DNA from: a virus
Strand: one strand, 5' to 3'
IMG/VR virus record: IMGVR_UViG_3300001685_000001
Length of the DNA stretch: 64,000 bases
Shown: positions 1 to 64,000 of the stretch, piece after piece
How positions within the stretch are numbered: the first letter of the stretch is position 1
How the letters are laid out: the number at the start of each line of letters is the position of its first letter
The notes under the pieces: generated by a model
Seen by the model: the letters and a program-made list of their open reading frames with translations, nothing else
What the model was told of the DNA's origin: nothing
The model's database searches: none
Translations under genes and position numbers: made by a program

Positions 1-1216
1 TAATTGGCACTTGCGAAATATCAATTGATTTCTTGAATACTTTACCACTACCTAATGTAGTTGGTGATTGTTCGATAAATGCTATAGTTCCAATTTCAGA
101 TGTAACATCTAATTCAAGTGGTTTATCCATGCCATGATTGATAAAGCTTTGTTCTGATTGGGATGATATTGTAGTTAATTTTGAAGATATACTTTCATAC
201 ATTTCTATTTCTGCAATTCTTAAATAAGTTCCACCTTTTACATCAGACACATCTAATTTGTAGCTTGTAAAAGAATTATTGTATTTATAATCAACAATAA
301 ATTCATTGGGACTACCATACACCCATCCAGTAGTTACATTACTTCTAACATCTAGGTCAGTCCAATTTATACCATCGTTTGAACCACGCAAAATCCAATC
401 TGTTGGAGACCAAGTAGCAGGGTTTTGAACTGGGAATATTGAATACTTTTTAATTTTCTTCCCTACTGGAAAAGTATAAGAAATGAATCCTGTTTTTAAA
501 TATTTACCTTCTATCCATACATCAGTTTTATTTCCATTAAAAGCTTTCCATGCTTCATTTCCACTCAACTCATTACTGGCACTAGCTATACCAGAAGGTG
601 AATTATTGCTTGTCATAACAGGTATTAAATTATCTGTATACCCACCTTTTTTAATACTTAACGCTTCTCCATTTGAAGATGAAATCAAGATTTTATTGAA
701 TCCTTCATATAATCTAAACCCTTGAGGAATATTATATTTAAATGGGGTTGCACCAAAATTAGCGGTTGCTTTACCAATAGCACCTCCACTAGTTATTGAA
801 GGAAAAACTTTACCCATAGTTTTAATATCAGAAAAGGCAATACCTTGACTAATCCCATTTTTATAGAATTCTAATTTGCCATTATCTAAATCTAAAGCTA
901 CACCAATAACATCTCCAACTGTATATGTAGCACCATATGTTGAAGTAGGATAATATCTGTTGCCATTTTGAGAATAATAATATCTTGAATTTAAGGTATC
1001 AAAAGTTCTCGAATCAAGTCCTGCATCTTTATTTATTATTCCTATTAAAAAATACCCACCAGAGACAATATTTATCTCCCAATACCATTTACCACTTTCT
1101 CTGCCAATTGTAGTCCTTGCTGTAGTTGTATTTGATGATATTTCGGTTGTCAGATTCCCATTTGACAACACTACGTTTACCCCTTTATTGATAGCATCCC
1201 ATGTAACCAATGTCAT
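1..1216 (-). CDS. SPRY/ConA + discoidin (F5/8C-like) tail fibre/receptor-binding paralogue; 3' end runs off the window
   Basis: Not in the ORF track. Translated by hand from ATG at 1216 (RBS AGGAGAG): MTLVTWDAINKG...GKWYWEI...GVALDLDNGKLEFYKNG...NLIPVMTSN...QSEQSFINHGM...TLGSGKVFKKSID. Open to position 2; paralogous to 1256-2530. Confidence 0.8.
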   Translation of the reverse strand, partial: MTLVTWDAINKGVNVVLSNGNLTTEISSNTTTARTTIGRESGKWYWEINIVSGGYFLIGIINKDAGLDSRTFDTLNSRYYYSQNGNRYYPTSTYGATYTVGDVIGVALDLDNGKLEFYKNGISQGIAFSDIKTMGKVFPSITSGGAIGKATANFGATPFKYNIPQGFRLYEGFNKILISSSNGEALSIKKGGYTDNLIPVMTSNNSPSGIASASNELSGNEAWKAFNGNKTDVWIEGKYLKTGFISYTFPVGKKIKKYSIFPVQNPATWSPTDWILRGSNDGINWTDLDVRSNVTTGWVYGSPNEFIVDYKYNNSFTSYKLDVSDVKGGTYLRIAEIEMYESISSKLTTISSQSEQSFINHGMDKPLELDVTSEIGTIAFIEQSPTTLGSGKVFKKSIDISQVPI

Positions 1217-1255
1217 TCTCTCACTCTCCTATCTTTATAAAACTAAATAAAATAC

Positions 1256-2530
1256 TCACTTTAATGAGATTTTCTTTAATACTTTATTAACATCTAATGT
1301 ATGTTCAAATACTTTTCCAGTTCCTAATATAGTAGATGTATCTTGAATGTAATGTTTTTCTGTGAAGTCCACATACATATCTACAGATGCTAAGTCTGAT
1401 TGAGACATTCCATGATTGAGAAATGCTTGTTCTGATTGAGATGGGATTTTGATGATTGTATTAATATTTTCGTACATCTCTAATTCCTGTATTGCTAAAT
1501 AACTTGCGTCCCCACTATTTACTGTCACATTAATTCTGTATTTTAAATAGTTTTTATTATTTCTAAATACGAAAGTTTTCTTTACATTATCAGACCACCC
1601 TGTAATTCCTACCTGTGTGTCTAATATTTCCCATAAAGATGTAGTACTATTCCATCCCTCGAATGTCCAGTTTTTAGGACTTCTCAATAGGTATCCCACT
1701 TGTGGATAAATGGAATAAGAAAGTATGGATTTAGGTGATGGAAAATCATATTGTAACCATCCACTAGTAACTCCATTAGTAGACCATGCATTTACCGAAA
1801 CTGCTATATTTCCATCAAAAGCCTTAAAAACTGGTGTCGTAGAATAAAAACTACTTGCACTAGCTGTCCCATTGGGTAAAATGTTAGATGTCATAATAGG
1901 AATTAAATTGTTTGAGTATCTAATGGGTATCTTTCTAAATTCATTATTTCCAGACGAAAGTAGGATTTTATTTACAATGCCATCATCATTATATGAAAGA
2001 TAACCACTTGGAATTGGATATGCAAAAGGTGTCGCTCCAAAATTAAATGTTAAAGTTAGTGTATTTATGTTGCCACTTTTAAAAAAAGGAAACACTTCAC
2101 CTAAAACACTTAAATCAGTATGTGAAACACCCATGCTAATACCGTTTTTGTAAAACTCTAATTTTCCATTGTCTAAATCTACACCTACACCAATAATATT
2201 ACCAACAACTACAGATGTTCCATATGTTGTGTTTTCTGGAAATTTATTACCACTATTACCTTGATATAACCTTAGATTTTGTGAATCGCCACTTACTCCA
2301 CTAAAACCTGTAGCTGTAATTGGGTATAGTTTATTTGCAATACCAATAAAGAACGTGGTTGCTCCACTATCAAATTTTACCTCCCAATACCATTTACCCT
2401 TCGTTTTACCATGTGTTGCACGAATATTACCACTAGTACTTACTGTAGAAGTTAATGTTAAATTTCCATTGGTTAGTGCTATTGCTCCATTCATATCACT
2501 TGAATTGAGGGTTACAAGTTGTTTACCCAT
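1256..2530 (-). CDS. SPRY + discoidin tail fibre/receptor-binding paralogue
   Basis: SPRY motifs GKWYWEV and GVDLDNGKLEFYKNG; discoidin motifs GWLQYDF and SPKNWTFEG. Start moved to ATG 2530 after RBS AAGGAGA. Confidence 0.8.
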   Translation of the reverse strand: MGKQLVTLNSSDMNGAIALTNGNLTLTSTVSTSGNIRATHGKTKGKWYWEVKFDSGATTFFIGIANKLYPITATGFSGVSGDSQNLRLYQGNSGNKFPENTTYGTSVVVGNIIGVGVDLDNGKLEFYKNGISMGVSHTDLSVLGEVFPFFKSGNINTLTLTFNFGATPFAYPIPSGYLSYNDDGIVNKILLSSGNNEFRKIPIRYSNNLIPIMTSNILPNGTASASSFYSTTPVFKAFDGNIAVSVNAWSTNGVTSGWLQYDFPSPKSILSYSIYPQVGYLLRSPKNWTFEGWNSTTSLWEILDTQVGITGWSDNVKKTFVFRNNKNYLKYRINVTVNSGDASYLAIQELEMYENINTIIKIPSQSEQAFLNHGMSQSDLASVDMYVDFTEKHYIQDTSTILGTGKVFEHTLDVNKVLKKISLK

Positions 2531-2584
2531 AAATCCATCTCCTTCCTTTATGAAACTAAATAAAGTTCCCATTTTATTTCCATT

Positions 2585-2613
2585 AAAAAAGAAGTAGCCA
2601 TATAGACTACTTC
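2585..2613 (-). terminator. Intrinsic terminator
   Basis: GAAGTAG-N9-CTACTTC followed by T6 on the minus strand. Confidence 0.7.
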
Positions 2614-3971
2614 ACTTCTAGTTTTCTTAAATCAAATATCTTCTTCAAATCTACTGATGATTTGTATACTTTACCTGCACCTAATACTTCACTAGTCATA
2701 CCTTTTGGACTTTCTAATACCTTTTGAACTTTACGGTCAAAGATAGATAAGTCATCCATACCTTCTGTTTGGAATTGAGGTAAAGTTGGAAGAGTAGGTG
2801 ATACTGTTTTGAATGATGGAGGTATTGCAGGAGTTGGAGTTTCGAACATTGATAGTTCTCCTATCGCTAAATATGAACCACCGTTATGCAATGACACGTT
2901 TATTCTATAGTATAAATATGTTTTTACATTATTAATATCAAATGTCTTAGTTTGAGAAAGTATCCATCCTGTAATATTCGATTGTGTATCTAAAACATCA
3001 AATAAAATTCCGTCATTTGAACCTTCGAATGTCCAAGACTTAGGATACATGGTTTCTGTTCCTGCTATTGTAGAGCTAGAAACTGAATATTTTACAATCT
3101 TTTTAGGTAATGTAAATTGATACATTAGCCAACCAACAATACCTACTGGTTGCCAAATCGTATCATAACTACCATCAAACGCTTTATACATGCCATATAG
3201 CTCACTACGCTCCGTTGAAGCTGTTACAGTTCCACTAGGGGTAGTTTTACTTGTCATCACTGGTATTGCACTATTGGTGATTGCAGGACTTCCTTGACTC
3301 AACTTCTTATACCCATCACTCAATAAAATGAACGATTTATTTAGTAGTGTGAATAGAGATTCTATTTCTAAAACTGGTCTGAAAGCTCTAGTTGCGTCTG
3401 ACGTTACCACATTACTAGACGAGGTGCTTGTTGAACCTCTAATAATTCGTTTTGTAGAATCTGTTGAAAGTGTCGTACTTGTCCATGAATATATTCCAAA
3501 GTTCCATACATTATTATCTCCTGCTGTAATCGTTCCACCAAGAGTAGAGCCAACAATATATTTATCCCATTCATTATCTTTGTCTGTTGAAACTGTTCCA
3601 CCTGTTAATAGGCGAGTAGCAAATGTATGTTTCAATCCTGTACCATCACTAATTTCGGGTAACATATTTGGTAGTCCACTACCACTTGCGATTCCACGAC
3701 TATTCAGAACATCCAAACTTAAACTGTGTTGGATATTTCTGTCAGCTAAAAGTATCTTCTTACCATTCCAATCTTCAACCATAATGAATCTGAAATATCC
3801 ATTAGGAGTGGCACTTGATGCTACTGGAATCACAGGAATTGCTTCTGCATCAGTCTTAGTTGCTATATCTGAAAATACACCAACTGTGTTAGCTGTTGCA
3901 ACTGTATATTTACACCAAAAGTAATCTCCAACTTTTAGTTTAGATAGATTATTATTTAAAGTTAAAGCCAT
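2607..3971 (-). CDS. Tail fibre paralogue: CLec-like N-domain + discoidin + shared C-terminal motif
   Basis: N-half (RLLTGG...NEWDKY...WT...FRPVLE) is homologous to 4040-4675; has a discoidin domain; C-terminal LGAGKVYK motif is shared with neighbours. Confidence 0.75.
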   Translation of the reverse strand: MALTLNNNLSKLKVGDYFWCKYTVATANTVGVFSDIATKTDAEAIPVIPVASSATPNGYFRFIMVEDWNGKKILLADRNIQHSLSLDVLNSRGIASGSGLPNMLPEISDGTGLKHTFATRLLTGGTVSTDKDNEWDKYIVGSTLGGTITAGDNNVWNFGIYSWTSTTLSTDSTKRIIRGSTSTSSSNVVTSDATRAFRPVLEIESLFTLLNKSFILLSDGYKKLSQGSPAITNSAIPVMTSKTTPSGTVTASTERSELYGMYKAFDGSYDTIWQPVGIVGWLMYQFTLPKKIVKYSVSSSTIAGTETMYPKSWTFEGSNDGILFDVLDTQSNITGWILSQTKTFDINNVKTYLYYRINVSLHNGGSYLAIGELSMFETPTPAIPPSFKTVSPTLPTLPQFQTEGMDDLSIFDRKVQKVLESPKGMTSEVLGAGKVYKSSVDLKKIFDLRKLEVK

Positions 3972-4039
3972 TAAAACATCTCCTTTCTTTTGAATCTATA
4001 GTCAATAAATTTGACATTTTATCTTTATTTAATTATTAT

Positions 4040-4675
4040 TTATGCTTCTTGATATTCGAAGACTGGACGAAATCCATAAGCTCCACTAGTAGTACTTGAT
4101 AATGCAAAAGCTATTTTACCAGTAGTACTAGTTCTTACCCTTTGCGTACTTGGTGCTAAAGCTAAATTAGGGGTATCTTGTGTCCAAGTGCCACTGTTAG
4201 TATAATGAAACACATCGTCTACTGTCTTCCCACTCTGAATCTTATCAGCAGGGAATTTAACAATATATTTATCCCATTCATTATTAGTAGGAAATGCACC
4301 AAATCCTAAATCTGTAGTTGAACTATTTCCATTAGCATCTACATAGGCTACTCCACCTGTAAGGGAACGTAAGCTTCCAACAATACTATCTATTGTTTTT
4401 GGTGTTCCTTGAATTAATTTATTGGTATTCAAGGTGTCCCAAGTTACTGTATGAACCGCTACCCTGTCAGACATCAACAATCCTTTATCTACTTTGATAA
4501 AATAGAAATAATTGTTAGCTGAACCATTTGCAACTCCTGTCAATGGAAATTCAGTAAGACCATTAACTCCTATAACAAACGTCAATCCTGCTTGATATGA
4601 ACAAGCTATATAATCTCCAATTTGCATATCTGCAATCTTCGTTCTTAAAACTCCTGTTGTTGCAGGAACTCCCAT
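4040..4675 (-). CDS. Virion accessory protein, C-type-lectin-like fold candidate
   Basis: SLTGG...NEWDKYI...WTQDT...GFRPVFE; homologous to the N-domain of 2607-3971. Confidence 0.65.
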   Translation of the reverse strand: MGVPATTGVLRTKIADMQIGDYIACSYQAGLTFVIGVNGLTEFPLTGVANGSANNYFYFIKVDKGLLMSDRVAVHTVTWDTLNTNKLIQGTPKTIDSIVGSLRSLTGGVAYVDANGNSSTTDLGFGAFPTNNEWDKYIVKFPADKIQSGKTVDDVFHYTNSGTWTQDTPNLALAPSTQRVRTSTTGKIAFALSSTTSGAYGFRPVFEYQEA

Positions 4676-4779
4676 ATTTATTCCTCCTTATGATAAATAT
4701 TTGATGATTAACAACCAAATTAACTTATATTTATCAAATTATTATCATTAAAACCAAATAAAATCTATATATTATTGGT

Positions 4780-4929
4780 TTATTTAACTTCGTATTTTGC
4801 TTTCATCACATTTGTTTTGGTATTTGATTCTTCATCGTTATTGCGCTTATTAAATAAGTGTTTCACATATCCAGAGATAGCACGAAACCTAAATAAGCTT
4901 CCACCATTCCTACTTTTGAATAAGCTCAT
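4780..4929 (-). CDS. Hypothetical 49-aa protein
   Basis: Hand-translated MSLFKSRNGGSLFRFRAISGY...KYEVK; starts 1 nt after the upstream stop. Confidence 0.5.
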   Translation of the reverse strand: MSLFKSRNGGSLFRFRAISGYVKHLFNKRNNDEESNTKTNVMKAKYEVK

Positions 4930-4930
4930 A

Positions 4931-5200
4931 TTAATATTCTCCTAAGTACGTATACTGAACATTAGGTGTTACAATAATAAAACTTTTTATTCCACCTTTG
5001 TTATAGTCAAATCCTTGTTCTGTATCTAAAAAGATTGCATCACTGCCATTGATTTTAACGATACAAGGCATCTTATTAATGAAACTAAATTGTTTAAAAG
5101 TGTATCTCTCATCAGTCCAAATAGAAGGGGTTAATGGGATAACCTCATGGTTAGCCTTTGATGTCTCTATTGTTTCCGAGCCTTTAAATCTACCTGACAT
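4931..5200 (-). CDS. Hypothetical virion-associated protein
   Basis: ORF in tail operon with RBS GGAG. Confidence 0.65.
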   Translation of the reverse strand: MSGRFKGSETIETSKANHEVIPLTPSIWTDERYTFKQFSFINKMPCIVKINGSDAIFLDTEQGFDYNKGGIKSFIIVTPNVQYTYLGEY

Positions 5201-5211
5201 TCTATCGTCTC

Positions 5212-5799
5212 CTAATTAATATTTATTTTGTCTAGTCTTAGCCATTCGGCTCTTGTAATAGGCTTTCTGAATAAGTATCCTTCACTAGTCCAAGCCATGT
5301 CTCTATTCATCATCATTTTATAATCACGCTTTAGCTTTAAAGTTCCACCTGAAGTTTCAATGTTATATGAATTGTTAAATAACGCTGAATCGGAAGGATT
5401 ATTGAAATCTGAAAGTGTGAAATTGGTTAATTCATATCCTGCATAGAATATAATTTTAATTTGGATGTATCTTTTTGTTTCTGATTGGATATTTCCTGTT
5501 TCTGTAGTAGAAATATATTCGTCAAATCTAATCCCATCATCAGATGTTCGAGTAAAAACTCCTATTGTATCTGATTTAGTTTGAACCTTGGATAAAACAA
5601 CTCTGTCAAAGTCTTGGAACTTATCAACCAAGTCAATCACTTTCGATTCCCAATATCCTTCATCTGCGTAGATAGACTCTCCTAAATCTGTGATTGCTGT
5701 TTTAGTCAGTTTAATAGCACCATCAACATACTCGGAGTTAGAATATGTTCCTAACCCAATTCCCAGTGCAATACCTATTTCTTTTGTTTCTGTAGCCAT
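5212..5799 (-). CDS. Virion structural protein (tail/baseplate)
   Basis: Operon context; C-terminus resembles that of the fibre paralogues. Confidence 0.65.
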   Translation of the reverse strand: MATETKEIGIALGIGLGTYSNSEYVDGAIKLTKTAITDLGESIYADEGYWESKVIDLVDKFQDFDRVVLSKVQTKSDTIGVFTRTSDDGIRFDEYISTTETGNIQSETKRYIQIKIIFYAGYELTNFTLSDFNNPSDSALFNNSYNIETSGGTLKLKRDYKMMMNRDMAWTSEGYLFRKPITRAEWLRLDKININ

Positions 5800-5810
5800 T
5801 TAGTCACCAC

Positions 5811-6419
5811 CTAATATTTAATTGTCCAATTGATTTGTCCTGATAAGCTTTGTACCAAAGGAGTTTGGAAACGTTCGACTTCTTTGCCTTTACAATAGAA
5901 TACTAGTTCACCATCTATTGATTTGTTAGATGTTAATTTAATTTCAATAAAAGCAGAGTCAGTAAATGGCAACGACACCACTGGTTGAAAATTTAGTATT
6001 AAATCATCTTTAATATAGACTGTTTTATATCCAAAGTTTATAGAAGTTGTATTTGTACGTTGCAACCCTTGTTTGTTACTAAAGTCTGTGTGAGCTTCTT
6101 TATATGTGATAATATCTTTTTGATTTGGATTATTAGTTAAATTATGAATTTGACCATCTTTTTCGTGGAACATGATTTCTAATCTTTTTCCATTTAAGAA
6201 GAAGGAACCATCAATTGCCTCATAAAAAAATTTCATGTTCTGACCGAATAGTCCAAATCTGATAGTGTTTGCTTGATTAATTGAATAAAATTTATTTTCC
6301 TTGTGTGTTTGTAAATCATATTCACTTAAAAAATTCCCATCAAAATAATCAGCTACCCAATTAAACGGTAACTTTATAGATTTTGGTAATATTAATTGAT
6401 TAAAAAACATAGTGTACAC
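5811..6419 (-). CDS. Conserved phage tail-region protein
   Basis: ORF with RBS GAGGTG in tail operon. Confidence 0.65.
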   Translation of the reverse strand: MYTMFFNQLILPKSIKLPFNWVADYFDGNFLSEYDLQTHKENKFYSINQANTIRFGLFGQNMKFFYEAIDGSFFLNGKRLEIMFHEKDGQIHNLTNNPNQKDIITYKEAHTDFSNKQGLQRTNTTSINFGYKTVYIKDDLILNFQPVVSLPFTDSAFIEIKLTSNKSIDGELVFYCKGKEVERFQTPLVQSLSGQINWTIKY

Positions 6420-6444
6420 CTCATTGTATTGAGTATTTTAATAT

Positions 6445-6474
6445 AAAAAAGAGCAGTCAAAATAATGACTACTC
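6445..6474 (-). terminator. Intrinsic terminator
   Basis: GAGTAGTCA-N6-TGACTGCTC followed by T6. Confidence 0.65.
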
Positions 6475-6496
6475 CTAATTGTTGTTTATCTAGTTA

Positions 6497-7216
6497 TTAA
6501 ACGTAGCGGAAAGAAACACGTTGTAGCAATAGGTTTTTACCTGAACTAGCATCAATTGGAACATCTGCAAATACTGTTAGTTTTACAAAGTTTCCACCTG
6601 AGTTAGCTGCATTTGCGCCAGTGTCTAATACGCTGTTTGCTACACCAAGAATTTCTTGTGCAGCAGGTTTTTTATTAATTGTGATTGCAGTGTATTGCAC
6701 TGTACCATCTGTTACAACGTTTCCTTCAGTTGTTGAAGACGGGGCTGTTGCACCAGTAGTTCCTGCAAATGTAACCTTATAAATCATACCGTTGTCTACT
6801 ACAGGTTTTACATAGTCTCCAACCACATAGGGTACACCAGAAGCCCAAGTAGAGGCTGTTGCTGCTTTCGGATTAATTGTTGTTCCATTTGTTCCTACAG
6901 GTTTTACAGCGACTTTACCTACAGGAGTGAAAGCTGATTCATTTAATGAGTCCACACGAACTTGGAACCAGTTGTTTTTTACTGCCTCAACAATGTTTGG
7001 TTGTGTATCTCCTGTACCGCCAGCTCTATCACGAGTCGTGAATGTTACTTCTTCCATTTTAGAAACATCTTCTAAACTATTGCGGTTGTTCCAAATGTAG
7101 AATGTCTTTTGAGGAGATTCTGTATCGGCATCTACACGACCATAGTCCACCGTACCTTTTACTTCACTTGCTTTTGCGTTATTACCTTCATACCAACTTA
7201 CCAATGGTTCTGCCAT
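6497..7216 (-). CDS. Tail protein with carbohydrate-binding (CBM5/12-like) insert
   Basis: WASGVPYVVGDYV...YKVTFAGTTG...DGTVQY motif. Confidence 0.65.
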   Translation of the reverse strand: MAEPLVSWYEGNNAKASEVKGTVDYGRVDADTESPQKTFYIWNNRNSLEDVSKMEEVTFTTRDRAGGTGDTQPNIVEAVKNNWFQVRVDSLNESAFTPVGKVAVKPVGTNGTTINPKAATASTWASGVPYVVGDYVKPVVDNGMIYKVTFAGTTGATAPSSTTEGNVVTDGTVQYTAITINKKPAAQEILGVANSVLDTGANAANSGGNFVKLTVFADVPIDASSGKNLLLQRVSFRYV

Positions 7217-7232
7217 TATTAAATTCCTCCAA

Positions 7233-8375
7233 TTATATTAATTTAATTTTGATGCTTAATGTCAGATTGGAAACATCTCCTGAGAAGGGGACGTACAATC
7301 TAAAAATGTCACCTGCTAAAACCGACTTATCGGAAATAACATGTGACATATTATCGAAATATTCATTTGTATTTATTTGAACTGGAACTGAAGTAATAGC
7401 CCTCCAGTCAACCATATTGTTACTTTTTTCAACTCTTATGCTAGTGGGGGATGAACCTCCAATAGAGACAAAAGCTTTTATATCTTCTATTTCACCATCA
7501 AATGGAAATGCAACGTGTGGATTTTGAATACCAGAAAGAACTTCTTCTGGAATTACAAATACAATTGCACGAGTGTCCACGTTATTAGTTATGGCATCCA
7601 ACTTAGTGAATAATTCTTTAGATAGTAGACCATCAATTACTTTACTTGCTAGTGGAATATTACCACCAAAAGCATCAATTGGAATCCAATCTTGACCATT
7701 GAATCTATATCTAACTCCTGTATCAAACACTTGAACAGTCCATCCGACTAGCGGATACGGATAAGTAGTTCTCACATCTTCTTCAGTCATTACAAAAGGT
7801 TGATAGGTTAAGACTGTAGTTTTATAAGCATCTTGCACTAACTCTGTAGCTGTATTTGCTTTTTGAGCTGCTATGACCGCTCTATCAGATGCTTCGTTTG
7901 TAATGTTTGTCGCAATAACCATTCTTGCCATTACTTCTTCAAAATCTTCAGTTTCATCTATTAAATGAATAATTTGTATTTTTGTTTTTTCAATTAAATC
8001 GTGAAGCGTTTCTGCTGGGTTAGTGCCATCAGAATGCACTATGCGAGACGTAGGGTATAATATTAAGCCCCTACCTTTATATACTATTGAAATAGTTAGA
8101 GCCTCTTTAGATATATTAAAATAAACAAATCCATTCGAGTAATCTACATAGTATTCATCTGTAGCTAGGTTGCTTTTAATAAATTTTTCATAGTTTATTT
8201 CTTGCATGTTAGCAATTCTAACTCTGTATAATTCGTCTGGTATTTCTAATAGGGCAATTCTTTGATTAACTACTTTTGTAATATCCAACCTATCTACAAA
8301 AGGGTCATCAGCAGTACCTTTCCTCCAGATAATTTGGATGGGATTGTTAAATTCCAAATACGTGTTTTGTGACAT
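7233..8375 (-). CDS. Tail fibre/baseplate structural protein
   Basis: Operon context; helical middle; YP.P..GWTVQV...YRF.G..W motif. Confidence 0.6.
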   Translation of the reverse strand: MSQNTYLEFNNPIQIIWRKGTADDPFVDRLDITKVVNQRIALLEIPDELYRVRIANMQEINYEKFIKSNLATDEYYVDYSNGFVYFNISKEALTISIVYKGRGLILYPTSRIVHSDGTNPAETLHDLIEKTKIQIIHLIDETEDFEEVMARMVIATNITNEASDRAVIAAQKANTATELVQDAYKTTVLTYQPFVMTEEDVRTTYPYPLVGWTVQVFDTGVRYRFNGQDWIPIDAFGGNIPLASKVIDGLLSKELFTKLDAITNNVDTRAIVFVIPEEVLSGIQNPHVAFPFDGEIEDIKAFVSIGGSSPTSIRVEKSNNMVDWRAITSVPVQINTNEYFDNMSHVISDKSVLAGDIFRLYVPFSGDVSNLTLSIKIKLI

Positions 8376-8392
8376 CTTTTCACCTCGATTCT

Positions 8393-8872
8393 TTAACTAA
8401 TGTTAACTGTAGTGCTCAATCCACCACTTACGGTGGAAGATGTTCCTGCATGTGTTGTAACACTACCACCAGAAAGAACAGCTAGTTTACCATTCACAAA
8501 TACATTTTTTGTATTTCCAACTATTACACTTCCACTTGCGCTACTGTGAGCGCCACTAACATATTTACCACCGCTAGGAAGAGAATAGGTGTCAGTTTCA
8601 GTTGTTTTATCACCAACAACGATGGGTGATTTTCCTTGAATCTTTACATTGGTGACAGTTGCTGCTATTGTTCCGTTGATGGTGGCGCTAGTTGTGTAGG
8701 GTACGTCCTGTCTAATAGGATTTCCACCTCCCCAACTATTGCAATATCCATCATCATCCCACCCATTGCAATATTCTGGAGTGTATCCAACTATCTCATT
8801 TACTGTGTAATTAATGTGATTGGACGCAGAAGTTTGTGAAATTGTTGCCCCTGATAATGCTATTTTTGCCAT
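8393..8872 (-). CDS. PAAR-like spike-tip protein
   Basis: NVKIQGKSPIVVGD and NVFVNGKLAVLSGGSVTTH repeats; lies directly after a gp5-like C-terminus. Confidence 0.6.
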   Translation of the reverse strand: MAKIALSGATISQTSASNHINYTVNEIVGYTPEYCNGWDDDGYCNSWGGGNPIRQDVPYTTSATINGTIAATVTNVKIQGKSPIVVGDKTTETDTYSLPSGGKYVSGAHSSASGSVIVGNTKNVFVNGKLAVLSGGSVTTHAGTSSTVSGGLSTTVNIS

Positions 8873-8882
8873 TTTCTCACCT

Positions 8883-11800
8883 CTAATTTAAGTTGATTGC
8901 AGTACCCTTAATTGTTACTCCTGATGAGCTTAGTTCAATGTAGTTGTTGGCATCAACTTCTATTCTAACTACTTTACCCTTAGTGCGAATATCATGTGGT
9001 GTTTCTAGTAAAATTGAATCTTTAATAGAATCGTTCATGGCAATTTTTCTAGTGTTACCATCAATTCCTTTATACTCAAAAGAAAAAGTATCTCCTGTTT
9101 TATATAAGAATCCTTTATCATTTCCATTTGCATCTCCAGCGCCCCATGTTGAATGAGGGTAAGAAGATTCTCCTGTTCCTTTTAAAGTTAATTCAAACTT
9201 GGTTCTTGCTGTATTGTCTGCGAATCCAGTATTTAACTGAATAAAATTATCTTTAATGAAAACATGGTCTTGGGGAACATTTGAGTTTAGGGTTCTTAAT
9301 TTATTTACGGTTAAGTCAGAGATATAGCTACCAGTAACTTCATCAAGTATTGCTTCATCAAAGTCTTCATTTAGAACTATTAGTCTTCTAGCATAAAGCA
9401 TTCCATCTGTTCCTAGCCACATTCTGTTTTCACCATTCACATCGATTGCAATACCTTCATTAGCGTTCAATCTAATCTGTTCGCCTTTATTACCGTTAAT
9501 TGTAATACCTGTATTTTGGTCGAGTATTATTTTTTCTCCTAATTCTCCATTTACAATTTTCAAGTTGTGTGTGACTAAATCTTGCGCATATAAGCTGCCA
9601 TCTGTGTCTACTTTAAATTTATTAACACAATCCACATCTATTGCAAAACCTCTATTTTTTGTCATGTAAATTAAAGAGTTATTAGTTCCTTTTAATATTG
9701 TTCCAAAATCAGTAGAAGGGGAGCACATTGGGACTGAACCATATGGAATGTAACCTAACCACATTACAGGATTTGCACCATCAGATACAGTTCCCTTATT
9801 TCCTTCAAATTTGAAATATCCATCATCGTCAATTGCAGTTAAGTTCTTGGCTGTGAAATCTTCTACCCAGAATTCTCCATCTAAATTGGCATACATTTTC
9901 TTAACCCATTCAGAGCCAACTTTTTTCTCAATCATAAATCCATCGCAAGAAGTTGCGTGTACTCTATGTCTCCCATTATCAAGAAGCATTCCAAAGCATT
10001 CGCCTTTAGGGTCATCTGTAACTAGCCCCAATCTCATTTGCTCTTTTCCAGCTCTATCATAGATAGTTGTGCGAGAGCCACGAGTAATCCAAACTCCACT
10101 TGCATCCTCAATAGCAAGATTAACTCCAGAAATTATTTTTCCGTAAATTCTTTCCCCAACTATTCCTTCAGAAGTGATTGCATGTTTCCAAGAATTTCCT
10201 GAATCATTAGTTATTGCTAACATACCATTTTGAATTACTAACCAAGTGTTCGGGTCTTCTAATGAACGCACAATAATTCCACGCTCGCTCATTTCAATTT
10301 GTTGCTCATAACCAGCAATCACTGAGTTTTTAATGGCATCCCACTTATTGTTGATTATATCGTTTATCATGCCATTGTTCTCTTCAGCTAAGTTCCATTT
10401 GTATTTATCCATATTAACAACTGTGGATGTGTTCCCAGCATTATATAATAAATCCATCAGTTTTTTAGCATTATCTTTAATTTCTTTTTCATTGGCAATA
10501 GTTAAAGATATCTCTTTTGACTCAAAGCTGTAATTGATTTCAATTATCTTTGCCTGTATGTCAATATCCATTCTATTGTGTTTACCAACTACTGTGTCTC
10601 CTAGTACCAATTTACCCCAATCATTTTGTGCTTCAACAATTGATAAAAAATTAATAATATTCAACGTCATAGAAATTTTAGGCTCTCTAAATTCTTTGAA
10701 TACTTCGTATCCTTCGTCCAATAAGTCCTGCTCATCTACAATTGCATCATTAGTGTATTCTTTCTCTATGATGAAATCATTTAATTCTAACAGTTGACTA
10801 GGCGATAGATTGTTTTCTGTTGCTACTAAGCTGTTTAGGATTGAAATTTGATTAATGATATTTCTTTCTTGAGCATCCAAACTAGAAATGAATATCATTT
10901 TAGCGTCTATTTCTTTATTTTTTTCATTCATTCTTAATATGACTGCTTGATGTGCAGGAGTTCCATCTAGGAACTGAGAGTTTAAGATATCTCTCTCATC
11001 AAGAATTTTTACTAGCTCTGTTTGCAAGACACTCAACTTTTGCTCTTCCTGTTGAATTTCATCTTGTTTTAGGGTTAGATTTTTAGTTAGGGTGTCAAAC
11101 TCACCTTGTTTAGAACTTAGAAGAGCTTTATAATTTTCTAAGGCAATACACAATTCATTGCTCATATAATCAGACTCGCTGGTTACTGTTCCATTTTTAT
11201 CACGCTTAAAAGGGAACATATAATACGAAAAATCCTCAATATAATTAGAGCCAGTTGCAGAAAGATTCCTAATTGTCAATCCATCTTTACCATAAAGCTT
11301 TAAGCGTGTAATGGTTTCATTGGAATCCGAGCTAACAGTCATGCTATCAAGATATTTTCCTTTTTTAAATCTTAAGCCTTTGTTTGTTCCAACATTTTCT
11401 GGGCGATAGAAGTTAATTTTTAAATTGACCGTATCCCATTTAATAACAGCATTGAACTTTTCAGCTAATTCATAGGTTGCTTGCAATGCAGTCTGCGAAG
11501 CTATTTCATGACTTCGATATTTTAAATCGAAAGCAGAGTCAACATATCCAACTTTCCACTTTGAAAATTTCAAAATATCATTCATCATATATGAAAGATT
11601 CTTACTTTCTACAGACCATGCTCGAATATTTTTATCTGCAAGCTGTGTTCCTAATGAGAGGGCTTTATACTCAACATATTCATCATTTGAAACACCCTTA
11701 CTTCTCTCATTAAACTGAAAATACTCAATAGTACTTCCATATATTAATTTAAACAAATATCTATGTTTAATGTCCTTGATATTGGGATTGGTAATTGGAA

Positions 11801-11990
11801 CCCTATCTTTTTCTATCATTGTTGGAATCTTGAAGCTTATTTCATTTAGTGAACCCAACTTAGTAGAATAGTTTACTTCATGTGCTTCTGTGAGCTTAGC
11901 AATTGTTTTCTTATCTGGCTTGCATAAGAACAAACTGGCTTCAATTGGTTTTAGGTTTGGATTTATTTCTCCTAATTTCAATATTTTCAT
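8883..11990 (-). CDS. Tail-associated lysin/hub (Tal, prophage tail endopeptidase family) with coiled coil and gp5/VgrG-like beta-helical tip
   Basis: Follows Dit; ETITRLKLYGKDGL; ends IELSSSGVTIKGTAINLN. Confidence 0.75.
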   Translation of the reverse strand: MKILKLGEINPNLKPIEASLFLCKPDKKTIAKLTEAHEVNYSTKLGSLNEISFKIPTMIEKDRVPITNPNIKDIKHRYLFKLIYGSTIEYFQFNERSKGVSNDEYVEYKALSLGTQLADKNIRAWSVESKNLSYMMNDILKFSKWKVGYVDSAFDLKYRSHEIASQTALQATYELAEKFNAVIKWDTVNLKINFYRPENVGTNKGLRFKKGKYLDSMTVSSDSNETITRLKLYGKDGLTIRNLSATGSNYIEDFSYYMFPFKRDKNGTVTSESDYMSNELCIALENYKALLSSKQGEFDTLTKNLTLKQDEIQQEEQKLSVLQTELVKILDERDILNSQFLDGTPAHQAVILRMNEKNKEIDAKMIFISSLDAQERNIINQISILNSLVATENNLSPSQLLELNDFIIEKEYTNDAIVDEQDLLDEGYEVFKEFREPKISMTLNIINFLSIVEAQNDWGKLVLGDTVVGKHNRMDIDIQAKIIEINYSFESKEISLTIANEKEIKDNAKKLMDLLYNAGNTSTVVNMDKYKWNLAEENNGMINDIINNKWDAIKNSVIAGYEQQIEMSERGIIVRSLEDPNTWLVIQNGMLAITNDSGNSWKHAITSEGIVGERIYGKIISGVNLAIEDASGVWITRGSRTTIYDRAGKEQMRLGLVTDDPKGECFGMLLDNGRHRVHATSCDGFMIEKKVGSEWVKKMYANLDGEFWVEDFTAKNLTAIDDDGYFKFEGNKGTVSDGANPVMWLGYIPYGSVPMCSPSTDFGTILKGTNNSLIYMTKNRGFAIDVDCVNKFKVDTDGSLYAQDLVTHNLKIVNGELGEKIILDQNTGITINGNKGEQIRLNANEGIAIDVNGENRMWLGTDGMLYARRLIVLNEDFDEAILDEVTGSYISDLTVNKLRTLNSNVPQDHVFIKDNFIQLNTGFADNTARTKFELTLKGTGESSYPHSTWGAGDANGNDKGFLYKTGDTFSFEYKGIDGNTRKIAMNDSIKDSILLETPHDIRTKGKVVRIEVDANNYIELSSSGVTIKGTAINLN

Positions 11991-11995
11991 CCTTT

Positions 11996-12637
11996 CTATT
12001 CTTGTAGTAGCTTACCTTGATAGCGGATATCCATATCAAAATCTCCAGTTGTTTTTATATATGTTTCTCCAACATCTAGTTCCAACCATTCATTATTGTG
12101 ATTGTCATATCTATAGACTCCTAAACTCTGCAAAGAAGAAACTATGTCCTCGCTCTCACAATCGATAAACACTTCCTCCTTATTTTGCAATGCAGTTAAA
12201 GACATTTTTTGTCCTGTCATGTAATTAGTTATAGAAATATCCCCATCACCATCTACTTTCCTAATCCACAACTTGGGTTTTAAAGGAAGGTCAGCGATAT
12301 TTTCAAAAAACACATATGGAGCAAAAGATATTTTAATTAATTGTAAGAATGGCTTATTAGTGGGGGAGATGGATGCAAAAATTACTTTGTATCTAAAGTA
12401 AAGCTGAGTTAGATTGTGTGAGCTTAAAAAATCTGTAGATTGCTTAAAGAATGGAGACCATTCAGTCCAATTGATATTATCATTGGACACTGAGTAGTAG
12501 AAATCCATTCGTTGATTATTAATATTAATATCAGTTATATTTATAGAAACTATATATCTATCAAGATTATTTGAAATGTTGAATACTTGAGAAATATAGG
12601 TTCCATATGGCTTTGTGACTTCTGACCAAATTGGCAT
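11996..12637 (-). CDS. Distal tail protein, C-terminal part
   Basis: PKLWI...GDISITN...EEVFIDCE...RYDNHNNEWLELDVG resembles the C-half of SPbeta YomH-type Dit. Confidence 0.6.
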   Translation of the reverse strand: MPIWSEVTKPYGTYISQVFNISNNLDRYIVSINITDININNQRMDFYYSVSNDNINWTEWSPFFKQSTDFLSSHNLTQLYFRYKVIFASISPTNKPFLQLIKISFAPYVFFENIADLPLKPKLWIRKVDGDGDISITNYMTGQKMSLTALQNKEEVFIDCESEDIVSSLQSLGVYRYDNHNNEWLELDVGETYIKTTGDFDMDIRYQGKLLQE

Positions 12638-12649
12638 TTACATCACATC

Positions 12650-13306
12650 CTATTCAATTTTCCCAAAAGGTCTAAAGTTACTAGCTGATGCAACTTGCTT
12701 CCATTTGATTGCTTTTTCTTTTCTCCACACAACAGAGCCGTCAATATGTGTAATACCTTCGTTAACAGTATCCCATTTTGGTTCAACGATATCTGATAGA
12801 CCTGAAGTTTCACAAATGTAATAGTAAACTTTTGTTCCATCTGTAGAGAAAACAACATCATCAACTTCATAGTTGTAATTAGCCATCCATTGATTTCCTA
12901 TTGCATCATAAAACTCTATATTCTTATTTGTGAGAAAAGTTGGTGTTTTATTCATGGAGCGTCCACCAACTACACATTGGTAAGCATTTCCATTATCTGT
13001 GGTTGGTCGAACATAATCTCCAACCGTATATTTCTTTAGTGGTTCCCATTTAGGAGCATAAACTCCCTCACGAACATTCACAAAGCCAATATGCTCACCA
13101 ATGGTAGGGGAGTTGTCCCACAGCCTAGCTCCATATGAATAAAGCTGACCAATTTTTAGTTCTTCTGGATTTCCAGTGGAATCAGCAATAATCTTGTCAA
13201 TGATGCCAAAGTTTTTTCCATATTCTAACCAAGTTTCCTTAACATCGTCTTCAGACCAAGAACTTGGAGTTGTAATTTTTAATCCTAAATTGGCGGTATT
13301 TTCCAT
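12650..13306 (-). CDS. Baseplate carbohydrate-binding protein (two CBM5/12-like repeats)
   Basis: WEPLKKYTVGDYV and WMANYNYEVDDVV repeats. Confidence 0.6.
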   Translation of the reverse strand: MENTANLGLKITTPSSWSEDDVKETWLEYGKNFGIIDKIIADSTGNPEELKIGQLYSYGARLWDNSPTIGEHIGFVNVREGVYAPKWEPLKKYTVGDYVRPTTDNGNAYQCVVGGRSMNKTPTFLTNKNIEFYDAIGNQWMANYNYEVDDVVFSTDGTKVYYYICETSGLSDIVEPKWDTVNEGITHIDGSVVWRKEKAIKWKQVASASNFRPFGKIE

Positions 13307-13905
13307 TAATCTAATTCACCCCATTTTTTATATAGTTCATAAAATCTTTCCAAGCTCATTACAGGGTTGTCAATCGTTAATCCATTGTCTGCTGTAATAG
13401 TATTATCATGAATCCCATTGTCAAATGATTTTATATCGTCTGAAACGATTGTACCGACATTTGAACTCCTGTTTTTAATATTGTTTAATGAATGTTCTGA
13501 TGTGTATCCGTATGGAGAATCGCACCTTACATTAAATTCTATATATCCTTCTTTTCCACCGTTATGAATCAAAGTGGAATCTCCTTCAAACATTGCGTAA
13601 AATATTCTATTGGGATTAGAATCAAATGTTAAAGGCTTGTAATAGTCTTGAAAAAGCCATCTTGCTATTTTTCTAAGAGTCATGTTATCTTCCCATTTGT
13701 CTATAAAAATACTCATAGAAAAAGAGAGTGGTTTATGTTCCACTCCCTGTAGATAAGGCTTCTCTCTATTAGCAATCGTTTTTTCATTTATGGTTCTATC
13801 TGGGAGGAAGGACTCTTCAAAAAGACCTTTTTTAGTGGAGGCTATTGCAACCCCCATGTCCTTAGAGCTTTTCCCATCATACATAAAATGAATGGATTGT
13901 TTCAT
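13306..13905 (-). CDS. Distal tail protein (Dit), N-terminal part
   Basis: Directly after tape measure; FMYDGKSSKDMGV...RIFYAMFEG...FNVRCDSPYGY. Confidence 0.75.
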   Translation of the reverse strand: MKQSIHFMYDGKSSKDMGVAIASTKKGLFEESFLPDRTINEKTIANREKPYLQGVEHKPLSFSMSIFIDKWEDNMTLRKIARWLFQDYYKPLTFDSNPNRIFYAMFEGDSTLIHNGGKEGYIEFNVRCDSPYGYTSEHSLNNIKNRSSNVGTIVSDDIKSFDNGIHDNTITADNGLTIDNPVMSLERFYELYKKWGELD

Positions 13906-16900
13906 TTAGTAACCTCTCTCTCTTTTTAGTCCAGTCATGATATCGTTGACAAAGTTTTTGGCTTCCTCTTTAGTAGCATTCATATTCTCTACTATGAAAT
14001 CAATTTTAATAGGACTGTTATTATTGTTGCTTGTATTGCCTATAAGAGATGGTTGCACTATATTTGGCATTAACAGAGGGCTAATCATGTTATTCAGTGT
14101 CTCTAGAATAGGAGCGTATTTAAAGAAGTCTTTCGTTTCTTTTTTATTTAATACCACTTCTTCTTCATGAAGCATTGTTAATCCATCTGATTTTGTATAC
14201 CCTCCAGTTTTTAAGCCAACTGCACTATATTCTAATCTCTTACCATATTCAGTGATATAGTCTTGAAGATAGTCGGTGGAAACAGTTTTAAAACCTTGGT
14301 TCTGCAAGTACTGTCCAAACTTAACTTTATCTTCATTAGACATTTTTGATAAAATCTCATCCAACCCTTGGTTGCTTTTTATTGTAGATTTTTCTGCACG
14401 ACCTTCAGCAGCCAATGCGTAAGCTTTGTCTCTTATATATGTCTGTCTTACTGCTGATTTTTCCTTTGTAATAAGAGTTTCCGCAAGATATTTGCCAGTC
14501 AGAACTTTTAAATCCGCATTAGAAAGACCAATATTTCCTTTTTCTCCATCAAAATGAGCACCTTCGCCTATTCCTTTAGAGCTGTCGCTATCGGTTTTAA
14601 TAACTTTATCTAACATATCTAGTGCTTTTTGAAGGTTGTCTATCACATTTTCACGAATAGATTTTCCGACACCCTTAAGTGTTCCATCAAATTTGCTTAA
14701 GAAGTTCGGCATGGTATCTTCCATTTCTTTAATGTAAGTTTGAAACTCACCACTAAGGTTTTTAAAGTTTCCAGCTACAATATCTTCCTTCATTTTTGCG
14801 AAGTATCTCTCATCATTTAATTGGTCTTCATAGAATTTATCCCAATATTTTTTTAAGTCTTCTAATCTTTCAATTTCATTTTCATATTTTATATCTTCTA
14901 GCTCTTCTAGCTCTTCATATTTTTCTTTTTCCTTTTCAAGAAGGTCGTTTAAGTTTTCTTTTCTAAGGTCAATTTCTCTGTCATGTCTTTTATCAGCGAT
15001 ACTTTCGTCAATTGCGTCCAATTCCTCTTGCAGTTTCTTTCTTTCTGCTTTGGACTCAAAAGAATCATCCATTGATAAAAGGTTGATTTTATTTGATATT
15101 TTATTTCTTTCTTCTTCAAGTTTGTCAATGTCTTTATCATAGTTATTTTCAGACTCTTCTCTATCAATTTCCTTTAATTTGGCTTGTACTATTCTTTCAA
15201 AAGCACCATATTCATCTTCATAGTTTTTCATTACTTTTTTGTGGCGCTCTTCTTCTGCATCAATTTCTTTATCCAGTGATTCCATGTGCATCTCTTGCTT
15301 CTCACTGAGATACTCTTTGTAAGCATCAATAAGTGCATCAGCAGCTTCGGAGGCATTTTTTGTTGAGGAGTCTTTTATGGTTTCATTAAGAGTCTTAATT
15401 GAACCATCAAATCCCCAAATTTCAAGAGTTAAATCTTCTATTTCTTCAGTTAGGTTTTTATAGTCTTCAGATAACAAATCGTGCAATACAAGAGAGCGCT
15501 GAAGAGATTCTCTATATGCAATGTTTTGCTCTTTAAGCTTCTTATAAGTTTCTACTTGACTGTTAAGTTCGGCTACGTATTCAGGAGAACTTTCTTCTAA
15601 AGTTGCCATAATAGCTTGTGAACGTTGCAACTCGAAATTAGTATCATCTATTTCTTCAGAAAATCTTCGCATAGTTGCTTGTATTCTCTCAAAGGTCAAT
15701 TCTTTCATATTAATTTCAAGGTCTACTATTGATAAAGAAAGCTCTTTCACTTTTTCAGTGAGTTCAGCTTTTGCTTTTGCAGTTAGATTTCCTGATTTTA
15801 TTACACCATTTAAGTAGCTGACTTCAGATTTGTAACTTTGAGCTTGCACACCTTTTAATCGAATTTCATTTTTTATTGAATCGTGATATCTCTTAGTAAT
15901 AGAATCTAACTTACTTCTTTTTTGAACCTCATCATCAATGTTATGCTGGGCATTTTTACGGGCATGTTCAAAAGCGGCAACATCTGCACTAATTAGTTCC
16001 ATTTTTAAGTTTTCAATATACTCTTCTACTGCGGCAATATCTGAGTTCATCTTTAATAATTCAGACTTGGCAGCATCTATAGCAGCCATAGCATTGGCAG
16101 CATCTTTTGATGCATCTGAAGCAGATGGGACAGTTTTCTTAGCTGTGGCTAAGTAGCTGCTTGGGTTTATTGCTTTGCCATTTTCGTTAATCTGATAATG
16201 CAAATGATTTCCAGTGGAATTACCAGTGGAACCAATATTACCAATTTGTTGACCTACTGCTACGGTTTCTCCAACCTTAGCTATAACCTTATCCAAATGA
16301 GCATAAAAGTGTTTTAGTCCATCTGCTGTTTCTACTGCAACGTAATTACCGAAACCAGACATAGAGCCTGTTCCTTTACCAGCGTAAGTAACCTTACCAC
16401 TTACGTTAGCATCTAGTCTGTCTCCTTTATTACCAGCAATATCAATGCCGTTGTGGTCAGTATATTTACCAGTTATTGGATGGACTCGCTTACCAAAGCC
16501 AGATGTTATAGTTCCTCCCCAACCGCTAATTTGCTTACCAGAGGTAATATTACTTCCACCGCTTGCTTCAAAATCAGCCATAATTTTGTTAGCGTAGTTT
16601 TTAGCACCTGTCCAATAATTTGCTGAACTTTCAACAATCTTAGTTACATTTCCTGCGCCAGCGTTATAAGCATAAAGAGCTTTTTTAATATCTCCACTAA
16701 ATTTTGCAATTTGCTGGGCAATATATTTAGTACCACCCATGATATTTTGCTGTGCATCGAAAGCATTTTTTACTCCCAGTTCCTTAGCAGTAGCTGGCAT
16801 TAATTGCATTAATCCTTGAGCGCCTTTGGATGATTTAGCATCTTTATTAAAACTAGATTCTGCTTTAATGATGGCTGCGATTAAGTGAGCATCAACTCCG

Positions 16901-19900
16901 TAAGTGGAGGATGCTTTATTAATCTCCGTTGCGTATTTTCCTGTGTATGCTGAGCTACCACTAGTATTAGAAGAGCCTGTAACTACTCCAGTTTGAAGAA
17001 TTTTTCCAGATTTAATCTGTTTCTCCAGTTCTTTGCTCTGGTCTGATAAAAGAAGTTTCTTCTTGTTTTGAAGGGCTAATTCATCTTGTAGAGATTTTTT
17101 ATATTGGGCGCTATAGTCTGGGAAATTACTTTGTATTCTGTTTTGTTCTTCAATTTTAGCGTTCACTTCATCAATAGCCATACCATATTTATCAGCTATA
17201 TATGTTGATTTCTCCATTGCTTCAGCACTGTCTTTTGTAGCTGATGTGTTATCTTTTGTGGAATTTGCTAAAACATCTAGAGAACCAGATAAAGCACTTG
17301 TATATTTACCATGAGACTTTGTTAAAGTTGCTAACTCTGCTTGTTTGCTTGTTAATTTCTCAGTTTCTCTTGCACCTAATGATGTATATCTCATCAAGGC
17401 TCTAGCAGCGCTATCAATATCTTCCTGTACTCCTGATGCAACTGCTGCGTCATATGCTTTTTGAGCCGTATTCGATATTGAATTATATGCGGCAACTAGC
17501 TTATCAAGGGCTGCAATCTCAGTGTTAATATTAGTTATGCGAGCATTTGTTTCAATTAAGTGACCGACAGTAGCATCTTCTTCAGCATTTAGCTGTCCAT
17601 CTTTGGAGGCTTCAACAGCTCTTAATAAGATATCTTGAGCATCTCTCTCTTTGATGATGTCATTTATTCTTATTCCACTCTCACTAGAAAGGTGAGGATA
17701 GATTTTTGCTAGTGTTGCCTGAGTTTCAGTTAAAAGGTCTGTTTGCTCTGCTGTTCGGTTTGTTTGCTTAGATAGAGATTGATAAATGTAAATTAAATCT
17801 TCAACTTCATCAACTTGTTTTTGGGATACCCCTGCAAGCTTCTCGGATGCAGAGTTTAGTTTTTGCATCTCTGCTACTAGTTCGGCAATACCATTAGAAG
17901 ATTCATTGATAGCAGAATCCAAATCTCCCATTCCATCTCCTAATGAATTCGCTTCCGCTAATAGTGCAATCATTTCTTCTTTTGTTTTACCATACTTCTT
18001 GGCTAAATCTTCTACAGACATGGAATATTGTTGAAGAGATGGGTTCATTGCATCAAAAGAAGCTTTTAACTCGGCATATTCAGTTGTTCCTTTTTTGATT
18101 CCTGCCGCAGTAGCAATAGCAAGGAATTCTTTTTCTATTATTCCTTTTTGCTTAATTACTTCGTCTGAATATATCTTTAAGTCCTCTGTAGAAAGACCTT
18201 CGGATTGTTTCTCCTTTAGTGTGTCGAATGCCTTTCCGAAATCTTCTAAGCCTTTGACTGCTGTTGGGTTTTCAAGAGTACTATAAAGGTCTTCGAATAC
18301 ATTAGTTAACTTTCCAGTGTCTTTTATTGTGTAGGCAGCGTTTGTTGCGAAGGCATCGACTGCTGATTTAGCAGATGAATTAATCCCTTTGTTTGCAGAT
18401 AAAATCGTGTCCATTCTCTTCAGAGATGCATTTAACAATTGACCGTTTGCGTTTTCCTGACCTGTTACTAGATTGTTATAAGATGTTAATTGTTCGGTAT
18501 ACTTTGCAATTTCTCCATCAATAATATCGATTCTTAATTTGTTTCCCTTTGCATCCTCAGAGGAAAGGGTCTGCTTGCGAGTTGTTAGCTCTTCAATTGC
18601 TGCCATAAGAGTATTGATATCTTTAACTTCATTTTCAACAGAAGTATCTGGATTTGATTTGTTACTTCCTTTATCCCAAGTTATTGAAGGGTTGGTTACA
18701 AATTTAAATTTATCTAATTCTTTCTGAGCAGCTTTGCTTGATTCTATTGCTGTTTCATATGTTTCTTTTTGTTTTTGATGGTCTTCTGCTTTGTTTACTC
18801 GTTCTTGTGCCTCTGCTTGTAATTTAAGCATTTCTATCTTTCTTTCAATTACCGTAGCACTGCCTAGAATTGCATTTCCATATTCATCCTCACCTCTGCT
18901 AAGAGATGGGATAAGCTCAGCTAATTCATTTTGAACAGATAAATACTCTTGTGCATCTTCATTATTGTATTCTGGTGAGCCTATCTCTTGCATACTTCCT
19001 TGTAACTCTGAATATCTCTGTGCCAGTATGCCAATTCTATCTGCATTAGATGTGTAAGAATCTGCTAAAAGTTGGTTTTGGGCAGTTATTTCCTCTTGTA
19101 TTTCTCTTTGTTTTTGCATCTTACTCATAAATGCTTCGGTTATTGCTCCGATTGCTAAAAACGCTACCCCAATTCCACCTAGAGACAGAATCATTGTTCT
19201 ATTAGCTGTCCAGAATGCCTTGGCTGAAGCCATAGCTGATAGGGCAGAAGCTTTTAATCCTTTAGATAACTGTGCTGTAGATACTGTAGCGACTGTTGTA
19301 CTAGCAGCTAAAGTTCTGGTTGCATTTGATGTAACGGCAGTTGCCGCAGACATGGTTCCAAAACCAAATGTCGCTCTCACTGTCGAAGCTGATAGTGCGT
19401 TAATAGCTTTGGTTTGAGCAATAATAGGGGGAGTAGGCTTGAGCATACTTTTTGTGGCACTGACTCCCAATTGAACAAACTGCGCTGAAGTTTTCGCTAT
19501 TCCAGTTCCCATGCTAACCATTAATCCTCTAAAACGTGTTGATACTAAAGCTAGAGCTACTGAAGCCGTTCCAAGAACGAATGGTAGTCCACCAATTCCC
19601 TCAATTACCTTTGTAATAGCTCCTAAGAAATTTCCGAACAGTTGTATACTCTGTATCATACCTTCAGTTAAGAATGCATTACCAAGAGCCAATGCTAATT
19701 TTTCTACCTCAACTCTTGCTAAGTTTAATCTAGCTTGAAGAGATTCCATGTAGCGTTTGTTTTCTTCCATTGCAGAACCAGTAGAATTAACTGAAGAGTC
19801 ATACATACTTTTATACATTGAGTCGGCAGAACCTAAGTCATCTAGGAATGCTTGCATTCTAGAGATGTGGTATTTACCTGCTAAACCTTCAACTGCAAGT

Positions 19901-21753
19901 ATTCTCTCTTCATCTGATACACCTTTTAAAGCTTGTGCAACTTCAGTGTAAACTTGAACTACATCTCTCATGTTTTCATTTTCATCGAATAGTGAAATTC
20001 CTAAGCTTGATAAAACACCTTGTGATTTGTCGCTTACTAACTTAGGTAAGACATTTTTCAAAAAGTTACCAATCTCATTCCCTGATTGCTTGGTTGATGC
20101 TGTTACTGTACCTATGATTGCATTCACTTGGTCGAAGTCTAATCCCATAGCTCTTGCTGTTGCACCAGCTCTTGCCTGTCCTTGTGCTAGTTTTTCTGTT
20201 GTCGTTGCATAGTTATTAGAAATCTCATTCCAAGAGTCAATGATACTCATAGAATCTTTGGCATCTTTCTTCCATTGTATTAGAGAAGCTGTCATGTATT
20301 CAGACGATTTCTGAGCTGTCATATCTCCAACATTCGCTGCAACTAATCCTGAATCTGCTAGTGTTCCGAGTTCATCGCCCTTATACCCTTGTCTTGCAAA
20401 CTCAGCGTAAGAATCCATTACTTGACTAATAGATTGACCAAATTTCTCGGCAGATTGTGTAGCTCTTTCAAATAATGCTTCAAAATCAGTATCTTCAGAC
20501 ATAACTTTTGCAAGCTCAGTCATTTTGGTATCTATGTCAATTATAATTGTCATAAATTCCCTAGCTGTCCTAATTGTTCCATAAAATGCTGTAGAGGCTG
20601 CCATCCAAATCGGGAAACGCTCCATTGCTATCTTGAATGAATCCATAATCGTTAATGACTCACGAGATGCTTGAGTTGCATTGGCAATGTATTTTTTCAT
20701 CTCATTGTTTAAACGTCTAACTGCATCTTCTCCAGCTTTTGCAGAGGTAACAGTAGAAGGGTCAAACTTGATTGATTTATAGCTAGTTTTTAAGTTGCTT
20801 AAGCCTTCTTGGTCAATATGTTTTGAGTATTTTTTGGAAGCAGCAGTCAATCTAGAAAGAGCATCTTCTCTCATGTGAAAGAGTTTTGTTCCTCTATCTA
20901 ACTCATTGTTTGAAAGTTGAGTATTTGTAGTTATATCTTTAAATTCTTTATTTAATTTATCAAGATGGCTATTCTGAGTTATCTTTGCTAATGATTTGTT
21001 CATTTTATCGAACTGTTCTGTAGTTATAGTTCCAGCATCTCTAGCATTAAGAAGCTCTCTTCTTGTTTTAGAAACGTTGTCAGATAAGCTTTTCATCTCA
21101 GTGTTGACAACTTTTATTTCTGATTCCATCCAGCCACCAATTTTATAATTGGAGTTGTTTGCCATTCCTGCTGAGAAAGGTTCAAATTTAATTTGTCTTA
21201 TTTTATTAGCTGACTCTTGTACTTTAACTACAACCGCTTCAATTGCTCTAGTATCAGCATTAACTTTTTGCTCAATGGTATAGCCTAATTTTCTCTTTTT
21301 CAAATCGGCTTCTATTTCATTGATACCAAAAGCAAATTGTTTCTTAGCGTCATTCATTTGTTTTTTAATTTGAGCTTTTATTGATGCAGCATTACCTTCA
21401 AAAACACCTAAATCATTTCCAATTGCACGTATTTCTTTACTTGCTTTTTTTGCTCCTGTGGCACTTTCACCTAAAGCTTTGTTTACACCTTCTCCAGCTT
21501 TTTTAGCTTTAGAAGATAAAGCATCTAAATCTTTAGTGTCTGCTGTTACTTTTATTGCAACAGGTGTTAAATTTAAACCTGCTTGAACCTTAGTCTTTAG
21601 GTCTTGAATATTTTTATTTGTAATGTTTAATTCAATTGCAACAGGGTGTAGCTTTTTCTTCAAAGATGTTAATTTCTTTTGAAAATTAACATGTTCGCTT
21701 TCGGAAATATCAAGTCCAATTAATATTTCAAATGGGTTAGTCAATATAATCAT
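13906..21753 (-). CDS. Tail tape measure protein with lytic transglycosylase (SLT) and M23 peptidase (SPbeta CwlP/YomI architecture)
   Basis: 2615 aa; TP901-type TMP core; SLT AIIKAESSF...GLMQLMP...AYNAG (~16.6-16.9 kb); M23 HNGID...YAHL...HLHY (~16.2-16.5 kb); true start may be the TTG at 21744. Confidence 0.92.
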   Translation of the reverse strand: MIILTNPFEILIGLDISESEHVNFQKKLTSLKKKLHPVAIELNITNKNIQDLKTKVQAGLNLTPVAIKVTADTKDLDALSSKAKKAGEGVNKALGESATGAKKASKEIRAIGNDLGVFEGNAASIKAQIKKQMNDAKKQFAFGINEIEADLKKRKLGYTIEQKVNADTRAIEAVVVKVQESANKIRQIKFEPFSAGMANNSNYKIGGWMESEIKVVNTEMKSLSDNVSKTRRELLNARDAGTITTEQFDKMNKSLAKITQNSHLDKLNKEFKDITTNTQLSNNELDRGTKLFHMREDALSRLTAASKKYSKHIDQEGLSNLKTSYKSIKFDPSTVTSAKAGEDAVRRLNNEMKKYIANATQASRESLTIMDSFKIAMERFPIWMAASTAFYGTIRTAREFMTIIIDIDTKMTELAKVMSEDTDFEALFERATQSAEKFGQSISQVMDSYAEFARQGYKGDELGTLADSGLVAANVGDMTAQKSSEYMTASLIQWKKDAKDSMSIIDSWNEISNNYATTTEKLAQGQARAGATARAMGLDFDQVNAIIGTVTASTKQSGNEIGNFLKNVLPKLVSDKSQGVLSSLGISLFDENENMRDVVQVYTEVAQALKGVSDEERILAVEGLAGKYHISRMQAFLDDLGSADSMYKSMYDSSVNSTGSAMEENKRYMESLQARLNLARVEVEKLALALGNAFLTEGMIQSIQLFGNFLGAITKVIEGIGGLPFVLGTASVALALVSTRFRGLMVSMGTGIAKTSAQFVQLGVSATKSMLKPTPPIIAQTKAINALSASTVRATFGFGTMSAATAVTSNATRTLAASTTVATVSTAQLSKGLKASALSAMASAKAFWTANRTMILSLGGIGVAFLAIGAITEAFMSKMQKQREIQEEITAQNQLLADSYTSNADRIGILAQRYSELQGSMQEIGSPEYNNEDAQEYLSVQNELAELIPSLSRGEDEYGNAILGSATVIERKIEMLKLQAEAQERVNKAEDHQKQKETYETAIESSKAAQKELDKFKFVTNPSITWDKGSNKSNPDTSVENEVKDINTLMAAIEELTTRKQTLSSEDAKGNKLRIDIIDGEIAKYTEQLTSYNNLVTGQENANGQLLNASLKRMDTILSANKGINSSAKSAVDAFATNAAYTIKDTGKLTNVFEDLYSTLENPTAVKGLEDFGKAFDTLKEKQSEGLSTEDLKIYSDEVIKQKGIIEKEFLAIATAAGIKKGTTEYAELKASFDAMNPSLQQYSMSVEDLAKKYGKTKEEMIALLAEANSLGDGMGDLDSAINESSNGIAELVAEMQKLNSASEKLAGVSQKQVDEVEDLIYIYQSLSKQTNRTAEQTDLLTETQATLAKIYPHLSSESGIRINDIIKERDAQDILLRAVEASKDGQLNAEEDATVGHLIETNARITNINTEIAALDKLVAAYNSISNTAQKAYDAAVASGVQEDIDSAARALMRYTSLGARETEKLTSKQAELATLTKSHGKYTSALSGSLDVLANSTKDNTSATKDSAEAMEKSTYIADKYGMAIDEVNAKIEEQNRIQSNFPDYSAQYKKSLQDELALQNKKKLLLSDQSKELEKQIKSGKILQTGVVTGSSNTSGSSAYTGKYATEINKASSTYGVDAHLIAAIIKAESSFNKDAKSSKGAQGLMQLMPATAKELGVKNAFDAQQNIMGGTKYIAQQIAKFSGDIKKALYAYNAGAGNVTKIVESSANYWTGAKNYANKIMADFEASGGSNITSGKQISGWGGTITSGFGKRVHPITGKYTDHNGIDIAGNKGDRLDANVSGKVTYAGKGTGSMSGFGNYVAVETADGLKHFYAHLDKVIAKVGETVAVGQQIGNIGSTGNSTGNHLHYQINENGKAINPSSYLATAKKTVPSASDASKDAANAMAAIDAAKSELLKMNSDIAAVEEYIENLKMELISADVAAFEHARKNAQHNIDDEVQKRSKLDSITKRYHDSIKNEIRLKGVQAQSYKSEVSYLNGVIKSGNLTAKAKAELTEKVKELSLSIVDLEINMKELTFERIQATMRRFSEEIDDTNFELQRSQAIMATLEESSPEYVAELNSQVETYKKLKEQNIAYRESLQRSLVLHDLLSEDYKNLTEEIEDLTLEIWGFDGSIKTLNETIKDSSTKNASEAADALIDAYKEYLSEKQEMHMESLDKEIDAEEERHKKVMKNYEDEYGAFERIVQAKLKEIDREESENNYDKDIDKLEEERNKISNKINLLSMDDSFESKAERKKLQEELDAIDESIADKRHDREIDLRKENLNDLLEKEKEKYEELEELEDIKYENEIERLEDLKKYWDKFYEDQLNDERYFAKMKEDIVAGNFKNLSGEFQTYIKEMEDTMPNFLSKFDGTLKGVGKSIRENVIDNLQKALDMLDKVIKTDSDSSKGIGEGAHFDGEKGNIGLSNADLKVLTGKYLAETLITKEKSAVRQTYIRDKAYALAAEGRAEKSTIKSNQGLDEILSKMSNEDKVKFGQYLQNQGFKTVSTDYLQDYITEYGKRLEYSAVGLKTGGYTKSDGLTMLHEEEVVLNKKETKDFFKYAPILETLNNMISPLLMPNIVQPSLIGNTSNNNNSPIKIDFIVENMNATKEEAKNFVNDIMTGLKRERGY

Positions 21754-21791
21754 CCTCTCATTCTATGGAAATCCTTTTATTCTTAGTGGAT

Positions 21792-21864
21792 GATTGTCTT
21801 TAAGGCATTCAAGTAGCCCTCTAATAATCTATTAGAGGGTCAATTCAGTGTCTTAAAGACAATC
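21792..21864. repeat. 73-bp nested inverted repeat between recombinase and tape measure
   Basis: GATTGTCTTTAAGGCA / TGTCTTAAAGACAATC (15 of 16) enclosing CCCTCTAATA-ATC-TATTAGAGGG. Confidence 0.85.
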
Positions 21865-22828
21865 AATCGAACGCTTCATCTAATGAAGTGTCGTCTTTAC
21901 GAATTACATACATCTCACTTGTTTCCGAACTCTCATGTCCAAGTATCGATTGAACCGACTTAATATCCTTGCCATCTTCTACAACCATATGGGTCGCTCT
22001 AGTTCGTCTAAAGTTATGGGGAGTTACACGTAAACCAAGAATGTCTGTGAATTTAGTTGCGCACCAGTTGTTAAAAGCCTCTGGTTGTAATGGGGTTGTT
22101 TTACCCAGCTTAGTTTTCTTGACGAATAAAGAATCACATTCATCTTCTCCACGCTGTTCTAGCCACTCAACTATTGCATCTCTAGCACTGTCATCATAAG
22201 AAAGCTTTCTAATTTTCCCAGCTTTTCCTCGACCTTTTGTGCGAATGTCTCCTGTTTTGTAGTAATTTTTACCTTCAACTTTAGGATAGTTGACCATCTC
22301 TTTTTTCATTTGAGCAATTTCGGCACGTCTTGCGCCAGTAGAATAAGACAACTTAATATAAGCAATCATCTGTAATTCATTTTGATTTTTAAGGGTTGTT
22401 AAGAGTGTTTCCATCTCTTCTTTTGTAAGTGGTTTTTTCTCATAGACTGCTTGTTTAGCAGGGGAGGCTATAGCTTTGTTAAAAATATTTCTGAAGAGAG
22501 GGAAGTCGTCTCCATAATAAAGTTCAATGTAATTACAAAGAGTAGATACAATTGAGCGTTTAAATTTAACAGCGCTTGGAGATAAACCTATTTGTAGAAG
22601 ATAGTTTTGGTACTTTAAAGCGTCACGAGGTTTCAATTCGTGAAAAGGTTTGTTCATTGCGGTTTCTTTTATGAATCTAGCAAAAATTCTCGCCCCTGAT
22701 TCATATTGTTTCAAAGTTTGGTCGGATAAATGCTGTTGTTGTAAAAACTCATCAATTATCATTTTGTTCCAATCGTTACAAAGTTCCCATTCTTCGGGAC
22801 TTACAGCTTTAATCTTTTGATTTGCCAT
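21863..22828 (-). CDS. Tyrosine recombinase (XerC/D-like; SPbeta YomM-like position)
   Basis: Catalytic R (GARRAEI), K (TKG), HxxR (HNFR), H (LGH) and Y (EMY) all present. Confidence 0.9.
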   Translation of the reverse strand: MANQKIKAVSPEEWELCNDWNKMIIDEFLQQQHLSDQTLKQYESGARIFARFIKETAMNKPFHELKPRDALKYQNYLLQIGLSPSAVKFKRSIVSTLCNYIELYYGDDFPLFRNIFNKAIASPAKQAVYEKKPLTKEEMETLLTTLKNQNELQMIAYIKLSYSTGARRAEIAQMKKEMVNYPKVEGKNYYKTGDIRTKGRGKAGKIRKLSYDDSARDAIVEWLEQRGEDECDSLFVKKTKLGKTTPLQPEAFNNWCATKFTDILGLRVTPHNFRRTRATHMVVEDGKDIKSVQSILGHESSETSEMYVIRKDDTSLDEAFD

Positions 22829-22885
22829 ATTCTCATTCCTTCATAAAATTCGTATTTTATTAATATTTAATTAAATAGTTTTTAA

Positions 22886-23410
22886 TTAATATTCTGTTCC
22901 TTTATTCTTAATTTTAAATCCAGCATTCTTAAATGATTGGGCAATAATATCATGCAGCTCTGTTGGATTTTGTCTTATTTGCTCCATAAGTTTTCCCATG
23001 AAAGGACGAGGCTTTAACCAAGGAGCCTCACGACCTTCAATATCATTTGAACCAAACATCCAATAAACATTTGAGTCACTTGCTATTGAACCATATTCAA
23101 TAATCTTAGAAATCTCTTTTCCACTATTCCAAGCACCTGTGGTCAAATTCTCTGCTTTAATGTGAACACGCTCTCCATCTAAGTCAATGCTAGTTATCTT
23201 AATGTTTTTTCTATCGGATAAACCGCCTTTTCCACCTCTGCGAACATATTCCTTTGGCTCATAGACATCATAAACATTTTCCTCAACGGAGCGACTAATT
23301 TCCCACTTGAGAAAGTCTTCAAGCATTGAACCTAAGTTGGATGCCAAAACAACTTTCATTTCTTTTAGGATTCCAGCTTTAAGCAGTTCAAAGTTTTTAT
23401 ACTGTGCCAT
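22886..23410 (-). CDS. Neck/tail completion protein (HK97 gp10-like)
   Basis: ENVYDVYEP..Y.RRG...GL and PRPFM motifs. Confidence 0.65.
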   Translation of the reverse strand: MAQYKNFELLKAGILKEMKVVLASNLGSMLEDFLKWEISRSVEENVYDVYEPKEYVRRGGKGGLSDRKNIKITSIDLDGERVHIKAENLTTGAWNSGKEISKIIEYGSIASDSNVYWMFGSNDIEGREAPWLKPRPFMGKLMEQIRQNPTELHDIIAQSFKNAGFKIKNKGTEY

Positions 23411-23921
23411 CTAACCCAACTCTTTTTCTCATTTCTGGACTTTTTACCTTTTTAGATAGATTTAGTTTGTGTTGTTGCTCAATTGCATCAAGTTTTTCAA
23501 CTGCCTCGATTGTATCAGCTACCATATCAAATACTTTTTGCACTTCTTCTTGAGGGATTACATCTTTAATAATTAATTCAAACAAACCTATGGAGACCAT
23601 TTTTTCCATTTGGATAATTTGTGTTTCCAAATCATCTGAAATAATATCTTTAAAATGCGTAAAGTGTTTAATAATTAGAAAGTACATATAGTTGAAGAAT
23701 TCATGGTCATTCACTAGGAATCCTAAGTTGTTTTCCTGTGAAAATTTTACTTTGTCAAAAAGTTCATTCTTTAAATCTTCAATAACCTTTGAATCAAACT
23801 GTGGATTAAACTTAATCACAGAGTTGGCTTCATCATTGAGCGAATACGTCTCGTATGTGTTTACTCTTTTAAATTGTTTTTCTATGTCTTTTAAGCTAAG
23901 TGGTTTCTGTCTTTTTGCCAT
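23397..23921 (-). CDS. Probable tail assembly chaperone
   Basis: Position after tail tube; helical, charged. Confidence 0.5.
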   Translation of the reverse strand: MAKRQKPLSLKDIEKQFKRVNTYETYSLNDEANSVIKFNPQFDSKVIEDLKNELFDKVKFSQENNLGFLVNDHEFFNYMYFLIIKHFTHFKDIISDDLETQIIQMEKMVSIGLFELIIKDVIPQEEVQKVFDMVADTIEAVEKLDAIEQQHKLNLSKKVKSPEMRKRVGLDGTV

Positions 23922-24011
23922 TTTATTTCCTCCTTGTATTCATTTCTAATAGAGATTTATATCTCTAAAAGTATGTATGTAAGGGGACGAATCCCCTTAT
24001 TTTAAAATCAA

Positions 24012-24743
24012 TTATGCACGTTTAACTTCAACAATACGTCCAAATACATCGGAGTTTTGTGGGTTAAGAACCATAAAGTTAATCTCAGGTGTATAAGCCG
24101 AACCATTCTCTAATGAAAGGTCGAATGCACCAGAAGGTACAACCTCATCAAAGATGAAGTAGATATCAGCGATAACTTTTTGAGTGTCCAAATCATATTC
24201 AATTGTGCGGTACTCTACGCTATATTTCTCAGCGAACTTAGTAGAGTCCATCTCAACCACACGTCCTGTTACATCTTCAACATATGAAACTGTTAAGATG
24301 TCTCCATCAGTTGCAGTAGAGCCGATAGGTAACGTTGCTTTACCAGCAGCTACATCAAGCTCTACTTGAGTACCGTCTGCATCATGAAGGATAGCTTTAC
24401 CATTTACTGGTGTTCCTTTAATTGTTACTTCTAAATCACCTAAAACTCCAGCAACCGTTACTTGCTCAAACTTAGTGATTTTTGCAGTTCCAGACTCTTC
24501 TACTGCAACACCTTGTGTCATAGCAAGATATTCTAAATCGAATGTTGCTGAACGCATAGCAAGGTTAACCTCTTTGTCTGTGCGAATTAAGAAAAGGTTT
24601 TTATTACCAATTCCACCTTTTAAGAACTCTTCACTTACTGTTTGAGCGATTGAAGCTAATTGTGCGTGTGCATTTAATACTGTGTGACCGTCAGATTTAC
24701 GTTTTACTACGATGTCTGCTGTATCATGGATAACTGTTTTCAT
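24012..24743 (-). CDS. Major tail tube protein
   Basis: Size, position, host-like codon usage; SPbeta YomU-like. Confidence 0.7.
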   Translation of the reverse strand: MKTVIHDTADIVVKRKSDGHTVLNAHAQLASIAQTVSEEFLKGGIGNKNLFLIRTDKEVNLAMRSATFDLEYLAMTQGVAVEESGTAKITKFEQVTVAGVLGDLEVTIKGTPVNGKAILHDADGTQVELDVAAGKATLPIGSTATDGDILTVSYVEDVTGRVVEMDSTKFAEKYSVEYRTIEYDLDTQKVIADIYFIFDEVVPSGAFDLSLENGSAYTPEINFMVLNPQNSDVFGRIVEVKRA

Positions 24744-24788
24744 TAATATTTTCCTCCTAGTTTTTAAATCAATTAAAAAAAGCCTATT

Positions 24789-25517
24789 CTATCCGAATAG
24801 GTTTCCATATGTTTTAGCAAATGATTTTTTGTCAATACCTGATTTTTTATCCTCAAATAAATCAATGTGTTTATTCCAATCTTCAATGTTCACTTTTTCA
24901 GCAACAGTTGAATATAGAACAGTTGTGTCATAATTTTTCATTTGACCAATTCGGTAGTAAGTAGCATAAACCTGAAGTACAGTCATGTTGCAGACCTCTT
25001 CATATGATTTAAACGAACCTACGACTACCGATGAAATTAAATCTGTAAAAGATTGCTTTTCACCAGTTCCTCTTGCTGAATTACCATTATTGATGAACAT
25101 TTGAATCTCAGGATTTGAGCTTACTTCTTCTTCTTTGAGCATGTTCATTTGCATGATTATTTCTCTACACTCATCGAATGCTTTTTCTTCTTCAAAGATT
25201 GCGTCTGGTATGCTTTCGGATTCAAAAAGAAGTCTAAACACCTCTAAATAAGATTTTTTAAACATCTCATTTTCTTTAACAAGATTATAAAGTGACTCTT
25301 CTTTTATTCCTTCAACCAGTTGAATAAACTTTTTATCTCTTGATTCATCTGCATGTTTTTTATACATGTAGTAAATATGAAGAACATTCATAGATATAGT
25401 AGACAGATTTGAAATTTGACTAATATATTCATAGTAAGTGAGAAAGCGTACATTGCCATAAGGTGTTAGAATTGGCTTTCCTGTTATGAACAAGTCTTTA
25501 TTGAGACCTAACTCCAT
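24789..25517 (-). CDS. Tail/neck protein (YomV-like)
   Basis: Synteny. Confidence 0.55.
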   Translation of the reverse strand: MELGLNKDLFITGKPILTPYGNVRFLTYYEYISQISNLSTISMNVLHIYYMYKKHADESRDKKFIQLVEGIKEESLYNLVKENEMFKKSYLEVFRLLFESESIPDAIFEEEKAFDECREIIMQMNMLKEEEVSSNPEIQMFINNGNSARGTGEKQSFTDLISSVVVGSFKSYEEVCNMTVLQVYATYYRIGQMKNYDTTVLYSTVAEKVNIEDWNKHIDLFEDKKSGIDKKSFAKTYGNLFG

Positions 25518-25522
25518 TTAAA

Positions 25523-26032
25523 TCAATCCTTTTTCGTGCTGAAGCGATAGCGATGCTCATATGAAACGTATTCTTTAGGTGCATCTCTTGGGTCGCCACC
25601 TGCATACTCCAACTTCCCAATACCAGCGACTGGTTCTAATGCTAATAGCTCAGCAATTTTATCTGAAATCCACAATAGTCTTAAATCTTTGTCATATTCT
25701 TCATGAACAAAAACATAGATATAAACTTCTTGTGTTACTAGTAAATGATTCTTGTAATCTGGTCTTCTACTTCCAGTGAACATATAGATACGACACAATT
25801 TTTTGTCTTCTATGTTGTTTATCTTTTCAGTTAATAAGACTCTTTCTTGAACTATTTCCCAGTATGTTTCAGACTCATTGTCAACTAAGTTAGGTAGGGA
25901 ACTGTCTAGTGGGTCGGGTGTAGTAGAGCTTTGAGGATAGTAGTAAAGTAAACGAATAAGTTCTTCATCATTAATTAGCTTTTGGTATATGTTGTTGATG
26001 GAATTTCTCATTGAGCCTATTTGTATAGCCAT
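25523..26032 (-). CDS. Tail terminator-like protein
   Basis: Synteny; upstream of tail tube. Confidence 0.55.
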   Translation of the reverse strand: MAIQIGSMRNSINNIYQKLINDEELIRLLYYYPQSSTTPDPLDSSLPNLVDNESETYWEIVQERVLLTEKINNIEDKKLCRIYMFTGSRRPDYKNHLLVTQEVYIYVFVHEEYDKDLRLLWISDKIAELLALEPVAGIGKLEYAGGDPRDAPKEYVSYEHRYRFSTKKD

Positions 26033-26700
26033 TATTCGCTCACCTGTCTTTCTAAGCGGATATCGATATATCCAACTTCTCCAATTACATTTTCATGGGA
26101 CACAGTAGTAACCTTATATGTATCTCCACGTACAACAATTTCATAGTTTACTTTTACCTCAATCAAAGGATTGTAAGGTATTAAGATATTTAATGAGCCT
26201 TCTGGTAGGGAGATAGGGGAGTTGTCTATCATGCTATATGCTTTTGTAGTTAGGACACAGGGAACATTTTCAATTGTCTGTACATTTTTTGTAATAGGTC
26301 TATTAAAATCATCTCTACCAATTGTTTTCTTTTCAGAGCCTGTCAGGAGTGGGAATTCTGCATTACACAATTCACAAACCAATTCAGGGAAAAAATCATC
26401 CTCAATAATTTCTGTAGAAAGGTAAAATTTACCCTTATGATGCACGTAAAAACCTAGTCCTACGTCACTGAAAGGTTTTAATAAAAACCGTCTTTTACTG
26501 AAATTTCCTTCGGTTTTAACTCTAGAAACAATTGCATTAGTTAATTCTTCAGAGCGATTAATTTGAACTTTTGAAAGGGTGCGTGAATTCATGAAAGCTT
26601 TTTCAACTTGCAGCGCTGTTCTGTTGGAAGTTATCTCAGTAGGAGTTAGTCCACCACTATTAACTCTGTCAATGTAATGTTGATATTTACTCATGTTCAC
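26032..26700 (-). CDS. Head closure/neck protein
   Basis: Synteny. Confidence 0.55.
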   Translation of the reverse strand: MNMSKYQHYIDRVNSGGLTPTEITSNRTALQVEKAFMNSRTLSKVQINRSEELTNAIVSRVKTEGNFSKRRFLLKPFSDVGLGFYVHHKGKFYLSTEIIEDDFFPELVCELCNAEFPLLTGSEKKTIGRDDFNRPITKNVQTIENVPCVLTTKAYSMIDNSPISLPEGSLNILIPYNPLIEVKVNYEIVVRGDTYKVTTVSHENVIGEVGYIDIRLERQVSE

Positions 26701-27023
26701 AGTCCTTTCAAATGTTCTAATTCTTTGTCGATTAAATTGACCATTTTTAATACTTCTTTTCTTGTTTTCTTAAAATTATCTGGACTATAAGGCTCCAACT
26801 CTAACTTTTTAAGTGTATTTAAAACTCTTACATACCAACTACCATGAGGTAAATCTACGATGTAGGTTCCCATTCCAAAAATTTCACCACTAATTGTTTC
26901 AATATAACCATCAATATGTTCGTTCCCAACTTCATAAAGAGGGATTATTTTCCATATTTGGCTTTTGTAATCGATTAATGCCTTTTTATATATTCTTATA
27001 TCTAGATTTTTATTATTTGTCAT
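26697..27023 (-). CDS. Hypothetical morphogenesis protein
   Basis: Overlapping start/stop with neighbours. Confidence 0.6.
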   Translation of the reverse strand: MTNNKNLDIRIYKKALIDYKSQIWKIIPLYEVGNEHIDGYIETISGEIFGMGTYIVDLPHGSWYVRVLNTLKKLELEPYSPDNFKKTRKEVLKMVNLIDKELEHLKGL

Positions 27024-27460
27024 TTTTTGTTGACCTCTTTAAAGTTCTCTAGGCTATAAGATAAGCGACTAATCATTGCACTAATATCTTTTTCAATAGT
27101 ATCTTTTAGTTTAATTAGAGCCTCAATTTTCTTAGCTGGGCTGTAACTAGAATAGTCTTTGGAACTTAGTCCTTCTTTAAGTGATTCTCCTGTTATTGTG
27201 TTGGCTTTAAGATATTCTATTAGCATCATTAGAGCGAGAATTTCTTGCTCATTATAGGGAAGGGACTCGTTAAATAATTGTAAAACTCTATCAAAGTTTT
27301 GGACTCTAGTTCTATTTCCTATTGTAGAAAATCTACTTATTCCAGAAAGCAACCATTTTTCCATATTTAGTTCAAGAGCTTCTTCTTCCATTCCAGCTAA
27401 TTCGTTATCTGTGATTTTAGAAAGGAACAAAAAATATACATCGCTAAAAGGTGTTGCCAT
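27020..27460 (-). CDS. Head-tail adaptor
   Basis: MATPFSDVY..FL.KITD motif; synteny. Confidence 0.6.
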   Translation of the reverse strand: MATPFSDVYFLFLSKITDNELAGMEEEALELNMEKWLLSGISRFSTIGNRTRVQNFDRVLQLFNESLPYNEQEILALMMLIEYLKANTITGESLKEGLSSKDYSSYSPAKKIEALIKLKDTIEKDISAMISRLSYSLENFKEVNKK

Positions 27461-27476
27461 CTAAATCACACCCTTC

Positions 27477-28070
27477 TTACTTAATGAATAATTGAAGGTC
27501 TACACCAAGTTTTTCTTCAATCAATTTGATTTTGTTTCGAGTATCAAGGATATCTTCTTCTACTAATTTTCTTGCTACTGTTCCAATAGAAGACTTTAAT
27601 GCTTTAGGTAGTTTCGGTAGAATTTCAGCAAGCTCTTTATTCGGTGTTTCTAGAATGAAGTCTTCCAAGTTTTCTAATCCAACCATCTCATCATAGATTT
27701 TAGTTAATCCAAGTGCTTCGGCAGCTTGCTCATCATCAACTACTAAGTGACAATCAGTTAAATATTTGCCTTGTGAGCCTTTCATATCTTGCAATTCACC
27801 CATGTCCATTTGCAATTCTGAGCCGTAACCTTCCCAAATGTACTTAGCTTTTGTGCGATGAGAAATGTAAATTAAATCTCCGTCAGCAGTACTTCTAGTG
27901 GTAATCATTTCATTTCTATTAATTTCAATTTTCTTTGCACGAGCTGGTGCTGGAGCCTCTACGACAGGTTCTACCACTTTAACTTCGTCAATCTTTGCTT
28001 TTGTATCATTTGTTTTTTTAATTGAAGCTGCTGCTTTACTTGCAGTTGTTTTTGTATTTGTATTTGCCAT
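27477..28070 (-). CDS. Head-associated protein (YonA-like)
   Basis: Follows major capsid; Y.W..YG...MD..EL motif. Confidence 0.55.
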   Translation of the reverse strand: MANTNTKTTASKAAASIKKTNDTKAKIDEVKVVEPVVEAPAPARAKKIEINRNEMITTRSTADGDLIYISHRTKAKYIWEGYGSELQMDMGELQDMKGSQGKYLTDCHLVVDDEQAAEALGLTKIYDEMVGLENLEDFILETPNKELAEILPKLPKALKSSIGTVARKLVEEDILDTRNKIKLIEEKLGVDLQLFIK

Positions 28071-28145
28071 TTTAAAAATCTCCTTTTTTTCCCAAATAAT
28101 ATAATAGAGACACTCTGAGTTAATCAGAATGCCTCAGCTTTTAAA

Positions 28146-29156
28146 TTAAATTAATGAGTAGCTTCCGAACAAGTTGCTAAGAACTACAGCAGTACCGAAG
28201 TGAGTAATGAATTTATATTCAAGAGACATATCGTTGTTTGCAGTCATTTCAGTAACTTGTTTGATGTAATCTTCGCCTTCAAATACCAATTTAATGAATT
28301 TGTTTTCAGCAGAAGGTAAAACTAGAATTTGATTATCGTCATAAGCGAAATCGAATGAGTTTGGTTTGAATACTGCTGGTAATTGAACAAGTGTCATACC
28401 GTTAAAGTTAGCAATACGTCCAGTTGAGTTTAACTCAGCTTTCATAGCTTCAGTGTAAAGAGCAATGTTTGCACCTTCAGTGATTTTAGAAAGACCTTTG
28501 CGAGTACCAAGTACAATCGGAGTGCTTCCTGTAGCAGCTTCTACTTTAGACACTAGGTCTAACATTGAATCTCCGTCATAAGCACCATTCTTTTTGAATG
28601 CAGCAGGTAATTGGGCAGTTGCAGATGCAAAAGCAGCAGCTACTTCTTGATAGATTTTAGTTTGAATACCTTGTCCAACTTTTTGGATTAGACGAGAGAA
28701 GTTCAAGCGACCAGTCATAAATAATTCAAAGTCACCGTAAACAGCAGCAGCGAATGATTTAGTTTGGATTGAGAATGTTTTACCGCCTTCTAATTTCTGG
28801 CGAGTGATGTTCCAGTGATTACCTGAGTGTTCAGATACTACTAAAACTCCATCGTCTTCTGTGTAAAATTCTTGAGTATCGCCAAGTGCCAAGTTGCGAA
28901 CATCAGCAAATTGCATGAAGAACTCATCTTCGTTAACTCCAGTAAGATAAGTTTCAGTTAAAACTTCTTCTAAGATTTCATAGATTGTAACTTCATGTTT
29001 GCGAAGTTCTTTCTTAGTAGGGTTTTCTACTCCGATTGCTTCTGCGAATTTCGCACGAATGCGGTCATCCACGTTCTTTCCATTTGAAAATTGTTGTACT
29101 TGCGTAGGGTTCTTAAGAACGTCTACACATAATGTTACTAATTCAGTATTTGCCAT
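28146..29156 (-). CDS. Major capsid protein
   Basis: 336 aa, strongly biased codons, follows scaffold and decoration genes (YonB-like). Confidence 0.85.
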   Translation of the reverse strand: MANTELVTLCVDVLKNPTQVQQFSNGKNVDDRIRAKFAEAIGVENPTKKELRKHEVTIYEILEEVLTETYLTGVNEDEFFMQFADVRNLALGDTQEFYTEDDGVLVVSEHSGNHWNITRQKLEGGKTFSIQTKSFAAAVYGDFELFMTGRLNFSRLIQKVGQGIQTKIYQEVAAAFASATAQLPAAFKKNGAYDGDSMLDLVSKVEAATGSTPIVLGTRKGLSKITEGANIALYTEAMKAELNSTGRIANFNGMTLVQLPAVFKPNSFDFAYDDNQILVLPSAENKFIKLVFEGEDYIKQVTEMTANNDMSLEYKFITHFGTAVVLSNLFGSYSLI

Positions 29157-29211
29157 TATTTATTCCTCCGATTATTATCATAATTTATTTTTGTATAACT
29201 AGTTTTTAAAA

Positions 29212-29721
29212 TTAGTTTTGTACTACTTCTACAACCACATAAACAACAGGTGTTTGAGTTGTATTGATTGTAAGCATTCCACCAACAGCATCTTCACGTA
29301 CTACTTTAGCTGCAAAACCTTTAGCTGGTAATGTAGCAGAAGGGGCTAGTTTATGACCTGCGCCAGCTACTAAATATTCTCCAATTACTGCCGTACCGTT
29401 AATTCCTTCTTTAGATACACCGAACACAAATGTTGGACGTGGGTTGTATGAACGTACCACTTTACCAGCTTCCATGAAGTAATTAACTTCTAAACCTGAA
29501 CCTTGGCGACCATTATCATAGATAATTGCTGGATTAGCGATTAATACTAAGCTATCTTCTGCAACTGGTGTCTCCAATGCACGAACATCTGCGTTACCTT
29601 CTTCAATTTCACCTAACTTACCTACAAAACCATTTTCTAACTCCACTTCTGCACGTACTGAAAACGTATCTGCATTTGGGAAACGTGCATCATCTAAACG
29701 AACTACTGACTTATTTGCCAT
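29212..29721 (-). CDS. Head decoration/cement protein
   Basis: ELENG.VG motif; between scaffold and capsid. Confidence 0.65.
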   Translation of the reverse strand: MANKSVVRLDDARFPNADTFSVRAEVELENGFVGKLGEIEEGNADVRALETPVAEDSLVLIANPAIIYDNGRQGSGLEVNYFMEAGKVVRSYNPRPTFVFGVSKEGINGTAVIGEYLVAGAGHKLAPSATLPAKGFAAKVVREDAVGGMLTINTTQTPVVYVVVEVVQN

Positions 29722-29762
29722 TATTTATTCCTCCATTTTTCTTTTTAATTAAATAATTTTTA

Positions 29763-31019
29763 TTATTCAAAGATATTGCCATAAGGATTATATTCCTTAC
29801 TTTCTTCTTGTGAGAATTTTAATTTATTGTTTGGTGCTTCTTGCTTAGTTGTAATTGAGAAGTTTTTCTTGCCATACATAGCAAATAATTTATCCTCTAC
29901 ATCTTGAATTTCAGCATCTTTCATCGCTTCAAAGACTTGAGAGAACTCATCTTCTGTTATTTTGTCAGCAAATTTTTCTTTTACATCAGCTTCTTCACGT
30001 TGACGCTTATAAGATTTTAATTCGTCTAATTGTGTTTGAAGTTTTGTAAACTCACCTGATAAATCATTGTATTTAGCTTCGAAATCTTCTTTAACATCTT
30101 CTACAGCATCTTCTTTTTCAGTTTCCGTCTCAGTTTTATCAACTGTAACTTCCTCTTGCAAATCTTCCTCTGTAGTAGCATCTTTGACCTCGGCAGTCTC
30201 ATTCACTACAGTAGTAGCGGTATCTTCTGTAAACTCAGCAGTCTCATCAGCATTTGTAATTTCAATATTTTCTGCGGTGATTTTGACCCCATTTTCGTTA
30301 AGCTCTATCGAGCTATTAACATTCTCTTCTTTAATTATCTCTGTCATATCTTTACCTCCTTTATCAAGACTAAATTTCAATTCATCTATCATTTGATTAA
30401 ATTGAGCTGTAAAGTCCTCTTTATTTAATGAGTAAGTCGTAATACTAGCACTTTCAAAAGCTGGTTCTACATGACCTTCACCATTCTTATTAATGCCTAA
30501 AATACAAAAAGCGGAAAAATTAAAATCTTCAATTTTAAACGTTTCTACACCATCAATAACAGCATAATTTCCGTTTACAACATTTACTTCCATACTTTGA
30601 TTAAAAGTACTATCTAACAATGTCTGAAGCTCTTCGTATCTTCCAGTCCATAGATAAGCACCATCAACAACTAAATACTCATTTACAGTTCCATCACTTT
30701 CAGCGATGTCTTCCCAATAAACTTGAGCAGATTCAGGGATAACCCCATATGGCTTTGTGTGTTGAACGAATTTTACTTCGTCATTTTTCACTTCAACAGC
30801 CATTCCATGTCCACCAAAATTATCAGATTCTTCAAGGTATTCTCCAACAATCGGTATATTAAATATAGTGTGTATATTTCTCATTACATCTTCTTTATCA
30901 AAATAACTACCATTACGATTATGACCTTTATATAAAACTCTAATTTTTGCTTTTGAGAAGAGGGGATTAATCTTTTCTACGTTCTGTATAATTGAGTTAA
31001 AACGTAAATCCTTTTCCAT
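29763..31019 (-). CDS. Prohead protease/scaffold fusion
   Basis: N-terminal protease-like region (NRNGS...QSMEV...FSAFCILG) plus acidic coiled-coil C-half. Confidence 0.75.
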   Translation of the reverse strand: MEKDLRFNSIIQNVEKINPLFSKAKIRVLYKGHNRNGSYFDKEDVMRNIHTIFNIPIVGEYLEESDNFGGHGMAVEVKNDEVKFVQHTKPYGVIPESAQVYWEDIAESDGTVNEYLVVDGAYLWTGRYEELQTLLDSTFNQSMEVNVVNGNYAVIDGVETFKIEDFNFSAFCILGINKNGEGHVEPAFESASITTYSLNKEDFTAQFNQMIDELKFSLDKGGKDMTEIIKEENVNSSIELNENGVKITAENIEITNADETAEFTEDTATTVVNETAEVKDATTEEDLQEEVTVDKTETETEKEDAVEDVKEDFEAKYNDLSGEFTKLQTQLDELKSYKRQREEADVKEKFADKITEDEFSQVFEAMKDAEIQDVEDKLFAMYGKKNFSITTKQEAPNNKLKFSQEESKEYNPYGNIFE

Positions 31020-31054
31020 TTATAAATCTCACCCCCTTTAATGGATTAAATTAA

Positions 31055-32548
31055 CTATCCTTGTTTTTTACGATTGTCTGAATCTTTGTCTCTGCTAGTT
31101 TGACCACTATCGCTAATGGCATCATCAGACTTCTTAGGTCTTCCTGTAGAGGCTTCATCTCCTGTTTGGGTATGAGAAGTAGCCAATGGAATTAGAGCAT
31201 CCTGAAGCTTAAATATGTCATTTTCAAGAGCAACTTTATTCACAAAATCAACAGGTGTAATACCATAGGTAGCACCCAATTCAAATTTAACTGGCAACCC
31301 ATTTTGTGCTGCGGTTAAATAAGATTTTTGAACTTCATCACGATTGAAAACTGTTACATCTAGCATCTTAACTTTGAACTTATATTGTCCATTCATTTTC
31401 TTCAGCTTGCGATTAATCCATCTTTCAACCTGTCTTAACATAGAGAACAATATTTGCTCATCTGATAAGATTGATTTTGCTAAACCAATTGAAGTGTTTT
31501 TATCTGAGTTGAATATAAACTGAGAGACCCCAGCTTCATTAAATGCTTCACGATATGCATCATTAACATAGTCACTATCAGAGCGACTTTTTTCAGTTTT
31601 AATAGCTTCAATAGACATTGGCGATGTTATCATCTGTACACCATCTGGAAGGCTATCAGAAGCCATGTTGTGGAATGTCATAGCCAAATCCAAGTCAATA
31701 AGAAACTTGTTGATATCAGGATTTTTTTCGTCCATTGGAATTTTTTGAACCATTGCCATAAAGTTGTCGTTCTTAGCTCTAGCTTTTTTAATCTTCTTGT
31801 ACTCGTCTAGGTCAAAAATTGACTCAAACATAGAGGAGAAGGGAGGTAACTCATATTGGAAATCTAGATTTACTTTGAAACAAACAGTTTTATCAGAATC
31901 TAATTCAATCCAACTGTCTTTACCAGTTTTATAAATTGCGTATTTTATTCGAAACTCTTCGGGATAGTTTAATAAATCTTCCTTATGTGAGTCGAAGTGT
32001 GCAAAGTTAAATTGGAAGTTGTAAACTCCATCTTCCTCAGAAGAAATACGACAATTGTTTCCATCTAAGTGTTGAATGAAAAATGAATCCTTCGACTCAT
32101 GCTCATATCCAAAGAAAACATCTTCACGAAATGCTACTAACATTGCTTTTATCATTTCATGAGGTAAATTTAATTTATCTACAAATTGACCTGTTTTCAT
32201 AAATTGTTTTTTATATTTTGCAACGTCTAATTTATCTGGTATGTCTACAGGATTAATAACATAAGCGTAAGTTGGCATTAAAGCCATGTAGCGAATTATT
32301 AGTCGATATAAAGCAGACACATTGTAGAAGTAATTAGAAATGTTGCGCAATTGTTTCTCGAAAAGAACAGGATTTTGCATCCACTTAGAGAGCATAGAGA
32401 TGTCATATTTATAGATAGATGTTGATGTTTTTTTCTTTACATCGTATTTCATTCTATTAACAGCAGACTTATATGCTGACAATTTTCGTTCGTAATCTTC
32501 CTTTTCAGAAATGGGATTGCGAAGGTAGTATTTTTTTGTGTTGGTCAT
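31055..32548 (-). CDS. Portal protein
   Basis: 497 aa immediately after TerL; YonE-like. Confidence 0.85.
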   Translation of the reverse strand: MTNTKKYYLRNPISEKEDYERKLSAYKSAVNRMKYDVKKKTSTSIYKYDISMLSKWMQNPVLFEKQLRNISNYFYNVSALYRLIIRYMALMPTYAYVINPVDIPDKLDVAKYKKQFMKTGQFVDKLNLPHEMIKAMLVAFREDVFFGYEHESKDSFFIQHLDGNNCRISSEEDGVYNFQFNFAHFDSHKEDLLNYPEEFRIKYAIYKTGKDSWIELDSDKTVCFKVNLDFQYELPPFSSMFESIFDLDEYKKIKKARAKNDNFMAMVQKIPMDEKNPDINKFLIDLDLAMTFHNMASDSLPDGVQMITSPMSIEAIKTEKSRSDSDYVNDAYREAFNEAGVSQFIFNSDKNTSIGLAKSILSDEQILFSMLRQVERWINRKLKKMNGQYKFKVKMLDVTVFNRDEVQKSYLTAAQNGLPVKFELGATYGITPVDFVNKVALENDIFKLQDALIPLATSHTQTGDEASTGRPKKSDDAISDSGQTSRDKDSDNRKKQG

Positions 32549-32590
32549 ATATAGGAATTCCTCCTTTCTTTTTTTAATGTCAATAGATAG

Positions 32591-34399
32591 TTAATAATCA
32601 TAGTTATTTCTTGCTTTCTTAATCATCATCAGCTTAGAAGGGTCTATGTCTTGTCTGCGCTTACGATTCTTAATTCCTAGTTCGTTAGCTAGTAGAGAAA
32701 GGTAACTGATACTTGAGTATCTATCCTTACGTGCCTTACCAATTTCTTTAAGCTTAATCAAGCCAGTATCTGTGATTTCTGATTCCAAGTTTAAAACTTC
32801 ATTAATCATTAGTGATGTTTGAATATACGGTAAGCGGAATTTAACTTTTAACTCTTCAGGTAATTTATCGTATCCTTTTATAGTCTTTAAGAAATCTTCT
32901 GCTTCGTTTTCTGGAATAGGCAATTTAATTTTTCCTTGTCTTAGTGAGTCTCTAAACACCGAAGCAATCTCAGAGTTTAATTGGGCTGATGCTCTAACTG
33001 AATAAACTACTTTGGGAGCATTTGGATAAACACATCTTTTTGCCAGCTCTTCATTGTTCATACAAGAAAGAGGCTCATATTCAATTCCTCTAGTGGTGTC
33101 AATTTGAGTTAGTGTTAGTGCATCAAATATACCAATACCTGCGTTAAACGTATCTAGTACAATGTAATCTGCATTAAAGTCAGCATATAGCTGTCGAATG
33201 CGCATTGCTTGGTGGGCTGTATGTCCACCTTCAATAGATTCAATATACACAATTTGTGTTTCGTATCCACTATCAGAAGGGATTAACCTAGCTAATGTAT
33301 ATGCGGAAGCATCATTTTGTGCGCCAGCCATTGTTGCAATATCGGCTGAAACAATTCTTAATTCTCCAGCTACTTTTTTCGGATAGCCTATGTTTTTGTC
33401 ATTGACTAATTCGGCAACCTCTTGTGGATAAAATACTTTACCAACCTTTCTATTCTTCTGTAAATCATCGAAGGAGAAGAAGGCTTTATCAGATATTCCG
33501 TAGAATAAAGATTCCATTTCTATCATCCATGAAACGGGGTCGAAAGATTTTTCGGACATCTCATCTTTTACTTGGTCTTCCATTAGTAAGCCTTCTTTTA
33601 TAGCTATCTGATAGGGAAGAGAGCAAACAAAATAAGATTTTCCGTCTGTCATTGATTCTGTATAGGTAGTAACCTTTTCCCAAGAGTGATGGGACTTGTA
33701 CCATGCGGAACTTAAATAAATCTCTTTGTTACGTTCTTTTAAATCTTCTCTATCTTTATATTCTGGTTTGTTTAAAAACTTAGGCTGTCTTGGAGCTGTT
33801 TGGAATTTACGAAGAACCGAGTTAATTACATTTAAATCAACCATACGGAACTCATCAACAATCAATAGATTACTACGTTTTCCACGAGCACCATCATTTG
33901 AAGCAACAGTTTTTATCCAACTGCCATTGTGAAAATCAACCTTTGCATCGTTGACGCTAGTTTTTAAATCTTCAATTTCTCTTTGCAGGTTGGGACTGTT
34001 CTTTCTTAATTCTTCAATCTTTTCTATTACTTCTCTGGACTGAGACTTTAATCCAGCAGCAACAATAATCTTTGTTTCTGGATAGAGTATCGAGCGAGTT
34101 ATACAGAAAATAGCAGTAAGCCAAGTCTTTCCTTGACCACGACTCGCAATATATACGAAGAAGTAATTATGCATCATAGCATATAAAAGGATTTGCTGAA
34201 AAAGCTTTAAGTCAATTCCTAAATAATCTTTTACAAATCTATGTGGATTTGCACGATAAAAAGATGTCCAGATGTCAACTCCATCTAAAAGTCTCTCAGA
34301 TTTTGTTTGACCCTTTCTAATCTTTTTGCCTTTTTCAAAAACATTTGTACCTTTTGATTTCTTATTTCTATTAACTTGAAAATTAGCAAAAGAGGCTAT
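32591..34399 (-). CDS. terL: Terminase large subunit, probably initiating at ATA (602 aa)
   Basis: Walker A SRGQGKT, Walker B LIVDE, nuclease SADIA...KDRYSS. Frame open 74 codons upstream of the track ATG, to ATA at 34399. Confidence 0.9.
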
Positions 34400-34400
34400 T

Positions 34401-35285
34401 TTAATTCACATCCTCTTCAGGAACATCATCAGTTTCATTTACGTCTTTGTTGACTGTATACTGACTGATTACCTCGTCATATTCATCTTGGAATTTATTT
34501 TCTTTTCCAAGCATTCTAGCCATGTGACCCAAGAAGAAGGTTCTGAGATATTTTCCTATTCCATCTACATCTGCCCAAGTAGGGTCAGGCTCTGATATAG
34601 GTCTTTCATTTTCAATTCTTCTGATGAAAGTGCCGTATGTCTCTTGGTCAATTGAATCAGCGCCAGTCTCTTGAACAGGCTTTAGGTTAGCAGCAGTTAG
34701 CAAGTCGTTGTAAGCCTTAAGCTCATTTTTAACATCTTTTTTCTGTGCTCTGTTGTTTCTTATGTCTAGTTGAACCAAACAAATTTCACGAATTAGGTTT
34801 TCAAGAGTTTTTGAATCCACTTCATATCTATCAAGAAAATCTACATATTCTGAATTCAAATAGATATATTCAGTTTCTTCTAATCCTCTACCCCAGAAAT
34901 CTTCAGCCTCTGCCATTTCAATTTCTGATAACTCTGTTGGCTTAGAGCGTTTGAAGACCTCTAAAGCCTTTGGTTCATTAAACATTGTAGAGTCGTTGTA
35001 AGTAAGTGTTCTATATTGTGGAAGGCTATTAACGTTCTTTATGTATGCATAATAGTCACCCTTAAACAAGTCTTGTAGTATAGGTTTATTAATTAGTCTC
35101 ATCAGTGTTTGGAATCCTTCAAAACCTTTTTCATCGATAATCTCTGCACAGCATGTTTTACATATAGGAATTTTTTTATCACTAAAGAAGTCTACGTCAG
35201 CACTGTTATAAAAGTTATCTGTAACTTGTGGTGGCTTAGGACATCTTAAGCATTTCTTTTTTACTGTTTGTTTTTTCGTTATCAT
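34401..35285 (-). CDS. Terminase small subunit candidate with Cys4 zinc finger (YonG-like)
   Basis: Directly upstream of TerL; CLRC...ICKTC; start after RBS AAAGGAG. Confidence 0.65.
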
Positions 35286-35592
35286 TTTCATTTCTCCTTT
35301 CATTTCTATGAATACGAAAAGAGCCGCAAGCGGATTATTAGTCCACTTGCAGCTCAATATTTAGCTCTTTTAATCGAAAGCTCTCCGCAGAAAGCTCTCT
35401 ATAAAAGACTAATTTAATCTCTGTCTTTAATTTTCTTGTCTTGTTTGTAAATTAATTTTTCGATTTTATCTTTATAAATTTCACTTTTAATTAGCCATAT
35501 TACGTAAATCCTGAGTTTAATGTCTAAGTAAGATGCATAAAGACTTTTTATTTTTTTAATTTTAAACACCTCTTAATGTCATTAACTAGTTT

Positions 35593-36780
35593 TTAAGTAA
35601 ATTTTATATAGAACGTTGCTTTTCTACCGTTTTCATCTAGCCATAAAAGTTTTTGATGTGCTTTAGATGTTAGCCGAGCGTCCTTAGCGTAATCATCAGT
35701 GCCACCAAATGAGCCGTTCATGATTAAATCAACATTGTGAATTTCGTTTTCATAGTTCTTGTGGTAATGTCCAATAAAAACAGCAGTAGGGAAGCGTTTA
35801 GTCATCATTGTTAAGTCTTGTACAACCTTACCTAAGCCATCTAAATGACCATGTACAGCAAAGTAATCACGACCAAGAATATTAGCTACTATCATCTCAC
35901 TGTCAATATCATTATTATAGAAAATAACATTTTCATGTTTCTCTAGTCTCATTGCCATGTACCAAACAATAAAACTGTGGAAGCTTTCAGTTTTCACTTC
36001 TTCTTCTTTTCTTGCAGCTACTCTATCGTGATTTCCTTTTACATTGTAGTAGTGAACTTTTTCAAATGTGTTGGCTAATACTGATACCAATTCAGATAAC
36101 GCTTCGGCAACTTTTTGAGTTGACTTAACTGCATCTTCAGTTTCAGTTAGCTTGGTCATGCGATGAATAACACCACTGATTGCATCTCCAAGCTCAAATA
36201 CATGAATCTCTTTTGTATTTGTTACTTTTTGATATTCTAATACTTCTAGTGTTAGTTGGCTTAATCTCTCATAGAATACATCATTATTATATTTGTTCCA
36301 GTGGTTATCAGTTACCATACCCATGTGCAAATCACTTAGTAATAGTGTTAAAACACCTTTGGAATCTTCTCTTAGAATTGGTTTAATCCATTCAAGAGGT
36401 TTCTTAGTATTCATGTCTTCCTTTATAGAAGCAAGCATTTCTTGTAGTAAATGGTCTAATCTACCTTCATGGCGAAGATATGATTTATATTCACGCTTCT
36501 GGTCTTGCATTTGTATTTTAGCTATTTCTAATTTCTTGCGTTCTTCTTTTAGCTCTAGTAATATTTCATCTGTTTCTGCTTGGTTTTCACTAGCATATTC
36601 TAATCCGTCTGCAAAGTTTTGGAACCATTTGCGGTATGCAGATTCACCAAAGTTTTGACCTGTTTCTTCATTAATAAGCTCTGCAACTTGAATCCAAGTG
36701 AGATTCAGTAGAGCCTTATTGGAACAAATTCTAATCTTATAATCCGTTAGCGACTCATCTGAAAGACGTTTTGTATTCAT
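35593..36780 (-). CDS. Calcineurin-like metallophosphoesterase with N-terminal HTH/coiled coil (YonJ-like)
   Basis: SDLH, GDAISG, GNHD, HGH and GHYH motifs. Confidence 0.85.
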   Translation of the reverse strand: MNTKRLSDESLTDYKIRICSNKALLNLTWIQVAELINEETGQNFGESAYRKWFQNFADGLEYASENQAETDEILLELKEERKKLEIAKIQMQDQKREYKSYLRHEGRLDHLLQEMLASIKEDMNTKKPLEWIKPILREDSKGVLTLLLSDLHMGMVTDNHWNKYNNDVFYERLSQLTLEVLEYQKVTNTKEIHVFELGDAISGVIHRMTKLTETEDAVKSTQKVAEALSELVSVLANTFEKVHYYNVKGNHDRVAARKEEEVKTESFHSFIVWYMAMRLEKHENVIFYNNDIDSEMIVANILGRDYFAVHGHLDGLGKVVQDLTMMTKRFPTAVFIGHYHKNYENEIHNVDLIMNGSFGGTDDYAKDARLTSKAHQKLLWLDENGRKATFYIKFT

Positions 36781-36784
36781 ATAA

Positions 36785-37012
36785 TCAATCCTCAAACTCT
36801 TCATCTACAGGAACTTCTAACGGGAGTGGTTCTAATTCAGATGCTTCATTAATGGTAAAGTTAACTAGTTTATCTTCACCTTCAAATTGCTTAAAGGTAT
36901 CAGATAAAACGTATGTTCCAACCAATTCGCCTTTTTTATATTCTCTTATTAAGTTTTCTTCCCATGAGATTTGACAGTCTTTAAATGCGTAATTCAATGT
37001 TTGTTTTGCCAT
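36785..37012 (-). CDS. YonK-like small protein
   Basis: Size, synteny and resemblance to SPbeta YonK (recalled). Confidence 0.6.
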   Translation of the reverse strand: MAKQTLNYAFKDCQISWEENLIREYKKGELVGTYVLSDTFKQFEGEDKLVNFTINEASELEPLPLEVPVDEEFED

Positions 37013-37088
37013 TCTTTTATCTTCTCCTTTTATTCAACGTTAATGTTGCCATTAACTAATTTTAATAAAACCTTACTTTTATGTATAT

Positions 37089-37182
37089 GAGAGTCCTAAA
37101 AAGAACTCTCTAAGCACTAACAAGGGGAGGTGCTATGCTTATGACCTTTGAGAAGGAAGGTGGAGATAACTCCATAGTATTA
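37089..37182 (-). ncRNA. Candidate C-rich (anti-Shine-Dalgarno-like) small RNA in the tRNA trailer, ending in a hairpin
   Basis: CTCCACCTTCCTTCTC and loop CACCTCCCCTT, then GAGAGTTC-N6-GGACTCTC. Confidence 0.4.
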
Positions 37183-37258
37183 TGGTGACTCAGGAAAGAC
37201 TTGAACTTCCGACACCCTGAGCTTCAATCAGGTGCTCTACCAACTGAGCTACTAAGTC
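37183..37258 (-). tRNA. tRNA-Phe(GAA), unusual G37 C38
   Basis: 76-nt cloverleaf, CCTGA-TTGAAGC-TCAGG, encoded CCA. Confidence 0.92.
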
Positions 37259-37262
37259 ATTT

Positions 37263-37345
37263 TGGTCAGGAATGTTAATTTCGAGTTAACGACCCCCAGC
37301 TTCTGATTTGTTATGCTGGTGCTCTGCCATCTGAGCTAATTCCTG
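37263..37345 (-). tRNA. tRNA-Pro-bodied tRNA-like RNA with a 14-nt anticodon loop
   Basis: Acceptor CAGGAAT/ATTCCTG, A73 and CCA are identical to the tRNA-Pro; stem CCAGC/GCTGG encloses ATAACAAATCAGAA. Confidence 0.8.
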
Positions 37346-37349
37346 TTGT

Positions 37350-37434
37350 TGGCACGAGTTGAAGGAGTTTAACCTCTTGAAAACGGGTTTGGAATCCGTC
37401 AGCATGTACACACGCTTTTAATTCTCTAACTCGC
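37350..37434 (-). tRNA. Degenerate tRNA-Trp(CCA)-like gene
   Basis: ACGGA-TTCCAAA-CCCGT, G73, CCA; ~9-nt insertion before the D arm; T loop TTAAACT. Confidence 0.6.
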
Positions 37435-37439
37435 ATAAT

Positions 37440-37513
37440 TGATACCCCATAGGAGTTTCGAACTCCTGATTTCGCATAGAAAGTGCGATGTCTTACCACT
37501 TGACCAATGGGGC
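37440..37513 (-). tRNA. tRNA-Glu(TTC), unusual T37 A38; 3' end reads ATCA (no encoded CCA)
   Basis: TCGCA-CTTTCTA-TGCGA; T arm AGGAG-TTCGAAA-CTCCT. Confidence 0.88.
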
Positions 37514-37516
37514 ATA

Positions 37517-37593
37517 TGGTCAGGAATGTTGAACTCGAATCAACGACCCCTAGCATCCAAAGCTAGTGCTCTACCAAACTGAGCTAATTCCTG
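37517..37593 (-). tRNA. tRNA-Pro(TGG), unusual A37
   Basis: C1-G72, A73, CTAGC-TTTGGAT-GCTAG, CCA. Confidence 0.92.
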
Positions 37594-37601
37594 TAATAAA
37601 T

Positions 37602-38129
37602 TTATGAAGAATATCTCCATTTAAATCCACCTGCTGTCTTTCGGGTGTCGCCTCTCCAGTCAATACCTCTTACAGCATATAAGATAGTGCTAGGAGATTT
37701 TATATTATTCTTTTTTGATGCTTCAGCCATAGATGGATAGGAAGACATATAGTTGCCATCTAAATCCAATTTATCTACGCTTCTTTGGTTCGATTTTTTA
37801 CCAAGTAAGCCATTCTCTTTTTGATGTTTTAAGTTTTCTGCCTGTGTAATAGCCTCTAAATTACTTATCTTGTTATTTAGTTTATTTCCATCAATATGAT
37901 TTATTTGCATTCCAATACACTTGCTTCCAAAATAAATCACACCTAAAACTTGATGCACTTGTAAGAGTTTCTTTTTAACTTTCACTCGTAAGTATCCAGT
38001 TGAACTACAAATAGTACCATTTGTTCCTTTTGGAGTAGTGATAATACCTTCAATAATGTCATAATTGATATTTTCAAGGTTACTACTTATAAAATTGTAC
38101 ATATCAATAGACATTCCAGCATTACTCAT
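37602..38129 (-). CDS. Free-standing HNH homing endonuclease (HNH_3 + NUMOD1-like)
   Basis: VHQVLG...INHIDGNKLNNKISNLE; C-terminal DLDGN...YPSMAEASK. Confidence 0.85.
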   Translation of the reverse strand: MSNAGMSIDMYNFISSNLENINYDIIEGIITTPKGTNGTICSSTGYLRVKVKKKLLQVHQVLGVIYFGSKCIGMQINHIDGNKLNNKISNLEAITQAENLKHQKENGLLGKKSNQRSVDKLDLDGNYMSSYPSMAEASKKNNIKSPSTILYAVRGIDWRGDTRKTAGGFKWRYSS

Positions 38130-38182
38130 AATTCCATCTCCTGTTATGTGTCAATAAATAGTTTTTAATAGAATATAAAGTG

Positions 38183-38502
38183 TTGTTAGCTAACCAGCCA
38201 AGAGGCATCCAATAGAGTCAATAAACAACCACTCATAAGCCTTTAATCTTGGATTTAATCGAAGTTTTATTCTTAAAAACTAAACGTTGAGTTCATAAGA
38301 ACTTTGAACCTTAACCTTTGAATCTTAAACTTTGAAATTTGAGCTTTTATCCCATATACGCTCTCTGAGTGTAATATAAAGTACATTCGCTTATCCTTAT
38401 TTGGATTCAAATTTTCATCTGTTAGATGTAAAGTTAATTTGGAGAGCTTTACCCTGCTCTCCGATAGGGTGTTTAGTCCATTAGATTTCGATTAACTAAC
38501 AA
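38183..38502 (-). ncRNA. Candidate ~320-nt structured ncRNA (closing helix, pseudoknot, heptamer-repeat domain)
   Basis: 13-bp end-to-end helix, nested 8-bp and 6-bp helices, H-type pseudoknot, no ORF. Confidence 0.75.
38262..38348 (-). repeat. Tandem 7-nt repeats (consensus YAARGTT), 7 + 4 units
   Basis: AAAAGCT CAAATTT CAAAGTT TAAGATT CAAAGGT TAAGGTT CAAAGTT [10 nt] CAACGTT TAGTTTT TAAGAAT AAAACTT. Confidence 0.85.
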
Positions 38503-38519
38503 TGTTATTTAACTAATTA

Positions 38520-39143
38520 TTAATCTTCAATTGTAATTCTTGTAATCGTGTTGCTCTCTGAAAGCGTGAAATCCACTTCCATGTTGAAGTCCTCGATACT
38601 CTTAACCAACTCATTAATCTGTTTCTCCAAGTTAATTGGGTCAATGAAAGTAGCCTCGTTGTCTGCTTTAAAAGCCTTCACAATGTCTTCATGTGACTGA
38701 GCATTAACTTTACCTTCTTTACCGAACAGCGTTTCCAAGTGAGAGTCTAAACGAGCTTTCATCTCATTGTTAATACGGTCAACATGATTTACCACCTGAG
38801 TATAAGTTGAGCGCATTTTACTTAGTAATTGCTCTTCATAAGAAATAGAAGTCTTTCTCTCAATTGCTTCAGCTACCGTCATTTTAACTCCTGCTACCTC
38901 AACAACAGTTGTTGCATTGGAAAGTACAATTGCAGATTTAATTGCGTTTCTGCGTTTTAACAAATCTTTTACTGATTGATAATCTGATTTGGCACGTTTT
39001 TCAACATCTTCTACTGAGCTATATCCAGTAGGCAATTTCTTACCAACTGAGTTACTTCCTAGAACAGCCTCATTGATTGAACGATTAATGCGTGAGTCTA
39101 ATAGCTTTAATTCTGCTAAGCCTCTTGTAATAGTCATTTCCAT
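38520..39143 (-). CDS. Coiled-coil protein resembling the DIP1984 (septicolysin-like) family
   Basis: MTITRGLAELK...IVLSNATT...MTVAEAIERK...VDFTLSESN; matches the recalled LAEAL/N..T/D..L...N pattern. Confidence 0.6.
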   Translation of the reverse strand: MEMTITRGLAELKLLDSRINRSINEAVLGSNSVGKKLPTGYSSVEDVEKRAKSDYQSVKDLLKRRNAIKSAIVLSNATTVVEVAGVKMTVAEAIERKTSISYEEQLLSKMRSTYTQVVNHVDRINNEMKARLDSHLETLFGKEGKVNAQSHEDIVKAFKADNEATFIDPINLEKQINELVKSIEDFNMEVDFTLSESNTITRITIED

Positions 39144-39381
39144 GTGATATCAATCTCCTTTTATTCGCTGATTGCCTAAATGACAACCACATTCCTTACT
39201 GGATATGTACGTGTAATAGTTAGGCATCTTGCAATGATGATTAGCTATTACACTATTTAATTATATGTGATTAAGTAGTTAAACGTAAACCTGTTTTTCC
39301 CTTTTTGGAAATATTAGTGAGGCAAGGGAGAGGAACCTCACTAACTATATTTTGCTTATGTGACTTACATTGTTAACTTTA

Positions 39382-39702
39382 TTATTCTGCTAGTGGTGCT
39401 GCTTTAAGTGCATCTTTAACTGTTTTAGAAATTGCTACTTTAGCTGCATAGTGAGCTGGTACTGTAGTTGGTGTTGGTAGAACCGCTGGGTCTTCACCTT
39501 GAATTCCTGCATAAGTGCGTTCTGCTTTTACATCAACTTTTAAGTTTCCTAATGCTCCAAGTGGTACTCCTACTTGCTGTTCTGTAACTACACGAACGAT
39601 AGTTCCGATTACTGTATCGAAAATTTCCTTAGCGTTTACTTGAGTTGTTCCTAAATCTGTTGCTACCTCTTTAATTAAATCTTTTGTTGTAATTTTTGAC
39701 AT
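39382..39702 (-). CDS. hup: HU/IHF-like DNA-binding protein (YonN/TF1-like)
   Basis: TKDLIKEVA...GNLKV...AERT...PAHYAAKV.ISKTVKD. Confidence 0.85.
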   Translation of the reverse strand: MSKITTKDLIKEVATDLGTTQVNAKEIFDTVIGTIVRVVTEQQVGVPLGALGNLKVDVKAERTYAGIQGEDPAVLPTPTTVPAHYAAKVAISKTVKDALKAAPLAE

Positions 39703-39847
39703 TTTATTATGTCTCCTTTTCCTTATATTCGTGCAATTTTTGTGAAAAATATGCCAAAAACTATAGTTTTTATATGTTTTTTAATGAATTTCGAAGGTTT
39801 TTAAAGAAAACCAACAAAATTAAATTTAATATTAGTTTAAATAGTTA

Positions 39848-40198
39848 TTAATTGTAATCATTGTCATCTACATCTGCAATCCCAATAGCTGTTTGGTTAT
39901 CAATGCTTAGAGATGAGAAGGTTGAATGTCTTTTAGAACCTTTATCCATCTCTTTTTGTTTCTTATGGGAAAGGATATCTAATTCTTTTTCTTCTTTAGT
40001 GAGATAGTAAGCTATCATATCCATGAGAGTTTTTGTGTAATCTTTGTTCCAAGTGTATCTAAAGTACTCTTCAACTGTCATTACTTCTTCATGAAACTCA
40101 ATGCTATCTATTAGTATCATATCAACAACAACTTTTCTTTCTTCTATAGGGATACTCATATCCATATCATATGATTTATGTGGTAAATGTAATTTCAT
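39848..40198 (-). CDS. Hypothetical protein
   Basis: ORF; start after GAGGAG. Confidence 0.7.
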   Translation of the reverse strand: MKLHLPHKSYDMDMSIPIEERKVVVDMILIDSIEFHEEVMTVEEYFRYTWNKDYTKTLMDMIAYYLTKEEKELDILSHKKQKEMDKGSKRHSTFSSLSIDNQTAIGIADVDDNDYN

Positions 40199-40285
40199 TA
40201 TTATTCTCCTCATTTATGAGAAAAGTACCCTATATAGTTTAAGGCGGTTACAAGGCACTTTTCTGGGGTGTTTCTGACGTAATGG

Positions 40286-40816
40286 TTATCTACATGTTTT
40301 ACAGATGCTGTGTAATCCACTTTTATTCCGCAAATCATCGGAATAAAATTCATTTGTTGCTGGTAAATCCTTTTTGCATCTAATACAATTTTTAGTTTTT
40401 AAATCTAACATATGAACATAAGTAGTTTTTCTCCAATTTCGTTCATTGGCATTTGCAATGTCTCTGATAATCTTGTTTAAACGCTGTCTAATACTTGTTT
40501 CATCTATTAGACCTAAACTGTCTGCTATTTCTTTCATTGTGTAACCTTGCTCAATCATTTCTAGTATTTTCATTTGTTCTTTATTAAAGTTGCATTCAGC
40601 GATTAATATATCTAGGGAAGCATACGTGGCAACAACTTCCTGATTTAAATCAGCGATTTCGCCAGCTTCTAAATAGAAGTTGTTTGTATTGAATCCAGAG
40701 TACTTATCGTACTTATATCTATATTCTACTAATAGTTGAACAACATCAATGTCTGAAAGAGTTAGGTCTTTGTAAAACATTTCTTTACTATGCAAATCTA
40801 CTTTTACGCTTCCCAT
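40286..40816 (-). CDS. Sigma region-4-like HTH + Cys4 zinc finger; candidate late regulator
   Basis: QMKILEMIEQGYTMKEIADSLG...IRQRL; CIRC...ICKTC. Confidence 0.65.
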   Translation of the reverse strand: MGSVKVDLHSKEMFYKDLTLSDIDVVQLLVEYRYKYDKYSGFNTNNFYLEAGEIADLNQEVVATYASLDILIAECNFNKEQMKILEMIEQGYTMKEIADSLGLIDETSIRQRLNKIIRDIANANERNWRKTTYVHMLDLKTKNCIRCKKDLPATNEFYSDDLRNKSGLHSICKTCR

Positions 40817-40984
40817 AAAACCCCTCTACTTCTCATCTGTATTCTTTTTGCTGCTTTTCCTTACTATTTAATTATAAGGAAAGAGACTGTAAAATGAACC
40901 CTGTTTTGGAAATATTTTTAATTTATTTTAAAACAGGATTCTAGCAAGAAGAATAGGAGAATAAAAATAAATTTAAATTAAAGG

Positions 40985-41043
40985 TTGCTTTTATGTATTT
41001 GTCAATATATAATTAAAAGGGTAAGTGAAAAGTAACCTTTGAG
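40985..41043 (+). promoter_or_regulatory. sigmaA-type promoter (TTGCTT-17-TATAAT) with a downstream GTGAAAAGTAACCTTTGAG box
   Basis: Direct reading; a divergent TTGACA-17-TTTAAT overlaps on the minus strand. Confidence 0.7.
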
Positions 41044-41060
41044 AATTGGAGAGAAGTAAA

Positions 41061-43481
41061 ATGGCAAAAGAGTATAGCATGAAAGTAAAGGTAACAAAGG
41101 TAATGTTCTATGACAATGATAGTATGTACGGTATATTTGGTTGCACCCCAGTTGAATATACACCAGACATTGAAAAGAACAAGTATGGTAATTTCAGTCT
41201 AAAAGGTAACTGTCGTAGACTGAGTGAGGGAGAAGAGTACACTATTGAGTTTGAGGGTTCGTTCCCAGATGCTAAATTTGGCAACTACTACAATCTAATT
41301 AAGGTGGAACAGGAGAAGCTAGATACATTAGAAGCTCAGCACAAGTTTCTAAAGGCAATTGTAACACCATATCAGTTTGATTCACTGGTAAATGCATATC
41401 CAAATGATATGATTATTGATTTAATTACAAACGATGAAGTGGATGTAAACATGACAAAGGGAATTAAATCTTATTCATTGGCACAAATTAAAAACAATAT
41501 AATTAAAAATAAAGAAATAGAAGAACTGATTGTTGAATTAGAATCTATTAATATCACAGCTAAAGCAATCAAAAAGATAGTGGCTCATTATGGAACAGCA
41601 GAGAAGGCTCTACACGCTGTGCGAACGAATATCTACTCCCTGTGCGATGTGTCGGGATTTGGATTCAAGAAGGTAGATGGTTTTGCTTTAGAACGTGGAG
41701 AAGACCCAAAGGGATACAAGCGTACTTTCTATGCTTTGAAATATGTATTGGAGAATGCTGGTCAACAAGGTCACACTTGGATATTTGAAGAAGAGGCTTT
41801 CCAAAATGTAAATGGACTCCTAGACTTATATAGTCCAGTATTGCGTGAGATAATAACCAAGGTGTATCAAGATGAAGAGTTCTATGTTATTAAAGATAAG
41901 GTGTCACTGCGTAAGTATTTTAAGCAAGAGGCTGGAATACTAATCCACTTAATGCGCATACGTGATAGCTATGAAGCTCCTTATGAGTTAGATATTGACA
42001 ATGAAATAAAGAACCAAGAGAGTTTGAATAATATTACTTATTCAGATGAACAGAAAATAGCTATTAAAGAGGCAATAGAGAATGGAGTATATATTTTGAA
42101 TGGTAAGGGTGGGGTTGGTAAAACAACTATTATACAAGCAATATTGGGTATCCTATCACACCAATCACATGCTGCTTGTGCACTATCAGGCAAAGCTTCA
42201 AACATATTAACCAACAAAGGTCTAAATGGCATGACAATGCATCGCCTATTGGGAACAAGTAAAGTGACTAGAGGCTTTGCACATACAGAGTTCTTCCCAC
42301 TACCTGAGAAAATAATTGTTCTAGATGAAGCATCAATGGTTAACGTGGGACTTGCTTATAGTTTAATTCAGGCAATTGCTAATGGCTCTAAGCTTATTAT
42401 TGTTGGAGATAGTGGTCAATTAAGTGGAATAGGACAAGGAGATATGTTAAGAGACCTTCTGGCTACTAATTTCTTCGCTAAGAGAGAGCTAGTACATGTT
42501 CATAGACAAGCTAAAGATAGCGGAATACTTGATATTGCTAACCGCATTCGTGAGGGTGAACAAGTTACTACTTTCAATGGTTCAGGTAAAAGCGCACATG
42601 GCATTAAAAAAGACCAGTTGGTTATTACTTATAAGGATAGAACAGACCTTGCAAATGATATCCGTCATATTATTGATAGTTATAAAAATAAAATGAACTC
42701 AGCAGAAGACATCATGAATTTTCAAATACTTGTAGCAAACAAGGATAAAGGAGACATATCTACAACTGCTATTAACAAGTATGCTCAATCTGTTTTCAAT
42801 AAATCTATTAAGCAGGGATTAAAGTATGGAGCATTAGAGTTTAAAGAAACAGACAAAGTAATGGCTAAAGGAAACGTTTATGAAATTACAGTATTTAGAG
42901 ACCTAGAAGCATACAAGGAGAAAAATGTTTATTGGGGTCTCATGAAGAAGTTTAAGGACTTAAGAGAACAAAAAAACACCTGTGAACTATATGAGCAAGA
43001 AATGGCTAGAGAAGATATAGAGGAGCTACTTAGTGTTGAAAAAGAGTTGGAGAGATTCAGAGGTAGCATTTACACTGAAGACCTATTCAATGGAACGCTG
43101 GGAATAGTTAAGCAAGTCGTAACGGAAGAGAAAGAGCTTCTAATTGAATTTGAAAATATAAAAGGGTTGGTCGCCATTTCTCAAAATGGTTTAGACATAA
43201 TCGACTTGGCATATTGCATGACGATTCACAAGAGTCAAGGGTCAACGATTAAAACGGTTATCGTAGCTATTGACTTTGTTGCATTCAAGCTGTTGACACG
43301 TCAATTAATATACACAGGTATTACTCGTGCAAGTGATAAGTGCATCCTACTAGCTGAGAACAATGCTCTGCATCAAGCAATAGATACAGATAATAGTGGT
43401 AACAGACAAACATTCTTAGCTGGTTTAATCAGAGGATATCAGCAGAAATTGGAGAATGAAGCGAGACAGCTAGAAGCTTAA
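41061..43481 (+). CDS. recD: RecD2-like SF1B helicase
   Basis: GKGGVGKT, DEASMV, GDSGQL, AYCMTIHKSQGS, YTGITRA. Confidence 0.92.
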   Translation: MAKEYSMKVKVTKVMFYDNDSMYGIFGCTPVEYTPDIEKNKYGNFSLKGNCRRLSEGEEYTIEFEGSFPDAKFGNYYNLIKVEQEKLDTLEAQHKFLKAIVTPYQFDSLVNAYPNDMIIDLITNDEVDVNMTKGIKSYSLAQIKNNIIKNKEIEELIVELESINITAKAIKKIVAHYGTAEKALHAVRTNIYSLCDVSGFGFKKVDGFALERGEDPKGYKRTFYALKYVLENAGQQGHTWIFEEEAFQNVNGLLDLYSPVLREIITKVYQDEEFYVIKDKVSLRKYFKQEAGILIHLMRIRDSYEAPYELDIDNEIKNQESLNNITYSDEQKIAIKEAIENGVYILNGKGGVGKTTIIQAILGILSHQSHAACALSGKASNILTNKGLNGMTMHRLLGTSKVTRGFAHTEFFPLPEKIIVLDEASMVNVGLAYSLIQAIANGSKLIIVGDSGQLSGIGQGDMLRDLLATNFFAKRELVHVHRQAKDSGILDIANRIREGEQVTTFNGSGKSAHGIKKDQLVITYKDRTDLANDIRHIIDSYKNKMNSAEDIMNFQILVANKDKGDISTTAINKYAQSVFNKSIKQGLKYGALEFKETDKVMAKGNVYEITVFRDLEAYKEKNVYWGLMKKFKDLREQKNTCELYEQEMAREDIEELLSVEKELERFRGSIYTEDLFNGTLGIVKQVVTEEKELLIEFENIKGLVAISQNGLDIIDLAYCMTIHKSQGSTIKTVIVAIDFVAFKLLTRQLIYTGITRASDKCILLAENNALHQAIDTDNSGNRQTFLAGLIRGYQQKLENEARQLEA

Positions 43482-43484
43482 ATT

Positions 43485-43608
43485 CTCAAAGGTTACTTTT
43501 CACATAGGCTATCACTTTATATATATAATTAATATAGATTAATATAATAATATATATATATATATATAAATAATAAAGTGAATATAGGGGTCAGAAGTAA
43601 CCTTTGAG
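43485..43608. repeat. Origin-like unit A: 35-bp inverted arms around a 54-bp AT tract
   Basis: Arms share CTCAAAGGTTACTT and TCACTTTA; spacer contains (TA)9. Confidence 0.8.
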
Positions 43609-43675
43609 ATTTCTATTGAAAATAAAGGTTAAAAACATAGGGATTAATGGTGGTTTAGCTAGTAGGAGGATAAGC

Positions 43676-44452
43676 ATGAAGGCAACAAAGCTATTTGAAA
43701 AAGATAATATTATGTCAGGTGTTAATGTTGACATTCATCTTTTTAGTGAAATAGAAGAAATGGTAAAAGAGAATGTGATTAAGCATGATAATCACAGAGG
43801 ATACGTATATAGTTACTTGTGGTTAAACAGTTACCTGTGGAGGCACTTTAAATATTTTAGTGAAACTGTAACCATTAAAACAATGAAAGAGACATTGGGA
43901 AGGAACCCCCTAGATAAAAAGGTAGACTACTTAACCAAGAAAAATGGAATATTGGATAGTAAGGGTTATACAGAATACACAAATGACTTTCCAATTGATG
44001 CAGTAATAAGCACTGAATTCAAATTTGTTTATCTATCTGACCTAGACATAGACACAGCTAAGTCGATTAAATCCATTAAGCCTAGAGGATATAATATGAA
44101 AAAGCCTTTACATGGATATGGCAGAGGTAATAAGGATGGTCTATATTTTTCAAAGGATGATGTAGTCCACATAACATTAGAAGAGTTCCTATTGTGCATG
44201 TCAAATGACAATGTTGGTGTTGATAGCTTTTATTTATATTCATGGATAAAGATGAGAGGCAAACTATTAAAACAAGATGAGATAACAATACTATACAGAG
44301 AGATGACAAATGCATTAGGATACGGTACAGACAAACTAAGAATGCTACTAAGTCATCTTGAAGAAGTGGAATTAATAGAATCAGAAAGCGTTGTTAGCAT
44401 TAGTAAGCAGGACAATTCATTTATTACACGAAAACAATATAAGCTAATATGA
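43676..44452 (+). CDS. Putative replication initiator (tandem winged-helix-like)
   Basis: Start after AGGAGG; flanked by origin-like units; C-terminal HTH-like YREMTNALGYGTDKLRMLLSHL. Confidence 0.5.
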   Translation: MKATKLFEKDNIMSGVNVDIHLFSEIEEMVKENVIKHDNHRGYVYSYLWLNSYLWRHFKYFSETVTIKTMKETLGRNPLDKKVDYLTKKNGILDSKGYTEYTNDFPIDAVISTEFKFVYLSDLDIDTAKSIKSIKPRGYNMKKPLHGYGRGNKDGLYFSKDDVVHITLEEFLLCMSNDNVGVDSFYLYSWIKMRGKLLKQDEITILYREMTNALGYGTDKLRMLLSHLEEVELIESESVVSISKQDNSFITRKQYKLI

Positions 44453-44484
44453 CAGTGAATAGGGGATATAAATGTGGTCATAAT

Positions 44485-44595
44485 CTCAAAGGTTATCACT
44501 CACCTATATAGTCACTTTAAATATATTTAATTAATATAATATATATAATAATATAAATAATAAAGTGAATAGGTAGGTGAAAAGTAACCTTCGAC
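44485..44595. repeat. Origin-like unit B: 35-bp inverted arms around a 41-bp pure A/T tract
   Basis: Copy of unit A exactly 1000 bp downstream. Confidence 0.8.
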
Positions 44596-44689
44596 CTTTT
44601 AGAGCTATTTTATGGGTGTTCTGCACAAAAGCTTAACTGCATACGCAGTACGCATTTGCACAGGCTGTCGCCTAACATTTTTTATTAGG

Positions 44690-44718
44690 TTGCTTTTAAC
44701 TAGTTAATTGCATATAAT
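44690..44718 (+). promoter_or_regulatory. sigmaA-type promoter TTGCTT-17-TATAAT
   Basis: Same -35 variant as the recD promoter. Confidence 0.65.
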
Positions 44719-44762
44719 TATATTAAGTAGACGAAATAATTAAAAAGAGGTGAAAGGAAAAC

Positions 44763-45176
44763 ATGGACATAAAAACAGAGGATAGAATAAGGTATGATTG
44801 GCTATTTGGATTGCTGTTCTACGGTGAGAAAGTATCTAGGAATCAATTGAATAAAGTCCCAACGCAACATTCAAGTGTCACACAGATAATTAAATATGCA
44901 AATGGAATTGAAACATTATTGGATGAGATGACAGAAGATGAATGGGACAACATTGGTTCAGAGAGGATAAGAGTAATCCTATTGGCAATGGGATATATGA
45001 GAAATTCTATTAGGATGAATGCCAAGATGTACTATAGCATAATGCAGCAACAAGGGTTAAAGATGGAGCTACACGAGCATATTGGTGAATTTAGTGAATG
45101 GCTAAAAGTAGGAAACGAAGGAATAGGATTGGATAAATATAATGACATTGAGTTTATAATGCCAGAGATGCTATAA
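44763..45176 (+). CDS. Hypothetical helical protein
   Basis: Strong RBS and own promoter. Confidence 0.75.
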   Translation: MDIKTEDRIRYDWLFGLLFYGEKVSRNQLNKVPTQHSSVTQIIKYANGIETLLDEMTEDEWDNIGSERIRVILLAMGYMRNSIRMNAKMYYSIMQQQGLKMELHEHIGEFSEWLKVGNEGIGLDKYNDIEFIMPEML

Positions 45177-45231
45177 GGAAGAACACCACATGAAAAATAG
45201 AAGATACAATAAAACTAAATAAACTAAACTA

Positions 45232-45267
45232 AGGGATGTCTGCAATTATGTGGATGTTCCTTTTTTT
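45232..45267 (+). terminator. Intrinsic terminator
   Basis: AGGGATGTC...GATGTTCCT followed by a T run. Confidence 0.6.
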
Positions 45268-46452
45268 ATTACTGAAAATAAAAGCTATATAAATACATAT
45301 ATATGTCTAATTGTCATTTTAAGATACCTTAGAGAAGAGATAAGAGTGAGTGGAAGTATTTGTCATGGGAAGTGTTAAGAGGTCTTAGAAGAGCTTCTAG
45401 ATATGTTTAAATTGATTCTGAATGGATTGGATAATATTTTTTACATCCGTATGAAAATGAAGGGTTAAATTAGAGAAAGTCATGAGCAGAAATAGTATGT
45501 AAAAGTGGACATCAATTTTAAAGGTGTTTTCAATGCGTTTAATAGGTGTTAAAGAAAAGATGAAGACTTATACCAGAGAGGTAAAACAGAGGTACTCACA
45601 GCTCTAAAAATGATGTCTAATTACGTAAAGGAGGTTACTCTTATCCTGAGACTGTGAGTTAGAAGAATTATAGCATATGTAAAATTGAATGAAAAGAAAT
45701 ATGAATCGATACCATTAATTTTAGTCACCGAGACCGAAAATGAAAATGGGGTAAATGATGATACATACATTAGGATAAGATGGAGTGTACATACAGTTTT
45801 TTATTATTTCTGGAAGAGTAAATATAAAATTAGGCAAACAGGTATCGATAGAACATGGGATATATAGGAGTATAAAACTGCAAATGAGAGATTTTATATA
45901 TTATATTGGAAAATGACGGGGGTCTAATGATAATAATAACAGGATAAAATGGTAGGCTGACGATGGCGAATTCGATAGGAGAAAATGGCTTATATGAGGG
46001 TTGACAATAGAAATGATAAAAATATGATATTTATGATAACGAATGGTAATATTAAATGAGCAGAGGTGAGAGAGGATGAAACTAGGATGGAAATAGGATT
46101 AAATTGAAAAATATGATGCTGTGTAGATAGGGGAGCTCAATAATATGTATTATAAAAGAAGAGGTAAAAATTGGAAAATACCCCCGTCTATCTCCTAAAA
46201 TTATACAATTAATCTGTGCTATAAGAGGCATTATAAGAAGGTAGAATTATAGGAAGGTAGGAAAAGTTATATTTTGCCCAAAATTAAATAAACTGAATAT
46301 TATATTTTATAAATGAGATGAAAAATAGGAAAATGAGATTCCATAAAAGTTTAATTTGATTAAACATTATTCGATATATAACAGGCAAAAAATTTTCAAC
46401 TTATACGTTTCATGTAATTGTAATTGTAATTGTAATTGAAATATATAAATAG

Positions 46453-46490
46453 TTATCCACAACCTATAAGTTATCCACAGGTTATCCACA
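46453..46490 (+). promoter_or_regulatory. Three perfect DnaA boxes
   Basis: TTATCCACA at 46453, 46471 and 46482. Confidence 0.8.
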
Positions 46491-46607
46491 AGTGTTAGTA
46501 ACTATCATATATAATTATTCTTGTCAAGTTTTATATAGTTTATATAGTTTTGCTCAACTCTATCAATCCTATCAACTCTATCAACTCTATTAATATTAGA
46601 CAAATAA

Positions 46608-46641
46608 AAAAAGTGTAAAGTGAAAATACTTTACACTTTTT
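46608..46641. repeat. 14-6-14 perfect palindrome (terminator or protein-binding site)
   Basis: AAAAAGTGTAAAGT-GAAAAT-ACTTTACACTTTTT. Confidence 0.75.
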
Positions 46642-46720
46642 AGATTCTATTTTTCAGATTCCGTTTTCTATATTCCAGATTTCATTTTCCATCTATTAAA
46701 ACTGCCTATGCCTCTAATAA

Positions 46721-47020
46721 TCATTTAAAGACATCATACAAGGCTTTTAAATTTTCTTCCATGTTCATGTGTAAAACTTTTTCCCCGTCCTTATAGAACC
46801 TCTCTATCTTACATAATGTATTGATTATTGTTTCATATAATATATAGTCTTCATCGCTTGTATTGTCGTCATGTGGATTGAATTCTATCTCCAATAGTCT
46901 ATGCATTATATTAAAAGTCCTGTCAGATTCTTGACTTATATTGTCGTCTCCTTGACTGATATTATAAGCGCATACATATTCAGTATAAGCATTTATGAAC
47001 TCTAAAGTTATACCTCTCAT
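46721..47020 (-). CDS. Early hypothetical protein
   Basis: ORF track; ATGA overlap. Confidence 0.7.
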   Translation of the reverse strand: MRGITLEFINAYTEYVCAYNISQGDDNISQESDRTFNIMHRLLEIEFNPHDDNTSDEDYILYETIINTLCKIERFYKDGEKVLHMNMEENLKALYDVFK

Positions 47021-47418
47021 AACTTATTAGATTCCTCACTTTCTTTTATTAGTTCTTCTTCTGTTATAATCTCTAATAATTCCCATTGGTATGTTTCATC
47101 AAACAAGCCTATCATTCTATTCCCATGTTCCAATTCATTATAGTCTATATTCCATTCCTTTAATGATTGATAATCAACAAATATAACGTTCTCATGTTCT
47201 GCGCTAGGTTCTAGCCAATATGTCCCGTTATCATTCCCATACATAAAGTATATTTCAATGGGTTGTAATATCTCATATCCATTGTTTCTAGCTTCCTGTA
47301 TTTCCTGTTCTTCCTGTTCTTCTAATAAGTTTCTTTCAAGTTGTTCAACGCTTACACTGTCCATTCCTAGTCCATTCATTAGCATTAACATTACACCTAT
47401 TAAAGTTGTATTAAACAT
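47017..47418 (-). CDS. Early hypothetical protein, hydrophobic N-terminus
   Basis: ORF track. Confidence 0.7.
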   Translation of the reverse strand: MFNTTLIGVMLMLMNGLGMDSVSVEQLERNLLEEQEEQEIQEARNNGYEILQPIEIYFMYGNDNGTYWLEPSAEHENVIFVDYQSLKEWNIDYNELEHGNRMIGLFDETYQWELLEIITEEELIKESEESNKL

Positions 47419-47720
47419 TATCTAGCACCTACTAACATGCAATACATTTCATCATCTGTTAACCAATACAATTGAATAATACTACCATAGCTATTATCAT
47501 ACATCTGTTTTATTTGTTCCGTATCAAACCCATTATAATATAAGTCATCTAATAAACTTTCTAAATTAACATCACACTTTACTATTCCACCAAAATTATA
47601 TGATTCCTGTTCTTCTTCTATTTCTTGTAAAGTCTTATAATCCTTGTTTATTCTCTCTCTAACATACTCTAAAAAATCATAGGCTTTTTGTTCTTCTTCA
47701 TTCATGTTATAAGGTTTCAT
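47418..47720 (-). CDS. Early acidic hypothetical protein
   Basis: ORF with repeated leader. Confidence 0.7.
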   Translation of the reverse strand: MKPYNMNEEEQKAYDFLEYVRERINKDYKTLQEIEEEQESYNFGGIVKCDVNLESLLDDLYYNGFDTEQIKQMYDNSYGSIIQLYWLTDDEMYCMLVGAR

Positions 47721-47761
47721 ATCATTATCAATCCCATTCTATTTATATTTGTATTGCTATA

Positions 47762-47980
47762 TCAATCTAAAATTGTGTAATGTTCATTCTCTAATACTTC
47801 TATTAGCGTTTCGTTTAATATATCAACGCTTGTTGACTCATACTCTAAATCATCGTTTAAAGGTATCATATCAACGTATACAAGCATATTGTTACTGGTT
47901 CTATCCTTGTCAATTACGACTGTGTATAAGTCTCCTTGACTGTTCATAATCTTTAAAATTCCATCTGGTAACTTTTTCAT
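47762..47980 (-). CDS. Early hypothetical protein
   Basis: ORF with repeated leader. Confidence 0.65.
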   Translation of the reverse strand: MKKLPDGILKIMNSQGDLYTVVIDKDRTSNNMLVYVDMIPLNDDLEYESTSVDILNETLIEVLENEHYTILD

Positions 47981-48073
47981 AATATTATCAATTCCTTTTC
48001 TATTTAAATTTTGGTATCAATGATACATTAGACAACAACTTTAATTCTAATGTATCCATCATACTAAAATTTA

Positions 48074-48286
48074 TTAAGATACTTTTTTATGATATTTTTT
48101 AGGTAGTAGGATAGTTTTAAATTTATATCCATTTCCATACGCTAAACTATATTCACTTAATAAAAAATTCTTTTCTTCCTTGTCTTCAGCATAGTCACAA
48201 TGTTCATACTCTCTATTGCAAGAGTCCCATAGTAATATTTGATACTGTTGTCCCTGTTGTGGTTCATATGCTTTAGGCATTGTCAT
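48074..48286 (-). CDS. Early hypothetical protein
   Basis: ORF with repeated leader. Confidence 0.7.
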   Translation of the reverse strand: MTMPKAYEPQQGQQYQILLWDSCNREYEHCDYAEDKEEKNFLLSEYSLAYGNGYKFKTILLPKKYHKKVS

Positions 48287-48378
48287 AATTAATCATATCC
48301 ATTCTATTTATATTTTTATATCAATTGCAAGGCATATTGTTTCATACTAGAATATGCCTTGCTATCATAATTGTAACT

Positions 48379-48555
48379 TTATTCTACTACAATTTTAAAG
48401 CTATCATAATTAAACACGTCTCTCATGCCTGTGTTATCCTGTGTTATTTCGCATTCACCAAAAACTTTTTTGACGAATTTTTTAGCATTTCCCCACGTTC
48501 CAAATTGCATAATTTCCGTCTTTTTACCATTTTCTACTTTATATACTTTTTTCAT
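48379..48555 (-). CDS. Early hypothetical 58-aa protein
   Basis: Hand-translated MKKVYKVENGKK...KIVVE; repeated leader. Confidence 0.65.
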   Translation of the reverse strand: MKKVYKVENGKKTEIMQFGTWGNAKKFVKKVFGECEITQDNTGMRDVFNYDSFKIVVE

Positions 48556-48637
48556 TATTAATCAATCCATTCTATTTTATATTTTAGTTTATCTAATTAA
48601 TAGCGTTTATTCTAATTCTTTGACACTTGTAAGCGTT

Positions 48638-48730
48638 CTAAACGGTTATACCTATCATAACTATTCCAGTAAACAACAAGACGGTAAACAACATCATATA
48701 CGAGTATTTATTCCATAGCGTTTTAATCAT
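48638..48730 (-). CDS. 30-aa membrane peptide
   Basis: MIKTLWNKYSYMMLFTVLLFTGIVMIGITV; ATGA-coupled to the upstream gene. Confidence 0.5.
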   Translation of the reverse strand: MIKTLWNKYSYMMLFTVLLFTGIVMIGITV

Positions 48731-49029
48731 GCACTTATAACCTTTGTTAGTACTCGTTCAAAATCTTGAAGGTTACTTGTATTCATGGGAACATCTTTCA
48801 CAACTTCAATGTAAGTCGAACCAAAATCATATGTTAACATAGCTAACAACTTGTTTTGTATAGTGCTAGTGGATTGACTATATTTTGTCATATTGACGAT
48901 TATGCAACCATCATCATATTGAGCTAAAACAGTACTATAATTTACTAAAAAGTTACCGTCACTTTTTAGATTTTTTGTTTTGCCTGATAAACGATTAGAA
49001 AACATTTCAATTACATCAACATTTTTCAT
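48727..49029 (-). CDS. Early conserved phage protein
   Basis: LVNYSTVLA...N.TKYSQSTSTIQ motif. Confidence 0.7.
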   Translation of the reverse strand: MKNVDVIEMFSNRLSGKTKNLKSDGNFLVNYSTVLAQYDDGCIIVNMTKYSQSTSTIQNKLLAMLTYDFGSTYIEVVKDVPMNTSNLQDFERVLTKVISA

Positions 49030-49391
49030 AGTGATAAGCCTCCGATAATTTCATTTATATTTGTTGTAGCATCGATAAACATCATACAGTTATTTATTTC
49101 TAAACTAATACACCACTGGTTCAATTCTAAACAAATATATTTTGCATATTCTACCAAAGTATAAAGGTTGTCACTGTTTAACACTTCAGCGAACGCATAT
49201 ACAAGCGTATTTTCTTCAGTATGTAAATTTCCATTGTCGTCAATCCATGCACCGTTTTGGGCGATAGATGAACAACCACCAAACAATGAAGACAACTTAA
49301 TCATTGCTTGTTTTACGTTGATAATATTATCGAACGTTTTACCCTCTTTCGATTGAGTAGGAATAATAATCGCAACTTTATTTTTTAACAT
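49026..49391 (-). CDS. SAM lyase/SAMase-like protein (T3 gp0.3/PII-like fold candidate)
   Basis: LFGG....NGAW...HTEENT...AKYICLELNQWC vs T3 LYGS....TGCY...PTEEKT...ARLACNEWEQDC (recalled). Confidence 0.55.
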   Translation of the reverse strand: MLKNKVAIIIPTQSKEGKTFDNIINVKQAMIKLSSLFGGCSSIAQNGAWIDDNGNLHTEENTLVYAFAEVLNSDNLYTLVEYAKYICLELNQWCISLEINNCMMFIDATTNINEIIGGLSL

Positions 49392-49436
49392 TTTTCATCA
49401 AGTCCATTCTATTTATATTTTTTGTTTTGCTCTTTT

Positions 49437-49582
49437 CTATAATCTTATTATAGCACCCTTTAAATTATCTTGTCAATAACTATTTTTTAACTTTTATTAT
49501 TTTTTGAAACAAGTCCTTTTCTATTTTTTGTTTTCCTTTTTCCTATACCCATATTATAGCACGAAAGAAAAAATAGTGTCAA
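49437..49582 (-). promoter_or_regulatory. Two tandem leftward sigmaA promoters (TTGACA-18-TATAAT) with the operator palindrome
   Basis: -35 at 49471-49476 and 49577-49582; CTATAATCTTATTATAG at 49437. Confidence 0.8.
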
Positions 49583-50978
49583 TACTTATTTTTAATTAAA
49601 TAGTTTTTATTTATCAATCTTTATAAATACAGTGGTAGCAAGGGATAGACTATATAAATTCGTGTTTCTTCCTATTAAATAGAGAAATAAAATTAGTCGA
49701 GTATGAAAAGGAAATAAAAAGCTACTTTTATTATCACATTATTATATATTTGTCAATACGTCGTTAAAAGCGTTTTAAGGGTGTTTTAAGCGACTTTAAT
49801 AAATTTGCGGTAGTTTTATATTCAGAAACCATTTAGACAAAAAGCATACAATTTTTAAAAGTGCAATAGTTATTTTTAACTATTTTAAAAATCACAATTA
49901 ATTATATTTGTCAAGGTTTATTTTTTGAAGCTTCTGAGTGGGAGGTGTAAAGGATTTTTACTACATTTTAGGTTAAAAGTCTTGTAAAGTATTTCACCTT
50001 TACAACAGTGTAAAGTAAATTTACTTGATAGGTAAATAGTCCCGATAAAATGGATCTGGAGAAAAGTGACTAAAGTTCTGTAAAGTAAAATACCTTGACA
50101 ACTTTAATTCTCTATTACTTTACTACACTAGTGCATCATCACTCTAATGCTTCAGCACTTCAGTACTTCAACTCTCTAAATCGTTTTATTTTATTTTTTT
50201 TTTGGGTGGAGGCTCGGTCACGTTTCCATATCTATATATCTAACAGAAAACGAAAAATGGAGCTGAGGGTTTTTGATAAATTTTTCAAAATCACATATCT
50301 AACAGAAATCATTTTTTAGAGCTGAGACTTTTATATATTTATGTATTTTATATTTCAATTTAATTTATATATAATTATATTATATCCTAATCCAACAAAA
50401 GAGGCAATGGAGGTCGCCACCACAACGTTTTGCAGATGAGTCGAGTTTAATTAATATTAGTTTCTTCCTATTATATATGCCAATACAATTAAAGGACTAG
50501 GAGAACAACATACACGACTTATAAAGAGCAATCGACTTATTATCCACTTTATGTAAGTTATCTATTGACAAAAGACTAATCATATGGTAAGATATAAATA
50601 GTTAAACAAATGAAAACATTCTAATACTTAGAAAAGAAGGAATACCACTAGCACTAGCACCAACAATAGCAATTTAAAAAGGTTTTAATCCTTCATTAGC
50701 TTTCCATTGATATCTATTGATAATAGAGAATGGATTTCGATGAGAGCATAAATGAAGAGAGGGCATGAGAGGGCAACAACATGCACTATAGTAAGTAGAG
50801 TAGAAAGATTTAATTAAACTGCATAGCTAATCAATTCAACTCAATGCTTATAAATTAATATAAACAATATAAATCCCAACAATCACAAACAACTTTATAT
50901 TAATAATTAAGTATTGACAAACTTGACGGGATGTGCTACAATTAACTTACAGTAAACAAACAGAAGGAGTTAATTGAA

Positions 50979-51254
50979 ATGAACACACAAACTGAACAGG
51001 CTATAGAGTTTGAACAAATGATTACAGACTTTGAATTCATCTTTAATAAACACTACAGAGCCTCTAATATAACTTTTAATGGAGAAGAAAGTAACACATC
51101 TGTGCTGATATTTGAAGATGAGTCACGCAAGATACTGCTTAATGAGGTAGAAGGTAACGAGTTAGTAAATATCATTTCATACCATAAAGCTAACAATAGC
51201 TTTGAGAAGGTTTATATTGAATCATTGAACAACATGAGCAATCTGCTATCATAA
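50979..51254 (+). CDS. Early hypothetical protein
   Basis: Own promoter and RBS. Confidence 0.75.
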   Translation: MNTQTEQAIEFEQMITDFEFIFNKHYRASNITFNGEESNTSVLIFEDESRKILLNEVEGNELVNIISYHKANNSFEKVYIESLNNMSNLLS

Positions 51255-51348
51255 CTATCATAATTATTATTTATAGGGATGGAGAGGATTAATTCTCTCC
51301 ATCTGTCATACATAGAACAACTGAATACTTAATGAACAGGGGATTACA

Positions 51349-51663
51349 ATGGAATACTACATAGAAGATACACAGGAGCATTTAAACGCTTTACAAGGTA
51401 AGCTAATGGAAAGTGAGACGTACTTTCATCTATTACAATCGGTTAATGCTCTAAACGAATTAAATGGATTTGAAGTCTTTAATATGAAACGATTAAAGAT
51501 AGAATACAAGAAATTTAAAAAACAAAAAACAAATGTCAAATACATAAATCAAAAATCAAATTTGGAATATCAAAATTCAAATATTAAAAATGAAACACCA
51601 AAAAACAAATATGAAATATCAAATTCGGAATACCAAAAAGCATATATGAAGTTGCTTTCTTAA
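51349..51663 (+). CDS. Early hypothetical protein
   Basis: ORF track. Confidence 0.65.
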   Translation: MEYYIEDTQEHLNALQGKLMESETYFHLLQSVNALNELNGFEVFNMKRLKIEYKKFKKQKTNVKYINQKSNLEYQNSNIKNETPKNKYEISNSEYQKAYMKLLS

Positions 51664-51751
51664 AAAACAAATTGAAAATTAGTTATTGACATTTAAGTTG
51701 TGGTGTGCTATAATCATATTATAGAAAGATAAGGAAAGAGGATGATACATA

Positions 51752-51949
51752 ATGAATCAAACAATGAAGCGTTCAATAATGGAAGAGTCAGTTAGAATCA
51801 GAGGACTAATTGGAACACTTGAACTAACTCGAAAATTGAATCCTAGCTTGAAGCTATTTTCAATCAGTGGGGGTTGGGTAGAAGATAAGGACATTAACAT
51901 AGTTAAATTTAAAGGTGAAAAAGGCGACTTAATAATAGAGCTAGTATAA
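51752..51949 (+). CDS. Early hypothetical protein
   Basis: Own promoter and RBS. Confidence 0.7.
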   Translation: MNQTMKRSIMEESVRIRGLIGTLELTRKLNPSLKLFSISGGWVEDKDINIVKFKGEKGDLIIELV

Positions 51950-51975
51950 TTCAGATTAGAATGGGAGAGGTTAAA

Positions 51976-52158
51976 ATGGAAATTAGAGACAAAGCGATAG
52001 CACTAGGAGGCGCTCACACATTCACAAGGGGAGAAGAGATAGAATTTTTAGGAACAAATAATAAAATGATATATTCCAAATATAATACCATTTACGACTT
52101 TAAAGATAAAGATGGCATCACTCAGCATTTAACAGAAGATGAGTTTAAGGCTATATAA
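51976..52158 (+). CDS. Early hypothetical protein
   Basis: Start after GGGAGAGG. Confidence 0.65.
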   Translation: MEIRDKAIALGGAHTFTRGEEIEFLGTNNKMIYSKYNTIYDFKDKDGITQHLTEDEFKAI

Positions 52159-52172
52159 AAGGAGAGATTAAT

Positions 52173-52427
52173 ATGAAATTATTCGGTTATGGAAATGCAA
52201 TTGAATTAAAAGATACTAAGCATGGATTTACAAAAGTAACATTGGAAGATGGTCAATCGATGTTTGTTAGTGCTACAGTGGTTTCAGAAGTGTCAACTAA
52301 CTATCAAGATACTGTAAAGGTAGGTAATTGTATATCCGACTTAATGAAATCAGTTGATAGAAAAGTTAGCTTTGAAGAAGTGAAGGAACAACTAGAACAG
52401 GAATTCGGATTGGTACAATTTAATTAA
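52173..52427 (+). CDS. Early hypothetical protein
   Basis: RBS AAGGAG. Confidence 0.7.
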   Translation: MKLFGYGNAIELKDTKHGFTKVTLEDGQSMFVSATVVSEVSTNYQDTVKVGNCISDLMKSVDRKVSFEEVKEQLEQEFGLVQFN

Positions 52428-52587
52428 TAATATGACACTTTTATTGGGAAAAGAGGATTCTAAAACATCGGTTCTATGGGACTTTAGAAAACTCTTCCCA
52501 ATTATTCAAAAAATACATATTGACAAACACAGTCTATTGTGCTATAATTAAGTTATAAGTAAGAAACAACAAATCGGAGGAATAAAA

Positions 52588-52905
52588 ATGAACATTAAAC
52601 AGTTTAAAGAATTTGAACAGGAATTTGTTTTTCAAGGTATTTTAGAAGAACGTGCATTACTAAAAAAAGTGAAAAACCATACCTTCTTAAACTATGTAGT
52701 AAGCACATGTGATACCATCGAAAAACGATTAACAAATAGCAGTAGAAATAAGCATGATAAAAACGGAATTATTTTCTTTTCTTATGTTTTGTATCTTTGC
52801 AACTTTACAAGTGGCATGAATAACAATTTTGACAAGATTCTTCAATGGTTGAATAAAGATATTAACACATATGTTAATGAAATAACTATTAAAGAAATAC
52901 TTTGA
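52588..52905 (+). CDS. Early hypothetical protein
   Basis: Own promoter, RBS GGAGG. Confidence 0.75.
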   Translation: MNIKQFKEFEQEFVFQGILEERALLKKVKNHTFLNYVVSTCDTIEKRLTNSSRNKHDKNGIIFFSYVLYLCNFTSGMNNNFDKILQWLNKDINTYVNEITIKEIL

Positions 52906-52980
52906 ATTATATATTGACATATAGTTATAAGTGTGCTATAATTAAGTTATAAGTAAGAAACACATAAAAAAGGGGGCGTG

Positions 52981-53286
52981 ATGGATTTGAAAATCAACGC
53001 AGAATTACATGTAATTACAGAGGAAAGAATGATTTACAAAATTGAAAGCGTAAGACAACTTGACTCAAAACAATATGGTTTGCTTTATAATTTAGAATTA
53101 GTTGCTGGTTATGACTATGTTAATCCAGATTTAAGTGATGCACAGGGATTTGTAAATGCTGATAATTTCATAGATGATGTGCAACTACACTCATTTACAC
53201 TATATCCAATGGAAGAAACTTTAGAGGAAAGATTAGAAGAAGAAGGTTTTAAAGTAATAGATATTAAAAATTACAATATCAACTGA
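52981..53286 (+). CDS. Early acidic hypothetical protein
   Basis: Own promoter and RBS. Confidence 0.75.
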   Translation: MDLKINAELHVITEERMIYKIESVRQLDSKQYGLLYNLELVAGYDYVNPDLSDAQGFVNADNFIDDVQLHSFTLYPMEETLEERLEEEGFKVIDIKNYNIN

Positions 53287-53342
53287 AGGTGAGGGGAGAG
53301 TCCCCTTCACTTTTAAACACACAATTCTAAGGGGATAGGAAA

Positions 53343-53588
53343 ATGAAAACTCATAAAATGATATATCCATACGGAGACTTTATAGCAATTTGCTTCAAAA
53401 AGGAAACGGATTGGAGAAATAGCAATCATTCACGCATTTATTCGCATGATGTACATATCTATAGAAACAACGGAACACATTTCACTATAGTAGGAAAACA
53501 AGAAGGATTTGAGCTATTGAATGCCACAATCCACTATGTAATTAAATCTATAATCGATTCGTTTTCATCAAAAATTATTTTAAATTAG
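53343..53588 (+). CDS. Early hypothetical protein
   Basis: RBS present. Confidence 0.65.
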   Translation: MKTHKMIYPYGDFIAICFKKETDWRNSNHSRIYSHDVHIYRNNGTHFTIVGKQEGFELLNATIHYVIKSIIDSFSSKIILN

Positions 53589-53671
53589 TTATTGACATTC
53601 ATATTTGTTTGTGCTATAATTTATTTATAGGAAAGAAAGAAATAGCATAAACAATTTGGAGGCGAAGAAAA

Positions 53672-53923
53672 ATGAAATACGAAGAAGCTAAAAAACAAAA
53701 AGCGCTATTAAATGAACAAAACGAAATATTATCAGTCAAACTAAAATCGTTCCCTACAATCGAAATGGGATTAGTATCTGATGATGTAAGAAAATCAGTA
53801 GAATACATTAAAGCGAAAAGGGAATTTGATAAATCGTTTAATGAATTGCGAGAGTTTAATAGTTGGTTTATTAAAAGCTTTAAAAAAGAATACAATGAAG
53901 AGAGAAGAAACAGATTTAAATAA
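53672..53923 (+). CDS. Early helical hypothetical protein
   Basis: Own promoter, RBS GGAGG. Confidence 0.75.
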   Translation: MKYEEAKKQKALLNEQNEILSVKLKSFPTIEMGLVSDDVRKSVEYIKAKREFDKSFNELREFNSWFIKSFKKEYNEERRNRFK

Positions 53924-54018
53924 AAATTTAAACTAGTTATTGACATATCTTACGTTTTGTGCTATAATTTACTTATAGCACAAATACATAATATAACTCT
54001 AGAAAAGAGGAAAAGTAC

Positions 54019-54756
54019 ATGATTAAATGGAATGATTACACAATCAAGAAAGTTGAAATGACAAAAGAGCAAAGGTCAGAACTTTATAATAGAGGTTGCA
54101 ATTCTCATGGTATGTCAGATGCGCCAGAAGTAATTGCTAATCTTGAACAGGGTTCTTATTTAATTGAAGAAACAGGTCAATTCTTTGAGGTCGAAAATTA
54201 TGTAATAAAAGAGTATAAAATTCATGTTCATAATTTGGACTTTGGAATTGGTAAAGAAAATGTGTTAAAAGACTATCTTAATAAAGTCTCAGAAAGAAAA
54301 GAAGAGGAACAACTAGGTGATGTTTTATCTGAAATTATAGTATTTAATAATGATTTGCATACCGAATTAGTTTTTGCTGATGATGTAGCAACAATGAAAC
54401 CTTACTACAATAAACAAATAACAGTTAAAAGAGTATTGGAAAAATATTCACTTCCTGTATGGTCAGAATCATTTGTCCCAAAAGTTATAGGACATGAAGA
54501 AATGGAATCTTTTGCGTATACTTTGTTTCTAGGTGATAAAAATGAAATTGAAATCTTCTACAATGAAGAAATGAAGAAGTATTCGGCTTATGATGGAATT
54601 GATGGTTATGGTTGGTATGATACAATCAAAGAAGCTGTAAAGTCTTATATGGATAGTGAATATAGATATAACACTGATGAAGAGTATTATGAGTCTAATT
54701 GTTCAAATTGTCGTGACGGTGGTTGTCTTTACTGTGAACCTCACAGATTTTTGTAA
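54019..54756 (+). CDS. Early acidic protein with C-terminal CxxC...CxxC
   Basis: Own promoter; ends CSNCRDGGCLYCEPH. Confidence 0.75.
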   Translation: MIKWNDYTIKKVEMTKEQRSELYNRGCNSHGMSDAPEVIANLEQGSYLIEETGQFFEVENYVIKEYKIHVHNLDFGIGKENVLKDYLNKVSERKEEEQLGDVLSEIIVFNNDLHTELVFADDVATMKPYYNKQITVKRVLEKYSLPVWSESFVPKVIGHEEMESFAYTLFLGDKNEIEIFYNEEMKKYSAYDGIDGYGWYDTIKEAVKSYMDSEYRYNTDEEYYESNCSNCRDGGCLYCEPHRFL

Positions 54757-54777
54757 TGTGAGAAGGAGGAACTAGAA

Positions 54778-54921
54778 ATGAAAAAGAAGAAAGCGTGTAT
54801 GATTTGTGGGAACGAAAATGCAAAAGAATTAGAACTAGAAACACTATATTCTGATGAAGAAGGAAACGATTCGGAAGTAAATGAGTATATTTGCAAAGAG
54901 GGAAAAGGTTGCTCACAATAA
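54778..54921 (+). CDS. 47-aa zinc-finger-like peptide
   Basis: Hand-translated MKKKKACMICG...YICKEGKGCSQ; RBS AAGGAGG. Confidence 0.65.
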   Translation: MKKKKACMICGNENAKELELETLYSDEEGNDSEVNEYICKEGKGCSQ

Positions 54922-55013
54922 TGTAGGTGAGCAACTATATAAAATAGATATTGACAATTACCTATAAGTGTGCTATAATTTACTCATAGGTAAATACATA
55001 GGAGGTCATTCAA

Positions 55014-55307
55014 ATGACAAAGTTAATAACAAAAACTGATTTATTAAAAAAGCTGAAAGAATATAAAAAAGATGGGAAAAAAATTCTTAGTATTGCAGTT
55101 ACTATTACAGATTTTGAAACAGAAATTGGTTATGATGTAAATATAACTGTATACTTTATGGATAGATTCAACATTTCTGATTTAGAGGCTTTTGCAATCG
55201 CTGAAGAACTAGAAGAAAAAGAAGCAGAAAAAGTTGGAAGACAAATAACAAATTATCTTGAAAATAAAGGCTACAAAGCTACATATGAAGGGGATGAAAT
55301 GGCATAA
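55014..55307 (+). CDS. Early hypothetical protein
   Basis: Own promoter, RBS GGAGG. Confidence 0.75.
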   Translation: MTKLITKTDLLKKLKEYKKDGKKILSIAVTITDFETEIGYDVNITVYFMDRFNISDLEAFAIAEELEEKEAEKVGRQITNYLENKGYKATYEGDEMA

Positions 55308-55374
55308 ATACAATTGATATTTCATTCTGAAGAATTAAGTAAAAGGATGTTTTTATTAAGATTGGAGAGTGTTC

Positions 55375-56259
55375 ATGATGGTCTTTAATGACTATGTTAT
55401 GGGGTTATTGTACGGAGACGGAAGTTTTACCATGAAAGAGAATAGAGAGTTTTATCTGTTTTCTAGTGTACATAAGGAATTAGCAGACAAAATTGAGATT
55501 GCTCTTCAATCTAATGATATCAGATACAGTCGTTTTGCAAGAGTACACGATGCAGAAGGTGAAACATCCAATTATGAAACATTAGAATTAGTGGAAATAT
55601 ATGATAATCGATTCTTAGACTTTATAGTTAATAGTGGCTTTAAGTCTGAGTCAGTGGAAGACTATTTCAAAACTACTGGGGATTTTCTTAGAGGCTACTT
55701 AGAAACAAAAGGCACTCTATTTCAGTCTAATAGTAGAGGTAACATATTTTGGAGAATTTCTTTTAGTGGAAGTGAAGAGGAAATAAAGTTTTTGAAATCA
55801 TTTCTAGAAAAAACATTAGACATAGCAGTGAGCAACATTGTTCAAAGAAATGAAAGACAGGAACAGGGAATTATAAGTAAGTCCTTTAGAATAAGCATTC
55901 AGAATAGATTGGGTGTAGCAAAGTTAGTTGAGTATACTGATGGAGAAGAGGTCTCAGCTTACTTAAAAGAGCGTGTGGATGGCTTTAAACTATTTGATAA
56001 GACTAATCCATTTAATATGAAAAGGAAAGTCTATAAGCATTATAAATATGCAGTTGGATTCATGGCAAGAGAAATGCAATTAGATATTAAAGGGATAAGA
56101 GGAATAAGCATTAAAGATAGACAGAAGCCTCTATTTCTATTTGAGGATGAAGAGATTAAACAGTGCTTTAGAAACTGGGAATCTACTTACTATTGGATAT
56201 GTGAAGAGTACAAATCAAAAACAGGTAAGAATCCTCCTAAAGTTGAATCCTTAAAATAA
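55375..56259 (+). CDS. Two-motif LAGLIDADG protein; second motif degenerate
   Basis: VMGLLYGDG and LRGYLETKG. Confidence 0.75.
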   Translation: MMVFNDYVMGLLYGDGSFTMKENREFYLFSSVHKELADKIEIALQSNDIRYSRFARVHDAEGETSNYETLELVEIYDNRFLDFIVNSGFKSESVEDYFKTTGDFLRGYLETKGTLFQSNSRGNIFWRISFSGSEEEIKFLKSFLEKTLDIAVSNIVQRNERQEQGIISKSFRISIQNRLGVAKLVEYTDGEEVSAYLKERVDGFKLFDKTNPFNMKRKVYKHYKYAVGFMAREMQLDIKGIRGISIKDRQKPLFLFEDEEIKQCFRNWESTYYWICEEYKSKTGKNPPKVESLK

Positions 56260-56345
56260 TAAGGATTGAATTATAAAATAGTTATTGACAAACAAATGAA
56301 ATTGTGCTATAATTAAGTTATAAATAAGAGATGGAGATGGTTTAA

Positions 56346-56978
56346 ATGTCAGATTACATTATCGAAACGATTGAAACAGAAAATTACAAATTGGAAATTT
56401 CTTATGACCAATGTGTAGAATCCCCTAGAGAGTGGAGCAATCTTGGTACAATTACGGCTTGGCATAGTAATTATAATTTATCTGATGATGGTGCTGATTT
56501 CAGAGACTATAGAAGTTTCCTTGAATATCATACCGACAAACATTTCAAGACACAGGAAGGCTTAGAAAATGCATCGGATGAGCGTTTAAAAGAGCTGATG
56601 GGAAAAGACTATATTGTTTTAACTGTTCATATGTATGAGCATGGTCAAGTAGCTCTAAGTACATCTTCATTCATGGGTAGGGCAATACATGCTGAGTGGG
56701 ATAGTGGAAGAGTAGGATTCATTTATGTTAGCAAAGAGAAAGTTAAACAAGAATACGGTGGCAAAGTTATCAACAAAAAGTTACGTGAAAGAGTAGAAGG
56801 ATATCTTACTGGGGAAATTGAAATATATAGCAACTATGTTAATGGTGATGTTGTTAGCTATACTCTATTCGACAAAGATGGAGAAGAAGAGGACAGTTGT
56901 GGTGGATTCTTTGGATATGATTATAAAGTAAATGGGATAGCTGATTATGTTCCACAGGAAGTTGTAATGGCTTTATAA
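56346..56978 (+). CDS. Conserved phage/ICE early protein (YEHG / WDSG.VG motifs)
   Basis: SPREW.NLG, MYEHG, WDSGRVG, DSCGGFFG. Confidence 0.75.
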   Translation: MSDYIIETIETENYKLEISYDQCVESPREWSNLGTITAWHSNYNLSDDGADFRDYRSFLEYHTDKHFKTQEGLENASDERLKELMGKDYIVLTVHMYEHGQVALSTSSFMGRAIHAEWDSGRVGFIYVSKEKVKQEYGGKVINKKLRERVEGYLTGEIEIYSNYVNGDVVSYTLFDKDGEEEDSCGGFFGYDYKVNGIADYVPQEVVMAL

Positions 56979-57073
56979 GATAGTTAATTAAATATAACTC
57001 TTTACATTGGAAGGGATATATGTTAAGTTTAATATTATAAATATAAAAACAAATATGAATTGGAGATGTTAAT

Positions 57074-57274
57074 ATGATTTACAAAAAAGAAAAAGTATCA
57101 GATAAAGTGGTTGAAGTGGTAGCAGTATCTAATGGGGAGTCATTAGTAGTAGGAACGATTCATGAAACAAATGGTTTATTTGCAACTGGAAATGGAAAGT
57201 TTCATGATACATTAGACGAAGCTTATACAAAAATTGTAACTGATTACGAAGTTAAAAAGTCAATCATGAAATAA
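57074..57274 (+). CDS. Early hypothetical protein
   Basis: RBS GGAG. Confidence 0.7.
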   Translation: MIYKKEKVSDKVVEVVAVSNGESLVVGTIHETNGLFATGNGKFHDTLDEAYTKIVTDYEVKKSIMK

Positions 57275-57319
57275 AATTCGTGGGGTAGAAATACCCCAAT
57301 TACATAAAGGAGGCTCATC

Positions 57320-57460
57320 ATGGTCAAGAAATTGAACAGCTACTTTTTATCCGATGTTGAAGATGAAATAGATGTAGTCGATTATATTTGGTTTTATGGT
57401 AGCTATGGAACAGTCATTACAGTAGCAACGTTGACATTTTTATCTTTCTTTAATAAATAG
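57320..57460 (+). CDS. 46-aa membrane peptide
   Basis: Hand-translated; RBS AAAGGAGG; hydrophobic C-half. Confidence 0.6.
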   Translation: MVKKLNSYFLSDVEDEIDVVDYIWFYGSYGTVITVATLTFLSFFNK

Positions 57461-57521
57461 ATATTGACAAAGTGTTATAATTATGTTATACTTAACAAAT
57501 AAGAAATGGAGAGTGGATTAA

Positions 57522-58046
57522 ATGTTAGAATTAAAACAGTATAATTTATTAGAAGAAATTGATGGGTACGGTGAAGAAGACATCATAGAAGAAATGTCAA
57601 ATTATGATGGCAGCACTTATGTTTGTGATGCAATTTCAGAAATAGCAGATAGCAATATCCCAATTTACAATAATGACATTTGGAAGAATGTACAGGACAT
57701 TCAAGAATACATTGAACAAGCGATTTCAAGTGGAATCGTAGATACTAGTCACAATGGTATTGATTTAATTAAAGTGTTTCAAGGTGGCTATTATGAATAC
57801 AATACACAATTGTTATATGCGAACCTTGATAGTGTAGCTTTCAATATGGTTGCTGATAAGCTAAATGAATATTTCAATACACTAACAGAAGAACAACTAA
57901 CAAGTCTAGATTTAACAGAAATCGAAGAAGAGTTAGAATCCAAAACAGAGCATTTTGATAATAATAACTATCTTAGCGTGATTGATGATATTTTTGAAGA
58001 GTTGAAGGAAGAAATAGAAGAAGGCTTTGAAGATTCATCTGAGTAA
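57522..58046 (+). CDS. Ocr-like DNA-mimic anti-restriction protein
   Basis: DAISEIADSNIPIYNNDIW vs T7 Ocr DAIHMAADNAVPHYYADIF (recalled); DLIKVFQ..YYE; strongly acidic. Confidence 0.7.
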   Translation: MLELKQYNLLEEIDGYGEEDIIEEMSNYDGSTYVCDAISEIADSNIPIYNNDIWKNVQDIQEYIEQAISSGIVDTSHNGIDLIKVFQGGYYEYNTQLLYANLDSVAFNMVADKLNEYFNTLTEEQLTSLDLTEIEEELESKTEHFDNNNYLSVIDDIFEELKEEIEEGFEDSSE

Positions 58047-58163
58047 TAGCTTAAGAGGAAGATTTATTTCTTCCTCTTATAAAATACATATTGACAAATG
58101 AATTATGGTGTGCTATAATTTACTTATAAGCAAGTATAATAATAAGAGGGGAAATGATAAATA

Positions 58164-58394
58164 ATGAACGTTAAACTTTATGAGGATTTAAAAGAACAGT
58201 TTACAATTATCGACATTGATTTCTATGATGAAGGGGATAAGACATATTTCTTATTTTATGCCAATGAAATCACAGAAAAAAAAGCTAATGAACTGTATGA
58301 TGATTATGATGAGAAGTATGGTGATGAAGAATTTCATGGCGCTTTTGAAGACTACTTACAGGAACTAGAAATTAAATACTATATCTTAAATTAA
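58164..58394 (+). CDS. Early acidic hypothetical protein
   Basis: Own promoter and RBS. Confidence 0.75.
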   Translation: MNVKLYEDLKEQFTIIDIDFYDEGDKTYFLFYANEITEKKANELYDDYDEKYGDEEFHGAFEDYLQELEIKYYILN

Positions 58395-58415
58395 AAGAGA
58401 AATGGGGGAGTTGCA

Positions 58416-58586
58416 GTGGACAACGACAAAATTATCGAGTATGCAATCGCATGGCTTGAAACCACAATAGAAAAGCATGAAAACTTTATTAATAACTTTG
58501 AAGGCGACAAAGATAGTTTAGCTCAAAATTTAATGGTTGAACGGTATAAATCAGAATTAAAGCAATTGGAACATATGAGAAATTAA
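58416..58586 (+). CDS. 56-aa hypothetical protein
   Basis: GTG start after GGGGGAG; hand-translated. Confidence 0.6.
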   Translation: MDNDKIIEYAIAWLETTIEKHENFINNFEGDKDSLAQNLMVERYKSELKQLEHMRN

Positions 58587-58629
58587 TAATAACAGTATTT
58601 TATCAAAAAACGAAATGGAGAGATATGGA

Positions 58630-58908
58630 ATGAGAACAAAGACAATAAAAGACGCAAAGTTAATAGTTAAAGTAGAAGGTTACAAAGATACTAAGAAAAT
58701 AAAAACAGTTTCGATTTTTGATAATCGTAGTCAAAAGTATTTGACAGATGAATTTATTCAGGAGCGTAATGTTAGACACTTTTTAGATTTGAACGATATG
58801 AAAGAAACATTAAACTGGAATTTGAACGGGGACAGCTCAAAATATCAGTTCAAATGGGGACAAAGTGGGAAAACTCATTCAGAAGGATTATGTTATATCT
58901 TTGAATAA
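58630..58908 (+). CDS. Early hypothetical protein
   Basis: RBS GGAG. Confidence 0.65.
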   Translation: MRTKTIKDAKLIVKVEGYKDTKKIKTVSIFDNRSQKYLTDEFIQERNVRHFLDLNDMKETLNWNLNGDSSKYQFKWGQSGKTHSEGLCYIFE

Positions 58909-59006
58909 AAAGTAAATATTATTAAAAGATATATATTGACAAATCAAATAAAATGTGCTATAATTAATTTATAGTACAGAATACATAGTAACTAGGAGGA
59001 TAAGAA

Positions 59007-59350
59007 ATGAATAGAGAGCAATTAATTAAGGCGATTGAAGGCAACTACATAGTTATCTTTTCATTGGATGGTGATAGAAATATTCAAAGTGTTAATGCTA
59101 GACGATATTTTGATAGAAAAAATATTACAATATTGGAACTTCCATTCAAATTCCCAATCATAGATATGATTGTTCAATCGTTGATATGTTTATATCTGAA
59201 AAAAATAAAACTCTATTTATAGCATTAAAAGAAATTTGTAACTGTGATAAACTTTATGATTGTTGTGACTGTGGTTGTGAAGATGGCGATGGTTGTGGTT
59301 GTGCTTATTGTTGGTCTTGCAATGCCTGTGAAGACTGTTTAAGCGAATAA
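59007..59350 (+). pseudogene. Frameshifted gene with metallothionein-like Cys-rich tail
   Basis: -1 shift at A6 (59117-59122) joins the N-terminus to a frame ending CNCDKLYDCCDCGCEDGDGCGCAYCWSCNACEDCLSE. Confidence 0.6.
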
Positions 59351-59375
59351 TAATTAACTACTATTAAACTGGAGC

Positions 59376-59597
59376 GTGAAACAATTGAAAATTAAATTTA
59401 TTGGTGAAGGTTTTAGCTTTAATGATGAAGTAAGATATGATGAGCTAATAGTGGATTTAAGTGGCGACTTCTTCCTAAGTTCAACGGAAGAAAAGAGTGA
59501 TGACAGATTAAAAGAAAATGATGCATTGCACATAGAAAGTAGCAACGGTGGACTATTTGTGAAAAAAGGTACTGTTAAAATTGAAGTATTAAAATAA
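59376..59597 (+). CDS. Early hypothetical protein
   Basis: GTG start with RBS. Confidence 0.6.
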   Translation: MKQLKIKFIGEGFSFNDEVRYDELIVDLSGDFFLSSTEEKSDDRLKENDALHIESSNGGLFVKKGTVKIEVLK

Positions 59598-59611
59598 GAA
59601 GGGGTGTTATC

Positions 59612-59881
59612 ATGAAATCAGAAGAATTAAAACACATATCAGAAGAAGCAGATGTTAGAAACGCAAAAACTTTTTGGGATGGCTTCAAAGATGAACTTTT
59701 TCAAAGAATGAAACGCAATGCAGAAACGGGTTGTCGAGAATTTAGAGTGGATGATTCAGATGATAGTCTTAATAAACATGGGTGGTTAAAAGCTAGTAAT
59801 CTCTATAAAAAAGCAATTGCTGAGTTGGAGCAATTGGGATATACAGTCAATCATTCTAATGATGTAAAAGATGGCACTTAA
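59612..59881 (+). CDS. Early hypothetical protein
   Basis: RBS AAGGGG. Confidence 0.7.
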   Translation: MKSEELKHISEEADVRNAKTFWDGFKDELFQRMKRNAETGCREFRVDDSDDSLNKHGWLKASNLYKKAIAELEQLGYTVNHSNDVKDGT

Positions 59882-59925
59882 ATTATAATTAGATGGTAAA
59901 GGAATATTAATAAGGAGGCTTTACG

Positions 59926-60303
59926 ATGAGAGAAAAGTGGATTGGCGAAGAAAATGACACCAGTGGTACATATGTTAAAACTACATGTAGCGAACTATCT
60001 TTAAGAAGAGGAGGAAAGATAAACGCAAAGAAACTATACAGATTTAAAAGTAGATTTGGAGGAGAGTATAATATCACTGATGAAGAGGCTATTTCAAATA
60101 TAGAAGAATTATTACCTAAAGGAGAAGAGGAAAATTCAGTTAAGTTATATGAATACCTATACGGATTAGTTATAGAGCAATTTGGAATGATTGAATTTAT
60201 TGTAAACATTGGACATCATGTTGCAAAAGAGCGTGATGATGGCTATGTACGGGGCAAAAAACAAATGCAAAAGGAAATGAGAAATTTACTGGGGATAAGA
60301 TAA
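59926..60303 (+). CDS. Early hypothetical protein
   Basis: RBS AAGGAGG. Confidence 0.75.
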   Translation: MREKWIGEENDTSGTYVKTTCSELSLRRGGKINAKKLYRFKSRFGGEYNITDEEAISNIEELLPKGEEENSVKLYEYLYGLVIEQFGMIEFIVNIGHHVAKERDDGYVRGKKQMQKEMRNLLGIR

Positions 60304-60344
60304 ATCAGTAAAAGTTTACTTTTATGAAGGAGGTAAGAATTATT

Positions 60345-60626
60345 ATGAAAACATTCAGTAAATTAAGACAAGAATATTTAAATAAAGGTTTAAATTTAGC
60401 ATATATAAGAAGTGGTAAAAAATATTCAATATCAATCGTTAATGTGCCATTTGTAGTAGAAGGGATTGAACATGAAACAGGCACTTGCCAACTAACAGGA
60501 TACTATAATATCTATGACAAGGCGCAATTGCAAGATGTGGATATGATGTTTGAAAGAGTTATTAATTCATACAAAGAGCAATATGCAACCAATGAAACTA
60601 TGTTATCTTATGTAGATAATATTTAA
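60345..60626 (+). CDS. Early hypothetical protein
   Basis: RBS AAGGAGGT. Confidence 0.7.
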   Translation: MKTFSKLRQEYLNKGLNLAYIRSGKKYSISIVNVPFVVEGIEHETGTCQLTGYYNIYDKAQLQDVDMMFERVINSYKEQYATNETMLSYVDNI

Positions 60627-60717
60627 TAAAAACTGAACTTTATTAAATTAGTTATTGACAAATGATATATCGTGTGCTATAATTAACTTATAAGATAAGA
60701 AAAGGAGAATGATAAAT

Positions 60718-61548
60718 ATGATAGCAATTAACTTTGAACAGACGGTTAAAAATTTCTTGGAAGGTATTACTGATTATGAAACTCTAGATTTATCAGAAAT
60801 AGAAGTGGATGTTTTAATTCAACATGTTGCAAACGAACTAGAAGGATATGAAGATATTGAGCAGAGCAATGTGGAACGTGAGATAAACATCTATCTTCAA
60901 AATACAGGATTCACTTATGACGATGAGGCAGAAGCGTGGGAATTGGCAGAGAAAGTAGATTATCCTCACTATAAAGAAATGTACGTTTTAAAATATAACA
61001 TGAAAGAACTTGCTTTTGACACGATAGAAAAGGCAGAGGCTTACATTAAGGAAAATGATGTTGCATACCCCGAAGTAACTCTAAGCGATGTTAAATATAC
61101 AAACAGACATAGCTTTGAAATTATACAGGACAATGAAACATTTGAATATGAAAAAGGAAAGTTAGAAAAAGTGGAAGATATGAAATGTAACATTTGTGAA
61201 ACTGGGGAAATGGAACATAAACAACTGAAAAAAACTCATGTGTATATCTGTGTAGAGTGTCCTAATGTTCAACTAGAATATTCTTTCTATGAAGATATCG
61301 AAAACTTGTCAGCTTACTTGCGTGGGGAATTAGAGCCTTTGACGGAAGAAGAGCAAATGGAATATATTTTAGCAGAGTTTCTTGGTTTCCATAGTTACGA
61401 TGGAAACAGTGAAAAGCTATCTCATGAAGTTAAATTATTAATTAACAACAATGAAGAGATACATGCAAATGTTTCTGAAACCTACCGATTAAATGGTAAA
61501 CAAGACGAGCTAATGGAAAAAGTAATCGACTCTCTTCTAATTCGATAA
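60718..61548 (+). CDS. Acidic multidomain early protein with central Cys4 zinc ribbon
   Basis: Own promoter; CNIC...CVEC. Confidence 0.75.
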   Translation: MIAINFEQTVKNFLEGITDYETLDLSEIEVDVLIQHVANELEGYEDIEQSNVEREINIYLQNTGFTYDDEAEAWELAEKVDYPHYKEMYVLKYNMKELAFDTIEKAEAYIKENDVAYPEVTLSDVKYTNRHSFEIIQDNETFEYEKGKLEKVEDMKCNICETGEMEHKQLKKTHVYICVECPNVQLEYSFYEDIENLSAYLRGELEPLTEEEQMEYILAEFLGFHSYDGNSEKLSHEVKLLINNNEEIHANVSETYRLNGKQDELMEKVIDSLLIR

Positions 61549-61640
61549 TAAAAGTTGAATATTATTAAGAAATACTTATTGACATATTCTGTTTAGTATG
61601 CTATAATTAGTTATAAGCTTAAGGAAGAGGTTGATAGCAA

Positions 61641-61886
61641 ATGAAATTTAAAACAGTATATCTTGATAAATGGGACAATGACTTACAGGATTCACCCAAT
61701 CGCATTAAAGGGGTGAATGAGGTTATAGAGGTTGTAAGGCAAGAGGGAGGTTGTGAGGTCTCTTTTGATTACGAAGGAAGAACAAGGCATATGTCAGCAT
61801 CTGAAAACTTTGCGAAAATGCTACCTGAAGACTTCAATTACAATATTGGCTATAATTACGAGTTTACGATTACTCTTAAGAAATAA
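61641..61886 (+). CDS. Early hypothetical protein
   Basis: Own promoter and RBS. Confidence 0.75.
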   Translation: MKFKTVYLDKWDNDLQDSPNRIKGVNEVIEVVRQEGGCEVSFDYEGRTRHMSASENFAKMLPEDFNYNIGYNYEFTITLKK

Positions 61887-61944
61887 GGATGGTGGAAGTA
61901 GATTAATTCTACTTCCTAATTCCATACATAATGGAGGTAACACA

Positions 61945-62154
61945 GTGGGCAGAATAAACTATTCTTTAGGACACAAATACATAAATCAGTTTGATAAGAG
62001 AAAACAGGCAGAAATTATTATTGATATTGTTAATGCACTAGTTGAGATTGACCATGTGGATGATTTGCAGAGCTATTTAAATGATGCACTTGATAGTAGA
62101 CTGGGAGACTTAATCGATTTAATAGACATAGAAAAACACATGATAGAGAATTAA
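61945..62154 (+). CDS. Early hypothetical protein
   Basis: GTG after GGAGGT (track ORF 61753 over-extended). Confidence 0.65.
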   Translation: MGRINYSLGHKYINQFDKRKQAEIIIDIVNALVEIDHVDDLQSYLNDALDSRLGDLIDLIDIEKHMIEN

Positions 62155-62248
62155 TTTTAAACTATCTATTGACAAATAAAATATAGTGTGTTATAATTAT
62201 ATTATAGTAAAGAAGAGGAAAACAAAACAATCAGAATGGAGCTTACAT

Positions 62249-63181
62249 ATGAAAATAGATGACTTGAAAGCCAAAGTATTAAAAGCAGAAGAAAAGGTTG
62301 AAAAATGTAAGAAGACGATTGAAAGACACGAAAAGCAAAAGATTAAAAAAATTGATGCACTTGTGAAAAAAGGAATTAATCTTGTAGGATTAAATAAAGA
62401 GGATGTAGAAGAAATTCAATTTGAACATCGTGGAACAGATGAATCATGGGAGATATCTGAAGTGAAGTTCAAACTGGAAGACATTAAAGGTGCTACAAGA
62501 AAACTATCCGATGCAGAGACAATCCTAAACAACTGGAAGAATAAGCTTGATGCCGAAATAGAAAAAGATAACTTCATTAACAATAGTGTTCCACAGGTTA
62601 TCAAAGACTTCCTAGAAGAGTGGAAAAACAATGCTTATGAGTGGCACTTAAGAAAATATGATGCATATGTAGAGTTCCTTGAAAAGCTAAAGACCGATAA
62701 GCTTGAAGCCATCATTGAGTGTGTTAAAACGTTTGAGGTGTATTCTCATCTATTAAATGAAGATGGAGAAGTTAAAAATACAGATGAGTATTCTTTAATA
62801 AACGTTCGACCAAGTGGCACTGTGAAAAACTTCTTAGAAGAAAAGAAATTAGATTATAGAAGTATTGACCAAAGAAAGAAAAACTTTGGTGGAGCTATTA
62901 TTCAAAAGATGCATGAAATTAGAAGCAAAGAAGAGAGAGAGCAATGGATTAACAATCAATTGGAAAATGAAAAGAAATCAAAAATGATTGACTTAATCAC
63001 TCGTATTAACGGTATTGTAGGTACTATTACGGATGCTTCAGAGTTGCGTATAAGCGTTAAAGGGAATTTAGATGGATTCATTACTGGAACAGACGGAAAA
63101 GCTAAAATTGAAACAGTGGGCGCAGGTGGTTACAATATTCAATTATTTCACTTTAGAACATTGGTACATGAAGTGAAATAA
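62249..63181 (+). CDS. Conserved phage coiled-coil protein (AGGYNIQ..H.R C-terminus)
   Basis: Own promoter; start after GGAG. Confidence 0.75.
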   Translation: MKIDDLKAKVLKAEEKVEKCKKTIERHEKQKIKKIDALVKKGINLVGLNKEDVEEIQFEHRGTDESWEISEVKFKLEDIKGATRKLSDAETILNNWKNKLDAEIEKDNFINNSVPQVIKDFLEEWKNNAYEWHLRKYDAYVEFLEKLKTDKLEAIIECVKTFEVYSHLLNEDGEVKNTDEYSLINVRPSGTVKNFLEEKKLDYRSIDQRKKNFGGAIIQKMHEIRSKEEREQWINNQLENEKKSKMIDLITRINGIVGTITDASELRISVKGNLDGFITGTDGKAKIETVGAGGYNIQLFHFRTLVHEVK

Positions 63182-63322
63182 TAATCAAAGGTGACACTCT
63201 TAACAGGGTGTCACACATAAAATATATTTATAAATAGTTATTGACAAATACATAGTAATGTGCTATAATTAAGTTATAAGTAAGAAGAAAACAAATGACA
63301 AGCAATGAAGGAGGAAGGTATA

Positions 63323-63616
63323 ATGGAATTTACAATTGATTCAAGTTTAAAAATCATAAAAGATGTTGAAGGGGCAAGAAAAGTAATAGAAAGAATTACA
63401 GAAGATAACACTCTAAGAATAGAAATTGAGAGTGGGGAGATTGCAGAATTTGCATATAGCAAAGAATCTCAAAGCACATTTTCAAGTGGAATAGGTATCA
63501 CCTATTTAAATAGCAGCTCTACCCCTTTCAATACTATTCCAAACCTATATGACAAGGAAACTGCAAGTAGATTGCTCTATGCTAACAGAAGAGCCTACAA
63601 CAAGAAATTTAAATAA
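63323..63616 (+). CDS. Early hypothetical protein
   Basis: Own promoter, RBS GGAGG. Confidence 0.7.
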   Translation: MEFTIDSSLKIIKDVEGARKVIERITEDNTLRIEIESGEIAEFAYSKESQSTFSSGIGITYLNSSSTPFNTIPNLYDKETASRLLYANRRAYNKKFK

Positions 63617-63630
63617 TAGGAGAGATTAAA

Positions 63631-63816
63631 GTGAATAAAATCAAAGCGATAGATGTATTTAATTGTAATAATGTATTCCCAAAACCATTTCATGAGTGTG
63701 TGGAGATTGCTAAAAGTGTGGGATATTCGTATATGTCTTTTAACACTATGGTGGTTAGTGTGGATGCTAATAGCACATCAGATTATATTTGTTTAGAAAA
63801 AGACTTAGCAGTATAA
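63631..63816 (+). CDS. Early hypothetical protein
   Basis: GTG start, RBS AGGAG. Confidence 0.65.
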   Translation: MNKIKAIDVFNCNNVFPKPFHECVEIAKSVGYSYMSFNTMVVSVDANSTSDYICLEKDLAV

Positions 63817-63853
63817 TACGTGTCTTTTATTAAAAGAATGGAGGAACAATGAT

Positions 63854-64000
63854 ATGGAAGAAATCAAAATCATAGGTTACTTTGTTGATAAGGATGGAGA
63901 CAAATCAATACCCAGTGACGTATTCGTTGCGATTGATGAAGTGGCAGATTTTAAAGGCAATTTGACAATTTATTGCACAATTGGTCAACATGGTAGTGCT
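63854..64000 (+). CDS. Hypothetical protein, runs off the right edge
   Basis: MEEIKIIGYF...CTIGQHGS; RBS GGAGG. Confidence 0.6.
   Translation, partial: MEEIKIIGYFVDKDGDKSIPSDVFVAIDEVADFKGNLTIYCTIGQHGSA

Follow-up and report, generated by a model that had tools for sequence, protein, structure and literature searches.

The tRNA array and its genomic context

The window, a 64,000-nucleotide stretch of viral DNA (IMG/VR record IMGVR_UViG_3300001685_000001), comes from an SPbeta-like temperate phage, in which the tRNA array is followed by YonK, YonJ, YonG and terminase genes. ARAGORN and Rfam agree on three tRNAs in the array and no more, all on the minus strand, with scores of 60-66 bits against an RF00005 cut-off of 29. 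Each has a cloverleaf with paired stems and a 7-nt anticodon loop, the register of which is fixed by a perfect 5-bp anticodon stem. The three genes are tRNA-Pro(UGG) (37517-37593), with the loop UU-UGG-AU, that is, A37 (at 37556) and U38; tRNA-Glu(UUC) (37441-37514), with the loop CU-UUC-UA, carrying U37 (at 37478) and A38; and tRNA-Phe(GAA) (37183-37258), with the loop UU-GAA-GC, in which U32, G37 (at 37222) and C38 are present. These calls and the perfect stems bear out the three position-37 bases named in the original prediction, which had been made from the letters of the window. Position 37 is a purine in the Pro and Phe genes and a pyrimidine in the Glu gene. A reading of the Glu loop as that of a shifted Arg(UCU) was rejected by sequence inspection because the stem cannot re-pair.

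The three genes were compared with aminoacyl-tRNA synthetase identity elements, drawn partly from PMC9976931. The tRNA-Pro gene keeps G72 (in a C1:G72 pair), A73, G35 and G36, encodes the CCA end and contains an unusual A53:U61 pair that is found in this gene alone among 83 viral tRNA-Pro. In tRNA-Glu, U11:A24, the short (4-nt) variable loop and the anticodon are kept; A37 is absent, a G1.U72 wobble is present and CCA is not encoded. The tRNA-Phe gene, which encodes CCA, has a D arm and a variable loop identical to those of Bacillus tRNA-Phe and retains U20, U45, A73 and the anticodon, with G59 replacing U59.

Two further elements on the minus strand, both located between the Glu and Phe genes, received no ARAGORN or Rfam call. 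One, read from the sequence, is a degenerate tRNA-Trp(CCA)-like element (37350-37435) with an intact acceptor stem and CCA end, in which the D arm is swapped for 27 nt and the anticodon and T stems contain mismatches. The other (37263-37345) is a duplicate of the tRNA-Pro body, 75% identical to 37517-37593, with a 14-nt anticodon loop. Because its differences from the Pro gene are compensated stem changes (at 28:42 and 52:62), the fold of the duplicate may still be maintained and not be in decay. An HNH endonuclease gene (37602-38129; phrog_59, E 7.5e-24; PF13392) lies immediately upstream of the array, on the same strand; it has no match in the syntenic relatives and is a possible vehicle of the tRNA cassette. 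Past the gene for a 207-aa protein, a non-coding region with short repeats (approximately 38175-38520, minus strand) is conserved in the prophage relatives L016, L050-L055 and L064.

An identical array is present in a 166-kb contig in ENA, from a marine metagenome, that contains the phage; this contig is possibly the source of the window itself and so provides no independent proof against sequencing error. Independent support comes from the recurrence of the loops of the window in unrelated phages. The host was approached via prophage relatives identified by exonuclease matches. The best matches (75, 72, 66 and 59% identity) all fall within the family of G002/Lederbergia citrisecunda, and those in the Bacillus haynesii family reach only 34-35%. 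Heyndrickxia, Lederbergia, Peribacillus, Bacillus and one Ureibacillus MAG harbor related prophages, and at the resolution of these relatives the phage would infect Bacillus-like bacteria. Codon use in the phage, per 1000 codons, is 57 for GAA, 11.5 for CCA, 16 for UUC and 25 for UUU. Promoter-like sites upstream of the array do not exceed the number in shuffled sequences (13 compared with 17.2).

Loss of the TrmD site in tRNA-Pro

All 144 host tRNA-Pro matches, which come from 58 genomes, carry G37-A38 (hand count), and the same holds for the hosts of the closest prophages. In the tRNA-Pro of the window, G36 is followed by A37, so that the G36-G37 dinucleotide required by TrmD (PMC5372744) is missing; given this specificity, the TrmD site is gone and m1G37 would not be needed. 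The likely benefit of A37 would be a tRNA that functions free of this modification. Loss of m1G37 leaves A37 tRNAs unaffected, as noted for a recoded A37 tRNA-Arg in trmD mutants (10.1101/2021.07.14.452415). Among phages, Pro A37 is also found in BcoS-136, FADO, VPT02, MAG1 and Acba_22; the 'Pro(CGG)' call in Iacchus was left out of the Pro count on account of a doubtful fold.

A paired switch at positions 37-38 of tRNA-Glu

Host tRNA-Glu has A37-C38 in 17/17 copies as well as in the further host tRNA clusters examined, and no Glu or Asp tRNA with a base other than A37 was detected in 121 genomes (15 pattern hits compared with 14 control hits). Both Pro A37 and Glu U37 depart from every candidate-host isoacceptor that we found, as had been expected. 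The further claim that U37 is especially rare is true of cells; among the sampled Bacillus phages it is the usual state of tRNA-Glu. Indeed, U37-A38 occurs in all nine Glu genes of eight cultivated Bacillus phages, a set chosen by similarity and biased accordingly (BcoS-136, FADO, G with two genes, PBC6, Saddex, Bcp1, BCP78 and Mater). In viral tRNAs at large, 28/102 Asp and 70/124 Glu genes (the latter set seeded on U37) have a pyrimidine at position 37, compared with only 14/1930 genes for other amino acids; it is accompanied nearly always by A38. Glu genes that share one identical anticodon stem carry UA (10), AC (6) or CA (2) at positions 37-38, and a tRNA-Glu tree built without these two positions requires at least 19 changes of state, compared with 46 for shuffled labels, although the alignment is short and the tree weak. 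The dinucleotide switches as a unit from the host AC to UA, as it does in phage tRNA-Asp.

A37 is a listed determinant for GluRS, and C38 for AspRS (PMC9976931). A repeated switch away from a GluRS determinant should therefore be costly and call for a benefit, of which escape from a Glu/Asp anticodon nuclease is the simplest. [quoted passage not shown] With UA in place of AC, the m2A37 site is lost, and Glu/Asp anticodon nucleases have most likely lost the site that they recognize or cut. Both STECO31 and WapA-CT natto, we assume, cut between C36 and m2A37 of tRNA-Glu. A U37-A38 tRNA-Glu would then survive when the host tRNA-Glu is cut, and the near-confinement of pyrimidine 37 to Glu and Asp, a pattern in the genes themselves, fits the evasion of a Glu/Asp anticodon nuclease. 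A literature search on phages and U37 returned no relevant paper.

A cellular allele in tRNA-Phe

The case of tRNA-Phe is different. Chromosomal Phe genes with G37 are present in 17 of 151 Bacilli genomes (approximately 11%), in 16 of them with the exact loop of the window, and the same loop is found in two of the four hosts of the closest prophages (G495 and G517, not G002 and G046). A separate hand count of 90 Bacillota Phe genes, all with A37, missed the G37 lineages seen among the 151 Bacilli. The assertion that all three tRNAs are non-canonical at position 37 accordingly holds for Pro and Glu and fails for Phe, the base of which is shared by host isoacceptors in a subset of the Bacilli that includes hosts of close prophages. 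Nor does G37 imply independence from host enzymes, given that S. aureus tRNA-Phe(GAA) is methylated to m1G37 (PMC13443448). Loss of miaA as the cause of G37 in cellular tRNA-Phe was rejected, the gene being kept in all three G37 genomes tested.

Phages ISP (with the same loop), G, CR8 and VPT02 also carry Phe G37. The phage gene resembles S. aureus tRNA-Phe(GAA) and the similar Bacilli alleles in its G37, but is identical to either cellular type at only 54-59 of 73 bases. Phe G37 is thus an allele that occurs naturally in bacteria; it may match that of the host and may still be methylated. The combination of U32, G37 and C38 would either match the host or have been acquired from a host with this allele, and no special cause need be invoked. 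Sophrita (L415) and G607 (L452), both of which encode a homolog of the lyase-like protein described below, have a tRNA-Phe with C37-A38.

A predicted SAM lyase and A37

As the best explanation, to which as a whole we assign a probability of roughly 55%, we propose that three working tRNA genes occupy a variable tRNA slot of an SPbeta-like phage and that each allele arose separately, the tRNAs probably being transcribed as part of the leftward operon around them and processed by enzymes of the host. Compatible with this explanation, and addressing tRNA-Pro alone, is a tentative link to another gene of the phage. The ORF at 49026-49391 (minus strand) encodes a 121-aa protein, a candidate functional partner of tRNA-Pro A37. 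Its family profile matches the Svi3-3 SAM lyase (E 6.4e-4), and its structural model (pLDDT 95.5) has 6zm9/6znb as the best fold matches (E 4.7e-6). The conserved residues G47, E59 and Q92 correspond to G56, E69 and Q104 of the known lyase (PMC7877911). The ORF shares the fold and these three residues with Svi3-3 and the T3 SAMase, but the sequence identity is only about 19%, and from sequence and model it is a predicted SAM lyase. Homologs in Bacillus, Lactobacillus and Staphylococcus phages are annotated as hypothetical. Elsewhere in the window, a gene at 57522-58046 (plus strand) matches PHROG 2568, with an ocr-like anti-restriction annotation (E 2e-36), and is a second anti-restriction candidate.

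Under this scenario, the phage would deplete SAM and thereby block restriction-modification; G37 tRNA-Pro made from then on would remain unmethylated, charge poorly and slip frame, and the A37 tRNA-Pro would supply proline without TrmD, being indifferent to the loss of m1G37. The distribution of the two features is in line with this possibility. A37 is present in the tRNA-Pro(UGG) of all six lyase-bearing phages that have this gene (the window, BcoS-136, Sophrita, C30-3, G607 and Lactobacillus phage 3-521), compared with 13/35 phages without a detected lyase (Fisher p 0.006); the six represent about three lineages, and counted as such the association has p of about 0.05. All 13 tRNAs with a G36 anticodon in seven lyase phages carry A37, including the five in BcoS-136 (L001:4787-7171), in which the Asp and Glu tRNAs both have U37-A38. 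Conversely, none of the 22 phages with G37 tRNA-Pro has a lyase match, nor does the close prophage in G002, which carries a G37 tRNA-Pro.

The association is, however, one-way and suggestive as judged from the genomes. A SAM lyase as the general cause of Pro A37 was rejected, as 13 of 14 control phages with Pro A37, including FADO, have no lyase match, a count subject to the caveat that the genome search may miss distant lyases. Furthermore, the small number of independent lineages counts against the link, the lyase activity itself is a prediction, U37 is left unexplained, and two lyase phages retain G37 in tRNA-Phe. No paper linking phage SAM lyases to the sequence of phage tRNAs was found in a literature search. 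A still broader proposition, which we regard as doubtful, is that phages that destroy SAM to counter restriction would keep A37 in their G36-anticodon tRNAs for TrmD-free translation while U37-A38 in Glu and Asp would mark a widespread Glu/Asp anticodon nuclease of the Bacilli.

Are the tRNA genes maintained?

Alternatively, the tRNAs could be redundant occupants of a turnover slot, under relaxed selection, with loop bases that changed by drift or arrived together with the cassette and are of no benefit at present. Several features of the locus point in this direction, namely, the two degenerate neighbors of the intact genes, the HNH gene beside the cassette, the A53:U61 pair of tRNA-Pro and the lack of an encoded CCA in tRNA-Glu. 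Among the syntenic relatives, the corresponding slot is empty of tRNAs, contains a single tRNA-Pro with G37 or holds an array in partial decay, a variation that indicates turnover and that, together with the two degenerate elements, suggests that selection on the slot is weak or intermittent. In the syntenic prophage of G517, the array (L404:8301-9287) retains a single intact gene, for tRNA-Arg, alongside several decayed ones, among which is a tRNA-Glu with U37-U38.

Against this alternative stands the state of the genes themselves. In a comparison with Bacillus-type isoacceptors, 40 stem pairs are the same, 19 differ in both bases and 3 in one base, and no pairing is lost; the D arms are identical or nearly so; from these double-sided changes, the intact pairing and the near-identity of the D arms, it follows that the tRNA structure is under purifying selection, as far as sequence comparison can tell. 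Drift also sits poorly with the confinement of pyrimidine 37 to two isoacceptors, nearly always with A38, and with the repeated switching suggested by the tRNA-Glu tree, short as its alignment is. We therefore regard the absence of any present benefit as unlikely.

Three separate changes rather than one

The original prediction took three changes at one position as the product of selection, either for nuclease resistance or for independence from host modification enzymes. As a class of explanation this remains reasonable for genes under structural selection; a single shared cause does not emerge from the comparisons. All three tRNAs also depart from the Bacillus-type loop at position 38, and tRNA-Phe does so at position 32 as well, so that position 37 is not singled out. 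Across viral tRNA arrays, the three position-37 variants show no pairwise co-variation (Fisher p 0.45, 0.32 and 0.16). By contrast, Glu U37 co-varies with Asp U37 (p 0.002) and Pro A37 with His A37 (p 0.0002); relatedness is ignored in all these tests. The position-37 pattern in these arrays sorts by anticodon class and not by one pressure.

The frequencies of the variants are Pro A37 4/27, Phe G37 9/20 and Glu U37 0/25 in Asn-seeded viral arrays, a set that includes giant-virus contigs, and 3/8, 4/5 and 2/15, respectively, in protein-seeded relatives, so that the triple is uncommon at random, with the reservation that our phage samples are biased by similarity or by pattern. Among 28 other loci in which the three genes occur together and the Glu gene has U37, 8 carry the triple, compared with about 5.6 expected if Pro and Phe were independent (hand count). 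The idea that all three changes were driven by one nuclease, or by escape from position-37 modification in general, could draw on this recurrence and on the SAM-dependent marks that all three host sites carry in B. subtilis (m1G37 in Pro, m2A37 in Glu and ms2i6A37 in Phe; PMC7408541, PMC13443448), but is highly improbable given the lack of co-variation, the alterations at position 38 and the status of Phe G37 as a cellular allele that S. aureus methylates. The comparisons favor three separate changes, each common in other phages, over one new trick.

Relation to known systems and implications

Phage tRNAs in which the anticodon loop is altered are a known class (PMC10264068, PMC12409363), and the locus belongs to it. 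Van den Berg et al. (2023; PMC10264068) proposed that mutations in the anticodon loops of phage tRNAs serve to evade anticodon nucleases, and in that study, as here, intact phage tRNAs depart from the host isoacceptor at loop positions other than the anticodon, with function deduced from sequence. In the parts of that paper available to us, the focus is on mycobacteriophage C1 and VapC targets, unlike in the present case, and neither position 37 nor the U37-A38 switch in Glu and Asp of Bacillus phages is singled out. The T5 variants of tRNA-Lys, -Thr and -Asn that resist AriB of the PARIS system (PMC12409363, PMC11464382) similarly carry substitutions at or near the cut site in the anticodon arm; their resistance, however, has been demonstrated and maps to positions 39-41, whereas the tRNAs of the window are known from sequence alone. 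Close counterparts are the eight Bacillus phages with Glu U37 listed above, and vB_BcoS-136 in particular shares with the window the anticodon arm of tRNA-Glu as well as Pro A37-U38, and encodes a homolog of the SAM-lyase-like protein. Several arrays of these phages are much larger than the three intact genes of the window (17 tRNAs in BcoS-136).

As a single locus, the array is ordinary, each of its alleles being present in cultivated phages, and the comparative pattern is of greater use. The fresh lead is limited to the SAM lyase and tRNA-Pro, where A37 may offset the effect of the phage's own predicted SAM-destroying enzyme. In tRNA-Glu, the prevalence of U37 among phages indicates that neither a purine at position 37 nor a listed GluRS determinant is indispensable, and the restriction of U37-A38 to Glu and Asp offers a sequence fingerprint for finding the host nuclease. 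If the link to the SAM lyase is true, an anti-restriction enzyme would be tied to the sequence of a tRNA gene, providing a testable reason why phages carry tRNAs.

Follow-up and report, generated by a model that had tools for sequence, protein, structure and literature searches.

What is a complete tRNA-Pro body with no readable anticodon doing in a phage tRNA cluster? The question arises in the window, by which we mean the whole 64,000-nucleotide stretch of viral DNA analyzed, whose sequence is identical to that of a 166-kb marine-metagenome contig in ENA (L014). The features that bear on the answer are as follows.

37263 to 37345, minus strand: the anticodon-less tRNA-Pro mimic, 83 nt, a complete cloverleaf with an A73-CCA end; orthologs in contigs L053, L054, L062, and L064.
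37301 to 37314, minus strand: a 14-nt unpaired loop in place of the 7-nt anticodon loop.
37263 to 37267, minus strand: G72, A73, and the encoded CCA of the mimic, invariant in all alleles.
37279 to 37285, minus strand: the T loop of the mimic, CTCGAAA, identical across five alleles.
37517 to 37593, minus strand: the parent tRNA-Pro(UGG), with a 9-nt D loop and A37.
37441 to 37514, minus strand: tRNA-Glu(UUC), replaced by Leu(UAG) in L053.
37350 to 37434, minus strand: an aberrant tRNA-Trp(CCA)-like gene with G73-CCA whose D arm is rebuilt and whose T arm is weak; it lies upstream of the mimic, at a distance of 4 nt.
37183 to 37258, minus strand: tRNA-Phe(GAA), the gene immediately downstream of the mimic, where each of the four relatives has Gln(UUG) instead.
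37602 to 38129, minus strand: an HNH endonuclease gene inserted just upstream of tRNA-Pro, absent from L053, L062, and L064.

Read along the minus strand, the cluster runs from a 207-aa gene through a structured ncRNA, the HNH gene, Pro(UGG), Glu(UUC), the Trp(CCA)-like gene, and the mimic to Phe(GAA). Genes for YonK, a YonJ-like metallophosphoesterase, terminase, HU, and RecD2 lie near it. Among cultured phages, YonJ has its best matches, at 35 to 38%, in SPbeta-like phages of Alicyclobacillus and Bacillus, and it shares 75% identity with a Lederbergia protein; from these matches we infer a Bacillales host. The tRNA cluster with the mimic is that of an SPbeta-like phage.

As a fold, the mimic has everything except the loop. 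Its 7-bp acceptor stem (CAGGAAT/ATTCCTG) is closed by C1:G72, with C1 at 37345, and C1 together with G72, A73, and CCA makes up the acceptor determinants of bacterial tRNA-Pro (PMC11229370, PMC3973320). U8 and A9 are present, followed by the D stem (GCTC/GAGC) with an 8-nt D loop carrying G18G19, a 5-bp stem in the anticodon position (CCAGC/GCTGG), a variable region GGGTC, and the T stem (GTTAA/TTAAC). In the T loop C54 replaces U54 while U55, C56, G57, and A58 are retained, and the wider set of core bases (U8, A14, G15-C48, G18G19, U55, C56, A58) is present. The fold has a z score of -2.45, with the cloverleaf at most 1 kcal/mol from the minimum free energy, and the loop is predicted to stay open on its 5-bp stem. 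The GG anticodon bases (N34-G35-G36) were sought in the mimic loops of 14 or 10 nt and are absent there. ARAGORN does not call the mimic, Rfam (RF00005 included, in both gathering and E-value modes) does not detect it, and a promoter scan gave matches at chance level only. The longest match of the loop to the rest of the window is 10 nt, equal to that of shuffled loops, and a guide-like role was rejected since the window holds no target beyond chance.

The parent tRNA-Pro lies 254 nt upstream, the two genes form the top direct repeat in a 9-kb region, and outside the loop they are identical at 60 of 70 columns, with 9 substitutions and 1 gap. Parsing and alignment bear out the preliminary description, which had the acceptor stem, D stem, variable region, A73, and CCA the same in both copies; it leaves out two details, C54 in the T loop and the D loop of the mimic, which is one base shorter (8 versus 9 nt). 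It had also called the stem differences compensatory, and indeed all 4 stem substitutions fall in two pairs, 28:42 and 52:62. Its further step, that these differences imply selection on the fold, does not follow from the paralogs alone, because CCAGC/GCTGG is a common stem in ordinary phage tRNAs (25 of 36 pattern matches with a 7-nt loop), so that the differences may predate the loss of the anticodon; the support for selection comes from orthologs, where all five alleles are fully paired. The sequence suggests that the phage tRNA-Pro was duplicated locally to give the mimic, whose anticodon stem may have been grafted on. An att-site tRNA fragment was considered as a source and rejected: both the 5′ and the 3′ halves are duplicated, the copy is full length, and only tRNA genes lie between the copies. 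With a canonical tRNA-Pro(UGG) (RF00005) the mimic has in common C1:G72, A73, CCA, the D stem, the variable region, and the elbow bases, but it lacks the 7-nt loop and a G35/G36 in register, and it has C54 and an 8-nt D loop. Judged on the sequence features tested, it is not a decoding tRNA-Pro. The parent has its own peculiarities: A37-U38 rather than G37, as also in Bacillus phage vB_BcoS-136 (L103, 4487 to 4564), and A53-U61 rather than G53-C61.

Relatives were reached via YonJ and YonK, and four contigs (L053, L054, L062, L064) cover the mimic; L063, L065, L104, and L105 end before the site and were left out of the allele set. The mimic is present in all four, giving five alleles with the window, and in each of these 21 of 21 stem pairs are intact, one compensatory T-stem change included. 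Total length ranges from 79 to 83 nt. The loop is 14 nt in the window and L053, which differ there by two substitutions, and 10 nt in L054, L062, and L064. Thus a search of relatives found neither a normal 7-nt loop nor random decay elsewhere, and the reading of the element as a tRNA mimic stands, with a perfectly paired body and a loop that is never 7 nt in 5 of 5 alleles. The mimic is probably a tRNA look-alike that would read no codons.

The same alleles weigh on three more specific ideas about the loop. The preliminary description had it exactly doubled, with an insert equal to the 7-nt repeat period of the neighboring ncRNA, and proposed an RNA with a 7-nt excisable piece. Doubling and period are both arithmetically true of the window genome; the first does not generalize to relatives with a 10-nt loop, and the 10-nt allele rejects any link to the ncRNA. 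Splicing, in which removal of 7 nt, possibly measured by the heptad-repeat RNA, would leave a 7-nt loop, can formally be read into the 14-nt loop, which parses as N32-U33-AAC-A37 plus 7 nt. It predicts a constant excess of 7 nt, however, whereas the excess in the 10-nt allele is 3 and U33 is missing there. Bacteria, moreover, are not known to have a tRNA splicing endonuclease; nothing else in the window matches the loop beyond chance; and the intron-type genes found, among the matches listed, have 17- to 22-nt loops starting Y-U-N-N-N-R, giant-virus contigs among them. We regard splicing as extremely improbable, and an intron at position 37/38 was rejected as such: Y32-U33-NNN-R37 is not restored in every allele, and the insert is 7 nt in one case and 3 in the other.

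The second idea is residual decoding, in which the RNA would be charged with proline through G72/A73 and a 3′ stack N-N-G36-A-A would read Leu or Gln codons or cause frameshifts. All mimic loops do end N-N-G-A-A (the last five bases are CAG-AA, UUG-AA, or UAG-AA), with a G in the position equivalent to 36 and then AA. This ending may be a trace of anticodon-loop grammar, one that cannot be told apart from ancestry or from a copy of the neighboring Gln gene; the L053 loop end has 10 nt in common with tRNA-Gln. Anticodon loops of 10 to 14 nt are far outside the range that ribosomes are known to use efficiently, which argues against decoding, as do a would-be anticodon that varies by allele, a 10-nt allele without U33, and the loss of U54. 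On the other side, anticodon changes cost the ProRS of Bacillus thuringiensis only about 6- to 54-fold each (PMC11229370). Decoding of this kind seems very unlikely.

The third is a decoy for anticodon nucleases or tRNA sensors, in which a diversifying loop would display anticodon-like words such as the CAG-AA, UUG-AA, and UAG-AA endings. Loop change is fast even between near-identical genomes (L053 versus L054/L062, where silent divergence is 0 to 8% by gene), and both 14-nt loops split into two A-U-N-N-N-A-A heptamers. Phage tRNAs do counter anticodon nucleases (PMC10264068, PMC11555353), but the rescue described there is by resistant or overexpressed tRNAs, and neither paper uses the term "decoy." The 10-nt allele has no U33-type word. 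The loop that a nuclease targets should be conserved in a decoy, and here the anticodon loop is the sole non-conserved part of the mimic; this reading, also put forward in the preliminary description, is therefore quite unlikely.

If the loop is so variable, is the rest under selection? In an alignment of 8 genes, 168 of 168 stem cells are paired. Unrecombined orthologs show 4 body changes, all of which leave the pairs intact: an A53-U61 versus G53-C61 double change, G10-C25 versus G10-U25, and a C/U difference in the D loop at position 20. By our own parsimony count the loop takes at least 5 of about 9 allele changes, a concentration with P of about 0.009. Between the window and L053, 10 to 31% of four-fold degenerate sites differ (about 14 to 16% in the long genes nearest the cluster). 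Over the 69 sites of the mimic body the two have only 2 differences (P = 0.002 against a 14% four-fold-site rate), which lie on opposite sides of one pair, a placement for which the chance is about 0.009. The loop differs at 2 of 14 sites, the neutral expectation. From these data it is likely that the fold is actively maintained, on an evidence base of five alleles, all from close relatives. Besides the possible age of the paralog differences, two features of the data temper this. Measured against the local rate of a 170-nt non-coding flank, the body is not significantly slower, and because that downstream stretch is also conserved, local recombination could have made the region younger than the genome average. 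Furthermore, only one true compensatory event (53:61) is found among orthologs, and its state, A-U or G-C, is the same in parent and mimic within each genome, which hints at conversion or template switching. The flank itself (37012 to 37180, minus strand) runs from the cluster to yonK, holds several hairpins, and has 7 mismatches to L053; it is possibly a terminator plus promoter, or another small RNA.

These are the data on which a young pseudogene or recombination scar must be judged: a once-functional duplicate tRNA hit in the loop, its decay still to come, the two Pro bodies acting as direct repeats where recombination and HNH homing have reshuffled the cluster. Conservation of the non-coding flank is what such a scar would show, and so is the 10-nt match between the L053 loop end and tRNA-Gln. 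The distribution of the mimic is narrow as well, covering close relatives only. YonJ relatives at 74 to 84% identity have PhoH at the site and no tRNA cluster, and a GTDB scan with YonJ gave two loci, both distant and uninformative. Exact mimic patterns have no match in IMG/VR and, in JGI metagenomes, match one unrelated tRNA-Thr and nothing else; BLAST of phage records gave generic tRNA matches only, among the matches listed; and a covariance model (R1), built with the parent genes included so that its hits are not independent, found no further ortholog among the loci searched. The cluster also shows its capacity to rearrange. In L064 (546 to 625) parent and mimic have recombined, with a crossover in an 8-nt tract common to both copies, to leave the parent's D loop joined to the mimic's arm; the Pro anticodon arm and all genes in between are deleted, so that the contig keeps the mimic only, with no true Pro anticodon and no Trp-like gene. 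Coverage of this contig is 1.96, and the 8-nt tract was judged too short for the usual assembly collapse. The HNH gene, likewise consistent with a scar, is beside the cluster in the window genome only. Viewed by itself, that gene is an insertion, specific to this strain, that separates the ncRNA from tRNA-Pro, and the tRNA-Pro T arm beside it differs from that in relatives without it. Against a pseudogene, the loops have come to differ by several substitutions and by 4 nt in length, yet there are zero broken pairs, in genomes about 14% apart at silent sites, and the same design arose many times in phages, among the matches listed. As a test of decay, then, the body has no broken pairs and is slower than silent sites, but the alleles are few and the flanks conserved. 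We consider a young pseudogene possible, if somewhat improbable.

Maintenance of the mimic finds further support in its neighborhood, since it is retained while the genes around it are swapped or deleted, Glu for Leu(UAG) in L053 and Phe for Gln(UUG) in all four relatives, and since L064 has the arm of the mimic despite the loss of the true Pro anticodon. The L062 cluster holds Leu, Glu, and an odd CAU-type gene, this last an uncalled CAU-anticodon tRNA-like gene at about 4495 to 4575 with a bulged acceptor stem. The Trp-like gene, called by neither ARAGORN nor Rfam, accompanies the mimic in L053, L062, and L054 (where the contig holds its 3′ part only), and on this rests the suggestion that the mimic is processing punctuation, an RNase P substrate that would set free the 3′ end of its neighbor 4 nt upstream, the Trp-like RNA, and space the next tRNA, for which acceptor and elbow are needed and the anticodon is dispensable. 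Trp-like gene, 4-nt spacer, and mimic do travel as a unit in the window, L053, L054, and L062, and the Trp-like RNA has poor T and D arms. Nevertheless, L064 has the mimic without the Trp-like gene, and any ordinary tRNA would serve, one of which directly follows. We find punctuation unlikely. The Trp-like gene is of interest in its own right: it has an extra hairpin where the D arm should be, and its L053 counterpart (5343 to 5427) differs at 5 positions in all, all within the anticodon arm, one change being compensatory. It is the mirror image of the mimic, with anticodon kept and elbow lost, and recalls the tRNA-Other of B. cereus; by analogy, its RNA could act on a Trp T box.

Given a body that is conserved and a loop that is not, a role via the acceptor/CCA end fits the conservation pattern. 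Our preferred reading is that the phage tRNA-Pro was duplicated locally, lost its readable anticodon loop, and may have been kept as a non-decoding mimic. The mimic would be co-transcribed with the cluster, its 5′ end cut by host RNase P and its 3′ end trimmed to CCA. In the ProRS of B. thuringiensis G72 and A73 are the strongest determinants and G36 and G35 add to recognition (PMC11229370); because acceptor end and elbow are conserved while G35 and G36 are no longer presented in place by the loop, the RNA should mature like a tRNA, charge poorly with proline, stay off the ribosome, and not decode. It would then accumulate mostly uncharged, tRNA-shaped, and unusable by anticodon nucleases. In the weakest step of the chain, it would serve as a decoy for, or ligand of, proteins recognizing the tRNA-Pro acceptor stem, CCA end, or elbow, with CCA-modifying defense toxins as candidate targets and the true tRNA-Pro thereby spared. 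Readers of this kind exist: ProXp-ala reads C1:G72 and A73 without the anticodon (PMC3973320), and toxSAS toxins choose tRNAs by acceptor stem and CCA, modify the CCA, and are implicated in anti-phage immunity (10.1101/2024.07.05.602228). Because defense toxins with such selectivity are known, an uncharged Pro body is a plausible sponge. For the whole chain, in which selection on the acceptor end (C1:G72, A73, CCA) and elbow maintains a tRNA-Pro mimic that does not decode and most likely serves as a decoy, we can claim only tentative confidence, close to an even call. The more ambitious version, in which a nuclease-proof uncharged tRNA-Pro body, recently born beside its parent, soaks up host acceptor/CCA-reading effectors and belongs to a class of anticodon-less phage tRNAs that is widespread and shares this role, must be considered doubtful.

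How unusual is such an element? One of the closest precedents is in T5, where RNA1 and RNA2 (AY543070, also RNA3) are annotated "tRNA-like stable RNA with unknown functions." Like the mimic, they sit inside a phage tRNA cluster with HNH genes and have predicted acceptor, D, and T arms and no usable anticodon loop. They are 144 and 125 nt long, with a long paired arm in the anticodon position and an extra arm, whereas the mimic, at 79 to 83 nt, keeps a 5-bp stem with an open loop, a Pro-type acceptor, and a parent gene nearby. With no sequence match between the mimic and T5 among the BLAST matches listed, the comparison indicates that the mimic is an analogue of RNA1/RNA2 in design and not a homologue. 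In T4, rnaC and rnaD (the species 1 and 2 RNAs) are stable RNAs without an annotated function, found where a phage tRNA cluster with a homing endonuclease ends, and rnaC has a T-arm-like 3′ hairpin in its predicted fold, but both are much longer than the mimic and have no tRNA cloverleaf core in predicted folds. Among Bacilli, the B. cereus pseudo-tRNA tRNA-Other is likewise tRNA-shaped; it is poorly aminoacylated, is found off polysomes, and has a role outside translation (PMC3399842). Its anticodon, however, is that of Trp, and its target is a T box; it thus resembles the neighboring Trp-like gene and not the anticodon-less mimic. Nuclease-evading phage tRNAs (PMC10264068; T5 tRNA-Lys versus PARIS, PMC11464382) have anticodon arms that differ from those of host tRNAs, as in the mimic, but through point changes that leave them usable in translation, instead of a 10- to 14-nt loop.

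Scanning IMG/VR with a pattern for tRNA bodies whose anticodon arm is long yielded at least 114 distinct sequences, at least 78 of them with well-paired acceptor, anticodon, and T stems. Of these, at least 33 resemble 37/38-intron genes and at least 45 have 10- to 22-nt loops lacking the intron signature, although among the latter some pair into longer stems or may be unusual tRNAs of other kinds. Among the matches listed, none of the at least 45 has a same-acceptor parent within the retrieved DNA, and one (L142) has the C1:G72/A73 end. Hence the expanded-loop design appears to recur in unrelated viral contigs and in T5, with the mimic as a minimal Pro-derived case, unusual in that the parent gene is still 254 nt away. 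Several other oddities came up. L039 (160 to 239), L047 (8441 to 8520), and L041 carry an independent tRNA body that shares the anticodon stem of the mimic and has a 12-nt loop, in which 5 additional bases precede an Ala-type loop; it occurs as two variants with compensatory T-stem changes. L021 has adjacent phage tRNAs with 8-nt anticodon loops (1201 to 1278 and 1111 to 1186, minus strand), one of them Pro-like. A family of four tRNA bodies (IMG/VR contigs L112, L118, L143, L155), whose 21-nt loop is conserved, lies outside tRNA clusters within the retrieved DNA. Finally, in the tRNA cluster of vB_BcoS-136 (L103), repeated ACAGCAAT-containing stems (about 2660 to 2780, 3668 to 3792, 3866 to 3992, 4258 to 4375, 4738 to 4825, and 5245 to 5300) surround tRNA-like sequences that are incomplete or rearranged, among them an unannotated Ile-like body at 3706 to 3780.

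Phage tRNA clusters have long been known for tRNA-like RNAs without known function, such as T4 rnaC/rnaD and T5 RNA1/RNA2, and gene finders miss the mimic; within the incomplete coverage of our literature search, we found no description of such an element. If it is a young pseudogene, it would merely show where such look-alikes come from. Should it prove to be a decoy that draws acceptor-end toxins, phage counter-defense would gain an RNA-sponge mode. In either case, the mimic and its working parent, with the same acceptor stem, alleles with 10- and 14-nt loops, and a recombinant, form a matched pair with which to probe what an anticodon-free tRNA body can do.

What the first reader, a model, noticed from the sequence alone, without database searches (positions are those of the whole stretch)
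38183..39143. Candidate RNP system: DIP1984-like coiled-coil gene followed directly by a large structured repeat RNA, inserted beside the tRNA cluster
Seen: a 207-aa all-helical ORF whose stop codon is followed 17 nt later by ~320 ORF-free nt that fold into a closed multi-domain structure with a 7-nt repeat tract. The pair lies between the HU and YonK homologues, upstream of an HNH gene and five tRNA-like genes. Established: phage tRNA clusters counter tRNA-targeting defences, and repeat-binding ring or filament proteins (TRAP, Hfq) read fixed-period RNA repeats. From memory, unverified: similar coiled-coil genes occur near RNA-repair (rtcB) loci. Inference: the protein oligomerises on its own cis-encoded RNA, one protomer per heptamer. 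The complex could act in tRNA protection or repair, as a nuclease decoy, or in translation control.
Basis: partly seen in the sequence, partly recalled or inferred. Interest (0 to 1): 0.92.

Follow-up and report, generated by a model that had tools for sequence, protein, structure and literature searches.

The report
Phage protein gene with dedicated heptad-repeat RNA
Right after a 207-residue helical protein gene, this phage encodes a 320-base, doubly knotted RNA with about a dozen evenly spaced 7-base units; the same gene-plus-RNA pair follows every relative I could check (phage T5, Bacillus phages, prophages), matches no catalogued RNA family, and is probably an undescribed protein-RNA particle.

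Summary
A 207-aa helical-protein gene (38520-39143, minus strand) is followed 17 nt later by a 320-nt element (38502-38183). The element is closed by a 13-bp stem and carries a 7-nt repeat tract.

It is a real RNA gene. Forty-five of 50 other homologue loci carry the element directly downstream on the gene's strand, including T5, Bcp1 and Jenst. Four of the five without a model hit still show the closing stem, the heptads, or both by eye.

Covariation over 39 sequences is strong: score 0.56 against 0.18 for shuffles. It supports a double pseudoknot. G-U pairs fit only the gene's strand.

No Rfam 15 family matches, and I found no paper.

The tract holds 7 + 4-5 units of U-N-A-A-A-G-N. Positions 4-5 change in all units together, clade by clade, which suggests a co-evolving reader.

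The protein's best fold neighbour is DIP1984 (PDB 3KDQ). It is predicted to form a homodimer. The "tail fiber" label is unsupported.

Best reading: a protein-RNA particle made from one transcript. Binding is inferred, not shown, and the function is unknown.

ARAGORN and Rfam find three tRNAs, not five. This scan met the same module before on other DNA (T5-like phages, a bacterium).

The parts
38520..39143 (-). Gene for the 207-aa helical partner protein (PHROG 1491). It has a DIP1984-like fold and is predicted to form a homodimer.
   Evidence: It matches phrog_1491 at E = 1.3e-68 over its full length. No Pfam or NCBIfam family passes its cut-off. The AF2 model has pLDDT 91. PDB 3kdq is the top hit in Foldseek (prob 0.96-0.98) and in VIA-align (Z = 9.6). 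The dimer scores ipSAE 0.64 against 0.00 for the best control.
38183..38502 (-). 320-nt structured non-coding RNA that starts 17 nt after the stop codon.
   Evidence: Model R1 scores 250.9 bits here, and this is the only copy in the window. The same element lies 3' of the gene in 45 of 50 other loci. Covariation is 0.564 against 0.181 for shuffles, and none of 500 shuffles reaches it. No Rfam match.
38490..38502 (-). P1, 5' strand of the closing stem (UUGUUAGUUAAUC).
   Evidence: It pairs with 38183-38195. All 13 pairs show changes on both sides, and 98% of cells are paired in 39 sequences. There are 62 G-U cells against 10 non-pairs, so the RNA lies on this strand.
38183..38195 (-). P1, 3' strand of the closing stem (GGUUAGCUAACAA).
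   Evidence: Sequence conservation stops sharply at this boundary in L001 and L002.
38471..38486 (-). 5' strands of the long-range helices P2 (AUCUAAU, 38480-38486) and P3 (UAAAC, 38471-38475).
   Evidence: P2 pairs with 38207-38213 and P3 with 38222-38226. P2 has 6 and P3 has 5 pairs with changes on both sides. They are 71% and 81% paired in an alignment that was not fitted to them.
38441..38470 (-). 5' H-type pseudoknot. S1 is ACCCU/AGGGU and S2 is GGAGAGC/GCUCUCC.
   Evidence: The same architecture, spelled with different letters, appears at this place in most members (for example T5: ACCUCG/CGAGGU with CAGCGGUU/GACCGCUG). Twenty of 39 beat 95% of their own shuffles. The 11 close relatives confirm it by eye.
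38352..38440 (-). Variable hairpin domain, whose length and sequence differ between relatives.
   Evidence: The alignments show large indels here.
38263..38351 (-). Heptad tract: 7 units of U-Y-A-A-A-G-N, a spacer of about 10 nt, then 4-5 more units.
   Evidence: Conservation has period 7. The tract is 92-95 nt long in most of the 39 sequences. No complementary partner sequence exists in the RNA, and RNAalifold drops the hairpin it first predicted here. The motif changes in all units together, by clade.
38251..38262 (-). UCGAUUAAAUCC, the most conserved block of the family.
   Evidence: It is nearly invariant in 39 sequences.
38198..38252 (-). 3' domain. P5a is CCAAG/CUUGG, P5b is AGGC/GCCU and the P6 hairpin is GAGU/ACUC. 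It encloses the 3' strands of P2 and P3, which makes the second pseudoknot.
   Evidence: P5a is 99.5% paired, P5b 90% and P6 93%, each with 4 pairs changed on both sides.
39260..39289 (-). Promoter-like site (TTTACG, 18 nt, TATAAT) upstream of the gene. Tentative.
   Evidence: This is only a consensus match, 10 of 12. The number of such sites in the region does not exceed that in shuffles.

Best explanation
This is one copy of a widespread two-part phage module: a small helical protein, probably a dimer, and its own non-coding RNA.

The two are made from one transcript. Only 17 nt separate the stop codon from the RNA, which leaves no room for a promoter.

The RNA folds into a compact core. A 13-bp closing stem and two long-range helices cross a 3' hairpin domain, and there is a separate 5' H-type pseudoknot. 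This core holds out a tract of about 90 nt that has no pairing partner.

The tract carries 11-12 phased heptads, U-N-A-A-A-G-N.

Inferred: several copies of the partner protein bind along this tract and read U1, A3, G6 and the clade-specific positions 4-5. This would give a discrete, stable and abundant protein-RNA particle early in infection.

The particle's role is unknown. The recurrent position next to phage tRNA arrays suggests stable-RNA, tRNA or translation biology, or counter-defence.

Shown: the RNA gene, its fold, its strand, its strict linkage to the protein gene, and its presence in RNA libraries of a T5-like phage.

Inferred: protein-RNA binding, the stoichiometry and the function.
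For: Linkage:
- Model R1, built from 11 close relatives, hits directly 3' of the gene on the gene's strand in 45 of 50 other loci. These include T5_ev219, Bcp1 and Jenst.
- Of the five loci without an accepted hit, L034, L035 and L052 show a closing stem and heptads by eye. L104 shows a heptad tract. L091 has too little DNA after the gene.

Structure:
- 80.9% of cells are paired, against 57.8% in shuffles.
- The covariation score is 0.564 against 0.181, and none of 500 shuffles reaches it. Slid controls score 0.08-0.12.
- The 5' pseudoknot recurs with different letters.

Strand and transcription:
- G-U pairs fit only the gene's strand.
- Intrinsic terminators follow the element in L096, L097, L043, L099 and L107.
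- In an RNA-seq run laid on a T5-like locus, contigs cover the gene and the RNA. Summed depth falls more than 100-fold just past the predicted RNA 3' end. This is contig data, so it is suggestive only.

A reader of the repeats:
- Conservation has period 7 and the tract length is constant.
- The motif switches in all units together: AAAG to AAUG, AUAG or AGAG. The switches follow the clades of the protein tree.

The protein:
- The homodimer prediction scores ipSAE 0.64 against 0.00 for the best control. In calibration, that mark was reached by 20 of 30 true homomers and 1 of 23 monomers.
- A true DUF6847 gene in a Brevibacillus genome is also followed by a terminator-bounded element of about 195 nt, with a closing stem and G-N-A-A-U-G-N heptads.
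Against: - No experiment or computation here shows that the protein touches the RNA. The complex tool cannot take RNA.
- Heptad type follows the protein phylogeny, so shared descent could produce the pattern without any contact.
- Some members (Bcp1, L005, and both copies in L054) replace much of the tract with hairpins. The heptads are therefore not indispensable.
- Many invariant residues of the protein lie in the predicted dimer interface rather than on an obvious basic surface.
- The C-terminal half of the protein is acidic.
- Homology to DUF6847 is not supported by sequence.
Confidence: 0.6

Rival explanations
1. The RNA works on its own, as an RNA-only machine or scaffold like ROOL, GOLLD or raiA, or as a ribozyme. 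The upstream protein would only be co-expressed, or would help folding transiently.
For: The core is elaborate: a double pseudoknot with an invariant UCGAU.AAAUCC block. That is more than a protein landing pad needs. Some members lose much of the heptad tract but keep the core. Large ornate phage RNAs near tRNA genes are known to act without a dedicated protein (PMC12286853).
Against: Linkage to one protein family holds over very deep divergence. The change of the heptad motif in all units together calls for a trans-acting reader. A fold-level relative of the protein, a DUF6847 gene, also carries a heptad RNA.
Confidence: 0.2
2. The element is a cis-acting 3' UTR of the protein's mRNA. It would protect against 3' exonucleases, or be an autoregulatory site where the protein binds its own message.
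For: The RNA begins 17 nt after the stop codon with no room for a promoter. Terminators follow it in relatives.
Against: A conserved fold of 320-360 nt with two pseudoknots far exceeds known 3' stabilisers. In Jenst another RNA (skipping-rope, RF02924) lies between the gene and the element, and in L006 the gap is 244 nt. L054 carries two tandem copies. Contig depth over the RNA is 2-3 times that over the coding part in the T5-like run, which hints at a separate stable species (weak).
Confidence: 0.12
3. The element acts at the DNA level: a miniature transposon with terminal inverted repeats, or an iteron array or replication origin.
For: Both strands fold about equally well (z = -3.6 and -4.4). 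The ends form an 11-13-bp inverted repeat. The 7- and 14-nt repeats resemble iterons.
Against: There is one copy in 64 kb, and it always sits at the same place relative to one gene. Many compensatory changes keep pairing while the sequence drifts. P1 has 62 G-U cells, which would be A-C mismatches on the other strand. Contigs of RNA libraries cover it in a T5-like phage.
Confidence: 0.02
4. The heptad tract is a decoy. Its row of 7-nt units would mimic anticodon loops or nuclease sites and soak up a host RNase or a tRNA-cutting defence enzyme.
For: The unit length equals that of an anticodon loop. The module often lies beside phage tRNA arrays, and such arrays are known to counter tRNA-cutting defences (10.1101/2023.03.15.532788). 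These points are inference only.
Against: No stems close the units into loops. The motif varies by phage clade rather than matching a given tRNA. Nothing here tests it.
Confidence: 0.05

Closest known systems
TRAP with the trp leader, and HutP with the hut leader (Bacillus)
   Same: A row of short, evenly spaced single-stranded RNA motifs, 11 in the case of TRAP, is read by the identical subunits of a homo-oligomer. This is from my own knowledge of these systems.
   Different: Those motifs are triplets ((G/U)AG or UAG) with 2-4-nt spacers inside an mRNA leader. The readers are beta-rich rings, and the outcome is transcription attenuation. Here the period is 7 and the motif is U-N-A-A-A-G-N. 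The tract sits inside a pseudoknotted stand-alone RNA, and the candidate reader is a helical bundle encoded next door.
CsrA/RsmE with the sponge RNAs CsrB/RsmZ
   Same: A non-coding RNA carries many copies of one short motif and binds several dimers of one small protein.
   Different: There the GGA motifs sit in hairpin loops at irregular spacing, the genes are unlinked, and the protein fold differs. No GGA periodicity occurs here.
Ro60 (Rsr) with Y RNAs (YrlA, RF02553)
   Same: A protein gene is accompanied by a dedicated structured RNA. Such pairs also occur in phages and near tRNA-like elements.
   Different: Ro60 is a HEAT-repeat ring with a vWA domain, and Y RNAs have a tRNA-like module. 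Rfam's YrlA model does not match this element.
ROOL (RF03087) and GOLLD (RF01998) ornate RNAs
   Same: They are large, intricately folded RNAs of phages and prophages, often near tRNA genes, with unknown function (PMC12286853).
   Different: They are 500-800 nt long, have no dedicated partner protein, and form RNA-only oligomers. Their models give no match here at E up to 10.
DIP1984 of Corynebacterium diphtheriae (PDB 3KDQ) / Pfam DUF6847 ('septicolysin'-named clusters)
   Same: It is the best structural neighbour of the protein in two independent aligners. AFDB clusters named Septicolysin also appear. One true DUF6847 gene that I inspected is also followed by a heptad-bearing RNA-like element.
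   Different: The window protein gives no Pfam hit, and 3 of 37 homologues reach at best E = 0.003. The profile comparison is not significant. DIP1984 is about 150 aa against 207 aa here. The alignment rmsd is 8.6 A, and Z = 9.6 is within the range that helical bundles reach by chance.

Membership tests
Any Rfam 15 family (4227 models) | A covariance-model match at or near the gathering score | tested here: not met
   The permissive scan (E up to 10) of 36500-40500 finds only the three tRNAs. The best hit on the element is SpF10 at 23 bits against a gathering score of 60. Six relatives, including T5, Bcp1 and Jenst, have no family on the element either.
PHROG 1491 (labelled 'tail fiber protein') | A full-length HMM match | tested here: met
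   E = 1.3e-68, residues 2-206 on profile positions 4-210 of 211.
PHROG 1491 (labelled 'tail fiber protein') | A tail-fibre fold or a position in the structural module, which the label implies | tested here: not met
   The model is a helical bundle with a small sheet. No fibre or beta-helix chain appears among the top PDB hits. The gene lies among HU, sigma-like, phosphoesterase and tRNA genes. In T5 it lies beside the RNase H gene and other non-structural genes, near the tRNA genes.
DUF6847 / DIP1984 (PF20935) | A Pfam HMM score of at least 27 bits | tested here: not met
   The window protein has no hit at E up to 0.1. Three of 37 homologues hit, at best E = 0.003. hhalign against a true member gives a probability of 0.6%.
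DUF6847 / DIP1984 (PF20935) | The same fold as PDB 3KDQ | tested here: inconclusive
   3kdq is the top hit in Foldseek (prob 0.96-0.98, E = 8e-3). It is the only chain of 48,161 with Z of 8 or more (Z = 9.6, 150 of 152 residues, rmsd 8.6 A). For helical bundles a Z below about 13 can be non-specific.
TRAP- or HutP-type repeat RNA target | (G/U)AG or UAG triplets separated by 2-4 nt | tested here: not met
   The period is 7, with conserved U1, A3 and G6.
Miniature inverted-repeat transposon | Several dispersed copies, terminal inverted repeats, and no strand-specific pairing | tested here: not met
   There is a single copy in the window, at a fixed place after one gene. G-U pairs occur on one strand only.
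   ARAGORN and Rfam each find three: Pro (tgg), Glu (ttc) and Phe (gaa).

The most novel reading that the evidence does not exclude
A new class of phage ribonucleoprotein. Dimers of a DIP1984-like helical protein would line up on a sequence-coded track of 11-12 heptads, one site per unit. A doubly pseudoknotted RNA core would hold the track in a closed loop. The heptad 'code' (AAAG, AAUG, AUAG, AGAG) would co-evolve with the protein. The recognition would be periodic like that of TRAP, but by a different fold, and the particle would serve phages as varied as T5, Bastille-like and SPbeta-like viruses in tRNA-linked host takeover or counter-defence.
Probability: 0.25. Interest if true: 0.9.

Novelty: categorically new. 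Interest (0 to 1): 0.8.

Why it matters
The protein occurs in 740 of 50,697 phage records, and the RNA follows it in every relative with enough downstream DNA. Phage T5, a classic model, is among them, as are Bacillus Bastille-like phages and SPbeta-like prophages.

A conserved, pseudoknotted RNA of 320-360 nt with its own protein has therefore sat unannotated in hundreds of sequenced genomes, under a misleading 'tail fiber' label. Its presence in RNA libraries of a T5-like phage hints that it may be abundant.

It offers three things:
- A new RNA class for structural work.
- A possible new way for a protein to read RNA in a 7-nt register.
- A testable lead to what phages do around their tRNA arrays.

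T5 and Bacillus genetics make it directly testable.

Tried and rejected
- **Exact-pattern scan.** A scan of viral contigs with the conserved 3' block gave five new loci (L036, L037, L039, L040, L042). They turned out to be chance matches.
- **Own genome.** No whole genome is held for this window. DNA-level searches of the phage collection found no close relative of the window.
- **Protein family libraries.** NCBIfam gave nothing for the protein. Pfam gave only sub-threshold helical noise.
- **PDB by sequence.** This gave only weak hits: 2ap3 at E = 0.32. The profile search found HslU I-domain helices at E = 0.006 and 3kdq at E = 0.15.
- **Heptads pairing as a hairpin.** RNAalifold predicted this on three sequences. 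It dropped the helix with 11 sequences, and the tract has no complementary partner.
- **Rad, the T5 anti-retron protein.** It is a different protein of 189 aa with a primase/TOPRIM-type domain.
- **PA5oct ncRNA002.** No homologous gene lies upstream of it, so it is not this module.
- **RIP-seq runs that hold the T5 stretch.** They contain long contigs spanning the whole region and say nothing about this protein. They probably belong to the DRT9 study (PMC12483538), which is my inference.
- **Literature.** Seven full-text searches found no description of the RNA, of DUF6847 or of DIP1984.
- **Model R1 on the DUF6847 locus L113.** No significant hit, so that RNA is a different family.

Full report
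**1. What is in the window**

On the minus strand a 207-aa ORF runs from 39143 to 38520. It has an AGGAG ribosome-binding site about 12 nt before the ATG. A promoter-like site lies at 39289-39260, but it is only a consensus match.

Seventeen nucleotides after the stop codon a 320-nt stretch begins (38502-38183). Its two ends pair: UUGUUAGUUAAUC with GGUUAGCUAACAA. As RNA it folds with z = -3.6 on the gene's strand and z = -4.4 on the other strand. Folding energy alone therefore cannot separate an RNA from a DNA inverted repeat.

Tandem Repeats Finder sees a 14-nt period with 2.6 copies at 38300-38336.

- an HU homologue at 39382-39702;
- an HNH endonuclease at 37602-38129;
- YonK at 36785-37012.

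ARAGORN and Rfam each find three tRNA genes (Pro, Glu, Phe), not five.

**2. The element is conserved with the gene**

I searched viral contigs, metagenomes and species genomes with the protein. This gave 102 loci.

In the close relatives (54-71% protein identity) the same element follows the stop codon. These are prophages or contigs of Heyndrickxia, Lederbergia, Peribacillus, Bacillus haynesii, B. paralicheniformis, Brevibacillus and Ureibacillus.

The boundaries are sharp. Conservation begins at the first base of the closing stem and ends at its last base. The flanks beyond are unrelated.

In five relatives an intrinsic terminator follows the element on the gene's strand.

I built a covariance model (R1) from 11 of these sequences. 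In 45 of 50 further loci it finds the element directly downstream of the gene, on the gene's strand. These loci include phage T5_ev219 (E = 3e-7), Bacillus phage Bcp1 and Brevibacillus phage Jenst.

The five loci without an accepted hit are:
- L091, which has too little DNA after the gene;
- L034, L035 and L052, which show a closing stem and heptads on inspection;
- L104, which gave only a weak hit and shows a heptad tract on inspection.

One locus, L054, has two tandem copies. The window has a single copy.

**3. It is an RNA, on the gene's strand, with a complex fold**

I counted a hand-derived structure on the 39-sequence alignment A7. That alignment had not been fitted to most of the structure:

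| Measure | Observed | Control |
|---|---|---|
| Cells forming a standard pair | 80.9% | 57.8% in shuffles |
| Covariation score | 0.564 | 0.181 in shuffles (0 of 500 reach it) |
| Covariation score, partners slid 1-3 columns | - | 0.08-0.12 |

Per helix:

| Helix | Cells paired | Pairs changed on both sides |
|---|---|---|
| P1 | 98% | 13 of 13 |
| P5a | 99.5% | 4 of 5 |
| P5b | 90% | 4 of 4 |
| P6 | 93% | 4 of 4 |
| P3 | 81% | 5 of 5 |
| P2 | 71% | 6 of 6 |

The 3' strands of P2 and P3 lie inside the loop closed by P5. This makes a pseudoknot.

A second pseudoknot, of H-type, lies near the 5' end. It recurs at the same place with different letters: ACCCU/AGGGU with GGAGAGC/GCUCUCC here, and ACCUCG/CGAGGU with CAGCGGUU/GACCGCUG in T5. 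Twenty of 39 sequences beat 95% of their own shuffles.

P1 alone holds 62 G-U cells against 10 non-pairs. These would be A-C mismatches on the other strand, so the functional strand is the gene's.

**4. Evidence of transcription**

I laid an RNA-seq run on a T5-like locus. More than two thousand short contigs cover the gene and the RNA. Summed depth falls from about 2.6e5 to 3e3 and then to zero just past the predicted 3' end.

These are contigs, not reads. They show presence in an RNA library and hint at the 3' end, nothing more.

**5. It is not a catalogued RNA**

Permissive Rfam 15 scans of the window region and of six relatives give no family on the element. Seven full-text literature searches found no description. 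The library lacks most subscription journals, so this is not proof of absence.

**6. The repeat tract**

Between the variable hairpins and the invariant block UCGAU.AAAUCC lies a tract of 92-95 nt. Its length is nearly constant across the family. Per-column conservation in it has a 7-nt period, with autocorrelation 0.58, 0.46 and 0.32 at lags 7, 14 and 21.

It reads as seven units of U-N-A-A-A-G-N, a spacer of about 10 nt, and four or five more units. Nothing in the RNA is complementary to it. RNAalifold drops the tentative hairpin once 11 sequences are used.

Positions 4-5 change in all units together, and the change tracks the clades of the protein tree:
- AAAG in most members;
- AAUG in one clade (L004, L050, L055, L101, L102);
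- U-U-G in L072;
- AUAG in L034 and L035;
- AGAG in L006.

Such change across all units at once is what a trans-acting reader that touches every unit would produce. Because it follows phylogeny, it is suggestive and not proof.

Bcp1, L005 and L054 replace part of the tract with hairpins, so the tract is not indispensable.

**7. The protein**

It matches PHROG 1491 over its full length (E = 1.3e-68). That family's 'tail fiber' label has no support:
- The AF2 model (pLDDT 91) is a helical bundle with a small sheet.
- The gene lies in non-structural neighbourhoods.

No Pfam or NCBIfam family passes its cut-off.

The best structural neighbour is PDB 3KDQ, an uncharacterised C. diphtheriae protein. 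The support is:
- Foldseek gives prob 0.96-0.98.
- VIA-align gives Z = 9.6 over 150 of 152 residues, the only chain of 48,161 with Z of 8 or more.
- AFDB clusters named Septicolysin also appear.

Sequence evidence for homology to DUF6847 is weak.

A homodimer is predicted with ipSAE 0.64 against 0.00 for the best control. The symmetric interface runs along the long helices.

tblastn finds the protein in 740 phage records. Most are Salmonella and Escherichia T5-like phages. Others are Pseudomonas, Vibrio, Klebsiella, Erwinia, Bacillus and Lactococcus phages.

**8. Context**

Twelve of 15 loci scanned have at least one tRNA gene within 3 kb of the gene, and some have 8-17. The link to tRNA arrays therefore recurs across unrelated phages.

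In the closest relatives L001 and L002, however, the module sits in the same HU/YonK neighbourhood without tRNAs or HNH. Here the tRNAs and the HNH gene look like later additions beside the module, not the reverse.

**9. A check outside the family**

A true DUF6847 gene in a Brevibacillus genome (183 bits) is followed by a terminator-bounded element of about 195 nt. It has a closing stem, a hairpin resembling a tRNA T-arm, and G-N-A-A-U-G-N heptads. It matches no Rfam family.

This is a single sequence and its fold is not significant (z = -1.5).

**10. Reading**

The RNA gene, its fold, its strand and its strict linkage to the protein are established here.

The protein binding the RNA is the most economical explanation of three facts: the linkage, the periodic tract and the change of the motif in all units together. 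I put it at about 0.6. One site per heptad is plausible but untested.

As I recall from established work, protomers of pneumovirus nucleoprotein cover 7 nt each. That shows such a register is physically reasonable.

The function is unknown. Roles related to tRNA or translation, or to counter-defence, are only suggested by position.

**11. Earlier notes of this scan**

The scan has met this module before on other DNA, in several T5-like windows and one bacterium. A later check of some of those notes says 'part of it fell', with the observation kept at 94 in 100. I could not see which part. My own tests reproduce the observation.

Noticed in passing
window 37602-38129 (-): An HNH endonuclease gene with a weak NUMOD1 match starts 53 nt after the RNA's 3' end. 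It is absent from the closest relatives, so it looks like a homing-endonuclease insertion. A promoter-like site (38201-38172) overlaps the RNA's closing stem.
   Followed up: partly
window 37013-37182 and 37259-37440 (-): Two non-coding gaps of about 170-180 nt flank tRNA-Phe. They are not tRNAs by ARAGORN or Rfam. I did not fold or compare them.
   Followed up: no
L111 (Brevibacillus phage Jenst) 3625-3702 and 4160-4434: A skipping-rope RNA (RF02924, 67.6 bits) lies between the protein gene and the heptad RNA. A BsrG-type RNA (RF01412, 119 bits) follows the heptad RNA.
   Followed up: no
L054 3198-3581 and 3711-4093: There are two tandem copies of the RNA after one protein gene. In both, most of the heptad tract is replaced by hairpins.
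   Followed up: partly
L113 (Brevibacillus genome) 1936-2215: A true DUF6847 gene is followed by an element of about 195 nt. It has a closing stem, a hairpin like a tRNA T-arm (GAGGGUUCAAAUCCCUC), G-N-A-A-U-G-N heptads and a terminator. It matches no Rfam family.
   Followed up: partly
window 40286-40816 (-): A 176-aa protein gives weak sigma-70 region 4 / LuxR-type helix-turn-helix matches (E = 5e-4 to 5e-2). It may be a phage sigma-like or transcription factor upstream of the HU gene.
   Followed up: no
window 41046-43481 (+): An 811-aa ORF on the opposite strand carries a P-loop motif (GKGGVGKT). By eye it looks like a RecD-type helicase. I did not scan it.
   Followed up: no

What the first reader, a model, noticed from the sequence alone, without database searches (positions are those of the whole stretch)
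38183..38502. Long-range helices and an H-type pseudoknot define a discrete ~320-nt ncRNA
Minus strand. TTGTTAGTTAATC (38502-38490) pairs with GGTTAGCTAACAA (38195-38183): 13 bp, two G-U. Nested inside are TCTAATGG/CTATTGGA (8 bp), TAAACA/TGTTTA, a GCC-TCTT-GGC side hairpin, and CACTCA/TGAGTG closing the repeat domain. The hairpin GGAGAGC-AGGGTAAA-GCTCTCC (38462-38441) has loop AGGGT complementary to ACCCT 3 nt upstream, which is classic H-type pseudoknot geometry. Further hairpins: CATCT/AGATG, ATCC/GGAT, TGTA/TACA. The G-U pairs favour RNA structure on this strand.
Basis: partly seen in the sequence, partly recalled or inferred. Interest (0 to 1): 0.8.

Follow-up and report, generated by a model that had tools for sequence, protein, structure and literature searches.

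The report
New pseudoknotted RNA beside tRNA clusters
The 320-base stretch is a real, intricately folded non-coding RNA of a family that appears undescribed; it always follows one small protein gene in phages (phage T5 included) and bacteria, often inside tRNA gene clusters, so it probably marks an unknown RNA-protein machine linked to tRNA upkeep.

Summary
Window 38183-38502 (minus strand) is a discrete structured RNA. Its 14-bp closing helix, two long-range helices and the H-type pseudoknot all recur, with different sequences, in relatives.

- Strand: 23 distinct closing helices hold 289 Watson-Crick and 64 G-U pairs against 1 A-C.
A covarying three-part 3' stem (Pa/Pb/Pc) replaces them, and the two long-range helices cross it as pseudoknots.
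- The RNA lies directly 3' of a 207-aa gene (phrog_1491, weakly DIP1984-like) wherever I looked. This covers T5-, rV5- and Bastille-like phages, Lactococcus, Vibrio, Pseudomonas and jumbo phages. It also covers 77 of 80 bacterial loci; the three misses are shortened loci.
- Cyanobacterial copies sit in long tRNA arrays, and eight carry a whole tRNA inside the RNA.
- Neighbours are often ADP-ribose-processing or RNA-repair genes (PARG, Macro, NADAR, cREC).
- Rfam 15 has no match, and I found no paper describing it.
- Function is inferred only. My best guess is the RNA part of an RNA-protein complex acting on tRNA or RNA repair, with 7-nt repeats as a multivalent platform.

This scan noted it only on this window.

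The parts
38183..38502 (-). Whole ncRNA, 320 nt. RNA position p = 38503 - window coordinate.
   Evidence: The boundaries match the conserved block in L001 and L002. nhmmer and CM hits lie at the same spot in all related loci.
38489..38502 (-). P1 5' strand (UUGUUAGUUAAUCG)
   Evidence: Pairs with 38183-38196. 23 distinct P1 helices hold 289 WC and 64 G-U pairs against 4 mismatches. 95.5% paired, and 10 of 14 pairs change on both sides.
38183..38196 (-). P1 3' strand (UGGUUAGCUAACAA), preceded by the conserved GGC
38486..38491 (-). Conserved junction UCGAAA (mostly ACGAAA in the other lineages)
   Evidence: Seen after the P1 5' strand in nearly all lineages.
38479..38486 (-). PK1 5' strand (AUCUAAUG)
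   Evidence: Pairs with 38207-38214. 74% paired, 6 of 8 pairs change on both sides. Cognate versus non-cognate test.
38207..38214 (-). PK1 3' strand (UAUUGGAU), in the internal loop between Pc and Pb
38470..38475 (-). PK2 5' strand (UAAACA)
   Evidence: Pairs with the Pc loop at 38222-38227. 83% paired, 5 of 5 pairs change on both sides. In T5 the pair is AUCUUAC/GUAAGAU.
38222..38227 (-). PK2 3' strand (UGUUUA), inside the 12-nt Pc loop
38441..38470 (-). H-type pseudoknot. S1 is ACCCU (38466-38470) with AGGGU (38451-38455). S2 is GGAGAGC (38456-38462) with GCUCUCC (38441-38447).
   Evidence: An H-type pair of stems starts 12-24 nt after P1 in 18 of 19 lineages (AM4 at +35), with different sequences; L001 and AM4 give an alternative pairing. 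The window scores 32 against 16 +/- 9 for shuffles, 0 of 100 as high.
38370..38428 (-). Variable hairpin region (CAUCU/AGAUG, AUCC/GGAU, UGUA/UACA)
   Evidence: Present in the MFE fold. Number and sequence differ between lineages. This region, together with the adjacent pseudoknot slot, is replaced by a tRNA or tRNA-like module in other lineages.
38299..38347 (-). Core of the 7-nt repeat array (about 7 units of YAARGUU; looser units run on towards 38265)
   Evidence: TRF finds period 14 and direct repeats are listed. Family-wide autocorrelation is 0.41 at lag 7 and 0.40 at lag 14 against about 0.22 background.
38251..38262 (-). Conserved segment UCGAUUAAAUCC; its last two bases (CC, 38251-38252) are the first two pairs of Pa
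   Evidence: Most conserved primary sequence of the family.
38248..38252 (-). Pa 5' strand (CCAAG), pairs with 38198-38202 (CUUGG)
   Evidence: 98-99% paired; pair types include AU, UA, GC and CG.
38198..38206 (-). Pb 3' strand (GCCU, 38203-38206) followed by Pa 3' strand (CUUGG, 38198-38202)
38239..38242 (-). Pb 5' strand (AGGC)
   Evidence: 79-93% paired; the first pair is found as A-U, C-G and U-A.
38215..38234 (-). Pc hairpin: GAGU (38231-38234) with ACUC (38215-38218), 12-nt loop
   Evidence: 73-93% paired with G-C/A-U/C-G exchanges.
38520..39143 (-). Partner gene: 207-aa helical protein (phrog_1491, weakly DIP1984-like). Its stop codon lies 17 nt before P1.
   Evidence: phrog_1491 at E 1e-68. 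AF2 pLDDT 87. Best PDB match is 3kdq, E 5e-3. Always directly upstream of the RNA.
37602..38129 (-). HNH_3 homing-endonuclease gene inserted between the RNA and the tRNA genes (context, not part of the RNA)
   Evidence: Pfam HNH_3 at 2.7e-10. Absent at this spot in L001 and L002. Vibrio phage Cody has the same arrangement.
37183..37593 (-). tRNA-Pro, tRNA-Glu and tRNA-Phe cluster downstream (context)

Best explanation
This is a genuine structured non-coding RNA and a member of a large family that appears undescribed (245-450 nt).

Shown:
- The RNA strand is the window's minus strand, the strand of the 207-aa gene directly 5' of it; no terminator lies between the two.
- Its ends pair in a 12-23-bp helix (P1).
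- The strand just 3' of P1 forms two pseudoknot helices (PK1, PK2) with the loop and 3' flank of a three-part stem (Pa/Pb/Pc) near the 3' end.
- Between them lie an H-type pseudoknot, variable hairpins and an array of 7-nt repeats (AAAG-NNN) that is probably single-stranded.

Inferred:
- It is co-transcribed with the gene and released as a stable RNA, in part by tRNA-processing enzymes.
- It works together with the protein encoded upstream as a two-part module, most likely an RNA-protein complex in which the repeats act as a multivalent platform.
- The module acts on tRNA or RNA repair and homeostasis. This follows from where it sits: in phage tRNA clusters, in cyanobacterial tRNA arrays, and next to ADP-ribose-processing and RNA-repair genes.

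Confidence that it is a real conserved RNA is about 0.95. Confidence in the protein partnership is about 0.55, and in the tRNA/RNA-repair role about 0.45.
For: Structure:
- P1 occurs in 23 distinct versions: 289 WC and 64 G-U pairs against 1 A-C and 3 other mismatches.
- 3' stem on the model-fitted alignment: 91% paired against 63% shuffled, all 13 pairs change on both sides, slid controls 32-51%.
- Full pseudoknotted structure on an unfitted MAFFT alignment of 22 copies: 81.4% against 66.9%, 0 of 500 shuffles, slid controls 32-49%.
- PK1 and PK2 cognate against non-cognate duplexes: 0 of 10000 permutations.
- An H-type pair of stems starts 12-24 nt after P1 in 18 of 19 lineages; about half score clearly above shuffles.
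- 7-nt periodicity across the family.

Transcription:
- Intrinsic-terminator-like hairpins with U tracts 10-25 nt after P1 in Bcp1, Milchi, phiPsa347, Cody, AM4 and L034/L035 (read by eye).
- A tRNA starts 3 nt after P1 in Av-05 and L004.
- Contigs from two RNA libraries holding T5 end at L030 4990 and 4972, where P1 ends at 4983. The next contigs start at 5040 and 5111.

Linkage:
- 16 of 16 assessable viral loci found through an RNA motif alone have the gene directly upstream on the same strand.
- 77 of 80 bacterial loci found through the protein have the RNA directly downstream.

Context:
- tRNAs flank many phage copies.
- Cyanobacterial copies lie in arrays of up to 18 tRNAs.
- Eight copies carry a whole tRNA inside the element, and Desertfox carries a YrlA-like tRNA mimic there.
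- Neighbours of the bacterial copies: PARG 11, NADAR 2 and Macro 1 among the 53 downstream genes sampled; Macro 3 among the 50 upstream genes.
- cREC follows the T5 copy. RNA ligase or NAD-salvage genes follow in Milchi and 7-11.
Against: - Nothing here shows that the protein binds the RNA. The protein family is acidic (median pI 5.6), unlike classic RNA binders.
- Expression rests on contigs, not reads, so ends and abundance are not proven.
- T5.085 was 'Not Fit' (dispensable) in a CRISPRi-ART screen (PMC11879866 supplement), so any role is accessory or conditional.
- 47 of 77 bacterial copies have no tRNA within 1.5 kb, so the tRNA link is not universal.
- The S1/S2 pseudoknot is only 54% paired on the MAFFT alignment, which is rich in indels there. 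Its support comes from my own scan, where roughly half of the lineages do not exceed shuffles.
- The plus strand folds as well by energy.
Confidence: 0.55

Rival explanations
1. The RNA is a cis-acting 3'-UTR operator of the upstream gene. It would control that mRNA's stability or translation, perhaps through cooperative binding of the gene product to the 7-nt repeats. This would resemble the T4 gene 32 operator, described from my memory as a pseudoknot followed by UUAAA-type repeats with about 7 nt bound per monomer.
For: It always lies on the same transcript side, 15-250 nt after the stop codon, with no terminator between. It has a pseudoknot and a repeat array.
Against: The RNA is a closed domain whose ends pair. 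In eight lineages a whole tRNA lies inside it, and in others a tRNA follows it by 3 nt. That points to excision as a separate stable RNA. A 300-nt core with two pseudoknots is far more than known 3' stabilisers need. The operator analogy rests on memory and was not tested.
Confidence: 0.15
2. The RNA acts alone, in trans, as a decoy or sponge. The repeats would soak up a host or defence factor such as an RNase, an anticodon nuclease, an RNA ADP-ribosyltransferase or a single-strand binder. The neighbouring protein would be only an accessory.
For: 8-12 regularly spaced AAAG units that are probably unpaired. The module is dispensable in the laboratory host. It sits among conflict-type genes such as PARG, Macro, NADAR, cREC and HNH. 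A tRNA mimic or tRNA occupies one slot.
Against: The strict pairing with one protein gene across phyla is not expected for a stand-alone sponge. The hosts range from E. coli to Bacillus and cyanobacteria, so any target would have to be universal.
Confidence: 0.15
3. It is a catalytic RNA, for example one that helps to process tRNA-array transcripts or carries out an RNA-repair step.
For: Size, a compact pseudoknotted core, a few invariant single-stranded nucleotides (ACGAAA, UCGAUNAAAUCC, GGCUG) and the tRNA context.
Against: It matches no known ribozyme model in Rfam. A/U-rich 7-nt repeats are not typical of ribozyme cores. Nothing here tests catalysis.
Confidence: 0.05
4. It is a DNA-level element: a replication origin with iterons, a homing site or a cruciform. 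It would not be an RNA.
For: Tandem repeats, A/T richness, inverted repeats that fold on both strands and HNH genes nearby.
Against: 64 G-U pairs against 1 A-C in P1 means the opposite strand could not form the helices. Helices keep pairing while their sequences change completely. The orientation relative to the gene is fixed. Terminators or tRNAs follow on the same strand.
Confidence: 0.02

Closest known systems
Bacterial Y RNAs (YrlA) with Ro60/Rsr
   Same: The ends pair in a long stem that closes a modular RNA. Y RNAs are encoded next to their protein partner and to RNA-repair genes such as rtcB (from memory and PMC4201824). They carry a tRNA-like module. The Desertfox copy has a segment that scores 44.5 bits, E 1e-6, on the YrlA model, and cyanobacterial copies carry real tRNAs in that slot.
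   Different: The window RNA gives no YrlA hit. It is 2-3 times longer and has two long-range pseudoknots and a 7-nt repeat array. The partner is a 207-aa helical protein, not a Ro60 ring. The P1 sequence is not conserved.
tmRNA with SmpB
   Same: About 300-400 nt, ends paired, several pseudoknots, a central single-stranded segment, the protein-partner gene often directly upstream, and found in phage tRNA regions (L035 has a tmRNA).
   Different: There is no T-arm or acceptor mimic, no CCA end and no reading frame; the 7-nt period excludes a frame. ARAGORN and Rfam find no tmRNA here.
GOLLD and ROOL large ornate RNAs
   Same: Large, highly structured RNAs of unknown function, found in phages and prophages and often next to tRNA genes (from memory and bioRxiv 10.1101/2024.12.08.627333).
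   Different: No Rfam match to either. This RNA is smaller and is strictly tied to one protein gene. To my knowledge GOLLD and ROOL have no obligate protein partner.
Stable RNAs of phage tRNA regions (T4 species 1 and 2, T5 rnaX)
   Same: Non-tRNA stable RNAs encoded within phage tRNA clusters and probably cut out by tRNA-processing enzymes. T5 rnaX is annotated 1.6 kb away.
   Different: This T5 interval (NC_005859 43140-43496) carries no RNA annotation. No sequence or structural relation to those RNAs was shown.
T4 gene 32 translational operator
   Same: An H-type pseudoknot followed by an A/U-rich array of short repeats. About 7 nt are bound per gp32 monomer (from memory; PMC10690425 notes the pseudoknot).
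   Different: That operator lies in the 5' leader, is much smaller and is not closed by a terminal helix. The protein here is not an OB-fold single-strand binder.

Membership tests
Any Rfam 15 family | Score at or above the family's gathering threshold | tested here: not met
   Only tRNAs pass in the window. In E-value mode nothing better than E 0.24 falls inside the element. The same holds for 22 related loci, apart from one sub-threshold YrlA segment in Desertfox.
Y RNA-like (YrlA, RF02553) | tRNA-like module (T-arm, closed acceptor, D-arm) plus a Ro-binding stem | tested here: not met
   No hit in the window. Desertfox has a partial hit of 44.5 bits against a threshold of 69. A Ro60 gene was not looked for.
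tmRNA | tRNA-like domain formed by the two ends (T-arm, acceptor stem, CCA) | tested here: not met
   ARAGORN and Rfam are negative. P1 is a plain 14-bp helix followed by CAC.
tmRNA | Internal tag-peptide reading frame | tested here: not met
   The central region has a 7-nt period; read by eye, it contains many UAA triplets. ARAGORN reports no tag.
GOLLD / ROOL | Match to the curated covariance models | tested here: not met
Group I intron carrying a homing-endonuclease ORF | Interrupts a host gene and has the P1-P9 core | tested here: not met
   The upstream ORF ends with its family's normal C-terminus. There is no Rfam intron hit. L001 and L002 have the RNA without the HNH gene.
Type III toxin-antitoxin RNA (ToxI-like) | Tandem repeats of about 34-36 nt upstream of an endoRNase toxin gene | tested here: not met
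   The repeats are 7 nt and lie downstream of the gene. The protein is a helical bundle with no nuclease match.
The new family proposed here | P1, PK1, PK2, an H-type pseudoknot or tRNA slot, a 7-nt repeat array, UCGAUNAAAUCC, Pa/Pb/Pc, GGCUG, and a position directly 3' of a phrog_1491 gene | tested here: met
   All of these are present in the window and supported across the family.
DIP1984-like proteins (for the partner gene) | Sequence or fold match to DIP1984 (PDB 3kdq, as I recall the identity) | tested here: inconclusive
   NCBIfam gives none. Foldseek matches 3kdq at E 5e-3, probability 1.0, TM 0.44-0.57, rmsd 11 A. A 'Septicolysin' cluster in AFDB matches at E 1e-2.

The most novel reading that the evidence does not exclude
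The RNA and its protein form a new kind of ribonucleoprotein that is a built-in part of mobile tRNA gene arrays in phages and bacteria. A pseudoknotted scaffold would present a tRNA, a tRNA mimic or a pseudoknot next to a multivalent 7-nt repeat platform. It would act in tRNA repair or quality control tied to NAD/ADP-ribose chemistry, or in defeating tRNA-targeting defences. In some lineages it would work as a two-piece RNA once the embedded tRNA is cut out.
Probability: 0.35. Interest if true: 0.92.

Novelty: categorically new. Interest (0 to 1): 0.86.

Why it matters
If confirmed, this adds a large, widespread class of structured RNA with an obligate protein partner. The partner family has 3353 clusters at 50% identity and occurs in 740 sequenced phages. 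The RNA is present in the model phage T5, in an interval without RNA annotation, so experiments can start at once. It links three fields that have been studied separately: phage tRNA clusters, stress-induced bacterial tRNA arrays, and NAD/ADP-ribose-linked RNA repair. It also offers a candidate explanation for why these regions travel together. Finally, it corrects a propagated annotation: phrog_1491 is labelled 'tail fiber protein' without support.

Tried and rejected
- blastn of the intergenic region against phages found only a 21% repeat match in Clostridium phage D-1873, so homologues had to be reached through synteny and profile HMMs.
- An exact-pattern scan with the window's pseudoknot sequence found nothing.
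- RNAalifold on a MAFFT alignment of the 3' region recovered only Pa. A hand-seeded covariance model was needed.
- A full-length covariance model was not tried, because the tool description forecasts calibration beyond its limit at this length. P1 and the pseudoknots were scored with my own scripts and with the count of structure pairs instead.
- Protein function stayed open. Pfam, NCBIfam, PDB sequence search and the protein atlas gave nothing useful.
- I considered that each 7-nt unit is complementary to a 7-nt anticodon loop (UUCAAAG against CUUUGAA). Only alternate units fit, and the tRNA-Gln embedded in L214 does not match, so I dropped the idea. This was read by eye only.
- I noticed a loose resemblance between the T5 3' end and the 3' end of E. 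coli RNase P RNA as I remember it. Rfam gives no RNase P hit, so I dropped this too.
- The literature searches found no description of this RNA.
- Complex prediction was not used, because it takes no RNA chain.

Full report
**What is in the window.**
Window 38183-38502 lies in a 390-nt gap on the minus strand. Upstream is a 207-aa ORF (38520-39143). Downstream are an HNH_3 endonuclease ORF (37602-38129) and then tRNA-Pro, tRNA-Glu and tRNA-Phe. The surrounding genes are phage-like: an HU-like protein, a sigma-like factor and an exonuclease. The source contig is about 166 kb and carries SPbeta-type genes YonK and YonJ. The stretch folds to -78.2 kcal/mol, z -3.6. The plus strand folds as well (z -4.4), so energy cannot name the strand. 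Rfam 15 finds only the tRNAs.

**Homologues.**
blastn found almost nothing. The upstream protein gave 35 viral loci. In the two closest, L001 and L002, the same element follows the gene.

Profile HMMs then found the element at the same spot and on the same strand in every lineage examined:
- phage T5 itself (L030; NC_005859 about 43140-43496, without RNA annotation);
- Bacillus Bcp1 and Brevibacillus Jenst;
- Pseudomonas Milchi and phiPsa347, and Vibrio Cody;
- rV5-like Av-05, KNP2 and SSE121, and Salmonella 7-11;
- Erwinia jumbo phage Desertfox and Lactococcus AM4.

The protein occurs in 740 phage records and in 3353 clusters at 50% identity.

**Structure.**
- P1 exists in 23 distinct versions of 12-23 bp. 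They have unrelated sequences but always pair: 289 Watson-Crick and 64 G-U pairs against 1 A-C and 3 other mismatches. On the opposite strand the G-U pairs would be A-C mismatches. So this is an RNA read from the gene's strand, not a DNA cruciform.
- Near the 3' end, a three-part stem (Pa, Pb, Pc) covaries strongly. It is 91% paired against 63% for shuffles, all 13 pairs change on both sides, and slid controls give 32-51%. That alignment was fitted to the model.
They join the strand just 3' of P1 to the internal loop after Pc (PK1) and to the Pc loop (PK2). They therefore cross Pa and Pb as pseudoknots.
- Cognate duplexes average -14.0 kcal/mol and non-cognate ones -10.0 kcal/mol, with 0 of 10000 permutations as low.
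- On an unfitted MAFFT alignment of 22 full-length copies, the whole pseudoknotted structure is 81.4% paired against 66.9% for shuffles (0 of 500), with slid controls at 32-49%. By helix: P1 95.5%, PK1 74%, PK2 83%, Pa 99%, Pb 93%, Pc 73%.
- An H-type pair of stems starts 12-24 nt after P1 in 18 of 19 lineages (Lactococcus AM4 at +35), with unrelated sequences. About half of them score clearly above shuffles, and L001 and AM4 give an alternative pairing. MAFFT misaligns that indel-rich part, where pairing is only 54%.
- A 7-nt periodicity (AAAG-NNN, 8-12 units) is shared across the family.
- Conserved unpaired motifs are ACGAAA, UCGAUNAAAUCC and GGCUG.

**Transcription.**
Read by eye, several relatives have a terminator-like hairpin with a U tract 10-25 nt after P1. 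In Av-05 and L004 a tRNA starts 3 nt after P1, so RNase P could make the 3' end. Contigs from two RNA libraries that hold T5 end at L030 4990 and 4972, where P1 ends at 4983. New contigs start at 5040 and 5111, at or beyond the 3' edge of the next annotated promoter. Contigs cannot prove ends or abundance.

**Linkage to the protein.**
A scan with an RNA motif alone gave 17 true hits. All 16 assessable ones have the gene directly upstream on the same strand. A protein-first scan of bacterial genomes gave 80 loci, and 77 have the RNA directly downstream. The three misses are shortened loci with 130-590 nt of downstream sequence. The taxa include Bacillaceae, Brevibacillus, Paenibacillus, Lysinibacillus, Clostridia, many filamentous cyanobacteria and a Parabacteroides MAG.

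**Context.**
- Cyanobacterial copies lie inside long tRNA arrays, with up to 18 tRNAs in 3.6 kb. These are the L-arrays that PMC8421152 reports as induced by translational stress. That paper notes embedded hypothetical genes, an HNH gene and rtcB, but no such RNA.
- Eight copies carry a whole tRNA (Gln, Thr, Asp, Gly or Lys) inside the element, in the slot where phage copies have the pseudoknot.
- Desertfox carries a YrlA-like tRNA mimic in that slot.
- Among the 53 downstream neighbours of the bacterial copies, PARG occurs 11 times, NADAR twice, Macro once, TrmA-like three times and TruA-like once. Macro occurs three times and HNH four times among the 50 upstream neighbours.
- In T5 the next gene, T5.084, is a cREC domain protein.
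- Milchi has an RNA ligase nearby, and 7-11 has NAD-salvage genes.
- Two comparative-genomics papers (PMC9503650 and PMC7824862) place cREC, Macro and NADAR in phage RNA-repair and ADP-ribose-processing networks.
- 47 of 77 bacterial copies have no tRNA within 1.5 kb.

**The protein.**
AlphaFold2 gives a confident model (pLDDT 87) of long helices with a small sheet, where the conserved motifs lie. The best solved match is 3kdq, an uncharacterised C. diphtheriae protein, and the match is weak. The family is acidic, with median pI 5.6. T5.085 is dispensable in the laboratory.

**Verdict.**
I found no Rfam family and no paper that describes it. Function is inferred. The most likely reading is an RNA-protein module tied to tRNA or RNA repair. 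The rivals are a 3'-UTR operator, a decoy RNA and a ribozyme. A DNA-level element is effectively excluded.

Noticed in passing
window 37602-38129 (-); L041 2490-3167: An HNH endonuclease gene sits directly 3' of the RNA in the window and, independently, in Vibrio phage Cody. HNH genes also precede 4 of the 50 bacterial copies sampled. This would fit free-standing homing endonucleases that target or travel with this conserved RNA and tRNA region.
   Followed up: partly
L045 2244-2307 (Erwinia phage Desertfox): Inside the element's variable region lies a tRNA-like module (T-arm, closed acceptor hairpin, D-arm) that scores 44.5 bits, E 1e-6, on the Rfam YrlA (Y RNA-like) model, below its threshold of 69.
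   Followed up: partly
L214 2182-2252; also L196, L211, L212, L216, L225, L235, L238: A complete tRNA gene (Gln, Thr, Asp, Gly or Lys) is embedded inside the RNA, between PK2 and the 7-nt repeats. Excising it would leave a two-piece RNA held together by P1, PK1 and PK2.
   Followed up: partly
L030 5061-5378 (T5.084): The T5 gene just after the RNA, annotated as hypothetical, is a cREC (cyclic-phosphate processing receiver) domain protein, Pfam PF20274, E 3e-15.
   Followed up: yes
phrog_1491; T5.085; Bcp1_067 and others: This protein family is widely labelled 'tail fiber protein'. Nothing supports that label. The gene lies among the tRNA and nucleotide-metabolism (rnh, thy, frd) genes of T5, and the family also occurs in bacterial chromosomes between housekeeping genes.
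   Followed up: partly
L194 2139-2410 and 2509-2772 (Parabacteroides MAG): Two tandem hits of the RNA profile follow one copy of the gene, and an AAA_33 (polynucleotide-kinase-like) gene comes next.
   Followed up: no
L035 446-791: A Lactococcus 949-like phage contig carries a tmRNA gene in the same tRNA region, about 3 kb upstream of the module.
   Followed up: no
L003 2768-2840; L241 3466-3539: ARAGORN calls suppressor-type tRNAs near the module, with anticodon UUA in a viral contig and CUA in a Symploca MAG.
   Followed up: no
window 38172-38181 and 38373-38382: An exact 10-nt direct repeat (ACUUUAUAUU on the RNA strand) occurs once in a hairpin loop inside the RNA and again 2 nt after its 3' end. 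It may be chance.
   Followed up: no
L030 7638-7703; L011 7713-7778: Weak second matches (E about 0.8) of the 3'-stem model lie about 2.7 kb downstream in T5-like genomes. They are probably chance.
   Followed up: no
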